From assembly GCA_002746155.1 (NCBI GenBank), contig NVWF01000009.1, positions 48,662 through 112,661 on the forward strand: 64,000 nucleotides of DNA. The letters run 5' to 3'. The position numbers and the translations under genes are program-made. Each line of letters starts with the position of its first letter. The first letter of the stretch is position 1. The notes beneath the pieces were generated by a model, which was given only the letters and a program-made list of their open reading frames with translations, did not search any database and had not been told where the DNA came from. This DNA is from Gammaproteobacteria bacterium. Lineage in GTDB: Bacteria > Pseudomonadota > Gammaproteobacteria > Enterobacterales > GCA-2746155. Positions 1-64,000 of the stretch are shown here, piece after piece.

Positions 1-87
1 TATTGTCGATAGATTAATGGCAAACTTAACAAAAATCATCCATTGATAATTATTAACGATCCTGAATTGATTCATCGGAGATAGTTT

Positions 88-1722
88 ATGCAAACAATTT
101 TTTTATTTATTTCAGCCTTAACTCTTGTGACAGTTTTCCTATTGCAGCTAGTTTGGCAACCGATTGTCTGGAGCTTGGTAATTATTCTACCGGGCATTTT
201 AATTGGCATAATAGATATCCTGCAAAACGCTCATTCTATTCGAAAAAACTTCCCGCTGATTGGTCGAATGCGTTGGCTAATGGAATCAATTCGGCCCTTC
301 ATCCGTCAGTATTTATTAGAGTCTGAAACAGATGGAACTCCGATTAGCCGAATGTTCCGCTCAATTATTTATCAGCGTGCTAAGGGAGATTTAGCAACCA
401 CTCCTCTAGGCACTAAGTTTGATACCTCTAAACTAGGATACGAATGGATAAGCCATTCTCTAGCAGCTTTTCATATTAGTAAACTCCAGGCAGTACCCAG
501 GGTGTTAATTGGTGGCACGGATTGCAAAAAACCCTACAGCGCAAGTCTATTAAATATTTCAGCAATGAGCTTTGGAGCTCTTAGCAATAATGCCATTTCA
601 GCACTCAATGGGGGCGCGAAAAAAGGCGGCTTTTATCACAATACTGGAGAAGGAGGTGTGAGCCCATATCATTTACAGGCGTCGGGTGATTTGGTCTGGC
701 AAATAGGTACTGGCTACTTTGGTTGCCGTACTTCTAAGGGAACGTTTTGCCATAAAACGTTTACTGAGGTGGCTTGCAAAGATAGTGTGAAAATGATTGA
801 AATTAAAATGTCACAAGGAGCAAAGCCTGGACATGGCGGTATCTTGCCCGGCGTAAAAAACACGCCTGAGATTGCAAAAATTCGACATTTAGAGGCCTAT
901 ACCACCGTAGACTCTCCCCCCTCTCACAGTGCTTTTTCAACACCGCTAGAAATGATGAACTTTATACAAAAATTGCGAAGCTTGTCGGGCGGAAAACCCA
1001 TCGGATTTAAGTTATGCCTTGGAAGACCTAGTGAATTTGTCGCGCTATGCAAGGCTATGATTAAGACTGGTATTAAACCCGATTTTATTACCGTTGATGG
1101 TGGTGAGGGCGGGACAGGTGCAGCACCGCTTGAATTCAGTAATTCCGTTGGCATGCCTCTAGGTGATGGCCTGGCTTTTGTCAGTGATACTCTCATCGGC
1201 TTTGGTTTAAAACGAGAGATTAAGATCATTGCATCCGGCAAAATTTTTACTGGGTTTCATCTTGTAAAAAATCTAAGTTTAGGTGCAGATCTTTGTAACA
1301 GCGCTAGGGGGATGATGCTTGCCCTAGGCTGTGTACAATCACTCATCTGTAATACCAATGAGTGTCCCACTGGTATTGCTACCCAGAAAAAGTCGCTCAC
1401 CAAGGGCTTGGTAGTGGTCAATAAGATAGACCGAGTTGCAAGATATCATCATGAAACCGTCAACTCCGTAATGGAGATTATCTCTGCCGCAGGCCTATCC
1501 TCCTTTAGCGGACTCAATAGAACTCATATTTTCAGAAGAGTGAGTCATGATGCCATTAGACGATATGATGAATTATATCCCTATCCACAGGAAGGCTGTT
1601 TACTTGCAGAGCCCTATCCTGAACGGTTTCAACTAGAGATGAGAGAAGCGACCTATGAACATTTTTTACCAAAACAATGCATTGGATGTCATGATCATGG
1701 TCTAAGTGCAATACAAGATTAG
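88..1722 (+). CDS. FMN-binding glutamate synthase family protein (GltB FMN-domain-like), N-terminally membrane anchored
   Basis: 544-aa ORF with two N-terminal hydrophobic helices. Carries GltS FMN-domain signatures (MSQGAKPGHGG, VDGGEGGTGAAP, GADLCNSARG). GGAGA Shine-Dalgarno lies just upstream of the ATG. Confidence 0.8.
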   Translation: MQTIFLFISALTLVTVFLLQLVWQPIVWSLVIILPGILIGIIDILQNAHSIRKNFPLIGRMRWLMESIRPFIRQYLLESETDGTPISRMFRSIIYQRAKGDLATTPLGTKFDTSKLGYEWISHSLAAFHISKLQAVPRVLIGGTDCKKPYSASLLNISAMSFGALSNNAISALNGGAKKGGFYHNTGEGGVSPYHLQASGDLVWQIGTGYFGCRTSKGTFCHKTFTEVACKDSVKMIEIKMSQGAKPGHGGILPGVKNTPEIAKIRHLEAYTTVDSPPSHSAFSTPLEMMNFIQKLRSLSGGKPIGFKLCLGRPSEFVALCKAMIKTGIKPDFITVDGGEGGTGAAPLEFSNSVGMPLGDGLAFVSDTLIGFGLKREIKIIASGKIFTGFHLVKNLSLGADLCNSARGMMLALGCVQSLICNTNECPTGIATQKKSLTKGLVVVNKIDRVARYHHETVNSVMEIISAAGLSSFSGLNRTHIFRRVSHDAIRRYDELYPYPQEGCLLAEPYPERFQLEMREATYEHFLPKQCIGCHDHGLSAIQD

Positions 1723-1761
1723 TTAAACTTGCAATGTTAGAAAGCCGACTAGTTTGATACT

Positions 1762-2592
1762 TTAAGGCACTTGAAGACGTTCGATTATATTTCTTTTCAT
1801 AATAATCGCTATGCCGTCATTTGCTGCAACCACTAGGGTCTCATCATCTTCGCGAATCAAATCACCGTTCGCTCTGTTGTGTTCAACTTGACTAATTTTT
1901 ATATTATTCACCAAAAGCACCTCACCAGCTACATCGGCTACAACACCAAATCGACCACAGGCTTTTACTAATTGATCAATTTCATTTACTGACCAGTGCC
2001 AATTTATTAAACGATCCTTTAAGGTTATTTTAGGCCAGTAACTACCACCAACTTGTTTTTTTGCAGCTTGATATAAGGCTCCAAAGTTTGTTAGCAATTG
2101 ATCGAGAAAAACAGGGATCTGCAAATGCAGCTTCATCAACAGGCTCTCCCAACTTTCATCAGCATCAAGCTTAATTGATTGTTGATAAATAATATCCCCT
2201 GTATCAAATTCCCTAGCTAGTTTATGAAAGCTAACACCCGCTTGTTCCCTATATTGTTTTAAGATCCAAATAATAGGTGTCGGTCCACGACCAAAGGGTA
2301 ATAGAGTTGGATGTACATTGATAGTATAAACATGATTTGCAACTTCAGGGATCAGCCAGGGATATTCAACAGAGAACAAGCAGTCCATACCCTCATCGAC
2401 AAGTTTATCTAGTAGTTCTTTAGTAGGTTTAGTGCTTGAAAAAGTAATGTTGTTTTTATCAGCGTAATCTCGTAACTCTTGATTAAAAGGTTTAATTTCA
2501 TTCACAAATATATGAGAAATATTGTGACCGTGATCTGTTAACACATCGATACAGCCCTTGTGCCAATCACCACCAAAATAGCCAACCTTCAT
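1762..2592 (-). CDS. Formyltransferase family protein (Fmt/ArnA N-domain-like)
   Basis: 276 aa. INVHPTLLPFGRGPTP matches the formyltransferase N/H SLLP motif, and the Asp is present in FDTGDII. Has an Fmt-like C-terminal beta domain. AAGGA RBS upstream. Confidence 0.7.
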   Translation of the reverse strand: MKVGYFGGDWHKGCIDVLTDHGHNISHIFVNEIKPFNQELRDYADKNNITFSSTKPTKELLDKLVDEGMDCLFSVEYPWLIPEVANHVYTINVHPTLLPFGRGPTPIIWILKQYREQAGVSFHKLAREFDTGDIIYQQSIKLDADESWESLLMKLHLQIPVFLDQLLTNFGALYQAAKKQVGGSYWPKITLKDRLINWHWSVNEIDQLVKACGRFGVVADVAGEVLLVNNIKISQVEHNRANGDLIREDDETLVVAANDGIAIIMKRNIIERLQVP

Positions 2593-2663
2593 TAGATTTC
2601 GTCCTTATTAATTGCTAAGCTAAACTATCATCAAAATAGAATTTAGTACAGGCAAGTAAAATT

Positions 2664-3602
2664 ATGAAAAATAAGTATGTATTATTCCTATTATTATTCA
2701 CCCTATCACTTGGCTTTAAAGCGCATGCCAGTGCTGAGAATAATACGCCTTACCTCTACATTTTAGGTGTCGTCCAAGATGCGGGCTATCCTCAAACTGG
2801 CTGTTATAAAAAGCATTGTATGCCTGGCTGGAATGATCCTAGCCTCAGACGAGGCGCTGTATCTCTTGCTTTAATTGATCCTAGTTTAAATAAGAAGTAT
2901 ATGTTTGAAGCAACACCAAATTTTCCAGAACAATTGTATCAGCTCGAAGTCGAGGCGCCATCGGACAGGTTTCAACTAGGCGGTATCTTTCTTACCCATG
3001 CACATATGGGTCACTACGCTGGTTTGATGTTTTTAGGCCACGAGGCAATGGGGGCTTCCAACATTAAGGTATTCGCCATGCCACTTATGCTGGAATATTT
3101 ATCAAAAAATGGTCCTTGGGAGCAATTAGTCAAGTATAAAAACATCGCTCTTGTGCCTTTAACAGATAGTAAGCCTCAGGATCTAGGTAGTCTCAAGGTC
3201 ACACCTTTTCTTGTCCCCCATAGGGATGAATATTCCGAAACCGTTGGCTATAGAATTGAAGGCCCTAGCAAAACTGCTATCTTTATTCCTGATATAAATA
3301 AGTGGTCACTTTGGAAAACCGATCTTGCTAAGCTGGTGAAGTCCGTAGACTATGCCCTGATTGATGCCAGTTTTTATAACGATAAGGAATTACCTGGCCG
3401 TGACATGTCTAAAATTCCACACCCCTTTGTGGTGGAAAGTATGGAACTGTTAAAAAATCTCACTAAAAAGCAACGTAATAAAGTTTGGTTTATTCATATG
3501 AATCACACTAATCCATTATTAATAACTGACAGTGAGCAAAGTAAACTAGTTCGTGACAAGGGCTTTAATATTGCCAAAGAAGGCATTAAATTAGGGCTAT
3601 AA
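2664..3602 (+). CDS. Secreted PqqB-like metallo-beta-lactamase-fold protein
   Basis: 312 aa with an N-terminal signal peptide (LGFKAHA/SA). The N-terminal pattern LGVVQDAGYPQTGCYKKHC resembles PqqB GSAAGGGFPQWNC.C. Has an MBL-like THAHMGHYAG motif. Confidence 0.65.
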   Translation: MKNKYVLFLLLFTLSLGFKAHASAENNTPYLYILGVVQDAGYPQTGCYKKHCMPGWNDPSLRRGAVSLALIDPSLNKKYMFEATPNFPEQLYQLEVEAPSDRFQLGGIFLTHAHMGHYAGLMFLGHEAMGASNIKVFAMPLMLEYLSKNGPWEQLVKYKNIALVPLTDSKPQDLGSLKVTPFLVPHRDEYSETVGYRIEGPSKTAIFIPDINKWSLWKTDLAKLVKSVDYALIDASFYNDKELPGRDMSKIPHPFVVESMELLKNLTKKQRNKVWFIHMNHTNPLLITDSEQSKLVRDKGFNIAKEGIKLGL

Positions 3603-3623
3603 GGACTGATTTAGACATTAAAA

Positions 3624-4388
3624 ATGACTATTATAAATAATAAACTAAGTAGTGCATTAATAGCTGCTATTTGCCTAGCTTCTTTAGGGATTTTTCTTAT
3701 TGAGCCTATAGCTCAGGCGCCAAGCTATCATTTGTTCGCCGATGGACGCAGTATTTTAGGGGTGCCAAATTTTTGGAATGTTCTATCGAATCTGGCTTTT
3801 TTGCTGGTTGGTTTACTGGCTCTTAAAAATCTATTGATTGACAATAACCTCACTATAAAACCTGAACTACGCGTCGCCACCTTTATATTTTTTATTGGTA
3901 TTTCCCTGGTGGCTTTTGGATCGGGTTATTATCATTTGTGGCCAAGTAATCAAACCCTACTTTGGGACAGGTTACCCATGACAATTGCTTTTATGGCCTT
4001 ATTCTCAATTATTATTGGAGAATTTATTTCTCTAAAATTAGCTAAGACCGCTTTATTACCATTACTTTTGGTTGGTGCTTTCTCTGTTTTCTATTGGTCT
4101 TATACAGAATCTCAAGGACAGGGTGATTTACGATTATATGTTCTGGTGCAATTTCTGCCCATACTATTGATCCCAGTTATTCTTCTGCTTTTTAAATCTC
4201 CTTTTTCAAAAGCGAGTGGTTACTGGTGGTTGTTTGCTACCTACTTAGCGGCAAAATTTCTTGAATATTTTGATCAGGCGATATTTGAATTACTACCCCT
4301 TATCAGTGGGCATTCTCTAAAACATCTAACAGCTGCCTTTGGCGTCATGCTCTTGCTAGATGCTTATCAAAAGAGAAGTTTGCTTTAA
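3624..4388 (+). CDS. Ceramidase-like (alkaline ceramidase/PAQR-like) polytopic membrane protein
   Basis: 254 aa with about 7 hydrophobic helices. NVLSNLAF and YHLWPSNQTLLWDRLPM resemble conserved ceramidase-family motifs. Gap of 21 nt after the PqqB-like gene. Confidence 0.5.
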   Translation: MTIINNKLSSALIAAICLASLGIFLIEPIAQAPSYHLFADGRSILGVPNFWNVLSNLAFLLVGLLALKNLLIDNNLTIKPELRVATFIFFIGISLVAFGSGYYHLWPSNQTLLWDRLPMTIAFMALFSIIIGEFISLKLAKTALLPLLLVGAFSVFYWSYTESQGQGDLRLYVLVQFLPILLIPVILLLFKSPFSKASGYWWLFATYLAAKFLEYFDQAIFELLPLISGHSLKHLTAAFGVMLLLDAYQKRSLL

Positions 4389-4420
4389 TGCTGTTTCAGA
4401 ACTACTAACTAGAAATAATC

Positions 4421-5644
4421 ATGTCAAATGTTAAGAAATATCTAGACCAGTATGCTGAACCTGAAACTCAAGAGTTAGAAAATTTTCCTAAGGATTTAGC
4501 TTTTAAAAACTGCCTTGTCATACCTGCATATCAAGAAACCGATGCTTTTTTACAGGAATTCATAAACAGCCAATTAGCCCATCAAATAACCCTGTTAATT
4601 CTCGTCATCAATCAACCGATTTCAGATGATGATGTCATAGCTCAACAACAACTCTTCACAAGTGCTCTAGAAGCAGGCTGCGTTGTATGGCAACAACACA
4701 ATTTATTTTTGATTAAGCTTAACAATGCTGCTGCTTATATTTTAGCTGTTGACAGGTTTAATCAAAATCTCCGAATTGCTGATAAACAAGGTGTGGGTCT
4801 GGCCCGAAAAATTGGGGCTGATATAGCAGCGACTCTAATTGATATGAAAGTCATAGAAAGTTCTTGGATCTGTTCAACGGATGCTGATACTCATCTACCC
4901 GATAATTATTTTACTAGTCTTGAAGCTATGGATCACAAAAGTGCTGCTGTCACTTACGATTTCCAGCATCTTGATCATCAGGACAAGGTATCTGAGGCAA
5001 CCCTACTTTACGAAAAAGCACTAAAGTATTATGTTTCTGGATTAACCTGGGCAGGTTCACACTATGCCTTTTTCACTATCGGCAGTTGCCTAGCTTTTCG
5101 ATATGATTATTACTGCATGGCAAGGGGATTTCAAAAACGTAGTGCTGGTGAAGATTTTTACTTATTAAATAAGCTGGCTAAATTAGGTCAGATACAATTC
5201 AATGTTACAGCAAAACTTTTAATTGAACCCAGAATATCAAGCCGAGTTCCTTTTGGCACTGGACCTACCGTGGAAAAAATACTTAAACTGCCTCACCCTG
5301 AGCAATATCTTTATTACCATCCACAATTATTTAGCGAGTTAAAGAACTGTCTAGTCGCGATGGACGATCTATGGAAGTTTAAAGATCAGCCTGAACAATG
5401 GCTATTGCAACTTTCCAATTCAACTCAATACGCCCTAAAGCAACTGCGTATTACAAAACTGTTCGGACACCTTCAAAGTAATATCACCAATGAATCACAA
5501 GCTAAAACTCATATTCATCAATGGTTTGATGCTTTTAGAACTTTAAAATTCATTCACTATCAACAGCAAGATTACTATTCTCAAATACCACTTGTACAAG
5601 CTCTTGACAAAGCATCTTTTATACCCGGGTATAGAGCGCCTTGA
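4421..5644 (+). CDS. Glycosyltransferase family 2-like protein
   Basis: 407 aa. LVIPAYQE N-terminal GT-A strand, STDADTHLP DxD-like motif, and AGEDFYLLNKL. No TM segments. Gap of 32 nt after the ceramidase-like gene. Confidence 0.45.
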   Translation: MSNVKKYLDQYAEPETQELENFPKDLAFKNCLVIPAYQETDAFLQEFINSQLAHQITLLILVINQPISDDDVIAQQQLFTSALEAGCVVWQQHNLFLIKLNNAAAYILAVDRFNQNLRIADKQGVGLARKIGADIAATLIDMKVIESSWICSTDADTHLPDNYFTSLEAMDHKSAAVTYDFQHLDHQDKVSEATLLYEKALKYYVSGLTWAGSHYAFFTIGSCLAFRYDYYCMARGFQKRSAGEDFYLLNKLAKLGQIQFNVTAKLLIEPRISSRVPFGTGPTVEKILKLPHPEQYLYYHPQLFSELKNCLVAMDDLWKFKDQPEQWLLQLSNSTQYALKQLRITKLFGHLQSNITNESQAKTHIHQWFDAFRTLKFIHYQQQDYYSQIPLVQALDKASFIPGYRAP

Positions 5645-5739
5645 TTGTTTGCTGATTAAAGTAAAGTCACTATGGTTTTATAGGTGTTTTTCGACTATTC
5701 TTCAACCTACTGCTCACTAAAACCTACTGGCTAAAAATA

Positions 5740-7428
5740 ATGACAATAACCACTAAACGACCTTTGTATCTTTCAATCTCAGGTCAACACTTACTCAATA
5801 CATCTCTGTTGAATAAAGGAAGTGCTTTTTCTGAAGCTGAAAAACGTGCCTTTAATATTGAAGGGTTAATACCCCATACTATCGAGACCATCGATGAGCA
5901 AGTGGCTCGCGTCTATCAACAGTTTTCATTTATTGAATATGATCTCGATAAACATATTTATCTTCGCAACATTCAAGATACTAACGAAACACTTTATCTG
6001 CGCGTGATAGCTGAACATTTAGATGAAATGTTACCGATTATTTATACCCCAACCGTAGGCAAAGCCTGTCAGTTATTCTCGCAAATTTACCGTCGTAAAC
6101 GTGGTGTATTTATTTCCTATCTAGAGCGGGATCGTATTCGAGATGTGCTGCATAATGCGACTAAGCCCAATGTGAAAGTCATTGTTATTACTGATAGTGA
6201 GAGGATCTTAGGCTTAGGCGATCAGGGCATTGGCGGCATGGGAATTCCCATTGGTAAGCTATCGATTTACTCTGCCTGTGGTGGGATCAGCCCCGCTTAC
6301 ACCCTGCCCATCACTCTTGATGTAGGTACTAATAATCAAAAGCTACTTGATGATCCCATGTATATGGGATGGCGTCATGAACGTATAACAGGTGATGAAT
6401 ATTTTGAGTTTGTCGATCAATGCCTTGAAGGTATTCGTTCAAGATGGCCTAAAGCTTTAATTCAATTTGAAGATTTTGCCCAGGCTAATGCCACACCGCT
6501 TCTAAAAAAATATCAAGATAAATTCTGCTGTTTTAATGATGATATTCAAGGAACCGCTTCTGTGACTGTAGGTACGCTACTCGCCGCCTGTCACGCTCAA
6601 AAATCAGATCTGAAGGATCACCGAGTTGTCTTTGTCGGAGCAGGATCAGCAGGTTGCGGCATCGCCGAGCAAATTATTGCTCATATGATTGATGAGGGAC
6701 TGCCAGAAGAGCAAGCCATAGCTCAAGTTTATCTTACTAACTCCAAAGGACTGTTAACAGATAAAATGCAGCTTCAAGATTTCCAAATAAAATTTGCCAA
6801 GAGCTATGACAATGTCAGTAGTTGGTCAGACTCTTCAGAAAAAATAAGCTTATTGGATGTGGTTAAAAATTCCAAACCAACTATTATCATTGGCGTTTCA
6901 GGCGTAGCTGGCTTAATCAGTGAAGACATTATTAAAACCATGTACCAATCTTGTGACCGCCCTATCATCATGCCCCTTTCAAATCCCACCTCAAAGGTTG
7001 AAGCCATACCTAAAGACGTGATTTGTTGGACAGATGGAAATGCGATTGTTGCTACTGGTAGTCCTTTTGATCCGGTGGAATATAAAGGAAAAAGTTACCC
7101 CATAGCTCAATGCAACAATGCCTATATTTTTCCAGGAATTGGCCTAGGAGTTATCGCAGCTGGAGCAGTAAGGGTTACTGAAAAAATGTTTATGGTGGCT
7201 AGTGAAGCTCTTGCAAAAACATCTCCTCTGGTTACTGGCAAGGGTAATGATTTACTGCCGTCATTAAATGTTATACGGGAAGTTTCTAAACAAATTGCCA
7301 TAGCAGTCGCTAATCAAGCCATGGATGAAAATGTTGCTGTGAGGATCAGTGAAGAATTAATGTTAAGCAAAATCGATGGTAATTTTTGGACACCTGAATA
7401 TCGAGAATATCGCCGGACCTCTTCTTAA
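5740..7428 (+). CDS. maeA: NAD-dependent malic enzyme
   Basis: 562 aa. [59 protein letters not shown] and [13 protein letters not shown] are classic malic enzyme signatures. Confidence 0.92.
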
Positions 7429-7442
7429 GCTAAGGTGACGGA

Positions 7443-7475
7443 AAACCACAGTAAGCAACTTGCCTACTGTGGTTT
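7443..7475. terminator. Bidirectional hairpin between convergent maeA and the response regulator gene
   Basis: Perfect 11-bp inverted repeat AAACCACAGTA / TACTGTGGTTT with an 11-nt loop. It sits between the two stop codons (7428 and 7478). Confidence 0.6.
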
Positions 7476-7477
7476 GC

Positions 7478-8131
7478 TCACATTTCCACATGCAAATTGT
7501 AACCTTCTCCAAATTCTCTATTCTTCTCAAGCACTCTTGTGAACTCTTTGATATCAAGTGGCTTATCAAGACAACATTCACCACCAGCCATCAAAAATAG
7601 CTCCTTATCATTCTCACTCCAATGGCCACTGACACCAATAACTCTGAGGCCATTTTCTATCTGACTTGAGAAGTTCCGACATAATTCAATGCCATTCATT
7701 CCTGGCATGCGTAAGTCTAGAATTACCACATGGGGATGAAACTTTTTCATTAATTTATCGGCCATAAAACTAATGCCTGTTCTTTGCACTTCATACACTA
7801 TTTCCCGAGACTCGAGAAAGTCCTTTAAAAAATCAGCCACAAAGGAATCGTCATCAACAATTAGCACTTTAGTGATTAAACGAATATCACCATCAATGGA
7901 TATATTGTGCTTTTGTGCATATTTTATGATTTCAGAATATTTATATCGATCCTGTCCATCTGCTGTTTTATTGGACATTAGGGAGTTGGTTCTCACCCAC
8001 ATTTCAACCGTGACAGGTGAGACTTGAAAAAGGGCTGCCACCTCACTGGTTGATAACACGCTTTCAGGTGTAAGGGGCTTCTTTTCTTGTCTTGTTCCAT
8101 CAATTTCATTATCAGCCATATAATTTTCCAT
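7478..8131 (-). CDS. Orphan response regulator with N-terminal excisionase/MerR-type HTH and C-terminal receiver domain
   Basis: 217 aa. HTH_17-like segment STSEVAALFQVSPVTVEMWVR. REC residues are intact (VDDD, VILDLRMPGMNG, GVSG, LDKP). No kinase gene is adjacent. Confidence 0.75.
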   Translation of the reverse strand: MENYMADNEIDGTRQEKKPLTPESVLSTSEVAALFQVSPVTVEMWVRTNSLMSNKTADGQDRYKYSEIIKYAQKHNISIDGDIRLITKVLIVDDDSFVADFLKDFLESREIVYEVQRTGISFMADKLMKKFHPHVVILDLRMPGMNGIELCRNFSSQIENGLRVIGVSGHWSENDKELFLMAGGECCLDKPLDIKEFTRVLEKNREFGEGYNLHVEM

Positions 8132-8397
8132 TTAATTCAATACCATAGATATGATTATAAGCATAATTTTCGACTAAAAAAAGTTTTCTGCTCATGTGAA
8201 TAGAATAAAACCTGATAATAGTATACCCATCAATTCTTCATGCTTGGCTTCTAGGACAGATATAACATTACAATTTATCGATTTAATGTAACTTTTAGCC
8301 TTTGTGAGGTTTCAATTTCTACTAAATAGTGGTACTAATTGATGTACAAATAATCTACAAAAAATAACAACACAATATTTATAAATAGGACATCCAA

Positions 8398-9918
8398 ATG
8401 ATAATCGGCATACCAAAAGAATCCTTTACTGGCGAGAAAAGAGTGGCTGCCTCACCAAAATCTGTCACCACATTAATTAAGATGGGTTTTGTTGTTCATA
8501 TAGAAAAGCAAGCTGGCTTTAACGCTAATTTTAGTAATGGAGCCTATCAGCAACAGGGGGCCGGCATAGTTGACAAGGCTAGCGCTTGGCAGGCTGATCT
8601 CGTATTAAAAGTAAATGCACCAACTGATGAAGAGATTGCGTTAATGAAACCCGGCGCAACCCTAGTAAGTTTTATAGCCCCAGCACAAAATCCTGCGCTT
8701 TTACAAAAATTATCAGAAGCAAATATAACTGTGCTTGCCATGGATGCTGTGCCACGCATATCACGTGCCCAAGCACTCGATGCTTTAAGTTCCATGGCTA
8801 ATATAGCCGGCTACAGAGCAGTTATTGAAGCCAGTCATCATTTTGGTCGTTTTTTCAGTGGTCAAATTACTGCTGCAGGCAAAATTCCTCCTGCCAAGGT
8901 AATGATTATAGGCGCCGGTGTTGCGGGTCTCGCTGCCATAGGTGCAGCAGGAAGTCTTGGTGCCATCGTTCGAGCCTTTGATACAAGAATTGAAGTCAAA
9001 GAACAAATCGAAAGTATGGGTGGCACTTTCCTCGAGCTTGATTATGAGGAAGAAACGGATTCTAGTGACGGCTATGCTAAGGAAATGAGCAAGGCTTTCA
9101 TTGAAGCTGAAATGGCACTTTTTATGGAACAAGCCAAAGAAGTCGACATTATTATTACTACTGCCATGATCCCAGGCAAGCCAGCACCCAAATTAATTAC
9201 TGCTGAAATGGTGCAAGCCATGCAGCCAGGCAGCATTATCGTTGATTTAGCAGCAGGTGGCGGTGGCAACTGTGAGTTAACAGAGCCTGGTTCCGCGGTT
9301 GTTAAACATGATGTCACCATTATCGGTTTCACTGACTTGCCCTCGCGGCTGCCACAACAGTCATCTCAACTATATAGCACAAATCTTACCAACATGATGA
9401 AGCTGTTGTGTCCTGAATCCGATGGAAACATTAACATCGACTTTGACGATGTTATTCTAAGGGGCATGACCGTTGTTAAAGATGCTGAAATTACCTGGCC
9501 ACCACCACCTATCAAAGTGTCCGCGGCTCCTCCAGTCAAACCCCCTGTGGTTGAGGTTGTGGAAGACAAAAAAACATCCAATACTGGCAAACATATTGCC
9601 ATGTTAGTTGCAGCGGGAATTTTTGGCTTAGTGGCTAATTATGCACCTGCTGAATTCTTGGCCCATTTTACTGTTTTCGTTCTTGCTTGTTTTATCGGCT
9701 ATCAGGTTGTCTGGAATGTTAGCCATTCATTACACACACCCTTGATGAGTGTCACCAATGCCATCAGTGGCATTATTGTTGTCGGTGCCCTTTTACAAAT
9801 TAGCAGTGACAATCCGATCATTTGGGGAATTGCTGCTTTTGCAACCCTCATAGCCACCATCAACATCGTCGGTGGCTTTGTTGTCACTCAGCGCATGTTA
9901 AAAATGTTTCGTCGATAG
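8398..9918 (+). CDS. pntA: NAD(P) transhydrogenase subunit alpha
   Basis: 506 aa. MIIGIPKE start, [21 protein letters not shown]-binding fold, and four C-terminal TM helices. Confidence 0.92.
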
Positions 9919-9929
9919 GGAGAGCAGAT

Positions 9930-11306
9930 ATGTCTACAGGATTAATTACAGCTGCTTACCTTATGGCCGCCATTTTATTTATTTTAGCCCTCGCGGGTTT
10001 ATCCAAACAAGAAACGGCTCAAACTGGTAACACCTACGGTATTATTGGTATGGCAATCGCGCTTATCGCCACCATCGCAAGCCCAGGCGTTGAGGCCTTT
10101 GGATATATTCTAATTGCCATGGTCGTCGGTTCAGCTATTGGACTTCGACTTGCCATGAAAGTTGAAATGACTCAAATGCCCGAGCTAGTGGCAATCTTAC
10201 ACAGCTTTGTTGGACTCGCTGCAGTACTTGTTGGCTTTAACAGCTACCTTGATCACGGTAATTTGACTGGCGCTCTATTGACCATTCACTTATCTGAAGT
10301 CTATCTTGGCATCTTTATCGGAGCAGTAACCTTCACCGGCTCCGTTGTTGCCTTTGGTAAACTGCGAGGAATATTTAGCTCCAAGTCTTTGATGCTACCC
10401 CAACGCCATAAAATGAATCTACTGGCTATTATCGTAACTCTAGTAATGATGGTTCAGTTTGTACGCCTTGGTGGGGACATGAATTTACTGCTTATCATGA
10501 CTGCTATCGCCTTGCTGTTCGGGATACACATGGTGGCTTCAATCGGTGGCGCTGATATGCCCGTGGTAGTCTCCATGCTTAATTCCTATTCAGGCTGGTC
10601 TGCCGCCGCTGCTGGATTTATGTTATCTAATGATCTATTGATTGTCACAGGTGCCCTAGTGGGCTCGTCCGGTGCGATACTTTCCTACATCATGTGTAAA
10701 GCCATGAACCGCTCATTTATCAGCGTAATAGCAGGTGGATTTGGCACCAATGTTGTTATCTCTGATGATGGCGCTGATCAAGGAACTCATGAGGAAACAA
10801 CTGCTGAGGTGGTTGCTGATATGTTGAAAAATTCAACTAATGTCATCATAGCACCCGGTTACGGTATGGCCGTTGCCCAAGCCCAATATCCAGTCTATGA
10901 AGTTACGCGCAAGCTTAAGGAAATGGGCATTAATGTACGTTTTGGAATACATCCTGTTGCTGGAAGACTTCCCGGACACATGAATGTTTTGCTCGCTGAA
11001 GCCAAGGTCCCCTATGACATCGTCATGGAGATGGATGAAATCAACGATGATTTTTCTGATACGGATACAGTTCTCGTGATTGGTGCAAATGATACGGTTA
11101 ATCCTTCTGCCCAAGACGATCCGAACAGCCCAATAGCTGGTATGCCTATCTTAGAGGTATGGAATGCTGAAAATGTTATCGTGTTTAAGCGCTCAATGAA
11201 TCCCGGTTATGCTGGCGTTCAAAACCCACTCTTTTTCAAGGAAAATACCAAGATGTTATTTGGTGATGCTAAGGATAGTGTGGAGAATATCTTGAAGGCA
11301 CTTTGA
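9930..11306 (+). CDS. pntB: NAD(P) transhydrogenase subunit beta
   Basis: Start moved to the ATG at 9930 ([11 protein letters not shown]...), 11 nt after the pntA stop and preceded by GGGAGAG. Has multiple TM helices and a C-terminal NADP(H) domain ([28 protein letters not shown]). Confidence 0.92.
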
Positions 11307-11343
11307 TATCTTTTCGATTATTCTCTAAGCATTGTGCTCTATC

Positions 11344-11367
11344 AAAAAGGCCTTAGATGGCCTTTTT
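11344..11367. terminator. Rho-independent, potentially bidirectional terminator
   Basis: AAAAAGGCC-TTAGAT-GGCCTTTTT: a 9-bp stem including the A and T runs. Lies between convergent pntB and the PAS-GGDEF gene. Confidence 0.7.
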
Positions 11368-11409
11368 GTTTAAGGTGTGCCGTCCTGATTTGAGTTATCC
11401 CTGAGACTA

Positions 11410-12321
11410 CTAATACTCGTCGTTACTAACGACTTGATTGCCACCTGATACTTTTGCTTTTTCAAGTTTAGTTTCGACTTTTTTCAACAACACCTCAAAA
11501 CGATCTTCATTACTCAAGCCACTAATGGCAATGCTACAGGTAAAGTGAATACTTTCACCATCAACAGTAATATCTAATTCCTCTATGGTTGCTCGCCATT
11601 TTTCTGCAACTTGGTGTGTCATGGCGACATCGGTCTCGGGTAAGATCAATAAAAATTCTTTACTACTTAAACGGCCAAGAACGTCTGATTGCCGACAACT
11701 TTCTAACAACAGATCAGACAAGGTTTTAATAATTTCATCGCCCGCATAATGTCCTGACTCATCATTAATCTGCTTTAGCTGATCAATGTCTATAAGCACT
11801 AGAGATAAGCTATGTCCGTATCGCATCGCCCTTGATAGTTCACGTTTACCATGGGAAAACATTGTCTCTCTGTTATAAATGCCCGTCAGGGGATCGGTGG
11901 TTGCAAGACGTTTCATTTCCGCTTCAATTTCTTTACGCCTACCAACACTTCGAACAATGGCCTGTGAAAACCACTTGTCTTCAATTAAGGTGGCGCTTAA
12001 GGATATTTCCACGGGGAATAGATGACCATTTCGATGTAGAGCTTCAATTTCAACAACATTACCAATCAGTGGGCCGGCACCGGTTTGTTGAAAGTGTGAA
12101 AATGCGCTTTTAGCTCTTTCCCGCGCATCTTCAGGTACAACTAATTCGTGGATAAAACTGCCAACAGCCACTTCTCTCGGATGGCCAAACATTATTTCAG
12201 CTGCAGCATTCCAAAATACAATTTTAGAGTCCTCATCTGCAACGATAAAGGCATCAAGGGTACTGTCTAACAGAGTTTGACTGATGCTTTGTTCGAAAAG
12301 TTGTTTGTCTACACTATTCAT
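11410..12321 (-). CDS. PAS domain protein with degenerate GGDEF domain (SSKEF) and retained RxxD I-site
   Basis: 303 aa. N-terminal PAS, then GGDEF fold (DPLTGIYNR, LIDIDQLKQINDESGHYAGD). The active-site pentapeptide is SSKEF (nt 11653..11667). RQSD sits five residues upstream of it. Confidence 0.8.
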   Translation of the reverse strand: MNSVDKQLFEQSISQTLLDSTLDAFIVADEDSKIVFWNAAAEIMFGHPREVAVGSFIHELVVPEDARERAKSAFSHFQQTGAGPLIGNVVEIEALHRNGHLFPVEISLSATLIEDKWFSQAIVRSVGRRKEIEAEMKRLATTDPLTGIYNRETMFSHGKRELSRAMRYGHSLSLVLIDIDQLKQINDESGHYAGDEIIKTLSDLLLESCRQSDVLGRLSSKEFLLILPETDVAMTHQVAEKWRATIEELDITVDGESIHFTCSIAISGLSNEDRFEVLLKKVETKLEKAKVSGGNQVVSNDEY

Positions 12322-12411
12322 TAATGGCCCATTTTTTTATTGTTAGCCACTATTTATAATGTAAATACGCTATTAATTCAATGTAGATACGATATAAAAC
12401 CAAATAGTTTG

Positions 12412-13008
12412 TTAAGCATCTCTTATCAATCCAACAAAAACACCTTCAATTGAAAGCTCGTCAGGTTCAAAAGTTATGGGGTTATAGTCTTGGTTAGCCG
12501 GTAATAATACGGGACGGGGGGATTGCGAATCGAGGTATTTCACCGTTACTTCATCATCAATTCTGGCAATAACGATTTGTCCATGGCGTGCTCGCTCAGT
12601 TTTTTGTACGGCAATCATGTCACCATCGAGGATCCCAGCATCTTTCATACTGTCGCCTCGAACTCTTAGTAAATAAGTAGGTCGGCTAGAAAATAAGCCA
12701 TCGGGCACCGGTATATGTCGCTCAAGATTTTCAACAGCCGTGATTGGCGTGCCAGCAGCTACTGAACCAATGAGGGGTAGCTCATAAAAGGCTTCGGTTA
12801 AAAGTTGAATGCCTCGAGGTTTATCACTGTGTAGATGAATATGACCTTTGCGCTCAAGCGCCTTTAGGTGATCAGCAGCAGCCCTCGTTGAACTGACACC
12901 TATACCCTTAGCTAGCTCAGCATGAGTAGGCGCGATGCCGTTCACCTGTACATAATCTCTAATAACGGACAAGACTTCTGCTTGTCGTTCAGTGAGTGCC
13001 TCTGTCAT
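12412..13008 (-). CDS. lexA: LexA repressor
   Basis: 198 aa. Winged-helix N-domain (LTERQAEVLSVIRDYV...HLKALERKG), Ala-Gly cleavage site (VAAG), and Ser/Lys dyad (RGDSMKDAGI, VTVKY). Confidence 0.92.
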   Translation of the reverse strand: MTEALTERQAEVLSVIRDYVQVNGIAPTHAELAKGIGVSSTRAAADHLKALERKGHIHLHSDKPRGIQLLTEAFYELPLIGSVAAGTPITAVENLERHIPVPDGLFSSRPTYLLRVRGDSMKDAGILDGDMIAVQKTERARHGQIVIARIDDEVTVKYLDSQSPRPVLLPANQDYNPITFEPDELSIEGVFVGLIRDA

Positions 13009-13063
13009 ATAAAATTCCTTATTTTGTCTAGATGTGTATTTCCAATCTTCTTTCTTGAGTATA

Positions 13064-13083
13064 TACTACTCGTATAAGTAGTA
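13064..13083. promoter_or_regulatory. Candidate LexA operator (non-canonical dyad TACTAC-N8-GTAGTA)
   Basis: TACTACTCGTATAAGTAGTA has perfect 6-bp arms. It is the only dyad in the 104-nt lexA / Y-polymerase divergent region, 30 nt upstream of the polymerase ATG. Confidence 0.45.
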
Positions 13084-13112
13084 TTTGTACAGCGAGTATT
13101 CGGACAAGTTTA

Positions 13113-14360
13113 ATGGATCAATCTTTACCACATCACAAATGGACAAAAATGATAGCCCTTATGGATATGAATGCTTTTTTTGCGTCCATTGAACAGAAGG
13201 ATTACCCCTGGTGGCGTGGTCGCCCAGTGGCAGTGACCAACGGCAAAATTGGCACGGGGATTATCACCTGTTCCTATGAAGCTAGGGCTTTTGGTGTGCA
13301 TACTGGTATGCGTTTAGTTGAGGCGCGAAAACTTTGCCCACAACTTATCCAAGCACCAGCTAGGCCTTATCGCTATGCAGAGGTCTCACGCTCTATTATG
13401 CACTCCCTTGAAAACATCACCCCTGATCTGGAAATTTTTTCTGTGGATGAAGCCTTTCTTGATCTTAGTCATTGCCAACGTCTTTATCATTACGACCCTT
13501 GGCAAATTGGTAAGCTCATCAAGCAGGTGGTGTTTGATATCTCAGGCTTACTCTGCTCCGTTGGTTTAAGTGGTGATCGCAGTACCGCTAAATGGGCGGC
13601 AAAACAAATGAAACCTAATGGTCTGACTATTATCAAACCGGAACTTGCCGAACAGGCTCTTGCTGAGGTTTCGGTGACAGATTTGTGTGGTGTGAACAAG
13701 GGCATAGGTCGTTTTCTGGCCCAGTACGGCGTCTATCGCTGCGCTGATATGAAACACATCCCCATCAGTGTACTGGGACAGCGTTTTGGCAATCCAGGTA
13801 AGCGAATTTGGCTAATGGCTCAAGGCAAAGATCCCGAAGTGATTAACGGCCATGTGTGTGAAGCAAAAACCCTTGGCCATGGAAAAGTGATTCCACCAAA
13901 TACTACCAAAGGCCAAACTATTTTACTGTATCTGATGCATATGGCTGAAAAGGTTGCGGCGAGATTACGACTTAATCAATTGCAAGCTCAAGTTTTTTCT
14001 ATCGCTTTTAAGACGATCAATGGCTGGCAAAAAACCCGCTCTCGCACCATCTCATGCACCGATGATGGCAAGCAGATCTTCAAGCTCTGTAAGTTTTTTT
14101 TCCAACAAAAATGGCAAGGCGAAGGTGTTTTCCAAGTGCATGTAGCAGCCCTTGATCCACGCCCTGCCAGTGGACAACAGGATTTTTTTATCAAGGATGA
14201 CCAAGACCGTCAAAATCTTCATCAAATGATCGATAAGATCAATCATCGTTACGGAGAATTCACCCTCTGTAACGCCCCTCTACTTAATCGTTCTAGCATG
14301 CCCAATGTTATCGCTCCAGCCTGGAAGCCCGATGGTCATCGCAATACGCTAGAGCACTGA
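13113..14360 (+). CDS. Y-family DNA polymerase (DinB/UmuC superfamily), catalytic residues intact
   Basis: 415 aa. MDMNAFFASIE and FSVDEAFLD carry the catalytic D and DE residues. Also GLLCSVGLSGDRSTAKWA. An alternative start at 13149 (MIALMDMN) is possible. Confidence 0.85.
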   Translation: MDQSLPHHKWTKMIALMDMNAFFASIEQKDYPWWRGRPVAVTNGKIGTGIITCSYEARAFGVHTGMRLVEARKLCPQLIQAPARPYRYAEVSRSIMHSLENITPDLEIFSVDEAFLDLSHCQRLYHYDPWQIGKLIKQVVFDISGLLCSVGLSGDRSTAKWAAKQMKPNGLTIIKPELAEQALAEVSVTDLCGVNKGIGRFLAQYGVYRCADMKHIPISVLGQRFGNPGKRIWLMAQGKDPEVINGHVCEAKTLGHGKVIPPNTTKGQTILLYLMHMAEKVAARLRLNQLQAQVFSIAFKTINGWQKTRSRTISCTDDGKQIFKLCKFFFQQKWQGEGVFQVHVAALDPRPASGQQDFFIKDDQDRQNLHQMIDKINHRYGEFTLCNAPLLNRSSMPNVIAPAWKPDGHRNTLEH

Positions 14361-14375
14361 AGAGGATTTGATTGA

Positions 14376-14792
14376 ATGTGTCGCGCAGCCCGTTTCCAAT
14401 TTGAAGGTCGTCGTTTTGAATATTATTTTACCCAGTACCGGGCAAGATTACCTCTCTTATTACAAACTGGACATTGCTCTTTGGTAACGTGGGGACGTAG
14501 ACGTAATGAGTCGGGTGGTTTTCCCTTTGGCGCCAGTGTGCGTCTTGCTTCAATCCAAGCGGGACATTGGGACGCTCTTCAACCTAAACCTGTAAAAATT
14601 GCCATCCCTGAATTTATGGAAACTGATGTAATGGGACATGAACATTGGTTTCAGGTGATGGCTGGGCAATACCTTCAGGGAATGCTTGCCCAAAAAGGTA
14701 ATCAACTAAGGGTCTATACGGTGCAGCTTGATTGTAATGCTGAGGATACTTTTTTTGAGAATTGGCCAAGGATTGTTAACTCACCTTTTTAG
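14376..14792 (+). CDS. Hypothetical 138-aa protein starting Met-Cys; possible minimal SRAP/YedK-like protein
   Basis: GAGGA RBS 9 nt upstream, 15 nt after the polymerase stop. N-terminus is MCRAARF. Motif order loosely parallels the SRAP family (see findings). Confidence 0.5.
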   Translation: MCRAARFQFEGRRFEYYFTQYRARLPLLLQTGHCSLVTWGRRRNESGGFPFGASVRLASIQAGHWDALQPKPVKIAIPEFMETDVMGHEHWFQVMAGQYLQGMLAQKGNQLRVYTVQLDCNAEDTFFENWPRIVNSPF

Positions 14793-14794
14793 AT

Positions 14795-15547
14795 TTAAGC
14801 AACTTTCTTATTCACCTCCGCGCATTTGTATAAATTAACTACACATTCCTGGGCAACTTTAAAATCCAGCTGATGATCATGAAGTGGTCGTCCTATGACA
14901 ATGCCCGCCAGTCTCTGTTCATTTGCTTTTTCAAGTGCTTCAAGATCTGCAATGCAGCTAATGCCTCCGTTAGCAATAACAGGAATATTCAATGCAGATG
15001 CTAGCTCACAAGAAGCCTGAATGTTGCACTCATTAACACGACCATAATCGGGAATTTCCGTGAGCATGACTCCAGAAACCCCCTGCTCTTCAAAGTCTTT
15101 TGCTAGGGTGATGAGATCGTGACTCTGTTTTTGTCCTCGAAATTTCACCTCACCCTTGTGGGAATCAAATGCCACCATCACAGAACCTGAATATTGCATA
15201 CACATTTCACCGATAAAACCCTCTCGACAAATAGCCCGGGAATTCATTACCAAATACTTGGCGCCAGCATCGAGCCAAATAAGTAAGTCTTGCTCTCTAC
15301 AAATACCACCTATTTGAATCTCAAGTTGTGGATAACGGCGGTGAATTTTAGCAATTTGATGAAAATTAACAGGAGCCCTAGCGCGGATGGAATCAACATC
15401 AACAACATGAATACGTTTTGCACCAGCCTCCACCCAAAATTCTACGGCTTCCATAGGATCTTCACTGATCACAACGTCACCATCTTCTTGATGCTGGGTG
15501 TAGACACTACGTTTTGATTTCAATTCCATAACGGGGACTAATAACAT
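14795..15547 (-). CDS. HisA/HisF-family TIM-barrel protein (orphan paralogue)
   Basis: 250 aa and alignable to HisA along its length (HVVDVD, IQIGGI, VIANGGISCIADLEAL, GIVIGRPL). The first catalytic Asp position reads Glu (VMEL). No other his genes are nearby. Confidence 0.7.
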   Translation of the reverse strand: MLLVPVMELKSKRSVYTQHQEDGDVVISEDPMEAVEFWVEAGAKRIHVVDVDSIRARAPVNFHQIAKIHRRYPQLEIQIGGICREQDLLIWLDAGAKYLVMNSRAICREGFIGEMCMQYSGSVMVAFDSHKGEVKFRGQKQSHDLITLAKDFEEQGVSGVMLTEIPDYGRVNECNIQASCELASALNIPVIANGGISCIADLEALEKANEQRLAGIVIGRPLHDHQLDFKVAQECVVNLYKCAEVNKKVA

Positions 15548-15650
15548 ATCGCTCTCACATAACGTTTAATTTACCTCTACTTTCATTCTAGGCAATTCCT
15601 TACAAAATGAAAGATCTATAGCTCTTTGTTTCGATATAATCTTAATACTC

Positions 15651-15970
15651 ATAAAAATAGCTTTTTTAATAACAATTTATTCCTCCCCACCTATTAACAC
15701 TGGCATAGTAATTGGATACTTTATCCCTAGAACGTCATTAGAAAGAACAGCTAAACTCTGAACAAGAGGTAAGAATTAAGCAATTTATGAAATCATTCAT
15801 CGACTATTTACGCTACTTTTTTGCCTTCGCAGTACCCCTGTTGCTGCTGGTAAGTGCAGTGGCAGAATATTATTGGCCTGAGTCCCTTTGGCCGTCTCGA
15901 TGCTTTGCAGTTTTACTTGCTTCTATGGTGGGTTATTACACCAATTTTATTGCTATAAAAATAGCTTTTT
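15651..15970. repeat. 16-nt exact direct repeat ATAAAAATAGCTTTTT (copies at 15651..15666 and 15955..15970)
   Basis: Read directly from the sequence. The second copy ends exactly at the frameshift point of the DUF445 pseudogene. The first copy is followed by a T6 run rather than T5. Confidence 0.8.
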
Positions 15971-16237
15971 AGACCCCAAAAACCCCGTGTATTCGGTAGA
16001 CAAGGGCTAATTCCGCGTAAACAACCAGAGCTTGCAGATCAGCTGGGTAAAGGCATCAGTGTGCATTTGGCTGCCATTGAAGTTTTAGGCGGTGTGCTAG
16101 GTGGTTTTGCAGGAATAGCTTTATTCTCTCTACCAACCTTTGCTGTCTTGCTCGCGTTATCACTGGGCTTTCTTGGTGTGGAAAACTATCTTACATCTCG
16201 AACCAACCATAAAAATACACTACTAAGAATAAAGTAG
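15787..16237 (+). pseudogene. DUF445-family membrane protein, frameshifted and apparently internally shortened
   Basis: Frame 1 gives ...VGYYTNFIAIKIAF then a stop. The +1 frame continues RPQKPRVFGRQGLIPRKQPELADQLGKGI...GGVLGGFAGIALF. Together these reconstitute the DUF445 signature TN..A.KMLF.P...GLIP+R..ELA..G. The break is at a T5 run (15966..15970). Combined length of about 150 aa is far below typical family members. Confidence 0.55.
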
Positions 16238-16327
16238 GTCAATTACTTGTTTTTACTAACTAAAGCAGATATACCTATAGTTATAAATAAAATCTTGTAG
16301 CTAAAAACCTGAGTACTTATCGTAAAA

Positions 16328-17263
16328 ATGGCAAACATTTCTTTCATCACTATCGTTAAAAGTGCTTTAGCTAGATATTATGCAGTACTTAAGCAAAAAA
16401 TGTCCCATCTTCGTGGTGAGTTATTAATTGATCCTAAGGGCGGCTTTTTCTGGTGGCTGCAAACCCATAGACAAAAGCTAGCCTTAGAGCAGGCAATGGA
16501 AGAATTGCTAAAAAATGCTCGAAAGCCTGATTTTCAACTTAATCAAGTAACAGAAACACTCTTGTCATTTAAATTAAAAAAAGACGATGTCGGTCAGGCT
16601 AAATGGTATCAAGATGCCCACTCTCAATTATTAAATTGCCAAAAAACTTTAGATGGGGCGTCTATTCTAAAAAGAGAGATGATCAAGCCTGCTTTAACTG
16701 AATTAAAATACATCAGTGAGGCCGAACAATTTCATCAATATTTTCACTTGCAACCTATGCAACGGAGAGTTCGAGACATGTACGAAGCGATAACTGAGCG
16801 ACTGGACATCTTGTTAGATTATACAAAGCAAAAAAATCAAGAACATAAAACCGAAATGGATGTTCGGGAACAAGAAGCGAAATTAAAACTTGCTAGCGAA
16901 TTAACTCGACAACACGAAATCCAACTCCAAAAGGAAGAGGCAGAACTAAAAATAGTTGAAACCGAGAGAGAGTTGCTTGATACACAGCATGAAGCAGAGG
17001 AAGCCAGTTGGAATAGAGAAGCTGAACAGCGAAAGTTATCTCTACAAGAATCACAAGAAAAGCATCGTTTACAACTACAAGAATCCCTGTCTGATTTAAA
17101 CCTTGATCTCTCTGATGGGAATAATGATGGTATAGTCGATGTTAGTGGCGAGCAACATTTAGAAGCCTTACTGAGAAAGCTCAAAAACAATGAGCTTGAT
17201 CGCAACGATCCAAAAATTAAACAGCAGCTACAGGCATTACTACAAGCCATAGCAGGATTATAA
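16328..17263 (+). CDS. Hypothetical coiled-coil protein
   Basis: 311 aa. The C-terminal half is E/Q/K/L-rich with heptad-like character. I recognise no motif. Confidence 0.6.
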   Translation: MANISFITIVKSALARYYAVLKQKMSHLRGELLIDPKGGFFWWLQTHRQKLALEQAMEELLKNARKPDFQLNQVTETLLSFKLKKDDVGQAKWYQDAHSQLLNCQKTLDGASILKREMIKPALTELKYISEAEQFHQYFHLQPMQRRVRDMYEAITERLDILLDYTKQKNQEHKTEMDVREQEAKLKLASELTRQHEIQLQKEEAELKIVETERELLDTQHEAEEASWNREAEQRKLSLQESQEKHRLQLQESLSDLNLDLSDGNNDGIVDVSGEQHLEALLRKLKNNELDRNDPKIKQQLQALLQAIAGL

Positions 17264-17288
17264 ACGACAGTTTTTACAGGAGAATATT

Positions 17289-17675
17289 ATGCTCGGATAT
17301 GTAATGGTCGGCACTAATGATATAGACAAGGCCGCAAAATTTTACGATACACTTTTTGCAGCAATGGGTGCGAAGCGTGAAATGGAGTATCCTGACTTTA
17401 TTCTTTGGGATCTAGGTGAAGGTAAAACCAATTTTAGTATCACTAAACCCTATGATGGCAAAGCAGCCTGTATTGGTAACGGTTCGATGAATGCTTTTTA
17501 CGTAACGAGCAACGACGAAGTTGATCGCTTATATGCCCTTGCCATGGAACTGGGTGCAAGTGATGAAGGTGTTCCTGGAAAACGTGAGTTTGATGAAAAT
17601 TTCTACGCTGGATATTTTCGTGATCTTGATGGAAATAAGCTAAATTTCTTCCATTATCCCATGGGTTTAGATTAA
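17289..17675 (+). CDS. VOC (glyoxalase/bleomycin resistance/dioxygenase) family protein
   Basis: 128 aa. MLGYVMVGTNDIDKAAKFYD...YFRDLDGNKLNFF is the typical VOC pattern. Confidence 0.75.
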   Translation: MLGYVMVGTNDIDKAAKFYDTLFAAMGAKREMEYPDFILWDLGEGKTNFSITKPYDGKAACIGNGSMNAFYVTSNDEVDRLYALAMELGASDEGVPGKREFDENFYAGYFRDLDGNKLNFFHYPMGLD

Positions 17676-19475
17676 CCAAGAAGCCTCAACCCTATTGCGA
17701 CCTTCTTGTTTTGCCTGATAAAGCGCTTTATCGGCTTGTTTGAAAACCATATTAAAACTATGGTTTTTTTTCCAGACTGCCAAACCAAAACTCGCAGTAA
17801 TTTTTATAGTTTTTTCTCCAATTTGCCATTCCATACCAGCAATTAATTCTCGAACTCTATTAACAACCTTAAGGGCTTCATCTGTGTCGGTTTCAGGAAA
17901 CAGCAAACAGAATTCTTCTCCTCCCCAGCGAGCTGGGAAATCATTATCACGCAAACAATCCAATAATAGTTTACCAATACTCTTTAATACAATATCTCCG
18001 GCATCATGACCAAATTCATCATTAATAATTTTAAAGTTATCCAAATCAAAAATACAAATCACCAGTGATTGATTGTTTCGCTTATTACGTTCAATTTCTT
18101 TATTCACCACTATATCAAATGCCCGTCGATTGGCTAACCCCGTCAGTACATCTGTTTTAGAAATGGTTTCTAATAATTCATTTTTTAATGCAAGCTCAGC
18201 GGTACGCTCAGATACCTTATCTTCAAGCTGAGCATTTAATATTTTTAATTGCCTCGATAACTTATTTGATTGCTGAACAGTCTCCCAATATTTATTTAGG
18301 ATCATGCTAGTTTCAACACCAATGAAAATTAACATACCAACAGAAGTGTTTGATACTAAAGGGTCATAACCTTGTATGTGAAAAAAGGCAATGTCAGCGG
18401 CAAAGCTCACTAAAAGCACGGAACCACCCACCAGTGTTACCCTCAAACTAATATCACTATTACGCAGTCCTGACACCATAAATGCCACTAATAAAAAGGT
18501 AGTAAAGAGGGTTAGGGGACGATAATAAAGACCATAGGTTTGAATAACATAAAGCGGCTGAAATAGATAAATTACTATACCAATAAGAGAAATAAGATTA
18601 ACAAAAATGACTAACCAACGAGGAATCAAATGGGGAGCACTGGCTCTAAAGTATCCCGTACCAAGCATAATTCCGAATAAATAGGTCGACCAACCAATTG
18701 CCAAATGAAATGATGAAGTCAGGTTAGGGAAAAAATCATAAATGATCCCTGACACAACTAGCTGTCTCAAGGCCAACAGCAATGACAAGGCCGCCAGTGC
18801 AATAATGGTGAAACTGTATCCTCGAATAAACCATACATAGATATTAACCACACAAAATACCACTAAAATGCTAATGACACTCATGATGATATATCGAGTC
18901 ATCTGATCTAGACGAGTCAAGGTGTCAACTGTACCTATGACTGGCGTTGTATGAATGCCTCCATCAATCGAACGACTATTATTAAGATGAATAATTATTT
19001 CACTCTCTCTGTCCATTTTTGGCAACAGAATAATGTGCGTTCGCATTTTAACTAAAGTATGATCACCCAAGTCTGTATTACCGGCATCAAACACCAGAAA
19101 CTCTTCACCCATGGCATTTTTAATAATCACTTTTCTCGTTGTTTCAGCTTGACCGATATTTAGGCCTAAATTGATGGTAGGTTCTGATAAGAGTAACTTT
19201 AGTGTATAGATACCCTTACCTAAATAGGGTAGATCTAAAGAGGGTTTTCGCCACTGATAGGGTACAGGGGCCAGCCCCTCGTATGAAATATCATCCTCAA
19301 GGGAGTGATAACTTAGTAACCAATCACCCTTAAGAAGAATACGACCTTGCCCATCCCAACACCTTAGATCAGCAACCCCCTGAACCACAGGGTTAGTACC
19401 ACATACTCCATCACCATTTTCTACCGGCGTAGCTAACTCTGTTGCAAAACAAGAAGAGGCAAGGGCTAAGGTCAT
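17667..19475 (-). CDS. 7TMR-DISM-type sensor diguanylate cyclase (GGEEF, I-site present)
   Basis: 602 aa. Signal peptide, periplasmic beta-rich domain, 7 TM helices, a coiled coil, then GGDEF domain with RDND-x5-GGEEF. Confidence 0.85.
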   Translation of the reverse strand: MTLALASSCFATELATPVENGDGVCGTNPVVQGVADLRCWDGQGRILLKGDWLLSYHSLEDDISYEGLAPVPYQWRKPSLDLPYLGKGIYTLKLLLSEPTINLGLNIGQAETTRKVIIKNAMGEEFLVFDAGNTDLGDHTLVKMRTHIILLPKMDRESEIIIHLNNSRSIDGGIHTTPVIGTVDTLTRLDQMTRYIIMSVISILVVFCVVNIYVWFIRGYSFTIIALAALSLLLALRQLVVSGIIYDFFPNLTSSFHLAIGWSTYLFGIMLGTGYFRASAPHLIPRWLVIFVNLISLIGIVIYLFQPLYVIQTYGLYYRPLTLFTTFLLVAFMVSGLRNSDISLRVTLVGGSVLLVSFAADIAFFHIQGYDPLVSNTSVGMLIFIGVETSMILNKYWETVQQSNKLSRQLKILNAQLEDKVSERTAELALKNELLETISKTDVLTGLANRRAFDIVVNKEIERNKRNNQSLVICIFDLDNFKIINDEFGHDAGDIVLKSIGKLLLDCLRDNDFPARWGGEEFCLLFPETDTDEALKVVNRVRELIAGMEWQIGEKTIKITASFGLAVWKKNHSFNMVFKQADKALYQAKQEGRNRVEASWLI

Positions 19476-19662
19476 GATAAAAATAAAAGTGAATAAGTAT
19501 CTAATTGTTAAGTCCCTTTTAAATACATAACTAATGAAAAGGCAAATGATATGATTAAGTATAGCTAATAATAGCTTGATTATAAAACAGTCGCTGATTT
19601 AGTCTTGGCTTTACCTTATACTCAAAACATTACTTCTAATACAACATGACGAAATTGATCCT

Positions 19663-21027
19663 ATGATTGGCATTTTCAAACCGGCAACCCACTTGCCTCT
19701 TTTAGCCGACCAGCAAATATCGGCTGAATACAAATCCCTTAGATGGCAAGTATTTCTTGGTATCTTTGTAGGATATGCAGGTTATTATTTAGTTCGCAAA
19801 AACTTCACCCTAGCCATGCCCTATCTTATAGGCGAATACGGTTATTCAAAAGGCCAATTAGGCATCGCCCTGTCAGCTGTTTCAATCGCCTATGGCCTAA
19901 GTAAATTTTTCATGGGCAGCGTTTCTGATCGTAGTAATCCACGCTATTTTCTATCCACAGGCTTGTTACTCTCAGCCTTGGTTATGTTTGTTTTTGGCTT
20001 TACAACTTGGGCAACCGCTAGCATCAGTAGTATCTTTTTACTGCTCTTTATCAACGGCTGGGTCCAAGGCATGGGCTGGCCCGCCTGTGGACGAACCATG
20101 GTGCATTGGTTCTCTGGCAATGAACGGGGACGAAGCGTTTCCTTTTGGAATATCGCCCATAATGTAGGAGGTGGATTAATCGGCCCCCTAGCAATACTTG
20201 GCATGGCTTGGTTTAACGATTGGCATTCTATTTTTTATGTTCCCGCTGTCTGTGCAACCTTGATAGCTGTATTTATTTTCTTTTTCATGCGCGACACACC
20301 TCAGTCCTGTGGACTTCCTGCCATCGAAGTCTTTCGTGATGATTTTCCTGCCGATTATTCAGAGGCCCATGAAAAAGAATTTTCAGCTAAAGAAATTTTC
20401 CTACGTTATGTGTTAAACAATAAACTACTTTGGTATATAGCCTTTGCCAATGCTTTTGTTTACCTCATTCGTTATGGTGTGCTTGACTGGGCTCCTACTT
20501 ACCTAAGTGAAGTGAAGGATTTCACCGTCAATACAAGCTCTTGGGCCTACTTCCTTTATGAATGGGCTGGCATTCCAGGCACACTTATTTGTGGCTGGAT
20601 AAGTGACCGCTGGTTCAATGGTCGCCGCGCACCTGCAGCCATGTTATTTATGTTCTTAGTGCTTATAGCTGTCCTCGTCTATTGGTTTAATCCTCCTGGA
20701 AATCCAATGGTTGATATAGCGGCATTAATCGCCATTGGCTTTTTAATTTATGGTCCGGTTATGCTAATTGGTCTTTATGCACTTGAACTGGTACCCAAAA
20801 AAGCTGCAGGAACTGCCGCTGGCCTAACAGGATTATTTGGCTATCTTGGCGGCGCTTTAGTTGCCAATATTGCCCTAGGATTTACCGTGGATCACTTTGG
20901 TTGGGATGGTGGCTTTGTACTTTTAGTCACAGGCTGTGTAGGTGCAATACTATTAATGGCATTGACACTTAAACATGAAGCTCTTAGCCATCAGACTCCA
21001 AATCATCAACAAGGACATCAAACCTAA
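19663..21027 (+). CDS. glpT: Glycerol-3-phosphate:phosphate antiporter (MFS)
   Basis: 454 aa. [10 protein letters not shown]...[26 protein letters not shown] and DRSNPR motifs, 12 TM helices. Confidence 0.9.
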
Positions 21028-21039
21028 AGGTGCTAAAAA

Positions 21040-22143
21040 ATGAAAATAGCTACTCTGCTTATTGTTTCGCTTTTATTAAGCGGTTGTGTCATGAGCCCTA
21101 CTAGCAGTCTAACGCCTCAAACAGCAGAAGCGAAGATTGTAATTGCCCACCGGGGTGCCTCAGGTTATTTACCCGAACACTCTATTGCCTCTAAAGCAAT
21201 GGCCTATGCCATGGGCGTGGATTACATTGAACAAGATGTGGTGATGACTAAGGATGATGTGTTAGTGGTGCTTCATGATCCCTACCTCGATCGTGTAACC
21301 AATGTAATGACCGTATTTCCAAACCGCTCAAGAGTTGTGTTTGGCCAAAGGCGCTGGCTTGCCATAGATTTTACCCTGAGTGAAATTAAGCGCTTAAGTA
21401 TGACTGAAGCTTTTTCAGTGGATGAAAAATCAAAGCAGCTCACAGCAAGTTATAGCCAGCGCTTTCCTCTTTTTAAATCCAGCTTTCGTGTCTCAACGTT
21501 AAAAGAAGAAATTGAATTAATCCAAGGCCTCAATAAAAGTACCGGTAATAAGATTGGTGTTTATGTTGAAATTAAAGCCCCTTGGTTTCATTTAGCCGAA
21601 GGCAAAGATATTAGTAAAGCTACCCTTGAACTCGTTAAATCCTTTGGCTACAAAACCAAGCAGGATAACATTTTCATTCAATGTTTTGATCCCGATGAAA
21701 CCAAGCGCATCAAACAAGTTCTTATGCCAGAACTTGCCATGGATTTAAAACTTGTACAGCTCATCGCAGAAACCAGTTGGAATGAAACCATGCGTATTAC
21801 ACCTGAGGGCACGCTTACTGCTTATAATTACGATTGGATGTTTGAGCCCGGTGCCATGGAAAAAATAGCACAGTATGCCGATGCCATTGGACCTTGGAAA
21901 CCTATGTTGGTGGATGATAAGTCAACTCGAGGTAATTTAATCATCACCGACATGACAAGTGACGCCCACAAGGCTGGCATGCTAGTTCACCCTTATACCT
22001 TCCGTTCCGATGACGGAAGAATTCCTGATTATGCTGAGAACTTTGAACAGCTATTAGAAATCTTCTATTTTAAGGTTGGGGTTGATGGATTGTTTACAGA
22101 CTTTCCCGATAAAGCCGTGAACTATCTAAAGGCTTTAGACTAG
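21040..22143 (+). CDS. glpQ: Periplasmic glycerophosphodiester phosphodiesterase (lipoprotein signal)
   Basis: 367 aa. Lipobox LLSGC. IAHRGASGYLPEHS and IEQDVVMTKD match GDPD motifs. Starts 12 nt after glpT. Confidence 0.9.
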   Translation: MKIATLLIVSLLLSGCVMSPTSSLTPQTAEAKIVIAHRGASGYLPEHSIASKAMAYAMGVDYIEQDVVMTKDDVLVVLHDPYLDRVTNVMTVFPNRSRVVFGQRRWLAIDFTLSEIKRLSMTEAFSVDEKSKQLTASYSQRFPLFKSSFRVSTLKEEIELIQGLNKSTGNKIGVYVEIKAPWFHLAEGKDISKATLELVKSFGYKTKQDNIFIQCFDPDETKRIKQVLMPELAMDLKLVQLIAETSWNETMRITPEGTLTAYNYDWMFEPGAMEKIAQYADAIGPWKPMLVDDKSTRGNLIITDMTSDAHKAGMLVHPYTFRSDDGRIPDYAENFEQLLEIFYFKVGVDGLFTDFPDKAVNYLKALD

Positions 22144-22161
22144 GAGGCGAGGATTAACCTA

Positions 22162-25100
22162 TCACTTTACCTTCTTCGCAGAGAGCTGGGTTTTCATTTT
22201 TATTTGCAGTTCAGAGTTATCGCTAGTGCTAACTGTCGGACCAATGAGTATTTGTGTTTGTAGCGCCTTAGTGACTCTGAGTATTTGCAGTTCAGTGTTT
22301 TTAACCCGCTCAGCAGCAAGTTGACTTAAAGCGTCTTGGGGTAAAGTTTGAAGATTTATTAACTGGTTTCTTAAGGCACTTTGATACGCAAGTTCATCCA
22401 AAACTGAGCTGGCTGGTTCTGCATCAGTTAGTATACTCTGGGTGGTAAAGTTGGCTCTGAGTGTTTTCAGTTCCACTGCTGGATCCGATACACTGTTTTG
22501 TTCTAGAAAGAGTTTTTCCATTAAAATTAATTTAAGCTGCGAATAACTGTCTGACTTCTTCGCAGCTTCACCCGTCGCCATGACTCTACTTTCAATAATG
22601 CTTTCTAACTGCTGGGCTTTCAGTGCCATAGTATCGAGTTCAATGTTAACAACGCCTGCAATGTTCAGCACTAATTCAGGTCTTAGAGAAAGCGCTTCTG
22701 CGAGCTTTAAGGCTTTATTAATTTCAGGAGGAGTCAAATCAGAGCGGCCTGGGATAAAGCTAAAATGCTCCAATTCATTTGACTCGATCCCGACAAGATT
22801 GGCTAGTAAGGTAAAAGGCGAGGCAACTATCTTGATAAATAAATTAGACAAGGCGGTGCCAATAACAGAGCCATAGCTAAATTCAGGGGAACTGATATCA
22901 CCTTTAACCGGTAGAACAATATCAATATTGCCATCAATGTCTTTAAGTAGAGCAATAGCTAAGCCTAACGGAAGACTCAAGGCATCGGGGTGATCAACAT
23001 TGTTACCTAGTTCAAATTCTTTCAGGATTATTTGATTTTCACTGACTAATTGATTGGCAGTCACTTTGTATTGTAAATTAAGATCAAGGCTTCCCGATGA
23101 TATTTCCTTTCCTGCAAAGGGAATACTGTAGGCTGTAAATTTGGGAACAAAAATATTTTGAAATGAAACCTCTAGATCAGTATTATCATTTGGGTTCAAG
23201 GGTGTCAAAGAACCTGTAACCCTTACAAACCCAAACTCATCAACTTTACCTTCTAAGGTAACCGTCGATGGTTGTTTGCTTAATGACGAGATGGCAGATA
23301 AGCTGCCTTTAAGCGCGACAATTTTTGAAGAAAACGGTATGGGTAGGGAGTGGTCCGTAAAATTCATCAGCGCATTTGATACAGTAACTTTTCCTATCTT
23401 TATAGCCATGGTGGTTGGCACGGGTTCAGATTTAAAGTTCTGCTCCTGCTTTGTTACACTATCCTTATCTAGTTCAGTAATACCCTCTTTTTTCAATTTT
23501 GCAACATTCAGAATTCCATTATTATCGATGACCAGATCACCAACAGGTTTGTTGATATGCAGTTGATAAATATCGAGCAGATTATTGCTAATACTCAGGG
23601 TAATTTTTTCGGCCCATAGACGTTCCATGCTGCCAAGATAACTTCCTTGCTTTTGTTCACTTAAATTTAAATCATTAACACTCAGATCACCTTTGAATAA
23701 TAGAGGATCATCGAGGAAATTATTAATATGACCATTAATATTCAAGACGCCTGAATTAATCTCCATGTCTATAAATTGCCTTATATAAGATTGGCTCATT
23801 GCTAATGCCAGATCCGTTACATTAAGATCAAAATTATAAATAAGCTTCGGTATTACTACCAGTTCACCTTTTGTTTGTATTGATCCTCCATCTCTTGAGA
23901 GTAGGGATAGAGTGACAGGGAATTTTGTATTCAGCTGATTACTAATATCCTCAACGATTAAATTAACAGCAGTCAAGTTTATGTTCGCTTCGGGCTTGAC
24001 TGTACTATCGTTGAAATCTAATTGAAGATCGTTAATTGCAAATTGTCCCAAATTAAACTGCCACTTTTTATGATCAGTATTTTTGTGCTCAGATTTCGAA
24101 GTTGATTGTTTCATCAAGTGTGAAAACTCTGAGTTTCCCCGTTGAAAACTAACCTTGCTATCAGAAATCTCAATGGCATCAATTGAAACTGTCTGAGCAG
24201 GCCAATCTAGTGAGCCATTAGTGAGTTTTAGTGTAGGTATGCTCAGTATTTCACGACCATGTTCAAGGGCGTTTATATTTGAAAAAGTATTGATAAGTAG
24301 ATCGTTAAAACCCAGATTAACGTTTTCAACCTCGACGTTAATCGTTCCACTCTCTGAAGTGTTAACGTCATAATCAAATTCAATGTCGGCTGTTCCCTTT
24401 ATAATATCAAAACCCATCTGATGACTAACATAGGATGAAATAAGAGGAAAGTGTGAGCCCTTGATAGATGCATGAGCTTTTGATTTAAGGGGGTTTAACT
24501 GCAACATTCCAGTCCAGTTGATTGTTCCCGATGACTGGGTAGTGATATGCACAGTCTGTTGTGCCGTCTTATTTTTCAAGGTATTAAGTTCAGTAACTTG
24601 TATATTAATTGGCCCAAAACTGGTTTTAAGCGGCTTGGCAGAAAAGTCATCTTGCCAGTTGACCACACCATCTTCGATGAGAAATGTAAACAGTAGCAAT
24701 GGGATCAAAGAAGTTGAATTCTGTTCAGAGGAAGCATTGTTATTTGATTTAGACTGGGCTTTAAGCAAGTGATTTATGTTAAGTTGACCTGATGCATCTC
24801 GCTTTAAAAAAAGCTCAGGAGCTGACATGCGAAATTCATCAAATGTCCAGGTCAGACGAAAAATAGAACTGAGTTGGAAATTTATAAAGACTTCATCAGC
24901 ACGGGCAATCAATTCATTCTTGGGATCTTTTAATTCAAAATTAATGACTTTTATACTGAGTGCAAAAGGATTTATTTCGATAGCTTTAATACTAAGAACG
25001 GTTTGATAGTTATTTTTAAGTTGATCAATAAGATTGCTTTTCAACAGCTTAGGGGCTAAGAAAAACCCAAAAAGCCCGTAAAGGGTTACAATTGCCAACA

Positions 25101-25176
25101 ACCAGATTTGTTGCTTTCTATAGGGTTTTAGCTTATTGATAAAGACATTCAAATAATTGGTTAGATTTAGTATCAT
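22162..25176 (-). CDS. DUF748-domain large membrane-anchored protein (AsmA-like)
   Basis: 1004 aa. Single N-terminal TM helix, then a long beta-rich N/S/T-rich region with repeated modules, then a C-terminal helical region. The DUF748 assignment is from memory of this architecture. Confidence 0.6.
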   Translation of the reverse strand: MILNLTNYLNVFINKLKPYRKQQIWLLAIVTLYGLFGFFLAPKLLKSNLIDQLKNNYQTVLSIKAIEINPFALSIKVINFELKDPKNELIARADEVFINFQLSSIFRLTWTFDEFRMSAPELFLKRDASGQLNINHLLKAQSKSNNNASSEQNSTSLIPLLLFTFLIEDGVVNWQDDFSAKPLKTSFGPINIQVTELNTLKNKTAQQTVHITTQSSGTINWTGMLQLNPLKSKAHASIKGSHFPLISSYVSHQMGFDIIKGTADIEFDYDVNTSESGTINVEVENVNLGFNDLLINTFSNINALEHGREILSIPTLKLTNGSLDWPAQTVSIDAIEISDSKVSFQRGNSEFSHLMKQSTSKSEHKNTDHKKWQFNLGQFAINDLQLDFNDSTVKPEANINLTAVNLIVEDISNQLNTKFPVTLSLLSRDGGSIQTKGELVVIPKLIYNFDLNVTDLALAMSQSYIRQFIDMEINSGVLNINGHINNFLDDPLLFKGDLSVNDLNLSEQKQGSYLGSMERLWAEKITLSISNNLLDIYQLHINKPVGDLVIDNNGILNVAKLKKEGITELDKDSVTKQEQNFKSEPVPTTMAIKIGKVTVSNALMNFTDHSLPIPFSSKIVALKGSLSAISSLSKQPSTVTLEGKVDEFGFVRVTGSLTPLNPNDNTDLEVSFQNIFVPKFTAYSIPFAGKEISSGSLDLNLQYKVTANQLVSENQIILKEFELGNNVDHPDALSLPLGLAIALLKDIDGNIDIVLPVKGDISSPEFSYGSVIGTALSNLFIKIVASPFTLLANLVGIESNELEHFSFIPGRSDLTPPEINKALKLAEALSLRPELVLNIAGVVNIELDTMALKAQQLESIIESRVMATGEAAKKSDSYSQLKLILMEKLFLEQNSVSDPAVELKTLRANFTTQSILTDAEPASSVLDELAYQSALRNQLINLQTLPQDALSQLAAERVKNTELQILRVTKALQTQILIGPTVSTSDNSELQIKMKTQLSAKKVK

Positions 25177-25295
25177 AATATTGACATGGATAACCCATAT
25201 TATCCTGTTTAACGACAGGATTATTTTTCATTGTTATTGACTCTAAATATACTATAGATTAATGCTTTATTAAACGATAAAAAAGGAAGTACAAA

Positions 25296-26114
25296 ATGCA
25301 GGACGAACTCAAACTGGCTCAAGAAGCTTATAATATTGTTGTCAATTTTCTGGTTAATTATTCATTTCAATTAATTGGTGCAATTATCATTATCATTGCT
25401 GGCTATCTAGTTGCAGGCTGGGCAAGCCGAATGTTGATGAAAGTCCAAGAAAAGCGAAATATTGATATTACTTTACGCCAATTTATTGCCAGTACGGTAC
25501 GGATCATAATTATCGGATTATTCACTGTCATTGCACTGGGCAAATTAGGCGTTAGTATTAATCCTTTTATTGCAGCGATTGGTGGCCTAGCTGTCGGTGT
25601 CAGCTTTGCTTTACAGGGGCCCGTTTCCAATTATGGAGCTGGCTTGATGATAATTTTAACACGCCTATATAAGATAGGTGATTCCATTACCATTCAAAAT
25701 AGTTTTGGTATCGTCAAGGAAATTAGCCTATCAACAACAAGACTCGAAACAGAAGATGGTGAAATAATCATTATTCCTAATAAACAAGTGACGGGTGAAA
25801 TTCACCGTAACTCTCATAAAAATCGCATTATGGAGGGCTCTGTCGGCATAGCCTATAGTGATTCACCTGAGAAGGCCATTAGGACAATAGAGGCTGTTTT
25901 AAGGTCAATTGAAGGAATAAGTCATACCAGACCACCACAAGTCGGAATTATTGCCTTTGCAGATTCAGCGATTGAAATTGAATATCGAGTTTGGTTGCCA
26001 GCAGAGAGTTATTACAACAAACTGTATCAAATTAATCTCAACGTATTTAAGGCACTTAATGAGGCTAAAATTAACATTCCTTTCCCTCAGCGTGTTGTGC
26101 AAATGGTTTCGTAA
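25296..26114 (+). CDS. Small-conductance mechanosensitive channel (MscS family)
   Basis: 272 aa. Three TM helices followed by YKIGDSITIQNSFGIVKEISLSTTRLETEDGEIIIIPNKQV. Confidence 0.85.
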   Translation: MQDELKLAQEAYNIVVNFLVNYSFQLIGAIIIIIAGYLVAGWASRMLMKVQEKRNIDITLRQFIASTVRIIIIGLFTVIALGKLGVSINPFIAAIGGLAVGVSFALQGPVSNYGAGLMIILTRLYKIGDSITIQNSFGIVKEISLSTTRLETEDGEIIIIPNKQVTGEIHRNSHKNRIMEGSVGIAYSDSPEKAIRTIEAVLRSIEGISHTRPPQVGIIAFADSAIEIEYRVWLPAESYYNKLYQINLNVFKALNEAKINIPFPQRVVQMVS

Positions 26115-26128
26115 ACACCTACTTAAAC

Positions 26129-26163
26129 TTAAAGTCAAATACTGCATCTTATGTTGACTTTAA
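26129..26163. terminator. Hairpin after the mscS-family gene
   Basis: Perfect 10-bp inverted repeat TTAAAGTCAA / TTGACTTTAA with a 15-nt loop, 15 nt after the stop. There is no T tract, so it is weak as an intrinsic terminator. Confidence 0.35.
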
Positions 26164-26209
26164 CCCAGCTAAGACTATAACTTATAGTTAAGATTCTAAA
26201 GGGGCTGCT

Positions 26210-27751
26210 ATGAATAACACTACAAATAACGAAAAAACTTTCTCGAATGATGAACAACTAGTATCTATTACCGATCTTGATGGAAGAATAACTTACGCCA
26301 ATAATAAATTCTGTGAAATTGCTGGATACTCTCTTGAGGAGCTAGTTGGACAACCCCATAATATAGTACGACATCCATCAATGCCTAAAGCTGCCTTTGC
26401 TGATTTATGGAGTAAACTCAAACAAGAAAGTTCATGGCGTGGCATGGTTAAAAATCGCTGTAAAAATGGTGATTACTACTGGGTTGACGCCTATGTAACT
26501 CCTGTTTATGAAAATACAAAAATAACCGGTTATCAATCTGTGAGAGTGTCGCCGACTCGCGAACAAAAACAAAAAGCTCAACAGTTGTATGATGTATTGA
26601 ATAATGGTAAGCCTGTTTCTGACTTGCTATCCAACATCAAATTGAAGCGTATAATATCCTTGATTATCATTGCTATAGGATCCCTTGTTAACTGGGCATA
26701 TACTGAATCAATTGTTCCATCTCTAGTATTATTAATGTGTATCGGCTTAATTTATTTCATTTTTTCACAAGAGCTATTCTCGTTTCCAAATTACGTATCT
26801 AAAATTAGAAAGCTATTCGATAGCCCTTCACGTTTAATTTTTTCAGGAAAGGGTCCGCTAAGTGTTATTTCCTACCCAATAGAATTATATAAGGCTAAAG
26901 TACGAACAATACTTGGTAGAAGCAAGGACTCTGGACGTCTACTGGCAAAGCTTGCTGCTGAATTGGAGAGCTGTTCATCTGAAATGCTAAAAGGTATCGA
27001 AGAAGAAAATTTACACCTTGAACAATTTACCACAGCTATAACTGAAATGAGTGCGGCTATTGATGAAGTAAGTTTAAATACCAATAGGACACATGACAAG
27101 GTTATATTGGTACAAAATGAATGCAAAGAAAACATCAATATCATCGAACAAAGTCAATCTAAAATCAATAACTTAGCTTGTGATGTTGACAAGGCAGCCA
27201 CTAATGCACTTGAATTAGTAACCGACGTGGATAAAATTTCATCAGTCATGTCTGAAATTCAGGGGATTGCTGATCAAACTAACTTATTAGCATTAAATGC
27301 AGCAATTGAAGCTGCAAGAGCTGGGGAGCAAGGACGAGGTTTTGCAGTGGTTGCCGATGAAGTAAGAACGTTAGCGGGCAGAACTCAAGGAGCAACAGTT
27401 CAAATCCAAACATCAGTCACCGAATTACAGAGCACCTTAAAAAACTGGAGTCAGGTAATGCTTACCAGTAAAACAAATGCCGAAGAATGTTCTGATGATA
27501 GCTCTAAAATAAAGCAAGCAATGGAAAATATTATCGTCAATGTAGACGATGTCAGTGATATGATTGTTCAAATTGCAATCGCTGCTGAACAACAAAGCGC
27601 CGTTTCGAATCAAATAACGTCTAGTGTTCATACTATTGAGGGTATTTCTAAGAAAAACTCAATACTTGCAATACAGGTAAATAACTACGGCATTGCCGTC
27701 AACAAAAGTGCTGAAGATATAGAAAAATTAAATACCACTTTTCAATGTTAA
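26210..27751 (+). CDS. Aer-like PAS-containing methyl-accepting chemotaxis protein
   Basis: 513 aa. N-terminal Aer-type PAS ([42 protein letters not shown]), a TM hairpin, and the MCP signalling core [37 protein letters not shown]. Confidence 0.85.
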
Positions 27752-27764
27752 ATATATAAATGGT

Positions 27765-30134
27765 ATGCCCATCACATTATTAGCATGGTATAACAGTCTT
27801 ATTCTGAAAAGACCCGGTGTAACATTATTGTTATCCTTGTTGCTTGTGTTATTTTTTGCCTACCACGTTCCATCTTTCCGTTTAGATGCATCTGCTGATT
27901 CTCTGATATTAGAAAATGATAAGTCTTTAAAATATTATCGTTCTGTACGCAAAAATTATGGTTCAGATGATTATTTAATTCTGACTTATACTCCTAATAA
28001 ACCATTATTTGATGAAGAACCTTTAGCTGACTTGCGAGCATTGTCCTCTCAATTAGTAACATTAAAACAAATACAGTCGGTGACAAGCCTGCTTAATGTA
28101 CCTTTGCTGAATAGCCCTCCAGTTTCTCTAACTGATTTGCAAACAATGATTCCGGTTCTAGATGATCCAAGGACTGATAAAGTCCTTGCAAGGCAAGAGT
28201 TTATATCAAGTCCCATCTATCGTAATTTACTCATTAGTCCCGATGGAAACACTACTGCTTTGCAGTTAACGTTTAAGCCAACCGAACAACCCATATCGCA
28301 AGAACAACTCAGCGAAGAAATAAGTGAGATACGAAAAATCATGTCTCGTTATTCAGAAAAGGCTCTACTGCACTTAGGTGGCGTTCCTATGATCACCTCT
28401 GACTCCATTGATTATATTCAACATGATTTGGTTACCTTTGGAATTGGTGTTATCGTTTTTTTGATAGTGATTTTAAGCATTGCATTTAATAAGCCTCGTT
28501 GGGTTATTTTGCCATTATTAACCTGCTTTTCAACTGGGATTATCATGGTGGGATTTCTTGGATTAGTGGATTGGCCGGTTACAGTAGTATCTTCCAATTT
28601 TATTTCGTTACTGTTGATTATTACATTGTCGTTAACTGTTCACTTGATTGTACGATACCGTGAACAGCAGGCGCTTTTTCCTGATGCAAACCAAGAAGAT
28701 TTGGTTAGAGAAACTATTCGCGCAAAAGCCTTACCTTGTTTTTATACTGCCACAACAACAATTGTTGCCTTTAGCTCTCTGATATTCAGTGGCATCAGAC
28801 CGGTCATTGATTTTGGTTGGATGATGGCAATTGGCATTTTTGTTGCCTTTGTACTAGTGTTCACATTTTTTCCCGCAGCATTAATGTTCTTAAAACCTGG
28901 CAAAGTAGCTAATCGCAATGATCTAACTGATAAAATCACACGCTTAGTAGCAAGATTCAATAAATCCTATCAGGTTCAAATATTACTAGTTTTTTTCTTA
29001 TTATCCATTTTTGCCCTTGCTGGAATGAGCTTTTTAACCGTTGAGAATCGTTTTATTGATTACTTCAAAAAAGATACTGAGATCTATCAGGGTATGGAAC
29101 TTATTGATCGTAAACTTGGTGGAACAACTCCTTTGGATGTAATTATTGACGCGCCTGAAGAGTTTTATACTTACAATGATGAACAAGAATCTGAAGATGA
29201 CGTTTGGGATGACGAGGATGATGATTGGGATAACGAACCAAGTACTGGAATAACTGAAAACAGTTATTGGTTTAATTCCTTCAGGTTAGGAAAAGTAGCT
29301 GCCATTCAAAATTATTTAAATAGTCTGCCAGAAACAGGGAAAGTACTTTCTATATCATCTTCTCTAGAAATATTATCGCAACTGGATGAGGATATTATGA
29401 TTGATGATTTTTCACTATCGATCTTCTATAAAAAATTATCCGATGAAATCAAAGAAATACTATTTGAGCCATATATGTCAGAAGATGGCAATCAATTAAG
29501 ATTTTCAATTCGAGTTTTTGAATCAAATCCGTCTCTTAAGCGGGAAGCTTTATTGGATACAATCAAAAGTGATTTGGTGAAAAGGTTTAATTTGAAAGAA
29601 GAACAAATTCACCTCACGGGAATGTTGGTGCTATATAACAACATGCTGCAAAGTTTATTTAAGTCGCAAATAATGACATTAGGTGTAGTTTTTTTTGTAA
29701 TACTAACCATGTTCATTTTTTTATTTCGAAATGTTAAGAGAGCTGTTGTGGCAATAATCCCCAATGTTTTTGCTGCAGGTTTCATGTTAGGAATTATGGG
29801 TTGGTTAAGGATCCCTTTAGATTTAATGACCATAACTATTGCAGCCATAACCATTGGAATCGCAGTTGATGATACCATTCATTATATTCACCGGTTTAGC
29901 AATGAGTTTGATAAAGATCAAAATTATTGGGCTGCCATTGAGAGAAGTCATGCAACCATTGGTAGAGCGATGTATTACACTTCCCTCACTATCACTTTAG
30001 GTTTTTCGATACTAGTACTTTCAAGCTTTATTCCTACTATCTATTTTGGCCTTTTAACATCTTTTGCAATGCTAATCGCATTAATTGCAAATTTGACTTT
30101 ACTGCCATTACTCCTTGTTCAATTTAAAAGTTAA
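27765..30134 (+). CDS. RND-superfamily (MMPL/HpnN-like) exporter
   Basis: 789 aa with two 6-TM bundles, each preceded by a soluble loop domain. Acidic insert DEQESEDDVWDDEDDDWDNE. Starts 13 nt after the MCP stop. Confidence 0.7.
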   Translation: MPITLLAWYNSLILKRPGVTLLLSLLLVLFFAYHVPSFRLDASADSLILENDKSLKYYRSVRKNYGSDDYLILTYTPNKPLFDEEPLADLRALSSQLVTLKQIQSVTSLLNVPLLNSPPVSLTDLQTMIPVLDDPRTDKVLARQEFISSPIYRNLLISPDGNTTALQLTFKPTEQPISQEQLSEEISEIRKIMSRYSEKALLHLGGVPMITSDSIDYIQHDLVTFGIGVIVFLIVILSIAFNKPRWVILPLLTCFSTGIIMVGFLGLVDWPVTVVSSNFISLLLIITLSLTVHLIVRYREQQALFPDANQEDLVRETIRAKALPCFYTATTTIVAFSSLIFSGIRPVIDFGWMMAIGIFVAFVLVFTFFPAALMFLKPGKVANRNDLTDKITRLVARFNKSYQVQILLVFFLLSIFALAGMSFLTVENRFIDYFKKDTEIYQGMELIDRKLGGTTPLDVIIDAPEEFYTYNDEQESEDDVWDDEDDDWDNEPSTGITENSYWFNSFRLGKVAAIQNYLNSLPETGKVLSISSSLEILSQLDEDIMIDDFSLSIFYKKLSDEIKEILFEPYMSEDGNQLRFSIRVFESNPSLKREALLDTIKSDLVKRFNLKEEQIHLTGMLVLYNNMLQSLFKSQIMTLGVVFFVILTMFIFLFRNVKRAVVAIIPNVFAAGFMLGIMGWLRIPLDLMTITIAAITIGIAVDDTIHYIHRFSNEFDKDQNYWAAIERSHATIGRAMYYTSLTITLGFSILVLSSFIPTIYFGLLTSFAMLIALIANLTLLPLLLVQFKS

Positions 30135-31079
30135 TTACAAAGTTATAAAGTCGTCCGGTTTTACTGCAAAAATATCGCAATTAATATTATCTAATATTTT
30201 CTCAGCGGTACTTCCTAATAACCCTCTTCTGTAAGTCGTACCAATTACCATGAGGTCGATGTTATTGTCATCAACGATTTGGGGTAGAGTTTCACTGGCT
30301 TTCCCCTCTACTAAATGCTTACTTTCAGTCGGAAAATCGTAGTTAGCAATCATCTGTTCAAACAATTCAGTATGATGAGCATTTAATTGCTTAATATATT
30401 CTTCATAGTCCATAGGCGATAAACCTATAGCTAGACCGATATCTACTGGTGAAGTACCAACACCAGGCCACATTGGTAACTCGACAGCTTCATAACAATG
30501 TGCGACTTGAGCGCTCGCTGATAAGGTTTGCGCTAGGGACGTTGTTGCATCAAGAATAACCTTATCTAACCCTTCGGGCTTCCCACGAGATTGAGTAGGA
30601 TCGATTGCAGCCATAATTTTGGTATATTCATCGGCTGTTTCAGCTTTAGTCAGCAATAATGGGATTGGACAGACTTTAAGTAATTGCCAATCATTAGGCG
30701 TAAAAAATATTTTATTGACTTTTGAATGTTGATAAGTTGATTTAATCAGTAGATCGGCATTAGAGTCTTTTATCTTTTTTATGATCCCTTCATAAATTGG
30801 CGTATGCCAGCGAACATCAATAGTAACGGGTATATGTGCATCGATGACTTGCTTGATATGGCTATCTAACCAGCGCCTGTGAGAGGAAATATAGCCTTCT
30901 TTAATAGCTTCTAGTCGCTCATCATCTATAAACCATTGACTCATGAGACCGCTGTTATAAGCAATTAAAAGTAACTCGATAGATGCATTAAACTTTTTAG
31001 CGAGGATAATTGCTTTTGATAAAGCAGGTTGCTGCTTTTTTGTGGGATCCATATCAACAAGAATGTGATTAATTTTCAT
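30135..31079 (-). CDS. uspE: Tandem universal stress protein (UspE-like)
   Basis: Start moved to the ATG at 31079 (MKINHILVDMD), with GGAGA 6 nt upstream. Two Usp domains. C-terminal GTTYRRGLLGSTAEKIL matches the ATP-binding Usp motif. Confidence 0.75.
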   Translation of the reverse strand: MKINHILVDMDPTKKQQPALSKAIILAKKFNASIELLLIAYNSGLMSQWFIDDERLEAIKEGYISSHRRWLDSHIKQVIDAHIPVTIDVRWHTPIYEGIIKKIKDSNADLLIKSTYQHSKVNKIFFTPNDWQLLKVCPIPLLLTKAETADEYTKIMAAIDPTQSRGKPEGLDKVILDATTSLAQTLSASAQVAHCYEAVELPMWPGVGTSPVDIGLAIGLSPMDYEEYIKQLNAHHTELFEQMIANYDFPTESKHLVEGKASETLPQIVDDNNIDLMVIGTTYRRGLLGSTAEKILDNINCDIFAVKPDDFITL

Positions 31080-31287
31080 CGTAATTCTCCAATTAAAAGT
31101 AACTACAAAAAGAAAACCTTTCTTTCTAAACACATTATCTCATCTTTAAAAGTAGAGGTATTGACTCAAATCAATGTTTGCAAACATCATACTGCTAATA
31201 TTAATTAAGCTATATATACCTGAACTAGACCCAAATTAAAAAATAAATGGATTAGTATTGTCAATACTTTGGTATCTTGGAAATCAA

Positions 31288-32190
31288 ATGATACAAGCAA
31301 CTAACTTAATCAAACAATTTAAAGGTATCATGGCTGTTAATGATGTTTCCTTACATATTGATAAAGGAACAATTTTTGGATTACTTGGCCCAAACGCTGC
31401 TGGTAAAACAACGGTTATTCGTATGTTGTGTGGAATCATTAAGAGTGATGGAGGTGAAGTTACTCTTAATGGCATGAATATTAACATGGCCAAACCTGAC
31501 TTCGGTTATGTCGCGCAACATTTCGGTCAATATGAAGAGCTAACTGTCTGGGAAAATTTAAAGTTTTACGCCAGTATGTATGGAGTTACAGATGACAATC
31601 GTTTGTCTTATTTGCTTGATCGCTATCATTTAGCAAATTTTAAACATACCATGGCTGGAGAGTTGTCTGGAGGATATCAACGTCGTCTATCTCTGGTTTG
31701 TGCATTAGCTCATAATCCCAAAGTACTATTTCTTGATGAACCAACTGCAGGCATTGATCCCGTTACCCGAAAATTACTATGGGATGATTTCTATCAACTA
31801 AGTACAGAGGGAAAAACACTTTTTGTTACTACCCATTATATGGAAGAAGCACAACGTTGCCATCAATTGGCCTTTATTTCATCAGGGAAAATTGTTGCTG
31901 AAGGTTCTCCTGACACTATCATGCAAGCACTTGGAAAAGCTAAGGCGTTCACAAGCAAAATAACCTACTTACCAAAAATTCATCAGGCACTTTACGATTT
32001 GAAAGGCATGATATTGGTGAATCAGTTTGGAAATGAATTACGTATTGTGGTATCACCTGATCTTAAACAAGAAGAATTACAAGCAACCATTAGTTCTGTA
32101 ACAGGTGAGTCTTGTACAGTTAATCAGACCGAACCTAATATTGAAGATGTGTTCATTGTATTAACTCAAGATAAGGCTGAAAAAAAATGA
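31288..32190 (+). CDS. ABC transporter ATP-binding protein (ABC-2 exporter type)
   Basis: Start taken at the ATG at 31288 (MIQATNLIKQF). Walker A GPNAAGKTT, signature LSGGYQRR, Walker B LFLDEPTAG. Confidence 0.85.
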   Translation: MIQATNLIKQFKGIMAVNDVSLHIDKGTIFGLLGPNAAGKTTVIRMLCGIIKSDGGEVTLNGMNINMAKPDFGYVAQHFGQYEELTVWENLKFYASMYGVTDDNRLSYLLDRYHLANFKHTMAGELSGGYQRRLSLVCALAHNPKVLFLDEPTAGIDPVTRKLLWDDFYQLSTEGKTLFVTTHYMEEAQRCHQLAFISSGKIVAEGSPDTIMQALGKAKAFTSKITYLPKIHQALYDLKGMILVNQFGNELRIVVSPDLKQEELQATISSVTGESCTVNQTEPNIEDVFIVLTQDKAEKK

Positions 32191-33311
32191 TAGCAGCTAT
32201 CATTCGAAAAGAGTTATTACAACTGCGTCGTGATCCCAGACTTATTGGGTTGATCCTTGTAATGCCAATGGTTTTACTCATTTTATTTGGCGTTGCTCTA
32301 AAGCTAGAACCCAAAAATGTACAAATGGCATATGTTGATAACGATCAGTCTATCTTCTCAAATTTAATAAAAACAGGATTATGGAGTGATGGCTATTTTA
32401 AATTATACAAGGTGAATACCCGCCAAGATATTATTGAAGAAATGCGAGCCGGTCGCGCAAAAGCTGGATTATTTATCGCTAATGACTTTACAGCCTTGCT
32501 CATTGAAAATGCCCAGCCACATATTACCTTTTATGTTGATGGCACTATGCCTTCTCTGACAACCGCAATGAAATATCACTCAGGCAATGCAACCGATAAG
32601 GGGGTAACATCTGATATGTATTTTTCAGATCCTGATGCTGAAAATATCGTTATAGCCGATGAGCCGTTTATTATGGATACAGAGATTTTATTTAACCCCG
32701 ATGAAATAGAAACCTGGTTCTTTTTACCTGGCATCATTGGAGTTTTGATTATGCAAATTGCGTTAATCTTAACCGGTATCTCGGTTGTCCGTGAACATGA
32801 AAAAAAGACACTTGAGCAGTTGCTAGTAACGCCCTTGAGCAACACAACTTTTATTCTTGGTAAATTGATACCTTATATTGTTATCGCTCTAGCAGATTTT
32901 TACTTCATCCTTGGAGCTGGTTGGCTTTTGTTTGATTTACCACAACCGTCTTCTCATCTACCCTTGTTTATTTTAGCGTTAACTTATGTAGCAGTGATGA
33001 TATCTTTAGGCTTGTTAATTTCACTGATTGCAAAAACACAACAGCAAGCCATGTTTTTTGCTATCTTTATTATTATTCCCTCTATTTTATTGTCAGGCCT
33101 AATTTTTCCAATTGAAGCAATACCTGAAATGGTCAGACCAGTCAGTTATATCATTCCATTCACTTATTTTGTAGAAATAATAAGAGGGCTATTAATTAAA
33201 CAGACCTTAATTATCGATTTGACGGTTTCCTTTATAGCACTTATCGGTTTTGCAGTGGTTTTTGTGACTGCCAGTATTCTCATGTTTAGAAAAACGCTAC
33301 AAACTGTCTAG
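32187..33311 (+). CDS. ABC-2 type transporter permease
   Basis: 374 aa. ATGA start/stop overlap with the ATPase gene. N-terminal TM, a large periplasmic loop, and 5 C-terminal TM helices. Confidence 0.8.
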   Translation: MIAAIIRKELLQLRRDPRLIGLILVMPMVLLILFGVALKLEPKNVQMAYVDNDQSIFSNLIKTGLWSDGYFKLYKVNTRQDIIEEMRAGRAKAGLFIANDFTALLIENAQPHITFYVDGTMPSLTTAMKYHSGNATDKGVTSDMYFSDPDAENIVIADEPFIMDTEILFNPDEIETWFFLPGIIGVLIMQIALILTGISVVREHEKKTLEQLLVTPLSNTTFILGKLIPYIVIALADFYFILGAGWLLFDLPQPSSHLPLFILALTYVAVMISLGLLISLIAKTQQQAMFFAIFIIIPSILLSGLIFPIEAIPEMVRPVSYIIPFTYFVEIIRGLLIKQTLIIDLTVSFIALIGFAVVFVTASILMFRKTLQTV

Positions 33312-33330
33312 CTTCACAGGAATACAGCTA

Positions 33331-34980
33331 ATGAACGACTATTTGGATTTATGGAAATTACTCGCAGGATTAGGGCTTTTCCTGTTTGCCATGAACTTGA
33401 TGGAGGCCGCATTAAAAATACTTGCCGGTGAGCGATTTAGGCGACTTCTTCGTTATTCCACCAACAAACCTGTCCGCTCAGCCGTTGGCGGAATCATCGC
33501 CACAGCAATTGTACAGAGCAGTTCCTTGGTAGGGTTAATCGTACTTGCCTTCGTCGGCGCAGGACTCATTCCTCTAGTTAATGCAATAGGTATCGTCCTT
33601 GGTTCAAACCTTGGCACTACCTTTACTGGCTGGATTGTTGCCACACTGGGTTTTAAGCTTAATCTCAGTACTTTTATTTATCCACTGGTTGCCGTAGGAG
33701 GTTTGAGTTACTCCATTCTTAAAGGTCACTGGCGATTAATAAGTCAGCTAGTATTCAGTCTTGCATTGTTACTTATGGGGCTGGACTTCATGAAAGATGG
33801 TGTTAGCGCCTTAACAGAACATTTCGACATCAATAGGCTAAGTGGTTATCCGTTAATTGTTTATTTAGGTGTTGGCGTAATTCTAACGGCTGTAATCCAA
33901 TCCAGCTCAGCAATTATGATGCTTACATTAAGCGCCCTTTACGCAGAGATTATACCCCTATCTGCGGCGGCAGCACTGGTAATCGGTGCAGATTTAGGCA
34001 CTACTAGCACAGTATTATTAGGTAGTTTGCAAGGTGCGGTGGCTAAACGACGACTGGCTATGGCACATGTATTGTTTAATTTATCAATCGATACTCTGGC
34101 ATTTTTAGCATTGCTACCATTGCTTGCGTTAATAGAGCTATTGCAAATTCGTGATCCTTTGTTTGCTCTGGTTGCTTTTCATAGTATTTTCAATCTCTTT
34201 GGGCTTTTATTGTTCTTACCCTTTACAAAACAATTCGCACATTTGCTTGAAACTTGGTTTAAAAAAGATGAACAACATCTAGAGCGATTTATCCAAAATG
34301 TACCGCAAAATATTACTGATGCAGCGCTTGAAGCACTTGTCCAAGAAACGTGGAATTTACTCTATCTGGTAGCACGTTTAAATATTCGTTTCTTAAGACT
34401 TTCTCCAAAGATAACTGACTTAGAAAATAGAGAATTTACTTTACCAAAAGTGCTGGCCTCAATAAGTAAACTTGAATACTACATTGCAATAAAAAAACTT
34501 GAGGGTGACCTAGTCAACTATGCACTGAATATTCAAATTGAAAATCCTGATGACATTGTTGATCAAGAAAAAATAAAGAAAATAACACAGCGTATTGATA
34601 AGCTAATCAGCGCAGTGCGCTCAGGTATTTATTCAGCAAAATCATTAAAAGACATCAATGAAAATATGCAAACCTTCAATATTATTGATAATGAAATTAT
34701 TAATAAATATTTTAAACAATTAAAAAGTCATTCACAATTAATGCTCACATCCATTATTAACTTAATGATTAGACCTCTGACAGACAGATTTATTGATGAA
34801 GAGTTATCTTCATTGAAAGAAAAGTCGCAGTTGTTTCATATTGAGTTTGAAGGAAAAGTTTATAATAAGATGAGCAATATAACTTCCTTGAATCTATCAA
34901 CGTTACTTAATGTCAACAAGGAAATCCAAACCTCTGAAAAAGCATTAATTGAAGCCATATTACTGATAAAGATATTATAA
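33331..34980 (+). CDS. Na/Pi cotransporter family protein (NptA/YjbB-like)
   Basis: 549 aa. Duplicated QSSS(A/L) motifs with GSNLGTT / GADLGTT, and a C-terminal PhoU-like helical domain. Confidence 0.8.
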   Translation: MNDYLDLWKLLAGLGLFLFAMNLMEAALKILAGERFRRLLRYSTNKPVRSAVGGIIATAIVQSSSLVGLIVLAFVGAGLIPLVNAIGIVLGSNLGTTFTGWIVATLGFKLNLSTFIYPLVAVGGLSYSILKGHWRLISQLVFSLALLLMGLDFMKDGVSALTEHFDINRLSGYPLIVYLGVGVILTAVIQSSSAIMMLTLSALYAEIIPLSAAAALVIGADLGTTSTVLLGSLQGAVAKRRLAMAHVLFNLSIDTLAFLALLPLLALIELLQIRDPLFALVAFHSIFNLFGLLLFLPFTKQFAHLLETWFKKDEQHLERFIQNVPQNITDAALEALVQETWNLLYLVARLNIRFLRLSPKITDLENREFTLPKVLASISKLEYYIAIKKLEGDLVNYALNIQIENPDDIVDQEKIKKITQRIDKLISAVRSGIYSAKSLKDINENMQTFNIIDNEIINKYFKQLKSHSQLMLTSIINLMIRPLTDRFIDEELSSLKEKSQLFHIEFEGKVYNKMSNITSLNLSTLLNVNKEIQTSEKALIEAILLIKIL

Positions 34981-34992
34981 AAAGGGTTTTAT

Positions 34993-35828
34993 TTAATCTT
35001 TTTTCCATGCAGTTTTTGCTGTGCCGTCGCGTCTTGGATCTGCAGCACCTGCCCATTTTCCATTCTTGAATGCAAGGGCGTGAACGCCGCCAAAATATGG
35101 ATCATATTGACTAGTTGATACACCGTAAGCCGGGCGTTTAAGGATGTAGCCATATTGGGCTATTCCCGCGAGCAATTCATTAAAAATTGTTGGCCCTTCG
35201 ATATAAGCTTTATTATCAGGTACTACATGAACTCGAAATACATCAACCGCTTTTTCAATATCCGCATCAACATCAATCCAGTAGCTTGTAACTTGGGCAA
35301 CGGCAGAAATAATCCGCACGCTACCCGGGCTACCAAGTACCAAAAGGTGGTGGCAAGGAAAGAACCTCATAACCACGGTAGGTAGATTTTAACGCAGGAA
35401 CAATTTTCTGGTCGGGAAAACTCGCCAAATCGTCATAGGTAATCCAGCCACCATTTTCGGCCATATCAGTCGCTTCTGGTGAGCCGGAAGATACAAACCC
35501 TGCAAAACTTTTACCTTCCACGGCGGCAGTGTTAAGCATCGATAAAATCATAAAAATAGAGTCAGTCAGACGATAATAAAAAGACATTTTCTTAGGCTTC
35601 CAGTCTCCCGTTAGCTCTTCTAATATATCTGCCCTAAACAAACGTCCGTTGATCATGGTTGAATGCACTTTATCTGTGGCATAAATGTTCTCAAGAGGGT
35701 TGTTATCTTTTTTGATTCTTGAGCCACACGATAAGCTTCAGAATTCCTCAAGGGCTCAGCAGCAGAAATGACAAACATTGAAAAACAAACAAAGAGAGAG
35801 CAAAAGAATTGGCTATTAATTGACGCAT
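34993..35828 (-). pseudogene. ggt: gamma-glutamyltransferase remnant (frameshifts plus large internal deletions)
   Basis: Three fragments lie in different frames. (1) AGGAGG RBS plus signal-peptide-like MRQLIANSFALSLF..., which stops after 26 codons. (2) A large-subunit piece ...NGGWITYDDLASF...YRGYEVLSLPPP. (3) A small-subunit C-terminus GSPGSVRIISAVAQ...AAADPRRDG. The segment that should hold the catalytic Thr is absent. Total is about 280 codons against about 580 for intact GGT. Confidence 0.75.
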
Positions 35829-35861
35829 TATAGCCTCCTGTAAAATTTGAGCTAAGATGAT

Positions 35862-36050
35862 TTAGCTAGCTAGTTTTTCTTCTGATGATAATTGACGCGC
35901 TTCCTCAACAAGTAACACAGGAATATCCTCTCTTATTGGGTAAGCAAGGCCTGAGGCCTTACAAATTAATTCTTTACCATCTTTGCTTAATTTTAATGGT
36001 GCTTTGCTTTCTGGGCAAACTAGGATATTTAATAATTTTTTATCCATCAT
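35862..36050 (-). CDS. Trm112/YcaR (UPF0434) family small protein
   Basis: 62 aa. LLNILVCPESKAPL...ELICKASGLAYPIREDIPVLLVEEAR aligns with E. coli YcaR, but has CPES where YcaR has CPVC. Confidence 0.75.
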   Translation of the reverse strand: MMDKKLLNILVCPESKAPLKLSKDGKELICKASGLAYPIREDIPVLLVEEARQLSSEEKLAS

Positions 36051-36092
36051 TTAATTTTTCCTTACACCCATTTATTGGGCAAGTGTTATCGT

Positions 36093-36998
36093 TTATCTCG
36101 CATCCTGTGATAATCCATCAACCAACAGTTGCGGATCAAGCCTTATGCTAAACCAATTAATTCGCCAGTCTAAGTGAGGTCCCGTGGCTCGACCCGTTGC
36201 ACCAACCTTAGCTAGCAATTCTCCCCGCTCGATAGTTTGACCAGGCTTAACCAATATTTCACTAAGGTGTAAAAAGGTTGAAGATAGTCCTTGGCCATGA
36301 TCAAGGATCAAGGTACCACCGGAATAATACATATCCAAATGAACAAGAGTAACCACTCCTGAGGCAGGCGCTATAACATCGGCTCCAACAGGCGCGGCAA
36401 TATCTAGGCCATAATGAGGCCATTTTGGCTGACCATTTAAAATACGCTGGCTACCATAAACACCTGAAATGCGTCCCTTGGAAGGCCAGATAAAACCGGC
36501 TTTAAAGTCTTGCCGCGGGTGATCAGTTTTTCGAGCATTTTTCACCAGAGTCGACTCAACTTTGATACGTTTCAACACAGCCTTACCCTTTGGATTTACC
36601 TTAGCTGGAGGTAAGCCATCAATACGATCAATTTTGTATTGCCGAGTTAAAACATTAATTGCCTGAGTTTTTTCAATGCCAGTATCAGTGATAATCCTTA
36701 ATTCTGCATCCTTGGCACTACGACCAAACCCAATGATAAAGCTACCATCAGTTGCTAACCTGATAGGTTTATTATCTAGGAGCACTTTATTTGTTGCAAG
36801 AGTCTTACCTAGTAGTAGACCCCCCTGAATAGAAGATGTCGAGTTTTTATTCTTAGCATTGGAATTAGCATTGAGTGATTTAAATTGCACAGCTGCCTGG
36901 AGACTAGACAGGCAAGTGATTACTAGATAAGTTAAAACAACCTTAGTTGATAACTGGCTTAATAATCTCGTGCTAGGGAATAGGTTTATAGCCGTCAT
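36093..36998 (-). CDS. M23 family metallopeptidase (murein DD-endopeptidase-like)
   Basis: Start assigned to the ATG at 36998, giving a signal-like N-terminus; this overlaps the folE2 end by 26 nt. PHYGLDIAAP carries HxxxD. GATGRATGPHLDWRI shows the usual HxH reading H-L-D. Confidence 0.8.
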   Translation of the reverse strand: MTAINLFPSTRLLSQLSTKVVLTYLVITCLSSLQAAVQFKSLNANSNAKNKNSTSSIQGGLLLGKTLATNKVLLDNKPIRLATDGSFIIGFGRSAKDAELRIITDTGIEKTQAINVLTRQYKIDRIDGLPPAKVNPKGKAVLKRIKVESTLVKNARKTDHPRQDFKAGFIWPSKGRISGVYGSQRILNGQPKWPHYGLDIAAPVGADVIAPASGVVTLVHLDMYYSGGTLILDHGQGLSSTFLHLSEILVKPGQTIERGELLAKVGATGRATGPHLDWRINWFSIRLDPQLLVDGLSQDAR

Positions 36999-37932
36999 TA
37001 ACACCCTTAGTGACAATACTGACTGCATTGTGTGGATGAAGACTCTCAACGTGATCAACTCTTACCCAATAATCTGCATAGTCATTATCAATGTCCAAAC
37101 AGCCTTTTATGCGTCTCGCGGCATCTTCACAAAACATTAAGTTTTGACCATTTAGTAGAGCAAACTCCTGCTCATCCTCACGTTTTACAACCGCCTGTAC
37201 CGCTGTTTTAAGAGTGCCTTCAATCTGAGCAATTAACTGGCTTATTGGAAACTCATTGCAATCGCCTTCAATCTTAACCTTCACATTAGCATAACTGCGC
37301 TGAGAGTGAGGTGTTGCTAAAATCGCTTCTTCCGTACCAAGCCAGTCATGAATTTGATCGGTTGTGAGGTTGTCTTGTTCTGAAAAATCAACTAGAAATT
37401 TTTGCTGGATTAACTGTCTTGCAAGGGCGGCGGAGCAGGGACAAGTCGATGAATAAGGCACTGTAACCTGTAATTGCTGGTGAAGTTTACCTTCTTCCAA
37501 AGAACCTGTTATGACAACGGGATAGGCTTTCCAACCAACATTACCACTTTTAAGAGAGGGACTCTTTTGCATAAAATCAAAACTGAACTCAACAAATGCC
37601 TTATTACTTAAATCATGGTGGGATAAAGCAAAGGCTTCTAAAACCTGTTGTAATGATTTTCGTGTTAAGGCTTGGTCACCCATAAATTCATTCAGGGTTA
37701 AATAAAGCCGAGACATATGTATGCCCTTAGCCTTAGGATCAATTAAATTGACGTAAGCTTGGGCCTTGGCACTAACACGAATTGGGCTATCACCAGCCTG
37801 GGGTAAAATAACGGGCAATTCAATATCGCTCATTCCAACCCAATCGAGAAGGCTTAGAGAGTCCGAAGTTGCTTTACTGGCAACATCTGGCATGGTTTGG
37901 TGGTTCATCGTAAATATCTCGTTAGAATCCAT
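36973..37932 (-). CDS. folE2: GTP cyclohydrolase I type 2 (FolE2, zinc-independent paralogue family)
   Basis: Family signatures VGMSDIELPV and GIHMSRLY, plus the STCPCS region. The ORF-track N-terminal 52 codons look non-coding, so the start is set at ATG 37932; 37908 is also possible. Confidence 0.85.
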   Translation of the reverse strand: MDSNEIFTMNHQTMPDVASKATSDSLSLLDWVGMSDIELPVILPQAGDSPIRVSAKAQAYVNLIDPKAKGIHMSRLYLTLNEFMGDQALTRKSLQQVLEAFALSHHDLSNKAFVEFSFDFMQKSPSLKSGNVGWKAYPVVITGSLEEGKLHQQLQVTVPYSSTCPCSAALARQLIQQKFLVDFSEQDNLTTDQIHDWLGTEEAILATPHSQRSYANVKVKIEGDCNEFPISQLIAQIEGTLKTAVQAVVKREDEQEFALLNGQNLMFCEDAARRIKGCLDIDNDYADYWVRVDHVESLHPHNAVSIVTKGVNDGYKPIP

Positions 37933-38002
37933 AAGCCTATTTTTAAATAACTCCGCTTTCTTTTGTCTGGAACTATAATCTAGAACAACAGTATTTAATG
38001 AG

Positions 38003-38019
38003 TTAATAATCATTATAAG
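38003..38019. promoter_or_regulatory. Fur-family-like (candidate Zur) palindrome upstream of folE2
   Basis: TTAATAATCATTATAAG, with a perfect core ATAAT-C-ATTAT at 38006..38016. It lies about 70 to 110 nt upstream of the likely folE2 starts and resembles the ATAATCATTAT core of Fur/Zur-type boxes. Confidence 0.3.
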
Positions 38020-38205
38020 TGAAAATAAGACCCAAATATACGGTAAGTGGTAGTAGCTATGGAGAAAAATTAGGCGCGAGTGTAGCATAGGAAAAGCGCT
38101 AATAAAGTACTATTTTTACATTTTTGCCTCGATATAGCTCATTTATTATACAAAATACAAAATTATTCAAAAATATTCTTGCAATCCCTCACAAAATCCC
38201 TATGA

Positions 38206-38230
38206 TTGTCACGTTTCGAAATTGAGACAA
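38206..38230. promoter_or_regulatory. Imperfect 25-bp dyad overlapping a sigma70-like promoter of the dksA2-like gene
   Basis: TTGTCACGTTTCGAAATTGAGACAA is centred on the perfect TTTCGAAA. It lies immediately downstream of, and overlapping, the -10 of TTGCAA-N16-TATGAT (38179..38206). Confidence 0.3.
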
Positions 38231-38299
38231 AACATTTTGACACTAATTTAATCTTCCTATGGTTATTCAAACAGTGCTTAAAGATGAGAGAACATTGCT

Positions 38300-38704
38300 A
38301 TGACAACTGAAAAACAACTACTAGCTCAACCCAAGAAAAACTATATGAATGAAGGCCAATTAGCTTTCTTCACCACCAAACTAACTACCCTACGTGAAGA
38401 AATAAAAGTTCACACTACAAGCATCATGAATGAGCTATCTTCACAAGAGCACGAATTTGACGAATTAGACATCGCCACCAACCAAGAAGAAAATCGTATG
38501 CGATTACGATTACTCGACCGTGAGCGAAAACTATTACCGAAAATTGAAAAATCATTAACCATGATTGGTGACGGTTCTTACGGCTACTGTGCTGAAACAG
38601 GCGAGCAAATAGGCTTACTTCGTTTATTGATCAGACCCACAGCAACCTTATGTGCTGAAGAAAAAAATCGCCAAGAACATATAGAGAAAGGTTACAGAAA
38701 GTAA
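38300..38704 (+). CDS. dksA2: DksA/TraR family protein lacking the Cys4 zinc finger (DksA2-like)
   Basis: 134 aa. Has the DksA coiled-coil region. The zinc-finger region reads GYCAETGEQIG...PTATLCAEEK, where E. coli DksA (from memory) has GYCESCGVEIG...PTADLCIDCK. Only 2 of the 4 Cys are retained. Confidence 0.75.
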   Translation: MTTEKQLLAQPKKNYMNEGQLAFFTTKLTTLREEIKVHTTSIMNELSSQEHEFDELDIATNQEENRMRLRLLDRERKLLPKIEKSLTMIGDGSYGYCAETGEQIGLLRLLIRPTATLCAEEKNRQEHIEKGYRK

Positions 38705-38940
38705 TTAACTTAATTTTCATGCCAGTTGATCTTTCGCGGTTGGCTTGTTTTTTTGCTGTACCTTCAACTCTTAAAGCAGCCCAATGCCTAATGTATTTGG
38801 TAGTGGCACCCAGACTTCTACTCAGAACTCATTCTGCCTAGCTTTCCACCCGGTGATTATTACATCAATCAATTACAACTAAGTGAAGGTCTAGTATTGT
38901 GCTTACAGGTTCTGGTTTTGATTTCAGTCTTCAACTGCCT

Positions 38941-39357
38941 TCAACCTTCAACTACTAGGGATATTTTTCTTGAAACATAATCAGGTGTGCTACCCAGAAC
39001 ACCTGAACTTGCAAAAACCTCCAGAAAATACATCGTCACCGAAAGACCCTGTTCGGTATAAATCGTGCTATTGCAAGTAACTGTCACCTCAAAACCTGTC
39101 AAACTTTGCTCGGTTAAATTAAAGCTTGTACTCGCAGCTGGGCAGCCTCCAGTGGTAACCTGATAGACACCCCATTCTGCTCCCGCCTGAGCTGCCTGCC
39201 AGGCTCGAGCACCCTGCATGGCAAGATTGTTGGTAGCCACTGACACATTACTGATGCGCTGAATAAAAACGACGCCTGTGGCAAGCACCGTCACTAAAAA
39301 AATCACGGCTACCAATGAAAATCCAGCCTGTCTTTTTAATAGAGGCAACTTTTTCAT
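38941..39357 (-). CDS. mshP: MSHA biogenesis protein MshP (pilin-like N-terminus)
   Basis: 138 aa. KRQAGFSLVAVIFLVTVLA is a prepilin-like N-terminus. It is the last gene of the cluster, as in the Vibrio msh order. Confidence 0.6.
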   Translation of the reverse strand: MKKLPLLKRQAGFSLVAVIFLVTVLATGVVFIQRISNVSVATNNLAMQGARAWQAAQAGAEWGVYQVTTGGCPAASTSFNLTEQSLTGFEVTVTCNSTIYTEQGLSVTMYFLEVFASSGVLGSTPDYVSRKISLVVEG

Positions 39358-40214
39358 GGTGCATTACCCAAATGTACCTGATGCAATAATTGGATAAACT
39401 CACCATCAATCGTCAAGGTCATGGACATCACCAGTAAGCCTGCACGACTGTTTGAACCTGCTGTGTAACTAAAACTACAAGCACTGACGTTATTTACCAA
39501 TAGCGCTTGACTGGTGGCGGTATTGAGCGGCGATGCATTACGGTTTACTGGTTGCGCTATGCTGGTGGAATAGCCCTCATAGCGTAGTATTGTTCCAAGA
39601 CCAGAGTCACAATGATAGCTCACAGGAGACGTAGCAATATAAAATCGTTTCGCTGGTGAACCTGTACCTAGCTGATCAAATTGAAATGGACTGCTTAGGC
39701 TTATGGTATCTTCATTACCAGAGTCGGTTAAGCTAATCGTTGTGCTGGTGGGCGTTATGATCCCCGAGCCTCCCGATGTAGCAGCCAGATAAAATTGTGT
39801 TGCTCCTGTGTTATAGACGACAACTCTGGCACCGGATGGCATGGAAGTCATATTACCAAGCATTCGAAATTGGCTGTCGGGAGCTCCGGGAGTTAAGGCC
39901 GTATTCTCACTCGCCGTATCACTATATCGATATCGCCCACCTTGCCTGATAGGCATAATCTCAATAACTGTACCATTGGTTCTTAAGGTATTTGGAATGG
40001 CATCTCTCACATCTCTTTCGATTTGACCCATGGCAGCTTCGGCTGCATCCACCAGGGCTACCCTTCGACTCATATTGTCATAGTTGCCAAAAGTTCTCAT
40101 CACCACTGGGACTACTACAGCTGCCAAGATCCCTGCAATTACAATCACCATAACAAGCTCTATCAGCGTAAATCCCCGCTGCTTGTTATGACTATTTTTA
40201 TCCAGCCTGTCCAT
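39354..40214 (-). CDS. mshO: MSHA minor pilin MshO
   Basis: Start set at the ATG at 40214, 1 nt after the mshD stop ([33 protein letters not shown]). ATGA overlap with mshP. Confidence 0.65.
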   Translation of the reverse strand: MDRLDKNSHNKQRGFTLIELVMVIVIAGILAAVVVPVVMRTFGNYDNMSRRVALVDAAEAAMGQIERDVRDAIPNTLRTNGTVIEIMPIRQGGRYRYSDTASENTALTPGAPDSQFRMLGNMTSMPSGARVVVYNTGATQFYLAATSGGSGIITPTSTTISLTDSGNEDTISLSSPFQFDQLGTGSPAKRFYIATSPVSYHCDSGLGTILRYEGYSTSIAQPVNRNASPLNTATSQALLVNNVSACSFSYTAGSNSRAGLLVMSMTLTIDGEFIQLLHQVHLGNAP

Positions 40215-40215
40215 C

Positions 40216-40680
40216 TTAGTAATTTGTCCTGTAACCACTGAGTGTAAAGATCTCATTGGTTGGCCCTGTTACCATAACATCAATGCGTAATACCTCACTT
40301 GCCGCTAAACCACCTAAACCGCTTGAGTTGCTTACACTCACCAAAACAGCGTAATTAGTCAAGCCCACACCCATACCATTTTGGTTGACAGCACTTGCAT
40401 CGGATAAACCATTGTAATGACAAACATGGCTGAAATTTGCACGACCTCCTGCTCCAGGTACGGCTGGGCAGCTACCCACAGAGGCAAACTGACTTGAACT
40501 TATTTCTTCAAGATAAGCTTTCGCAATTGCAATTGATTGTTCCCGAATCATCGGATCGGCACTTCTACCACCTATGGTACCTAAGGCGGACAAAACTCCC
40601 ACAACGGCTATGGCTAGGATCACAATGCTGATGACTAATTCAATCAAGGTTGTGCCTTTTTGATTAGTTAGAATAGGCAT
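40216..40680 (-). CDS. mshD: MSHA minor pilin MshD
   Basis: Start at ATG 40680 (MPILTNQKG/TTLIELVISIVILAIAV), with a prepilin N-terminal helix. Assigned by position in the cluster. Confidence 0.6.
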   Translation of the reverse strand: MPILTNQKGTTLIELVISIVILAIAVVGVLSALGTIGGRSADPMIREQSIAIAKAYLEEISSSQFASVGSCPAVPGAGGRANFSHVCHYNGLSDASAVNQNGMGVGLTNYAVLVSVSNSSGLGGLAASEVLRIDVMVTGPTNEIFTLSGYRTNY

Positions 40681-41167
40681 AACCCGTACCCCCATCTATT
40701 CTGATAACCCTATTGATCGAACCACTTCCTGAAAGAGTAATGGTTGCGTTGCCAACACTGGCACCTCCACTATCCACAGCACCACCTTGGGGCAAGAAAA
40801 AGTAGTCTGACTCGGACGAACTAATGGTTAAATTAGCTGGCCTATCATTATTACTAAAAGCTTCTGAGTCTGAGGGACGAGTAACAGTTAAACCATAAGA
40901 GGGGGAGCTTAAATTGCAATTACTATCTTGAACAAGACTGAAACCAGAGGTGGAAACCGACAACCTAACCATACAACCACTAGCAACGGCTAGACGCTGT
41001 GCATAACGGGTTGCGGAAAGCAGATCATCGTGGAAATAACGTTCATCAAAGGTGGATTGGCTGAAAAATTTTGGTAGGGCAACAGCAGAAACTATACCTA
41101 GAATAATGATCGTTAGCACTAACTCAACTAGAGTAAAGCCATGTTGATGGGTTCTGTCCATTAACAT
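40664..41167 (-). CDS. mshC: MSHA minor pilin MshC
   Basis: 167 aa. MLMDRTHQHG/FTLVELVLTIIILGIVSAV is a class III signal peptide. Confidence 0.65.
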   Translation of the reverse strand: MLMDRTHQHGFTLVELVLTIIILGIVSAVALPKFFSQSTFDERYFHDDLLSATRYAQRLAVASGCMVRLSVSTSGFSLVQDSNCNLSSPSYGLTVTRPSDSEAFSNNDRPANLTISSSESDYFFLPQGGAVDSGGASVGNATITLSGSGSINRVIRIDGGTGYAYSN

Positions 41168-41183
41168 GACTTTACATTATTCC

Positions 41184-41206
41184 AAGTTAGAGAAAGCGGC
41201 TAACTT
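41184..41206 (-). terminator. Hairpin overlapping the mshA stop codon (possible attenuator)
   Basis: On the minus strand, AAGTTAG-CCGCTTTCT-CTAACTT: a 7-bp stem with no T tract. It sits between the major pilin gene and the minor pilin genes. Confidence 0.3.
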
Positions 41207-41618
41207 ATGTGCAGACTACTGCACCATAAACTGGAGGTGTGGAGGCGTCAGCAGCTTCGGTGTAGGTGAAGGTACAACCTCCAATAGTAACCGTTGCTAA
41301 AATAGCGCTGGTATCAGCAACTGAATAGGCAGAGTCTAGGCCAGCTAGTTCATCAATATCTTCACTGCTCGGATAACCAAACACCATGATATAGGTTGTA
41401 CCTTCAATGGTAGGATCTGCAGATCCACCAGCTAAATAAGCCGCATGGGATATGCCTGCGGCAGATTTAACAGCTGCTAAACCACCCATAGCCGTTGCTC
41501 GTTCAGCATCACCTGATAAATCAGCAAATTTAGGTAGGGCAAAAGCTGCCAAGATACCTAAAATAACAATGACCATAACTAATTCAATGAGAGTAAAACC
41601 CGATTGTTGATTTTTCAT
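41205..41618 (-). CDS. mshA: MSHA major pilin subunit MshA
   Basis: 137 aa. [32 protein letters not shown]-terminal Cys pair (GGCTF...VVCT). Very strong RBS AAGGAAGGAAG. A 169-nt upstream non-coding region is available for its own promoter. Confidence 0.8.
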
Positions 41619-41638
41619 TTTTTTCTTCCTTCCTTTGT

Positions 41639-41656
41639 CAGACGACCCAGACGACC
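41639..41656. repeat. Tandem 9-mer CAGACGACC x2 in the mshA 5' leader
   Basis: Read directly from the sequence. On the coding (minus) strand it reads GGTCGTCTG GGTCGTCTG, ending 20 nt upstream of the mshA ATG next to the GGA-rich RBS. Confidence 0.8.
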
Positions 41657-41787
41657 TGAATAATTTACAATGTTCGAAACACTGCCTATATTTATACCAG
41701 ATCTGTTAGTTTAAATAAACCTTTAAAATCAATAATATGGACTCAAAACCTCTAGCTTATTCCTAAAAATTTTAAAAGCAATTCTAC

Positions 41788-42333
41788 TTATAAAATATTA
41801 CCCGTTATTTCACCCGTATCAGCATCATAAATAATATTACTACCACTGTTATCCTTGTCATAGGTAAAGATACAATCTCCACCTGGTGCTGAAACTCTAT
41901 AGTCCACATTGCCAACAGTGTCGACTACCGGTGCACCGGCTTGTAAAATGCCATACCAAATTTCTATACAACGTACTGCATCCATGCTTGGGTTGTTTGA
42001 ACCCGTAGTACCTGTTGGCCAGCCATTACTACTGACATCAACATCACCTCGACCAAAGCCGATGATATTATCACGCTCAGGATCTGCAGTAGGCTGCCCA
42101 TTTGCTACCCACTGGGCATGGGCAATGGCCATACCTGAAGCCAAGGCTCCCTTGACTCCCTCAATGGAAGCGTCATGGGCTTTTTCGGTTACATTGCCAA
42201 ATCTAGGTAGTGCAATAGCAGCTAGAATTCCTAGAATGACTATTACCGTTACCAACTCGATTAACGTAAAACCTGTTGTACTTCTAGGTATCACTACCTT
42301 TTGTTTGATCCTGTTATATTTTATCGTCCTCAT
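41788..42333 (-). CDS. mshB: MSHA pilin MshB with unusually long (21-aa) leader peptide
   Basis: Start set at ATG 42333, with GGAGGA 7 nt upstream; the track start at 42348 is a GTG inside the [47 protein letters not shown]. Confidence 0.7.
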
Positions 42334-42372
42334 AAACCTTTCCTCCACACTTTTATATTGTATATTTGTTAG

Positions 42373-42954
42373 TTACCGATCATCAAATTTAACCCAGTGA
42401 TAGGGGTAAACAGCCTCTACAAACAGCCCTGTGATAGTATCGGTTTTTGTATCAAACTTACCCTTGACATCAAAATCCACATAATCCATTCTTACCCTAA
42501 ACTGAATCCTGTTATTAATCGGATCTTCATTGATTAATAACTCTGGATAAGCGAGCTTATAAATCAATCGTCCAGTGGTTTTGTCAAAAACCCAACTTTG
42601 CTCGCCTAGTTGCTCAAAATCAACCAGCTCAACTATTTCAACTTCGCCTTTATAACGATCCCAACCACCTAAATCACGAATATCTAACCAATTTACTGGA
42701 TTGATCCTCATCTGCTCTGGCAAGCGTTGTAACTTATCCAGTGCCACATACTCAGCCATCTTCATCTTAGCCGCAGCATTTAACTGTCTGACTATTTGCT
42801 GTAAAGCGGTGCGCTCAATGTTTTCCAGCATCCTGGTAAAAAAAGGCAAAGCTACCAGAACAAGCACCAACACCAAAACGACACTCAGCACCACTTCGGA
42901 CTTACTGAACCTCGCTTGGTTATTTTGATAGCGACTTACAAGGTGACTGAGCAT
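42373..42954 (-). CDS. mshF: MSHA biogenesis protein MshF (assigned by position)
   Basis: 193 aa with a single N-terminal TM helix. It lies between mshG and mshB, as in the Vibrio cluster. Confidence 0.5.
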   Translation of the reverse strand: MLSHLVSRYQNNQARFSKSEVVLSVVLVLVLVLVALPFFTRMLENIERTALQQIVRQLNAAAKMKMAEYVALDKLQRLPEQMRINPVNWLDIRDLGGWDRYKGEVEIVELVDFEQLGEQSWVFDKTTGRLIYKLAYPELLINEDPINNRIQFRVRMDYVDFDVKGKFDTKTDTITGLFVEAVYPYHWVKFDDR

Positions 42955-42957
42955 TGT

Positions 42958-44184
42958 CTAACCTTGCATGGTAGATGCTAGATCCCACATGGGTAAAAAT
43001 ACACCCAAGGCTACTATCAATACCATGATCCCCATCACTATTATTAAAATTGGTTCAATGGCATCGCTCAATTGCTTTAAATCGTAATCAACTTCTTCTT
43101 CGTAAAAGTCGGCAACCTGATCCATCAAACTATCAAGAGCACCCGTCTCCTCTCCAACAGCAAGCATCTGTAGAACTAATGGTGTAAACATGCCAGAATT
43201 ACTAGCAGCTCTCGTTAAGGTTTCACCCCTTTCTATCTGGCCTCTCATTTCATTAACAAACTTTGCCACATATGCGTTTCCCGCTGCATTAGCAACGACT
43301 ACAAGCGCTTGTAAAATCGGTACACCGGTTCTATAGGTCATGGAAAAGGTTCTTGAAAAACGCCCCAAGGCAATGCGTTCAAAAATTCCACCCACAAGGG
43401 GCGCCTTTAGCTTAAAACGGTCCCAACGAAAACGACCTTGCTCTGTATCGATGTAGCGAATGAAGCCATAAATAGAACCCACTAAAGCTACCAATAAAAA
43501 CCAACCGTACTGCACAAAAAACTCTGAAGTTGCCATTAACACCCTCGTTTGCCAGGGCAGTTCAGCATCAAACTTTGCAAAGAAGGATGCAAAGGCCGGT
43601 ATCACCACGATATTGATCACAACAATAGCGATGCTAATTGCAATCAGTACCATCAAGGGATAACGGACCGCTTGTTTCATGCGTTTTCGCGTTTCCCTTT
43701 CCATTTCAAGGTAATCAGCTAGTTGCTTAAATGCCACATCCAGTTGCCCGGTATTTTCTCCCACATGGACCATACTCATAAAAAGGTTATCAAAAATATC
43801 ACTGCGCGTTTGCATGGCAGCAGCTAGGGGCAATCCTCCTTCAAGGTTTCGAATAACGTCTTCTAATCCCTCTTTTAAAAACTCGTTTCTGCTTGAGGTT
43901 GAAAGCCCTCTAAGCGCTTGAATCATCGGTACCCCAGCTTTCATTAAAGAGTTCATCTGTCTTGAGAAGATGATCAGTTCATCGAGGGTTACCTTACCCT
44001 TACCCTTTAATAACTCATTCCAGTCTATGGCCTGATCTGAATCGGTTACACTATCTTTAATGCTCGTGGGAACTATACCTTCGGCCATCAACATGCCAGC
44101 CAACTCATTTTCTGATCCCGCCTCCCTTTCACCAGTAACTTGGGCACCTTGTTTATTGCGGCCTTTAAAAACAAAGCTAGTCAT
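42958..44184 (-). CDS. mshG: MSHA platform protein MshG (GspF/PilC family)
   Basis: 408 aa with duplicated T2SS-F domains and three TM segments. An 8-nt overlap with mshE. Confidence 0.85.
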   Translation of the reverse strand: MTSFVFKGRNKQGAQVTGEREAGSENELAGMLMAEGIVPTSIKDSVTDSDQAIDWNELLKGKGKVTLDELIIFSRQMNSLMKAGVPMIQALRGLSTSSRNEFLKEGLEDVIRNLEGGLPLAAAMQTRSDIFDNLFMSMVHVGENTGQLDVAFKQLADYLEMERETRKRMKQAVRYPLMVLIAISIAIVVINIVVIPAFASFFAKFDAELPWQTRVLMATSEFFVQYGWFLLVALVGSIYGFIRYIDTEQGRFRWDRFKLKAPLVGGIFERIALGRFSRTFSMTYRTGVPILQALVVVANAAGNAYVAKFVNEMRGQIERGETLTRAASNSGMFTPLVLQMLAVGEETGALDSLMDQVADFYEEEVDYDLKQLSDAIEPILIIVMGIMVLIVALGVFLPMWDLASTMQG

Positions 44185-45904
44185 GTTCTACAACCGAACT
44201 ATCATTAACCGCTTCGGTTACCCTAAACACTTCTTCTAAGGAAGTAACACCTGTAATGGCAAGTTTCATAGCAGACTCAGATAAGGAGCAATAACTCGGT
44301 TGTATTTGGGCTGCTAACTTAAAGGCATCGTTATCACCAGTCTGTAATGCTCGAGCAGCTTCTTCTGTGAGCTCTAAATATTCATAGATGCCAAGTCGTC
44401 CCTTGTAGCCTGTGCCATTACAGTTATGGCAACCATTTCCGGTATAAAAAACCTGATCTTTGAGGTTTTTTGATAGGTGCGAACCAAATAACCAGTCTTT
44501 TTGTAAGCTCGCCAGATCTTGTTCCTTTTTACAATTTTCGCAAATTTTTCTCATTAGGCGCTGGGCGATGATAGCCCTCAAGGATGAGGCAGCCAGATAT
44601 GGTTCGATACCCATATCAATCAATCGCATAGCCGTGCTCACAGCATCATTGGTATGTAGGGTTGAAAGAACCAAGTGACCTGTTAAGGATGCGCGGATGC
44701 CTATTTCAACTGTTTCCTTATCACGCATCTCACCCACTAGAATAATATCAGGATCTTGCCTTAAAGCTGCCCTTAATACCTTTGCAAAGGTTAAATCAAT
44801 ACGAGCATTGATCTGCACTTGATTCACCCTAGGTAGTCGATATTCAACGGGATCTTCTACGGTAATAATTTTCTTTCGGGGCGTATTTAATTCATTTAAC
44901 GCTGCGTACAAAGTGGTTGTTTTACCACTACCGGTTGGCCCTGTAACCAGCACTAAACCATGGGGACTATGCACCTGCTCTCGGAATAAATTTGAAATAT
45001 CTTCAGGCATTCCAAGTTCTTCTAAAGAGAGCATTGCAGAGCCTTGATCAAGCAATCTCATTACTACGGATTCACCGTACTGAACTGGCATGGTCGACAA
45101 TCGAACATCGATACTTTTATCCTGTACTTTAATATTAAAGCGGCCATCTTGGGGAATTCTTTTTTCAGAAATATCGAGGCCGGCCATGAGTTTTAAACGT
45201 AACACCAGAGCAGAAGCAATACGTGTTTCATTCATCACCTGCTCTTGCAGTACACCATCAATTCGTTGCCTGATTCGTACCACCTTTTCATCGGGTTCAA
45301 TGTGAATATCTGAGGCAGCAGCTTTCACAGCATCTTCAAACACTGTACGTAATAGTTTCACCACCGGTGCATTAGCAACTTCAGAATCATCCTCCAGTTG
45401 CGAGAGACTAAAGTCACCTTCGGTTAATTCTTCATCAAGCCGTCCGGCCAGATCTTGGATCTCCTGAGTTCGGCGATAAATAGTTTCAATGGCAGCTAAT
45501 AATTCCGACTCTCTTACCACGGCGATATCAAGAGTTTGACCAAGGATTTGCTGTAGATCGTCCACCGCATAAATGTCCGTGGGATCTGTCATACCAATTA
45601 GCAGGCTATCAACCCTTTCCTCTAGGACAATTACCCTAAAGCGTCTTGCCTGAACCTCAGGTAATTTTTGTACAACTTCAGCACGTAAATCAAAAGTTTC
45701 AAGATTAATAAAGGGTATTTTTAATTGTTCAGCAAGTAGGGTGAGCAATTGATTCTCATCTACAAAGCCCATTTCAATTAATGTTTTACCTAACTTTCGT
45801 CCCGAGTTTTTTTGCTCAGCCAAGGCAGACATTAGTTGATCTTCAACAATAATTCCCTGTTGAACTAGCAGATCGCCGAGACGTATTTTTTGTACTGATG
45901 CCAT
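44177..45904 (-). CDS. mshE: MSHA extension ATPase MshE (GspE/PilB family) with c-di-GMP-binding MshEN N-domain
   Basis: 575 aa. Tandem RLGDLLVQQGIIVEDQLMSALAEQ / KLGKTLIEMGFVDENQLLTLLAEQ motifs. Walker A GPTGSGKTT. Tetracysteine CENC...CHNC. Confidence 0.9.
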   Translation of the reverse strand: MASVQKIRLGDLLVQQGIIVEDQLMSALAEQKNSGRKLGKTLIEMGFVDENQLLTLLAEQLKIPFINLETFDLRAEVVQKLPEVQARRFRVIVLEERVDSLLIGMTDPTDIYAVDDLQQILGQTLDIAVVRESELLAAIETIYRRTQEIQDLAGRLDEELTEGDFSLSQLEDDSEVANAPVVKLLRTVFEDAVKAAASDIHIEPDEKVVRIRQRIDGVLQEQVMNETRIASALVLRLKLMAGLDISEKRIPQDGRFNIKVQDKSIDVRLSTMPVQYGESVVMRLLDQGSAMLSLEELGMPEDISNLFREQVHSPHGLVLVTGPTGSGKTTTLYAALNELNTPRKKIITVEDPVEYRLPRVNQVQINARIDLTFAKVLRAALRQDPDIILVGEMRDKETVEIGIRASLTGHLVLSTLHTNDAVSTAMRLIDMGIEPYLAASSLRAIIAQRLMRKICENCKKEQDLASLQKDWLFGSHLSKNLKDQVFYTGNGCHNCNGTGYKGRLGIYEYLELTEEAARALQTGDNDAFKLAAQIQPSYCSLSESAMKLAITGVTSLEEVFRVTEAVNDSSVVEHD

Positions 45905-47001
45905 TAGTAACCCTGTATCGCTTTTATTCGTAGTCTTGCATAATTTTTTACAGACTCTGATAAGCCAATTTGACTAATACTCTGATTGTATGCCTCAAGG
46001 GCAATACTTACATTGCCTACTCTTTCTTCGGATACTGCTAAGCCTAACCACCAGTCAGCACGACTATTATTAAACTGAAGCAATAGTTGATAATGGTGTG
46101 AAGCAAGACTATCTTTTTTCAGCTGCTGGGCAATATAGGCAAGCAGAGCATGATAGTCCGGTGAATTACTTACTGGTGGAATATCATTGTCTAAGGCAGT
46201 AAATGCAAGGGCTTGTTTACCTTGTTGTAAATACAGCCTTGCTTGCATTTGTCGATATTCAGTAACCTCACTCCACTGACTTAAACTAGTTGAAAGCAGA
46301 GTTTGCATTTCTTCAAGATGAGTAAGTTTTAACAAAACACTCAGTAATAAAACTCTTGCTTGATGATTATTGGCATTCAGTTCTAGTGACTGATTCAATA
46401 GGCTTTTAGCAGCTAATAAATTACCTCTAGCCATTTCAGTTCTAGCTTTTTTAACGAATGCTTCTGCTTGAACACTGGCAGATACTTTGTGAGGGGTTTT
46501 GATGATTGTTGTTGCCTGATCAAGGGTGTCTTGCTTACTTTCAGGAACAATGGTTACAGGAATAGTACTTCCAAGAGTAATCGACTCAGTTTTTGAATCA
46601 ATAACACTCGTTTCACTAATAGTTGGCTGAACTATAATAGTTTCTGCTGCAGTATTTTCGGAAGTAGGACTTTCGGAGGTCGGATTTTCGGAGATAAGCA
46701 ATTCATCATTAGCAGCCTGTTCAATAACTAGCTGTTGTTGAGTATTTACTTGTGACGAGGCTTTCGGTACCGGCTGTAAAATATGAGGCGCATCTGGTTT
46801 AAAAATTTCAAATTTATAAATAACCACACTTGTCACAAGAATAACCAAAACAATGATAAGTAGTATTAAGCTAAGTATTTTTACCAGGCTAATTTGTTGT
46901 CCAGACACATAATTATTGCTAGGTAGAATTCCAGCAACAGGACTCTGGCTTTCTCTTTTGCGATTGTCGATATCCTTAAGCATTTGATTAATAACACTCA
47001 T
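45904..47001 (-). CDS. mshN: MSHA biogenesis TPR protein MshN
   Basis: Start at ATG 47001, forming an ATGA overlap with the mshM stop (MSVINQMLKDID). One TM helix, an S/T/E-rich linker, and C-terminal TPR repeats. Confidence 0.7.
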   Translation of the reverse strand: MSVINQMLKDIDNRKRESQSPVAGILPSNNYVSGQQISLVKILSLILLIIVLVILVTSVVIYKFEIFKPDAPHILQPVPKASSQVNTQQQLVIEQAANDELLISENPTSESPTSENTAAETIIVQPTISETSVIDSKTESITLGSTIPVTIVPESKQDTLDQATTIIKTPHKVSASVQAEAFVKKARTEMARGNLLAAKSLLNQSLELNANNHQARVLLLSVLLKLTHLEEMQTLLSTSLSQWSEVTEYRQMQARLYLQQGKQALAFTALDNDIPPVSNSPDYHALLAYIAQQLKKDSLASHHYQLLLQFNNSRADWWLGLAVSEERVGNVSIALEAYNQSISQIGLSESVKNYARLRIKAIQGY

Positions 47002-47909
47002 GGCAACCATGCCGCCATGACAATGCTAACAACACTTCCGCCCATTACAGCTGCGAGGGCAAATCCTAACCACCCATAATTGGCACTTACATCATCGGTA
47101 TCTTTTGCTGCCTTTTTAATATCTTGAATTTCAACGTTAAAACGACCACTTCCATAGGCTAGCATCATGGCTTTGTGTGCAAGAATATTCACAAGCCTTG
47201 GTATTCCTCGACTAGCTTTTAATAAGGATTTAACCGCAGCAGAGCTAAATAATTCTCCGCCTTGTATTCTATCAAAGGCTAGACCTGCAGTTCTTAGACG
47301 ATGATTTAAATAAACATTTATCGAGTTAATATCAAGGGGTTTCAACTTACAGGAAAAAGCAATTCGCTGTCGAAGTTGACGCAATTCGGGCTTTGCCAAG
47401 CGCTGATCCAATTCGGGTTGTGCAAACAGTACAACTTGTAGTAACTTTTGCTTTTCCGTTTCAAGGTTAGTAAAAAGACGTAGTGCCTCTAGGGTCTCCC
47501 TTGGAATAGCCTGAGCTTCATCAACAATAATAATAACCGGTTTACCCTGTTGATGTAGTTTGAGAATTTTGCGATTTATTTTTTCCGTCAACTGATATTG
47601 ATCGATAGTTCTTGCTACTCGTATGGATAATTCTGATGCCAAGGCTAAGCGCAGTTCATTTGGGCTTAGGTAGGGATTAGGCAAATAAGCGCAATGGGCT
47701 CTTTTTTCCAAATAATTGAGCAGCATTCTGCACAGCATTGTTTTACCTGTGCCTACCTCACCAACAACTTTTACAAATCCTTCGCCGGATTTGAGCGCTA
47801 TTCGTAACACATTCATAGCATCGGAGTAGACGGGTAACTCGCAATAAAAATCCGTATCTGGTGTCAGATTAAAAGGAAGTTCCGTTAAGCCGTAATGATA
47901 TAAATACAT
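46998..47909 (-). CDS. mshM: MSHA biogenesis AAA+ ATPase MshM (ExeA-like)
   Basis: 303 aa. Walker A GEVGTGKT, Walker B IIIVDEAQ, and a C-terminal TM anchor. Confidence 0.8.
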   Translation of the reverse strand: MYLYHYGLTELPFNLTPDTDFYCELPVYSDAMNVLRIALKSGEGFVKVVGEVGTGKTMLCRMLLNYLEKRAHCAYLPNPYLSPNELRLALASELSIRVARTIDQYQLTEKINRKILKLHQQGKPVIIIVDEAQAIPRETLEALRLFTNLETEKQKLLQVVLFAQPELDQRLAKPELRQLRQRIAFSCKLKPLDINSINVYLNHRLRTAGLAFDRIQGGELFSSAAVKSLLKASRGIPRLVNILAHKAMMLAYGSGRFNVEIQDIKKAAKDTDDVSANYGWLGFALAAVMGGSVVSIVMAAWLP

Positions 47910-47913
47910 TTAC

Positions 47914-49611
47914 CTAGCCGCCACTTTTCCCCATTCGCCCAACACGTTGCCGCGAATTTTTTAGATAATCACCCCAGGTATTGTCATCCACAAGCTGAGG
48001 TCTAATCAGAATGATCAATTCAGTCTTGCGGTTTTTCATGTTGGTTTGCTTGAACAAATGACCCAAACCTGAAACATCCTTAAGTAGTGGTATACCCGAA
48101 TCCGAATCATCAGTCACTGTTTGCATCAAGCCACCTATGACAACCACCTGACCACTTTTAGCTCTTATGATACTGTCAGATTCCCGAATGGTACTCTTTG
48201 CCAGTGGCAAGGTTATTTGATCATCACCGAGTGTTAACAGTTTTTCCTGATCCACCACCTCGCTAATTGTAGGGTGAACATGCAAAATAATGTTGCCTAG
48301 TTCATCAATCTGCGGAGTAACGTCCAGAGCAATACCCGAGAAAAACGGTGTTAAAGTGACATCGGGTGACGTGGTAGATGTACCTCCCCCTGCTGTTGTA
48401 GTTGATGAAATATCCGTTACAAAAAATTCATCCGTACCTACTTTGATAACCGCTTTTTGATTATTCAAGGTTGATATTCTAGGACTAGAAAGCACCTGCA
48501 CATAACCCTGGGTTGATAATAAATCAATCATCAAGTCAAAATTACTACTTTGATAAGAGGCGCTGAAAATGCCCGCTAACAGATTACTCGGGTCTGAATT
48601 TGTAACATTCCTGCCATTTTGTGTAAAATTCAGATCATTGCTACCATTAACAGTAGCTAGAGATGACCAATCAATACCAGCCTGATAACTATCACCAAGA
48701 ATGACTTCCAGAATTCGTGCTTCCAGTAATACCTGACGGTGCATAACATTTTGCACCTTCTTTAAATAGGATGAAATTATGCGAATTTCAGCAGGTAGGG
48801 CCCTAACAATAACCATGCTTGTTTGGGGGCTAGCCATAACCCTAGCCTTGGGGTTATCTGCAATCAACAGTTTTAATGTGTCTGTTAGTTCAGCCCAAAA
48901 ATCACTTTCTGAAGTGGTTTCAATCTGAGTACTGTGTTTATTATCTGAGTTATTGCCGCCACCCTGAGTTGTTTGATTACTGCTATTACTACCGCGATTA
49001 TTGGTGGGTCCAGAGCTGTAATTTTCAGCCACTTCGCCTGAATTGACTCTGATCACAGAGTTGCCACGCCGTTTAATATTCAGATAGTTAACTTGAAACA
49101 TCACGGTTTCTACCGTTGCAGGATAAATCTCATAAACGTTATCAATCTTTGAATATTCAAAGCCATAGATGTTTCGTACTATATCCATTACCAAACTCAA
49201 GCTAACGTTTTTTAAATCGAGAGTTATATTTCCACTTACCTCTGGTGAAACAATAACATTCCATTGGGTTCCTTCAACCAAGCCCATAAAAAATTCTTTC
49301 GCAGGTGCATTATTCACAGCGAGATCAAAACGAGTTTCTGCTTCATTGTCTTTAAGCAAGCTCGACATACTAGGATTTAAAGCGTCTAACACCTCAGCAG
49401 GAGGCAATTCATCCATCCCTTGTCCTGATTTATTTTTTTCTGCTTGCTGAACAGCAATTAATTCACTCAGCTGCTCTTCCATTAAAGAGGGCTGTTTATT
49501 TTCAGGCACCGTCTGGCAACTAAACAACAAACTCCCTGGCAGAATTAAGGCCAGTCGTAACAACTTGAGTGATCGATTGACTTTCATTGATCTTGTCTCA
49601 CCTTGAATCAT
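47914..49611 (-). CDS. mshL: MSHA secretin MshL
   Basis: 565 aa. Lipobox-like LLFSC, and a C-terminal secretin domain (VLSSPRISTLNNQKAVIKVG...IPLLKDVSGLGHLF). ATGA overlap with the mshK stop. An alternative start is at 49587. Confidence 0.85.
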   Translation of the reverse strand: MIQGETRSMKVNRSLKLLRLALILPGSLLFSCQTVPENKQPSLMEEQLSELIAVQQAEKNKSGQGMDELPPAEVLDALNPSMSSLLKDNEAETRFDLAVNNAPAKEFFMGLVEGTQWNVIVSPEVSGNITLDLKNVSLSLVMDIVRNIYGFEYSKIDNVYEIYPATVETVMFQVNYLNIKRRGNSVIRVNSGEVAENYSSGPTNNRGSNSSNQTTQGGGNNSDNKHSTQIETTSESDFWAELTDTLKLLIADNPKARVMASPQTSMVIVRALPAEIRIISSYLKKVQNVMHRQVLLEARILEVILGDSYQAGIDWSSLATVNGSNDLNFTQNGRNVTNSDPSNLLAGIFSASYQSSNFDLMIDLLSTQGYVQVLSSPRISTLNNQKAVIKVGTDEFFVTDISSTTTAGGGTSTTSPDVTLTPFFSGIALDVTPQIDELGNIILHVHPTISEVVDQEKLLTLGDDQITLPLAKSTIRESDSIIRAKSGQVVVIGGLMQTVTDDSDSGIPLLKDVSGLGHLFKQTNMKNRKTELIILIRPQLVDDNTWGDYLKNSRQRVGRMGKSGG

Positions 49612-49943
49612 AACTTTTTCCTAATAATACGACTGTTAATTAAATTCAGACGTAATGTCCCTTTACTATTACTGAGAATAACGTAGCCAACTTCAATGCG
49701 TTGCAGCCGATAGCCCCCAATACTATTACCTTTTCTTAATCGTTTGCCGTTAATGACCGCTTGTCTTTGCTTAGTAGTTATTTTTATTTCTGACAGTTTT
49801 AAATTTCTAATAATTTTCTTACCTGGCTTAACACTGGCAAAAACAGGTGGCCGTGTTGGATCTTTTAATTTTGTCGAGGATGCTGCTTGAGAGCAGGATG
49901 CAAAGAAAATCAATAACACCGCAAGAATAAACTTACTATTCAT
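49608..49943 (-). CDS. mshK: MSHA biogenesis lipoprotein MshK
   Basis: 111 aa with lipobox FFASC. Assigned by position between mshJ and mshL. Confidence 0.6.
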   Translation of the reverse strand: MNSKFILAVLLIFFASCSQAASSTKLKDPTRPPVFASVKPGKKIIRNLKLSEIKITTKQRQAVINGKRLRKGNSIGGYRLQRIEVGYVILSNSKGTLRLNLINSRIIRKKL

Positions 49944-50631
49944 CTTTATCTCCTATCCACCATTTGCTGGTACTTAGGGTATAAATATTTAAGGTAATCA
50001 TCGCATTTGGATGCTTCTCTACTTGATAATCAAAATGTTGCCAATAAAATTTCCAAGGTAATCGTTCGAGCTTTAGCAGATAACTCTTCGTCTTCATATA
50101 ATTGCCTTTAAAAACAAGGCGGATGCCATGACGATACAAACCAAAAACATCCTTTAATTTTTCTTCATTAGTTTCTTGGTTGGGTACTTTATTAGTTTCT
50201 TTATCAAAAAGAGGCGCCACCGGTAAGTTTTCAAGACTTACTAGCTTTAATTCTGCCGATTCATGGAGCATGTTTTCTAACATGGTGGCCATTTTTTGAG
50301 GTGAAATTAATGTATCGGTATAACCAACTAAAGCTTCTTTGGTCGCCCCTAAGACTTTTTCTATCCCTTCAATTCTTCTCTCAAGTTCCATGGCAGGATC
50401 ATTTTTAATATCCTGTAACAGCTCGTTTTGTTGCGTATTAAAAGAATCTAAACGCAAATTGATCGACTGCATTTGCTTATTATACTGGGCTCTAGAATCT
50501 CGAAGGGGTTGCAAAAGAAAAAAATCAATGATGCCAGGAAGAAGAATTAATCCCATTAAGAGCACCAATATTTTTTCTCTTTGATTTAGGCCGGCAATTT
50601 TTTCACCGGCTTTTTTCCATTGAGCTTTCAT
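49936..50631 (-). CDS. mshJ: MSHA biogenesis protein MshJ (PilO-like)
   Basis: 231 aa with one TM helix followed by a coiled coil. Overlaps both neighbouring genes. Confidence 0.65.
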   Translation of the reverse strand: MKAQWKKAGEKIAGLNQREKILVLLMGLILLPGIIDFFLLQPLRDSRAQYNKQMQSINLRLDSFNTQQNELLQDIKNDPAMELERRIEGIEKVLGATKEALVGYTDTLISPQKMATMLENMLHESAELKLVSLENLPVAPLFDKETNKVPNQETNEEKLKDVFGLYRHGIRLVFKGNYMKTKSYLLKLERLPWKFYWQHFDYQVEKHPNAMITLNIYTLSTSKWWIGDKDE

Positions 50632-51254
50632 CGAGAGCTCCTTGGATTTTTTCTTGCACCGGCAACCTGATTTTCACTTTGAAGAGTAAAGCTAAGTAAA
50701 TCTTGATTATCCTCGAAAGTTTTTATTTCTAATCTCGAAAACCGCTTGTCTTTCAACGAAGTGATATTCTGTAATTTTTGGATCAGTTGCGGTACTTTTT
50801 CTGAATCGTTTGTAATGCCTGAAACACTTAGCTGCCCTTGTTGCACACTGATGTTGGTTAGCCAAATACCATCCACGGTAATTAAAGCTAAGTTTTCCAT
50901 CAAACCAGCTACACCTTTTCGCATGCCATCGGCTCTTTGGGAAAGTTGAGTAAGCACATAATTTCGTTGATCTAGGTTTGCTTGCATTGATTGAAATGTC
51001 TTTTCAAGCACAAGGCTATCGCCTCTTTTTGAAAAGCTTGCCTGTAGGGCCGTTAATTGGCCCTGTTGATGTTGTTCTCTAGCAACTGTTAATTCAAAGT
51101 TATGTTTCGCCAACTCAGTGCGTTTATACTCAAAATTATAAAGTGCTAAAATCATCACGATGCCAACAACCCAAACGAGCAACATATTGTCTAGGCTAAG
51201 CAGATCTTTTTTGGGCTTGAACTCTTCAGTGTAAAAATTGACTTGCTGCTTCAT
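50628..51254 (-). CDS. MSHA biogenesis protein MshI2 (PilN-like half of MshI)
   Basis: 208 aa. MKQQVNFYTEEFKP start typical of PilN-like proteins, one TM helix, and a coiled coil. Confidence 0.65.
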   Translation of the reverse strand: MKQQVNFYTEEFKPKKDLLSLDNMLLVWVVGIVMILALYNFEYKRTELAKHNFELTVAREQHQQGQLTALQASFSKRGDSLVLEKTFQSMQANLDQRNYVLTQLSQRADGMRKGVAGLMENLALITVDGIWLTNISVQQGQLSVSGITNDSEKVPQLIQKLQNITSLKDKRFSRLEIKTFEDNQDLLSFTLQSENQVAGARKNPRSSR

Positions 51255-52192
51255 AATTGTGGCTCTCTTCTAAAAGCCGCAGCGCAGGCTGTAAGACAAT
51301 CTTGCTGCATGGCTGGTGAAAGAGCAGCAGGTAAATCGAGCAATTCATTAATATCTAGGCATTCAACCTGGGTTGCCAAATTTTTATTCAAATATTCAGC
51401 AAGGGGTGAAATATCAGCAAAGCTTGGTGATAATAAAATTCCCGCTAAGGGTGGCTGACGCATCTGGGCATCATAATAATCAAGCGTTCTCTGAATTTCC
51501 AGAAGCAATGTATCTGCCATCATCATATTGCCTTCTGAGGGCAAACAGGCAATAAAGTCAGTGAGGCCTGATAAGCGTTTAATCAAATAGAGGGAATCAC
51601 CCCGGTAAATAAGAAGTGATATGCCTTGCTCATGATCAAGTACCAGAACCAATCCCTTATCGATACCAGGGTATGATTGAAGTATTTCGCCTAGCAGTAG
51701 TTCTGAAATATCAATTGCGTCAAGTTCAAAACCTAAGCTTGATACTATATCCACGTAGTTTGCGATTATCTCTCGACTAGATTCAACAACCATAATCTGA
51801 TCATCTAACTGACAACCCGTGGGATAGTCAACAATATCAATGACGGCCTTTTCAGTGCCGTGTACCAGTCTATCTTTCAATAAATATTTAACGGATTGCT
51901 TTAACTCAGATTTTTCAACAGAAGGTCGGGCTAGTTTATGTGTTTTATGTTCATCAATTCCAAGAACCAGGGTTACTTTTCCCTTTGGTATTGAGTGGTC
52001 TGAAATAAGTTTGGCTAATAGCTGTTTATGATTTTGTTCGCCCTGAAGGTACACGCAAAGGGTAACCTTCAATTCATTATTTTGGACCTCTGTGACACAA
52101 ACGGCTACTGCTCCCGATTGAAATGAGATTCCAATATTTACGCCTTCCTTGGACTTTTGGAGTTTTGCTAAAAGCCTGTTCAGAGAGTTCAC
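51251..52192 (-). CDS. mshI: MSHA biogenesis protein MshI1 (PilM-like, actin-like fold)
   Basis: 313 aa, cytoplasmic, first gene of the cluster. A 4-nt overlap with the PilN-like gene. Confidence 0.65.
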   Translation of the reverse strand: MNSLNRLLAKLQKSKEGVNIGISFQSGAVAVCVTEVQNNELKVTLCVYLQGEQNHKQLLAKLISDHSIPKGKVTLVLGIDEHKTHKLARPSVEKSELKQSVKYLLKDRLVHGTEKAVIDIVDYPTGCQLDDQIMVVESSREIIANYVDIVSSLGFELDAIDISELLLGEILQSYPGIDKGLVLVLDHEQGISLLIYRGDSLYLIKRLSGLTDFIACLPSEGNMMMADTLLLEIQRTLDYYDAQMRQPPLAGILLSPSFADISPLAEYLNKNLATQVECLDINELLDLPAALSPAMQQDCLTACAAAFRREPQL

Positions 52193-52226
52193 CTTTAATT
52201 ATTTTTATTAACGAATAGTTTACCCT

Positions 52227-52240
52227 TTATTGATCAATAA
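52227..52240. promoter_or_regulatory. Perfect 14-bp palindrome TTATTGATCAATAA (GATC-centred) upstream of mshI
   Basis: Read directly from the sequence. It lies 35 to 48 nt upstream of the mshI start. A second GATC is at 52283..52286. Confidence 0.3.
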
Positions 52241-52434
52241 GTGTAAGTTAAATAGCTGAATTTGCTACATTATCTATCGGCAGATCACACTAAAGGTTTA
52301 TCCTTTTGTAAAATCCCGCTATAATCGCCACCTTAATTCGATTTTGGTACTATTCTATGAAGAGCATTCATGGTATTTAGGCACTTTTATCAACACGCGC
52401 GTTTTTTAAAATTTACAGTAATAGGATTATCCAT

Positions 52435-52863
52435 ATGCAAGTTTTTATCAGAGTTTTAGTGATTTTGAGCATCACCCTAACAACCATCATAAGCCAAGCA
52501 AATCACGAGAACAAAGACACCATTGATAAAAGAACAAGCCCAGTGGGACAAGTTCACATTGAAGGTATGGCATCAGAAGCTAACTCTGATGCTGAAGTCG
52601 CCCTAGCTCCTGCTAACCTTGAGCCGCGCTCAGGTGAAACACTCTACAACACTTATTGCCTAGCTTGTCACAGCACAGGTCTTGCAAATGCTCCTAAGCT
52701 TGGAGACACTGCTGCCTGGACTAGGGTAATGGAAGTTGGTATGGATGCTGTTATCATTTCAGTCATAAAGGGCAAGAATGTAATGCCTCCTAAGGGCAAC
52801 TGTATTGACTGTTCAGAGGATGAACTTAGAAGTACTATCCTGTTCATGAGCGAAGCGAAGTAG
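52435..52863 (+). CDS. Cytochrome c5 family protein
   Basis: 142 aa. Signal peptide, CLACHS haem-binding motif, APKLGD...W, and MPPKGNCIDCSEDEL with the c5 disulfide pair. Confidence 0.8.
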   Translation: MQVFIRVLVILSITLTTIISQANHENKDTIDKRTSPVGQVHIEGMASEANSDAEVALAPANLEPRSGETLYNTYCLACHSTGLANAPKLGDTAAWTRVMEVGMDAVIISVIKGKNVMPPKGNCIDCSEDELRSTILFMSEAK

Positions 52864-52881
52864 CTACTAGCTATTTCTCTA

Positions 52882-54903
52882 CTAGCCATTTAGCATTGCT
52901 TTTAATTTGGCAAGGTGGGCTCGACCTTTATCCCGCCTTTCATCTTCACTCAAAGGTCCCTGCTTTGCTGCCCAGTCTAGATCATCCAAGGGTAGTTCTT
53001 CAAGAAAACGACTAGGTTTACAGGTAACTTGAGTGCCAAAACGCTTACGCTTCTTGGCAAGGGTCAAAGTTAAAGTGGCTTTTGCTCGGGTAATACCCAC
53101 ATAGCAAAGCCGCCGCTCCTCATCAATATTATCTTCCTCGATGGCACTTTTGTGAGGCATCAACTCTTCTTCCATTCCCACCAAATACACTTGGGGAAAT
53201 TCCAACCCCTTAGCGGCATGCAAGGTCATTAGTTGCACCTCATTACCATCGCCTTGGTCCATATCTTTTTCTTGGCGATCCCTTAACACAAGGCGCGTTA
53301 CCACAGCTGCGAGTTTATCCTTTTCCTTGTGTAGGCTGTTTTCTTTCAACATTTCATCTATCCAGCTAAGTAATTCCTGCACATTCTTCCAGCGATATTC
53401 AGCTGCAGCCGGCGTACTACTCGACTCTAAAAGCCAACTGTCATAGCTCAGGGTTTTGATAAAGTTCTTTAGCACAGATGAAATATCATTGCCCTGACAA
53501 CTTGAAGCAGTATAACAAATCATTTTTGAAAATCGCTGAAGTGCCTTTAAACCCTTACCCTTAAGCTGTGAAGCGAGGCCCATTTCCTGACTCGCTGCAA
53601 GCAGGCTGATATGACGCTGCTTGGCATAATTGCCCAACCGCTCTAAAGTCATGGCGCCTATCTCACGTCTTGGAACATTGGCTATTCGAATAAAAGCGGC
53701 GTCATCGGTTGGATTAACCAAAAGCCTTAAATAGGCCATGATGTCCCTAATCTCTGCTCTGGCAAAAAACGATTGTCCACCGCTGATACCATAGGGGATC
53801 TTATGCTCCATGAGGATTTTTTCAAAGGGCCTTGCTTGAAAGTTACCACGATATAAAATAGCAAAATCTGAATAATTAGCATTTTCAGTTAAGCGCCTTG
53901 CAGAAATATCACTCACCACCATACGAGCTTCTTTATCCTCATCACCGGTTTCAACAACACGAATGGGCTCACCATAGGCTAGATCAGACCAAAGACGTTT
54001 TTTAAAAAGGTGGGGGTTATTATCTATGAGGGAATTAGCCGCTTTTAATACCCGTCTTGAACAACGATAATTTTGTTCAAGTTTAACCACCTCTAGGGTG
54101 GGAAAGTCTTTTTTCAATAATTCTAAATTTTCAGGATCTGCACCGCGCCATGAATAGATGGACTGATCATCATCACCCACCACGGTAAAGCGAGCTTCAG
54201 GGCCAACCAATTGTTTCACCAGCTCATACTGGGCACCATTGGTATCTTGATATTCATCCACTAAAAGATAGCGAATTTTTCCCTGCCATCGATGTCTCAC
54301 CTCGGTTTCATTTTTAAATAACAAGGCAGGCAACAAAATAAGATCATCAAAATCAACGGCATTACAGGCTTTGAGATGTCGGACATAACGCTTATAAACC
54401 TTGGCGGCATAAAGCTGGTTTTGACCATCAGCCGTGGCAATTGCCTGCTCAGGGGTCAATAACTTATTCTTCCAATTTCCTAGAGCTTCTTGTAATTTAT
54501 AAAGGGCTTTTTTATCACCTTGCAGTTCCCGCTCCGTTAATTCCTTGAGTAAAGCCATGCAATCTTGATCATCAAAAATTGAAAAGTTTTTACTCATACC
54601 CAAGACTTTTGTTTCTTCTCGAATGATATTTAGACCAAGGGTGTGAAAAGTAGAAATCCGCAGCTTTTCCCCCACCAACTTACCAAGCATTTGAATTGCA
54701 CGGGCGCGCATTTCCTTGGCAGATTTATTGGTAAACGTTACAGCAGCCACCTGACTCGCTGCATAGCCACAGGACTTAACCAAGTAGGCAATTTTGTGAG
54801 CAATGACAGAAGTTTTACCACTACCAGCCCCAGCCAGTACCAATAAGGGATTAGAAATATTCTTAACAGCAGCCTGCTGTTGGGGATTTAGTTTATGAGC
54901 CAT
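52882..54903 (-). CDS. rep: ATP-dependent DNA helicase Rep
   Basis: 673 aa, collinear with E. coli Rep throughout (LNPQQQAAV, AGAGSGKT, VDEYQDTN, VVGDDDQSIYSWRGA, LEQNYRCS, the C-terminal HLAKLKAML tail). Confidence 0.92.
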   Translation of the reverse strand: MAHKLNPQQQAAVKNISNPLLVLAGAGSGKTSVIAHKIAYLVKSCGYAASQVAAVTFTNKSAKEMRARAIQMLGKLVGEKLRISTFHTLGLNIIREETKVLGMSKNFSIFDDQDCMALLKELTERELQGDKKALYKLQEALGNWKNKLLTPEQAIATADGQNQLYAAKVYKRYVRHLKACNAVDFDDLILLPALLFKNETEVRHRWQGKIRYLLVDEYQDTNGAQYELVKQLVGPEARFTVVGDDDQSIYSWRGADPENLELLKKDFPTLEVVKLEQNYRCSRRVLKAANSLIDNNPHLFKKRLWSDLAYGEPIRVVETGDEDKEARMVVSDISARRLTENANYSDFAILYRGNFQARPFEKILMEHKIPYGISGGQSFFARAEIRDIMAYLRLLVNPTDDAAFIRIANVPRREIGAMTLERLGNYAKQRHISLLAASQEMGLASQLKGKGLKALQRFSKMICYTASSCQGNDISSVLKNFIKTLSYDSWLLESSSTPAAAEYRWKNVQELLSWIDEMLKENSLHKEKDKLAAVVTRLVLRDRQEKDMDQGDGNEVQLMTLHAAKGLEFPQVYLVGMEEELMPHKSAIEEDNIDEERRLCYVGITRAKATLTLTLAKKRKRFGTQVTCKPSRFLEELPLDDLDWAAKQGPLSEDERRDKGRAHLAKLKAMLNG

Positions 54904-54926
54904 TAAGTTTATGCCTAAAAAGGAGC

Positions 54927-55062
54927 GTATTCTAACAGTTGATCATCTGACTGTCCCACTTGATTAGAATTACTTTTCACGCTTTTGCTGAGCTACTAGT
55001 CAAAGTTATTGTCTCAAAGAGTCAAAGCCTATTCCAGACTAGACACCTCTTTGTTAGAATAC
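54927..55062. repeat. 11-bp perfect inverted repeat GTATTCTAACA (54927..54937) / TGTTAGAATAC (55052..55062), one copy proximal to each helicase start
   Basis: Read directly from the sequence. Each copy reads TGTTAGAATAC in the direction of its gene and resembles an extended -10 (TGnTAGAAT). The copies end 23 nt before the rep ATG and 4 nt before the uvrD ATG. Confidence 0.6.
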
Positions 55063-55066
55063 TCTG

Positions 55067-57229
55067 ATGATAGAAGATGTTAGTGAAATACTTGATCAAT
55101 TAAACACAGCTCAACGTGAAGCCGTTTGTGCTAAAAATAAACCCTTGCTGATCTTAGCTGGGGCTGGTAGTGGAAAAACCAGAGTCCTAGTACATAGAAT
55201 TGCCTGGATGATCCAAGCTGAAGGCCATTCGGCCTACTCTATTCTTGCGGTAACCTTCACCAATAAGGCCGCCCATGAAATGCGAAGTCGAGTAGAAAGT
55301 TTACTTAATCTTCCAGCATCTAACATGTGGATAGGCACCTTCCACGGCTTAGCCCATCGTCTCTTGCGAATGCACTTTCTTGAGGCAAAACTACCCCAGT
55401 CTTTTCAAATTCTCGATTCCGATGATCAACTGCGATTAATTAAGCGGGTGATGCGAGAATTTAAGCTCGATGAAAAAGAGTGGCCACCAAGACAGGCCCA
55501 GTGGTTTATTAATCATCAAAAGGACGAAGGCCATCGAGCCGGCGATGTTAAAACCGGCGGTGATTATTTTAATAAAGTGATGCTCAAGATATACAAGGAA
55601 TATGAGCGCCTTTGTCAACAGTCCGGTCTCGTTGATTTTGCTGAACTGTTGCTTCGAGCTCTTGAGCTTTGGCAAAATAATCCGAGCCTACTTAAGCACT
55701 ACAAACAACGCTTTGCCCATGTACTAGTGGACGAATTTCAAGATACAAACCATATCCAATATGCCTGGATTAAATTACTCACCCAAGATTCTGGTAACAT
55801 CACCATCGTTGGTGATGACGACCAATCTATCTACGGTTGGCGTGGCGCTCAGGTGGGTAATATTCGAGACTTTAGCAAGGATTATCAAAATGCTGAAGTT
55901 CTCAAGTTAGAGCAAAACTATCGCTCAACGGCCACCATACTTAAAGCTGCCAATGCCGTCATATCAAAAAATAAAGACCGGATGGGCAAAGAGCTTTGGA
56001 CCAATGATAGCGACGGTGAACCCATTCAACTTTATTCTGCGTTTAACGAGCAAGAAGAGGCGCGATATATCGCATCTCGATTAAAACAGTATTCGGACCA
56101 AGGAAAGTCTTGGAATGACTGCGCTATTTTATATCGCTCCAATGCCCAGTCACGCGTACTTGAAGAGGCGTTAATTATCCGACAAATTCCCTACCGAATA
56201 TATGGCGGAGTGCGCTTCTTTGAAAGAGCTGAAATTAAGGATGCCCTTGCTTATCTACGGATCCTATCATCAAGAAATGATGATGCTGCGACTGAGCGGA
56301 TCATCAATGTCCCACCGAGAGGGATCGGTAACAAAACCATCGAGATTCTGCGCCAACAAGCCAGATTGCTCAGTTTATCGCTTTGGGAAACTGCCAAGAC
56401 TTTAATCGAGGGCGATGAACTGACTAATCGCGCTAAGACCGCTCTTATCAATTTTATCAATTTAATCGATATCTTAGACTTAAATTGTAAGGATCAGAGT
56501 CTTCATAAAAAAACCCAACTGTTAATTGATCAATCAGGGTTAATGACTCACTACCTAAAAGAAAAAGGCGAAAAGGCCGAAGCCCGCAAAGAAAATCTTG
56601 AGGAGTTAATCAACGCGACTCATGAATTTGAAGAGGCTGAAATTGAAGATAATTTGACCCCCCTTGACGCTTTTCTAAGTCACGCTGCCCTTGAGTCTGG
56701 TGAGTCTCAGGCTGATGAATATGATGAAGCTGTTCAAATGATGACTTTACATTCTGCTAAGGGATTAGAGTTTCCACTAGTATTTATTGCCGGTATGGAA
56801 GAAAACTTATTCCCCCACTCACGCTCCCTTGAAGATCCTGAAAAACTAGAAGAAGAAAGACGGCTTTGTTATGTCGGCATTACCAGAGCCATGGAAACAC
56901 TTTATCTATGTTGGGCTGAAAAAAGACGACTTTATGGCAATGAACATTATCCCAAACCCTCTCGATTTTTACGTGAAATTCCCGATGAACTAAAGCAGGA
57001 AATTCGCTTAAATGCCCAAATTAGTAGACCTCTTTATCAGGCATATAGCGAACGCCAAGAACAGAGCAAGCAGTTTGGGCTTGGACAACTAGTGATTCAT
57101 CCTAAATTTGGCGAAGGTACGGTGCTTAATTTTGAGGGTGATGGTCCCCAGGCAAGAGTACAGGTTAATTTTGAATCCGTTGGCAGCAAATGGTTGGTTA
57201 TCGCCTACGCAAGACTCGAACCTTGTTGA
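55067..57229 (+). CDS. uvrD: DNA helicase II UvrD
   Basis: 720 aa. LDQLNTAQREAV, AGAGSGKT, VDEFQDTN, IVGDDDQSIYGWRGA, LEQNYRS, and a C-terminal Tudor-like GQLVIHPKFGEGTVL. Confidence 0.92.
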   Translation: MIEDVSEILDQLNTAQREAVCAKNKPLLILAGAGSGKTRVLVHRIAWMIQAEGHSAYSILAVTFTNKAAHEMRSRVESLLNLPASNMWIGTFHGLAHRLLRMHFLEAKLPQSFQILDSDDQLRLIKRVMREFKLDEKEWPPRQAQWFINHQKDEGHRAGDVKTGGDYFNKVMLKIYKEYERLCQQSGLVDFAELLLRALELWQNNPSLLKHYKQRFAHVLVDEFQDTNHIQYAWIKLLTQDSGNITIVGDDDQSIYGWRGAQVGNIRDFSKDYQNAEVLKLEQNYRSTATILKAANAVISKNKDRMGKELWTNDSDGEPIQLYSAFNEQEEARYIASRLKQYSDQGKSWNDCAILYRSNAQSRVLEEALIIRQIPYRIYGGVRFFERAEIKDALAYLRILSSRNDDAATERIINVPPRGIGNKTIEILRQQARLLSLSLWETAKTLIEGDELTNRAKTALINFINLIDILDLNCKDQSLHKKTQLLIDQSGLMTHYLKEKGEKAEARKENLEELINATHEFEEAEIEDNLTPLDAFLSHAALESGESQADEYDEAVQMMTLHSAKGLEFPLVFIAGMEENLFPHSRSLEDPEKLEEERRLCYVGITRAMETLYLCWAEKRRLYGNEHYPKPSRFLREIPDELKQEIRLNAQISRPLYQAYSERQEQSKQFGLGQLVIHPKFGEGTVLNFEGDGPQARVQVNFESVGSKWLVIAYARLEPC

Positions 57230-57291
57230 GCAGTCAGTTATAGGATAATCTTGAGGTGGTTAATTGACATCAACATCATTAGGATCAGTGA

Positions 57292-58404
57292 ATGAAACGT
57301 AGAAATTTTATAGCCGCCGTCACAACAACCGCCGCTTTAGGTGGCTTAAGTGCTTGTAGTAAAGCAACCGAGCAATGTTCAGACACGTCTGGTACGACCA
57401 AACAAAAAGTTATCAAATGGAAGATGGTTACCACCTGGCCTAAAAATTTCCAAGGTCTGGGAGAAGGCGCCGAATTCCTTGCCCGTATTATTAATAAAAT
57501 GAGCGGCGGCAGGTTACAGGTAAAGGTCTATGGCAGTGGCGAACTTGTTCCCGCTCTACAAACTTTCGATGCCGTCAGTCAAGGTACTGCTCAAATGGGT
57601 CATGGAGCCTCTTACTACTGGAAAGGTAAAATGCCTGCAGCACCTTTTTTCACCACGGTACCCTTTGGTCTGACTGTCTCTGAAATCCAGGGTTGGCTGT
57701 TAAAAGGTGGTGGTTATGAACTTTGGCGAGAACTCTATAAACCCTTCGGTGTACGACCCTTTGTTGCAGGTAATACCGGGGTGCAGATGGCGGGCTGGTT
57801 CAATAAAGAAATTCACAGCCTTGATGATATTAAAGGTTTGAAAATGCGTATTCCAGGCCTTGGTGGCGAGGTATTACGTCGAGCAGGTGGTACACCTGTC
57901 CTCATCCCAGGCAGTGAAGTTTTCACGGCACTTGAAACAGGAGCAGTTGACGCTGCCGAATGGGTTGGTCCATACAACGATCTGGCCATGGGGCTTTATA
58001 AGGCAGCAAAATACTATTATTACCCAGGCTGGCATGAGCCAGGTACATCAGCTGAAGCGCTAGTTAATCAACAAGCTTTTGATGCGCTGCCTGAGGATTT
58101 ACAACTTATTGTAGAACAAGCTTGTCATGCTGCAAGCCTTGATATGCAAGCTGATTTTACCGCAAAAAATAATGCATCCCTACAAGTTTTAGTAGAGCAA
58201 CATCAGGTGCAACTGAGGAAGTTACCTGATGATGTGCTAATAAAACTGAGAGAGATTTCTGAACAAGTGGTGACTGAGTCTGCTCAGAAAAATGAATTGG
58301 GTAAACGAATTCTCAAATCTTTCAACAGCTACAAAAAACAAGTTAGGGCCTGGAATGAAATTTCAGAAGGGGCTTATCTTGATAGTTTAAGGCTGTCAAA
58401 ATAA
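57292..58404 (+). CDS. TRAP transporter substrate-binding protein (DctP superfamily, COG4663-like), Tat/lipoprotein signal
   Basis: 370 aa. [22 protein letters not shown] combines a twin-arginine motif and a lipobox, followed by a DctP-type fold. Confidence 0.85.
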
Positions 58405-59631
58405 TTCGACATTGTCATCTTCTTCCGAGGTGGCAAATTCGTTTTCATCATATGGTCGGTCCTTCTCAACTCCCTTGTGGATCTGCAACTCTTCTCGAGT
58501 AGTATAGCTCTCGGTAAGTTGTGCTAAATAGTTATCCGCCTCACTAGAATTAGTATCAGATAACTGTTCAAAGCCCATTGAACCATCGGCAAGTTTTGAA
58601 TGTAAATCCGTAAGATTACTGCTGATATGATGCAAGATCTGACTGATTCTATCTTGAAATTGCATTTTCACAACTATGCCATTAATTTCTGAACACACAT
58701 GTTTACTCATATTCACCATTAAATTATCAGCTTCTGACAAGCTGTAGGTGGTAAATTTATGCTGTTCGATGACCTCTTTAATAATTTTTTCAGAACGGGC
58801 GATAAGCTCTTCTTCCTGAGTAGCTGACTTCTTGCCAGCATTTAGAATATTAGCCACTCCAACATTGATCACATCAACTTTCTCTTTCATCTCCTTACCA
58901 GTTTCACTGGATTGTGAAGCTAATTTTCTCACCTCATCGGCAACAACAGCGAAGCCTCTGCCTGCATCACCTGCTCTTGCTGATTCAATAGCTGCATTTA
59001 AGGCTAGGAGGTTTGTTTGATCCGCCACCTGTTGAACGGACTCTGCCATTTTTGTTAAATCTGAGGTGAAACTATCAAGCTCCTTTAGGTGGTTTAAACT
59101 ATCGTCCTTTAATCCAGCAATATTTCTTAGGGAGCTGGATACGTCATTGAGTTCGTTGTGAATATGGTCGGCGGTTTTACGAATTGCCTCTCGACTATTA
59201 AAAGCCTCACCATCACCTTCGCCCACACCTGCCATTTCGATGGTCAACTGCAACTCCCCGCTAATTTCAATAAACCTTGAGGAGAGTTCATTAACAGCTT
59301 CGGTGGATTGCGTAATGGTATTGTTGATTTGCTCAGCCCAAATAGGGGCAGCTGTGGCATAGATACGATTAAGAGAATTAAAGGCTAAATCCTCAGCAGG
59401 CTTTTCAGAAACTGCCTGCTCAAGTTGCTTAATTTTGTCATCTTTAAGTAGACTATCTTTTGATGTTAAAACAGAGATAATCACCACAGCTGCGGTGATT
59501 GCAAGGCCTAATGTCACCAACAAAAGCTGCTTATCAAGTAAAGCAAGTATCACAACAGCTAGTCCTGCTAATCCCGCCAGAACTATTAAGCCCTGAATCA
59601 GCTTCATAACCGAACGATTATTTTCATCCAT
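58396..59631 (-). CDS. Methyl-accepting chemotaxis protein with TM hairpin but no periplasmic sensor domain
   Basis: 411 aa. TM1 and TM2 are separated only by DKQ. MCP core [38 protein letters not shown] 9-nt tail-to-tail overlap with the TRAP SBP gene. Confidence 0.85.
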
Positions 59632-59695
59632 TGAATATTCTACTCATTGCTAATTACTAATTGCTAACCTGTTTAGTATAGCAGGTATTTACGAT

Positions 59696-61081
59696 TTAAC
59701 TGCCGTAGACCAAGATTGGCAACCAAGTTGCTAGGGAGGGCCAAATTGCTAATAGACATAAAACAAAAAGCTGGATGCCTACGAAGGGAATAACTCCGCG
59801 ATAAATGTCAGTTGTTTTCACCGATTCCGGTGCAACTCCTCTTAAATAAAAGAGTGAAAAACCAAAAGGTGGTGTTAAAAATGATGTTTGTAGATTGATA
59901 GCGATCATGACACCTAACCAAACAGGATCCAGTCCCATCATTAACAAAACGGGTGCAACGATAGGCACTACCACAAAAGTGATTTCAATAAAATCGAGAA
60001 TAAAACCTAATAAAAACATCACCAACATCACCACAATCATGGCACCCACTACGCCACCAGGCATATCGATAAAAATTGATCGAATTAGTTCATCACCTTC
60101 GTAAGCCCGAAATACTAATGAAAAAATAGATGCGCCGATTAAAATTAAAAACACCATACTGCTTGTTTTAGTGGTGGTGAGCATCACTTGGCGCAGCCTA
60201 GCTAGGGTAAACTGCCTTTGAATAACAGCTAAAACCATCGCGCCAACAGCACCAACCGAGGCGGCCTCAGTGGGTGTAGCAAAGCCCTTTAAGATCGAAC
60301 CTAGAACTGCCATGATCAATAACAAGGGTAAAACTAAACTTTTGATGGCTTCAAAAATTCTCGATTGTAAACTGCCCTGCCTATCTACTGCTGGCAGGGC
60401 TGGTGCTAGCTTTGGGTTTCTATAGGCAACAAAGGCAATATAAAGCAGATAACAAAAAACCAATAACATGCCGGGTATGATTGAACCCATAAAAAGATCG
60501 CCCACTGACACAACTTTTGGTGGAAAAATACCTGCCTGGGCTTGTGCCTGTTGGTAGGAACTTGACAGTACATCGCCAAGTAACACAAGCACGATTGAGG
60601 GGGGGATAATTTGTCCCAAGGTTCCAGACGCACAAATGATACCCGTGGCAAGACCTTTATCGTAGCCATTTTTTAACATAATCGGCAAGGATAAAAGACC
60701 CATTGTTACAACGGTTGCACCGACTATACCGGTGCTTGCAGCCAACATCATTCCAACCAAAGTGACACTAAAACCCAGACCACCTGATAACCCACCAAAT
60801 AATCCAGCCATGGAGGATAACATTTTTTCTGCTATTTTAGCCCGCTCCAACATGGCGCCCATAAAAACAAACAAAGGAACTGCAATTAAGGTTTGATTAT
60901 TAATAATGCCAAATAGCCTGTTCGGCATGGCGCTTAAGAGGCTCATATCCACCAGATCGAATAAACTACCAGCAAAAGCAAACATTAGAGCCGTTCCGGC
61001 TAATGATAGAGCAACGGGATAACCTAGCATCAACACCAGACAAACAACGGCAAACATTACAAGAGGCATGAACTCAAGCAT
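59696..61081 (-). CDS. dctM: TRAP transporter large permease
   Basis: 461 aa, polytopic, DctM-type. A 1-nt overlap with the dctQ stop. Confidence 0.9.
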   Translation of the reverse strand: MLEFMPLVMFAVVCLVLMLGYPVALSLAGTALMFAFAGSLFDLVDMSLLSAMPNRLFGIINNQTLIAVPLFVFMGAMLERAKIAEKMLSSMAGLFGGLSGGLGFSVTLVGMMLAASTGIVGATVVTMGLLSLPIMLKNGYDKGLATGIICASGTLGQIIPPSIVLVLLGDVLSSSYQQAQAQAGIFPPKVVSVGDLFMGSIIPGMLLVFCYLLYIAFVAYRNPKLAPALPAVDRQGSLQSRIFEAIKSLVLPLLLIMAVLGSILKGFATPTEAASVGAVGAMVLAVIQRQFTLARLRQVMLTTTKTSSMVFLILIGASIFSLVFRAYEGDELIRSIFIDMPGGVVGAMIVVMLVMFLLGFILDFIEITFVVVPIVAPVLLMMGLDPVWLGVMIAINLQTSFLTPPFGFSLFYLRGVAPESVKTTDIYRGVIPFVGIQLFVLCLLAIWPSLATWLPILVYGS

Positions 61082-61677
61082 TAGCTATTACCCGCTTTTT
61101 TCAATGTCACATAAGGAGATGGGCCAGAAGCAAAGAGGAACAAAGTCGTTTTCAAGAGGTTAGCAAAGCCCTGAAGAATCATCAAAACTGGCATGATCAA
61201 AATCAGGCTTTTTAATAAATATAAGGCGGGTAATCCTCCTGACTCTCCGGAAGATTCATTAATTTTCCAGCTTATGATGACATAATCGAAACTCAGGTAA
61301 AAAATGGTGATGCAAACGGGAAATAACAAAAACAAGGTACCAGCAAGATCGATCCAAGCACGTTTTTGATGAGTCATTGTACGATAAAGAACATCCACCC
61401 GCACATGTTCATCCTGTTGTAAGGTGAAGGCTGCGGCCATTAAAAATATTATACCATGGAGGTAAGTAATAGACTCTTGAAGGGGAATTGAACCAAGCTC
61501 AAAAAGGTAGCGCATGACCACCACTGTAAAAACCAACAACACCATCAGCAGGGTTAGCCAGGAGACGGCTCTGCCACACAAATTACTAAATTTTTCTATC
61601 ACTTTTACAGTGTTAGACAAGCTGACTTGCAATCTACTCATAGATTTCGGATCCCTTGCTGCAAAAATATTATCCAC
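61081..61677 (-). CDS. dctQ: TRAP transporter small permease
   Basis: 198 aa with four TM helices, immediately upstream of dctM. Confidence 0.75.
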   Translation of the reverse strand: MDNIFAARDPKSMSRLQVSLSNTVKVIEKFSNLCGRAVSWLTLLMVLLVFTVVVMRYLFELGSIPLQESITYLHGIIFLMAAAFTLQQDEHVRVDVLYRTMTHQKRAWIDLAGTLFLLFPVCITIFYLSFDYVIISWKINESSGESGGLPALYLLKSLILIMPVLMILQGFANLLKTTLFLFASGPSPYVTLKKAGNS

Positions 61678-61931
61678 AGACCCAACTGATACTTATTAAC
61701 ATTTTCACGCTAAAGAATCACTTAAATTAATGTCTCTATCTTATTGTTTTATATGAAAATAATTTTATAATTTAAGTTATTTCACGATTTTATACTACTG
61801 ATTAAAAATATTCTTGTAATTTTTAACCACAAATCTATCCACAGGCAAGAACAGGCAATTAATTGTTTTATTCCAACTAGTTAGCACTACTTTCTTATCA
61901 TTATTATAAGAGGTGTTAATTAAGTGCTTGA

Positions 61932-62267
61932 TCACCATTCAAAAAATATCCAATTTGGAACTTCTATCTGAGATCCCATATCAGGACCAAGCTTAATGAA
62001 CTCTCCTGTACCCTTTCTATCAATCAAATAGTAAGTGGGCATGCCATTTTTTGGTGTTACTTTTATGGCTCGAAGCTGACCCGCTATATGATACTCTTTT
62101 AACACACTGTCTTTGTTTTCAACAATGGTTATTTCAGCTCGAGGTACAAATCCAGGTTTTACTTTTGGAGCATCCTGTACCGGCTTGGGCTTCTTATCTT
62201 CGGCAGCAAAACTTAAGCTGGCAAAACAAACAACTATCACACTTAATATTAACTTATTCATAGACAA
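61932..62267 (-). CDS. DUF2782-like secreted small protein
   Basis: 111 aa with a signal peptide. EITIVENKDSVLKEYHIAGQLRAIKVTPKNGMPTYYLID is the pattern recalled for DUF2782. This family is commonly next to polA in gammaproteobacteria (from memory). Confidence 0.55.
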   Translation of the reverse strand: MSMNKLILSVIVVCFASLSFAAEDKKPKPVQDAPKVKPGFVPRAEITIVENKDSVLKEYHIAGQLRAIKVTPKNGMPTYYLIDRKGTGEFIKLGPDMGSQIEVPNWIFFEW

Positions 62268-62374
62268 CTCAGCTTCTCATTAGTTAAGAGGATAATCCTT
62301 AAGGATTCGTATACAATCTTCAACCTACAATTATTTAACACCTTCTTTACATATTATAGGCTATTGAATCACAC

Positions 62375-64000
62375 ATGACAGAAAATAAACCACCTTTAAT
62401 ACTCGTTGATGGCTCTTCTTACCTATTTAGAGCTTTTCATGCCATGCCTCCCCTTGAGAATAGTAAAGGAAATCCTACCGGGGCGATATACGGTGTCATC
62501 AATATGATGAAAAAACTCATCGCAGATTATCAGCCAAGCCATCTTGCGATGATTTTTGATGCTAAGGGAAAGACCTTTCGTAACGATCTCTACAGCGACT
62601 ACAAATCCAATCGACCACCCATGCCCGATGACTTGCGTAGTCAAATCCAACCTTTACACGACTTGATCATTGCCATGGGGGTACCTTTGGTGGTGGTCTC
62701 TGGTGTTGAAGCTGACGATGTTATTGGAACCCTTGCAGTTCAGGCCTCAAAGGATAATGTCACCGTACTTATTTCTACCGGTGATAAAGATTTGGCGCAA
62801 TTAGTTACCCCGAACATTGAACTTATTAATACCATGAGTCGGGTGAAACTTGATGTTGAAGGTGTGATGGATAAATTTGCCGTGCGTCCTGATCAAATTA
62901 TTGACTATCTCGCCTTGATGGGAGACACCTCCGATAATATACCTGGAGTACCTAAGGTGGGGCCAAAGACCGCAGCAAAATGGCTTGGCTTATACGACAC
63001 CCTTGAAAACCTTATGGTTCATGCCGACGAGATAAAGGGAAAAGTTGGTGAAAGCCTTAGATTGCATCTTGATCAACTTCCCCTGAGCAAAGAGCTAACG
63101 ACCATTAAATTAGATGTGGCTGACTTACCTATTCACCACAGCTTGAGTTTCAGCGAACCCAATTCAGAGGATCTCATTAGCCTTTTCTCAGAGCTTGAAT
63201 TTAAAACTTGGCTAGGTGAAGCAAAAGCAATTGATCCATCTACTGGAGCCCAAGTTGAAGAAAGTGTAGTTGTTATCGAAACCCAGTATCAAACCATTTT
63301 AGACAAAGCCCAATTTGAAATATGGTTGGATAAACTACAACAATCATCGCTGTTTGCCTTTGACACTGAAACAACCAGTTTGGATTATATGCAAGCTCAG
63401 CTAGTCGGTGTTTCATTTTCTGTAAAAGCCGGAGAAGCGGCCTATGTGCCCTTTGCCCATGACTACATTGGAGCACCTGAGCAACTGGATAAAGAGTATG
63501 TTTTACAAAAACTAAAACCCCTTCTTGAAAATGAAGACTGTGCAAAAGTTGGACAAAATCTTAAATATGACGCCAGTGTACTAGCCAGACAGGGCATAAA
63601 CTTAAAAGGCATACGTTTTGATACCATGCTTGAATCCTATGTGATCAACAGTGTTGGCAATCGACATGATATGAACACCTTGGCTTTGAAATTTCTCAAT
63701 CATCAAACCATACATTTTGAGGATGTGGCTGGTAAAGGGAAAAAACAAATTACCTTTAATCAGGTTGATCTAGAACTAGCTGGCCCCTATGCCGCCGAAG
63801 ACGCCGATATCACCTTGCGATTACACGAAAAATTATGGCCATTAATTGACAAGGAAGAGATGTTAAAATCTGTATTTGAAAACATTGAATTACCCTTAAT
63901 CAAAGTACTTTCCTCCATTGAACGCACCGGTGTCATCGTCGATTCAACTAAGCTGCTTAACCAAAGTTCAGAACTAGCGATTGAAATTGCTCAACTTCAA
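62375..64000 (+). CDS. polA: DNA polymerase I (5' partial; runs off the window end)
   Basis: Not in the ORF track because it has no stop within the window. The ATG at 62375 opens 542 uninterrupted codons. MTENKPPLILVDGSSYLFRAFHAMPPLENSKGNPTGAIYG, followed by the 5'-nuclease and 3'-5' exonuclease domains, is collinear with E. coli PolA. Confidence 0.93.
   Translation, partial: MTENKPPLILVDGSSYLFRAFHAMPPLENSKGNPTGAIYGVINMMKKLIADYQPSHLAMIFDAKGKTFRNDLYSDYKSNRPPMPDDLRSQIQPLHDLIIAMGVPLVVVSGVEADDVIGTLAVQASKDNVTVLISTGDKDLAQLVTPNIELINTMSRVKLDVEGVMDKFAVRPDQIIDYLALMGDTSDNIPGVPKVGPKTAAKWLGLYDTLENLMVHADEIKGKVGESLRLHLDQLPLSKELTTIKLDVADLPIHHSLSFSEPNSEDLISLFSELEFKTWLGEAKAIDPSTGAQVEESVVVIETQYQTILDKAQFEIWLDKLQQSSLFAFDTETTSLDYMQAQLVGVSFSVKAGEAAYVPFAHDYIGAPEQLDKEYVLQKLKPLLENEDCAKVGQNLKYDASVLARQGINLKGIRFDTMLESYVINSVGNRHDMNTLALKFLNHQTIHFEDVAGKGKKQITFNQVDLELAGPYAAEDADITLRLHEKLWPLIDKEEMLKSVFENIELPLIKVLSSIERTGVIVDSTKLLNQSSELAIEIAQLQ

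Follow-up and report, generated by a model that had tools for sequence, protein, structure and literature searches.

A minimal SRAP-like protein encoded next to a Y-family DNA polymerase in a putative LexA-controlled operon of a gammaproteobacterium

In a 64,000-nt stretch of gammaproteobacterial DNA (contig NVWF01000009.1; the whole stretch is referred to below as the window), we found a small gene that is best explained as encoding a minimal SRAP protein (mini-SRAP) and as closing an operon of two genes that LexA represses, the other gene being that of the sole Y-family translesion polymerase in the organism. We give this reading as a whole a probability of about one half. The open reading frame at its center is a real gene: it is conserved, evolves under purifying selection, and is co-operonic with a LexA-adjacent Y-family polymerase.

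The features of the locus are listed in Table 1. The polymerase stop codon (TGA, 14358-14360) is followed by a 15-nt spacer (14361-14375) and then by the mini-SRAP ATG at 14376; this spacing, and the gene's own GAGGA ribosome-binding site, had both been read correctly from the sequence in the initial annotation. The same is true of the N-terminus, MCRAARF. An in-frame TGA (14373-14375) directly abuts the ATG, so a longer N-terminus is impossible and Cys is fixed as residue 2. Eleven close homologues with 55-90% identity are nearly all 138 aa in length, and comparison of the gene with its same-genus orthologue gave a pN of 0.069 vs. a pS of 0.808. Six DNA sequencing runs, from two metagenome studies, carry the locus, and no RNA runs are listed for it.

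Table 1. Positions in the window of the genes, regulatory elements, and catalytic-site codons discussed in the text.
Feature	Position	Strand	Basis or remark
lexA	12412..13008	-	PF01726 1.9e-21, PF00717 7.7e-34; divergent from polymerase operon
Promoter-like TTTCCA-17-TATACT for polymerase operon	13039..13067	+	Consensus match only
38-nt block identical in window and same-genus locus	13062..13099	.	DNA alignment; contains palindrome
Candidate LexA operator TACTACTCGTATAAGTAGTA, TACTAC-N8-GTAGTA	13064..13083	.	Inverted repeat, 8-nt arms, 100% complementary
Y-family DNA polymerase, 415 aa	13113..14360	+	PF00817 8.8e-38, PF11799 5.5e-11, PF13438 0.048
GAGGA ribosome-binding site	14362..14366	+	Sequence reading; 9 nt 5' of mini-SRAP ATG
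Mini-SRAP gene, 138 aa, final operon gene	14376..14792	+	ORF, AF2 model, SRAP-only fold matches, hhalign
Cys2 codon, SRAP nucleophile position	14379..14381	+	VIA residue 2 on 2; hhalign MC on MC
Ser54 codon, SRAP Asn (INAR motif; YedK Asn75)	14535..14537	+	hhalign mapping
Glu82 codon, SRAP catalytic Glu (GFYEW; YedK Glu105)	14619..14621	+	hhalign mapping
Phe127 codon, at SRAP catalytic His (HDRMP; YedK His160)	14754..14756	+	hhalign mapping

The protein is predicted to have the SRAP beta-core fold. Its template-free AF2 model reached a pLDDT of 91.6 and a pTM of 0.86, and in a Foldseek search with this model the 17 rows listed to rank 20 were all SRAP structures (probability 0.96-1.00, TMq 0.48-0.60), entries beyond SRAP having a probability of at most 0.16. 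VIA re-alignment of 1000 chains yielded 21 chains with Z>=8 from 15 entries, all SRAP (YedK, HMCES, and others), with Z of 8.4-10.0, rmsd of 3.2-4.2, and 125-135 of the 138 residues aligned; the best non-SRAP chain had a Z of 2.1. In this superposition residues 2 to 138 of the model lie on YedK residues 2 to 171, residue 2 on residue 2. A further structure search, independent of Foldseek and covering 48,161 chains, found six with Z>=5, all of them SRAP, the next chain being at 2.7. Comparison by hhalign of a 111-row family alignment with 24 canonical SRAPs gave a probability of 92.2 (E 5.9e-7) in local mode and 94.4 (E 1.8e-8, 1-138 on 1-171) in global mode over 118-138 columns, vs. 0.5 for a reversed-query control. 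The global alignment pairs the MC of the family with the MC of SRAPs. The miniaturized SRAP/YedK-like module proposed in the initial annotation is thus supported by structure and profile comparison alike, and the three motif correspondences put forward there were reproduced by hhalign: LPLLL..WG with the SRAP WGL strand, KIAIPEFME with RCLxPAxGFYEW, and YTVQL..ENWPRIV with FTIxT..HDRMPVIL. Like SRAP/YedK/HMCES (PF02586), mini-SRAP combines the beta-core fold with an N-terminal Met-Cys, a catalytic Glu, and the motif order MC..., WG, ARxE(S/T)(I/V), (F/Y)xE, (V/I)T, and xxRxPxI. The size deficit noted earlier is also genuine: the window protein has 138 residues and the family about 135, vs. 214-240 aa in the 24 canonical SRAPs. 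The alignment stops at SRAP position ~171, and mini-SRAP lacks an N-terminal insert of ~13 residues and ~50 C-terminal residues from the helical region.

The suggested HMMER check against PF02586 went the other way, as the window protein matched neither this family nor any other model in Pfam or NCBIfam even at E<=10; it is a superfamily relative, and not a PF02586 member by the Pfam criterion. Its orthologues at two related loci likewise match no Pfam family at E<=10. Among the 111 family members, 11 match PF02586 at E<=1 (best 4.3e-6), and no other Pfam family is matched by more than two of them; 10 of these matches were re-scanned and are colinear, with scores of 11.9-20.5 bits under the gathering threshold of 27.1 bits. 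When family profiles were searched with hmmsearch against all PDB sequences, SRAP was not found at E<=10 and the only matches were to RCC1-like BLIP-II repeats (E 6e-5 to 2.5e-4). A BLIP-II/RCC1-like kinship was considered and rejected. The weak repeat matches summed in that search fall on residues 29-76 and follow a WG..P...I.aG.W pattern, and we judged them a convergent WG/aG.W strand-turn pattern because no propeller rose above Z 2.7 in the structure search. The missing Pfam match of the window protein and the BLIP-II-only result would both fit a spurious SRAP likeness, the gene then encoding an unrelated small SOS protein such as a single RCC1-like blade. This is very improbable given that the BLIP-II score is a sum over one 40-residue stretch, that SRAP alone exceeds Z 2.7 in the exhaustive structure search, and that the reversed control falls so far below the hhalign result. 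We regard mini-SRAP as very probably a SRAP-superfamily homologue.

The catalytic positions are only partly kept. In YedK, Cys2 is required and Glu105 comes next in importance, while H160A/Q costs ~10-fold and the effect of N75A is modest, as reported in PMC9436759. The window's clade retains Cys2 and Glu82 but carries Phe127 for His (the non-conservation of the HDRMP His had been pointed out before), Ser54 for Asn, and Asn129 for the HDRMP Arg; the Ala-Arg that follows the INAR Asn position is kept (R56). Conservation of Cys2 in close relatives, which had been named as a check, was seen in 10 of the 11 rows having an N-terminus. Because the ring-opening His is replaced by Phe127 and the DNA-contacting Arg by Asn129, chemistry in this clade should be slower than in YedK, and the putative AP-site crosslinking by the window protein is plausibly attenuated. 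Covalent AP-site chemistry by the window protein is conceivable but somewhat doubtful.

In the 111-row alignment, for which the window protein was the seed, 86 rows have Cys2 and 25 lack it, and the Glu column holds Glu in 57. The His column is divided among F (27), Y (27), and H (26). At the Asn75 position Trp is commonest (W 56, C 13, S 9), Asn being absent among the residues listed. Cys, Glu/Asp, and His are missing together from 17 rows. Rows of these kinds mean that part of the family cannot crosslink in the manner of YedK. Glu/Asp occurs in 53 of the 86 rows with Cys2 vs. 8 of the 25 without it. A main subfamily ("mainstream", 80 loci) has Cys2 in 80/80, Glu in 80/80, and His in 76/80, figures that describe a biased sample: a GGWAR pattern served to select the loci, and their ranking followed similarity to an alignment made up entirely of triad-bearing members. 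On the strength of its Cys/His/Glu arrangement and its SOS setting, SRAP was proposed to be a thiol autopeptidase (PMC3765255), which would here cleave itself or a partner to turn repair on. YedK active-site mutants still lack Met1 and the residues are explained by AP-site chemistry (PMC9436759); the window protein, moreover, has no His, and an autopeptidase is about as improbable as a spurious SRAP likeness.

Next, we consider regulation. The lexA gene is the single LexA_DNA_bind (PF01726) match in the whole assembly, and the polymerase is the sole IMS-family (PF00817) match. The palindrome TACTAC-N8-GTAGTA occurs in exactly two perfect copies in the 3.52-Mb assembly, one in the lexA/polymerase intergenic region and the other ~190 nt upstream of the recA ATG. 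From this pattern we infer that it is the LexA operator, and the LexA control assumed in the initial annotation gains a candidate site that is perfect only at recA and here. The palindrome lies in a 38-nt block identical to the same-genus locus, and the flanking intergenic DNA diverges between the two. The -10 hexamer of the promoter-like site overlaps the palindrome; a scan for the promoter consensus found two sites vs. 3.5 expected in shuffles. Only the 20-nt form is informative among these palindrome patterns. The gammaproteobacterial SOS box CTGT-N8-ACAG has one match in the window, at 33304, vs. 0.87 expected, with none near the operon, and the loose form CTAC-N8-GTAG is not enriched genome-wide (33 sites vs. 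83 in a backwards control). A copy of the 20-nt palindrome with one mismatch, located between transporter-like and oadB-like genes elsewhere in the assembly, was dropped. Boxes of the CTGT/CTAC type were found upstream of 0/29 lexA-headed cassettes. GTTC-N7-GTTC or GAAC-N7-GAAC lies within 140 nt upstream of lexA in 20/29 of these cassettes, and such sites occur elsewhere in those loci only four times in 249,340 nt.

The linkage of mini-SRAP to lexA and to the clade of its polymerase partner is tight and wide. The family has 296 cluster representatives at E<=1e-3 among 1.84 billion proteins, is present in 44 of the 400 genomes sampled from the class, and was detected by pattern scan in 279 species-level genomes; a search of a phage collection gave no mini-SRAP match. 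In a first set of loci, 30/35 have a polymerase orthologue immediately 5' of the gene and in the same orientation, the remaining five having no polymerase. In a second set of 80 loci the polymerase is adjacent in 72 and near in five, and one locus was too short to judge, so that the pair is present in 77/79 assessable loci and the gene stands without a polymerase in 2/79. The suggestion that conservation of the pair be checked in related genomes was thereby answered in its favor. In the majority of loci, which span many families of Gammaproteobacteria, the two genes overlap at start and stop or are separated by 0-35 nt. No third conserved gene was seen in the 80 mainstream loci. In 30 of these 80 loci, lexA is co-directional and heads the operon. 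Overlapping genes for lexA, a 'DNA polymerase IV', and a hypothetical protein are found on a RefSeq plasmid from Methylophaga, and one plasmid copy of mini-SRAP adjoins an Xre-family gene, not a polymerase. The annotation is 'hypothetical protein' in every named source record and in the RefSeq plasmid records.

That mini-SRAP is a YedK-like shield of AP sites acting on its own, sharing only its SOS regulation with the polymerase and uncoupled from it physically and mechanistically, is an unlikely reading. Canonical SRAPs do act alone in vitro (PMC9436759), some family members have no neighboring polymerase, and eight genomes contain both a canonical SRAP and a mini-SRAP gene, which at least allows for SRAP function residing in a gene of its own. 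The same co-occurrence argues for a specialized, non-redundant role of mini-SRAP, and the overlaps or short gaps with the polymerase in so many families, like the lack of a conserved third gene, speak against independence. That mini-SRAP and the polymerase form a functional unit under SOS control is very probable.

The polymerase itself has a DinB-like catalytic core, a DUF4113-like segment, and a strongly conserved C-terminal tail. It falls below the cut-off of every NCBIfam Pol IV model, scoring 225.8 bits with the Pol IV models vs. 85.2 with UmuC. The DUF4113-like segment is a weak PF13438 match (0.048, residues 367-385), and DUF4113 contains a RecA-NT motif according to PMC6511836. In 25 orthologues the tail columns M396, P397, V399, I400, P402, W404, P406, G408, and R410 are invariant. 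A 2026 paper in Nucleic Acids Research (PMC12926913) links SRAP-like proteins to UmuC-like polymerases, counts them among 'putative PolY-binding regulatory subunits', and reports UmuC-SRAP-RecA AlphaFold models that exceed its ipTM thresholds. In line with this, mini-SRAP could serve as a small subunit that regulates, without covalent chemistry, a mutasome of the Pol V type formed by PolY, the SRAP-like protein, and RecA. It would then be comparable to UmuD' or YolD, its SRAP core having been co-opted to bind the polymerase or ssDNA, and Cys2 would be a relic or would act in certain lineages only. The DUF4113 match and the very tight polymerase linkage agree with such a role, the invariant tail could be a docking peptide, and fold-determining residues are still conserved in the rows that have lost Cys2 or all of Cys, Glu/Asp, and His. 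The near-invariant Cys/Glu/His triad of the mainstream subfamily would be hard to explain without chemistry, Cys and Glu tend to be lost together, which suggests joint action where they are kept, and the loci without polymerase, as well as the plasmid copy beside the Xre-family gene, also speak against this reading. The published SRAP-like group, in addition, is likened to the mini-SRAP family by description only. We consider the non-covalent subunit a possible but tentative alternative. Complex prediction for the polymerase and mini-SRAP gave no answer (score 0.00 in both runs, controls not folded) and counts neither for nor against binding.

Compared with known cassettes, umuDC/Pol V and lexA-imuA-imuB-dnaE2 are also LexA-controlled operons in which a small accessory gene accompanies a translesion polymerase. 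Their accessory proteins are an S24 peptidase (UmuD), a RecA-like protein (ImuA), and a beta-barrel (ImuB-C); the mini-SRAP accessory differs from these in having a SRAP fold. The lexA-headed mini-SRAP loci resemble lexA-imuA-imuB-dnaE2 in their leading gene, and SRAP has been described in a SOS/translesion context with DinB and LexA (both PMC3765255). The UmuC-SRAP-RecA module as described in PMC12926913 is also close: a small SRAP-related gene, proposed to encode a polymerase-binding subunit, lies beside a Y-family polymerase with a RecA-NT/DUF4113-type C-terminus. By description, the polymerases there are called UmuC-like, whereas the window polymerase fits Pol IV better. Since that paper already ties SRAP-like proteins to UmuC-like polymerases, the kind of protein is known and the variant is new; our literature search for mini, truncated, or SRAP-like proteins returned no such description beyond PMC12926913.

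For a minimal SRAP in a LexA-repressed operon, which we prefer, the following course of events can be envisaged. DNA damage would trigger LexA cleavage and derepress both the polymerase and mini-SRAP. Removal of Met1 would expose Cys2, and mini-SRAP would bind ssDNA at abasic or aldehydic lesions beside the stalled replisome, where it may react covalently through Cys2, giving a thiazolidine or a Schiff base, or may hold the lesion, working jointly with its cognate polymerase. Cys2 and Glu, the weightiest pair in YedK, would remain available for this in the window's clade. More speculatively, lexA-PolY-miniSRAP could be a distinct and widespread SOS cassette in which the 135-residue SRAP core serves as a lesion-sensing small subunit that marks the template AP site covalently or semi-covalently via Cys2 and hands it over to a dedicated polymerase. 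If this is true, AP-site shielding and bypass would be coupled in one complex, and the window's lineage, in which Phe has replaced His and Asn has replaced Arg, and the Cys2-less lineages would represent steps towards a purely non-covalent regulator.

A dedicated family model would improve the annotation of SOS regulons, because the Pfam SRAP model misses this family. SRAP proteins such as YedK and HMCES have been studied as stand-alone abasic-site shields. Here only the SRAP core is left, and its gene shares an operon with that of one polymerase clade and often with lexA. The natural variation of the family, from complete Cys/Glu/His through loss of His to loss of all three, provides a ready-made mutational series, and the mini-SRAP operon offers a compact natural system in which the hand-over of a shielded lesion to translesion synthesis may be tested.

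The mini-SRAP ORF, which follows a Y-family polymerase gene in the window, is a genuine gene. Comparison with its same-genus orthologue (locus L002) gave a pN of 0.069 versus a pS of 0.808 (saturated). A word-indexed search returned 11 relatives (55-90% identical to the window protein); eight are 138 aa long and one has Ser in place of Cys at position 2. Exhaustive phmmer searching of 1.84 billion cluster representatives returned 296 matches at E<=1e-3, of which 136 reach E<=1e-10; most are 130-160 aa long. The family profile matches at E<=1e-5 in 44 of 400 sampled genomes of the class, a count that takes in the window's own genome and G335 (flagged unpublished). Wherever members are named in the source databases, including RefSeq plasmids, they are called 'hypothetical protein'. 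The domain also lies at the C-terminus of long proteins on short metagenome contigs (P0075, P0078, P0093, P0125, P0126 and P0050, 508-610 aa; P0030, 248 aa), in which N-terminal transmembrane segments are accompanied by a coiled-coil-like region and weak winged-helix matches (GntR/IclR-type, E 0.003-0.1).

Coordinates are collected in the table below; the 15-nt spacing from the polymerase stop and the ORF's own GAGGA agree with the initial annotation. Because an in-frame TGA abuts the ATG, the product must start Met-Cys. No promoter-like or terminator-like site was found in the polymerase-ORF interval. Between the convergent mini-SRAP and HisA/HisF-family stops (14792-14795) no terminator-like hairpin was found.

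Features of the cassette and of related loci (window coordinates unless a locus is named)
Feature	Position	Strand	Remark
lexA	12412-13008	-	upstream of polymerase, divergent
TACTAC-N8-GTAGTA, copy 1	13064-13083		lexA/polymerase
Polymerase ORF	13113-14360	+	stop TGA at 14358-14360
Polymerase C-terminal peptide MPxVIxPxWxPxGxR	14298-14342	+	residues ~396-410 (alignment A4)
Candidate RBS GAGGA	14362-14366	+	inside 15-nt spacer between polymerase stop and ORF
In-frame TGA	14373-14375	+	codon immediately 5' of the ORF's ATG
Mini-SRAP ORF, 138 codons	14376-14792	+	start ATG at 14376
HisA/HisF-family gene	14795-15547	-	downstream, convergent; stop 2 nt past mini-SRAP stop
TACTAC-N8-GTAGTA, copy 2	L083 ~2491-2510 (G000:C13:64960-64979)		~190 nt 5' of recA start; reads ATACTACTCATGCAAGTAGTAT
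DUF559-like small ORF	L023 ~1939-2349	-	between polymerase and mini-SRAP genes
DUF559-like small ORF	L026 ~857-1384	+	between polymerase and mini-SRAP genes
Canonical-type SRAP, 156 aa	L007 1480-1950 (G000:C26)	-	window's genome
Plasmid pXWY family member	L090 5019-5429		3' of antitoxin-family gene

The ORF had been proposed to encode an SRAP/YedK-like module. Direct scans of the window protein against Pfam and NCBIfam gave zero matches at E<=10, so that by Pfam's own criterion it falls outside PF02586, the family of canonical YedK/HMCES-type proteins; the fold and the profile-profile comparison support the proposal. Three independent lines tie the family to SRAP. First, a Pfam scan of all 111 rows of family alignment A2 matched PF02586 in 11 rows at E<=1 (best 4.3e-6) and every other Pfam family in at most two; those PF02586 matches that were re-scanned are colinear and under the 27.1-bit threshold (e.g., residues 15-138 on profile 31-168). 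Second, hhalign of A2 against 24 aligned canonical SRAPs, taken from genomes of the same class, gave a probability of 92.2 (E 5.9e-7) in local mode and 94.4 (E 1.8e-8) in global mode, with residues 1-138 on SRAP 1-171, and 0.5 for the reversed query. Third, an AlphaFold2 model made from A2 without templates (pLDDT 91.6, pTM 0.86) was searched with Foldseek, where the entries listed down to rank 20 are all SRAPs (HMCES, YedK, BT_1218, Atu5096, BB2244, Q7WLM8) at probability 0.96-1.00, followed by values <=0.16. VIA re-alignment to SRAP gave Z 8.4-10.0 and rmsd 3.2-4.2 A over 125-135 residues, superposing model 2..138 on YedK 2..171 (next-best Z 2.1), and a Foldseek-independent search of 48,161 chains found six at Z>=5, all SRAP (next 2.7). 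The window protein is therefore an SRAP beta-core; compared with canonical SRAPs, ~13 residues are missing from the N-terminal insert and all sequence past SRAP position ~171 is absent. Within the SRAP superfamily, the family forms a remote and minimal branch. When the family profile was run against PDB sequences, SRAP was not found and the sole matches were RCC1-like BLIP-II repeats: residues 29-76 (WGRR...LP.GGWA.L..I..G.W in A1 and A2) score on each propeller blade (E ~1e-4 summed), which probably reflects a convergent strand-turn-strand pattern on an SRAP fold.

Active-site equivalences were read from the hhalign mapping and counted over the 111 A2 rows. SRAP Cys2 corresponds to window Cys2 (Cys in 86 rows), the Glu of GFYEW to Glu82 (Glu in 57) and the Arg of INAR to Arg56 (Arg in 45, Lys in 11). 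The INAR Asn is Ser54, in a column with Trp in 56 rows and Asn not among the residues listed; the HDRMP Arg is Asn129 (Arg in 50). The HDRMP His, already annotated as not conserved, is indeed Phe127 (F 27, Y 27, H 26). Relative to canonical SRAPs, two of four active-site residues are replaced in the window protein. Cys2, Glu/Asp and His occur together in 20 rows, Cys2 and Glu/Asp only (the window's type) in 33, Cys2 only in 29, Glu/Asp only in six, Cys2 and His in four, Glu/Asp and His in two and none of them in 17, with the window's neighbourhood over-represented because the window protein seeded A2. A second sample of 80 loci from species-representative genomes has Cys2 in 80/80, Glu in 80/80 and His in 76/80; their selection relied on the pattern GGWAR[LH][ED]S[IV], with ranking by similarity to an all-triad alignment, so the figures show that a large mainstream subfamily retains the triad and are not frequencies across the whole family. 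According to the accessible text of PMC9436759, YedK Cys2 is required, Glu105 comes second in importance, H160A/Q lowers the rate ~10-fold with smaller importance at 3'-PUA ends, and N75A has a modest effect only, at internal AP sites. By those mutant data the window protein retains the two most important residues, without the ring-opening His.

The anticipated pairing with the polymerase recurs in related genomes. Of 35 loci from the sampled genomes, 30 have a same-strand polymerase orthologue immediately 5' of the mini-SRAP gene; the other five are L029, L038 (a short contig), L044, L051 and L052. In the 80-locus set it is adjacent (<300 nt) in 72, 300-1400 nt off in five and absent in two (L110, L137), L162 being too short for judgement; full-length lexA lies upstream of and co-directional with the polymerase in 30, and no gene 3' of the mini-SRAP ORF is conserved. 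On a Methylophaga thalassica plasmid the lexA, 'DNA polymerase IV' and hypothetical genes overlap. The small ORF intervening in two related genomes (L023, L026) is DUF559-like as read from its sequence. The member on the conjugative Pseudomonas plasmid pXWY (NZ_CP026333.1) sits directly 3' of an MbcA/ParS/Xre antitoxin-family gene and has no polymerase in its vicinity, a context different from the SOS cassette.

Canonical SRAPs were listed in 31 of 121 genomes, including G079 (flagged unpublished). Mini-SRAP is not a simple substitute for them, since both occur in eight genomes (G067, G084, G095, G099, G138, G142, G145, G158). The window's genome also encodes a canonical-type SRAP (MCGRF..., PF02586 76.5 bits) whose match to the profile is split in two, residues 60-148 falling on positions 105-200; the middle segment bearing the INAR Asn/Arg strand is apparently missing, so that this organism would have two SRAPs shortened in different ways.

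A perfect palindrome, ATACTACT-N6-AGTAGTAT, lies in the lexA-polymerase intergenic region within a 38-nt block identical in L002, where the flanks diverge, and is overlapped by a -10-like TATACT. Across the 3.52-Mb assembly, exactly two sites match its 20-nt form, TACTAC-N8-GTAGTA, perfectly. The gammaproteobacterial LexA-box consensus is CTGT-N8-ACAG, and we infer from sequence that TACTAC-N8-GTAGTA is a variant of it and the organism's candidate LexA operator, placing lexA, the polymerase and the mini-SRAP ORF under putative SOS control. Only two perfect copies, at recA and lexA/polymerase, suggest a very small SOS regulon. Neither TACTAC- nor CTGT-type boxes were found in 29 lexA-headed cassettes of relatives (0/29); in 20 of these (L108, L109, L112, L114, L126 and 15 more), the 140 nt upstream of lexA contain GTTC-N7-GTTC and/or GAAC-N7-GAAC, compared with four such sites in 249,340 nt from other parts of those loci. 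We take GTTC-N7-GTTC to be a known LexA box (Caulobacter/Alphaproteobacteria), and the motif occurs alongside LexA in published papers; such paired repeats in gammaproteobacterial cassettes hint at a cassette-specific LexA paralogue.

Pfam identifies PF00817 and PF11799 domains in the polymerase, which stays under the cut-off of every NCBIfam Pol IV model (best 225.8 vs 381 bits) and scores 85.2 with UmuC. It is the sole IMS-family match, and the neighbouring lexA the sole LexA_DNA_bind match, in the 89.9% complete assembly. D18/D112/E113 are presumably the catalytic carboxylates of the DinB literature. A QxDLF-like segment (Q355, F359), which we likewise take to be a clamp-binding motif, and the C-terminal tail M-P-x-V-I-x-P-x-W-x-P-x-G-x-R are invariant or near-invariant in 25 orthologues, and the tail is a candidate partner-docking motif. 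Residues 367-385 weakly match DUF4113 (E 0.048), in which the available part of PMC6511836 places the RecA-NT motif. The main alternative, a non-covalent small subunit of a PolY-RecA mutasome, seems somewhat unlikely to us; in its favour, the portion of PMC12926913 consulted terms SRAP-like proteins putative PolY-binding regulatory subunits and counts a UmuC-SRAP-RecA module among those that, by its own account, modeled above its ipTM thresholds.

An SRAP-DinB-LexA association was described in 2013 for full-length SRAPs (PMC3765255, in part), and a 2026 paper (PMC12926913, in part) made brief mention of an SRAP-like/PolY link. Our search of 8.1 million PMC papers and 0.36 million preprints found no description of the ~135-aa SRAP core, its residue pattern or the lexA-PolY-miniSRAP cassette, and figures and data files 2-4 of PMC12926913, outside that search, may hold more.

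The reading we consider best, at a probability of about 0.5, is that an SOS-derepressed SRAP core acts on ssDNA at abasic or aldehydic lesions, in partnership with the polymerase dedicated to it. The operon would be derepressed upon DNA damage, Met removal would expose Cys2, and the small core could then bind such lesions, crosslink to them and cooperate with the polymerase. Phe127 and Asn129 would probably make the covalent step slow in the window's clade, and covalent lesion engagement can be combined with a role as a mutasome subunit.
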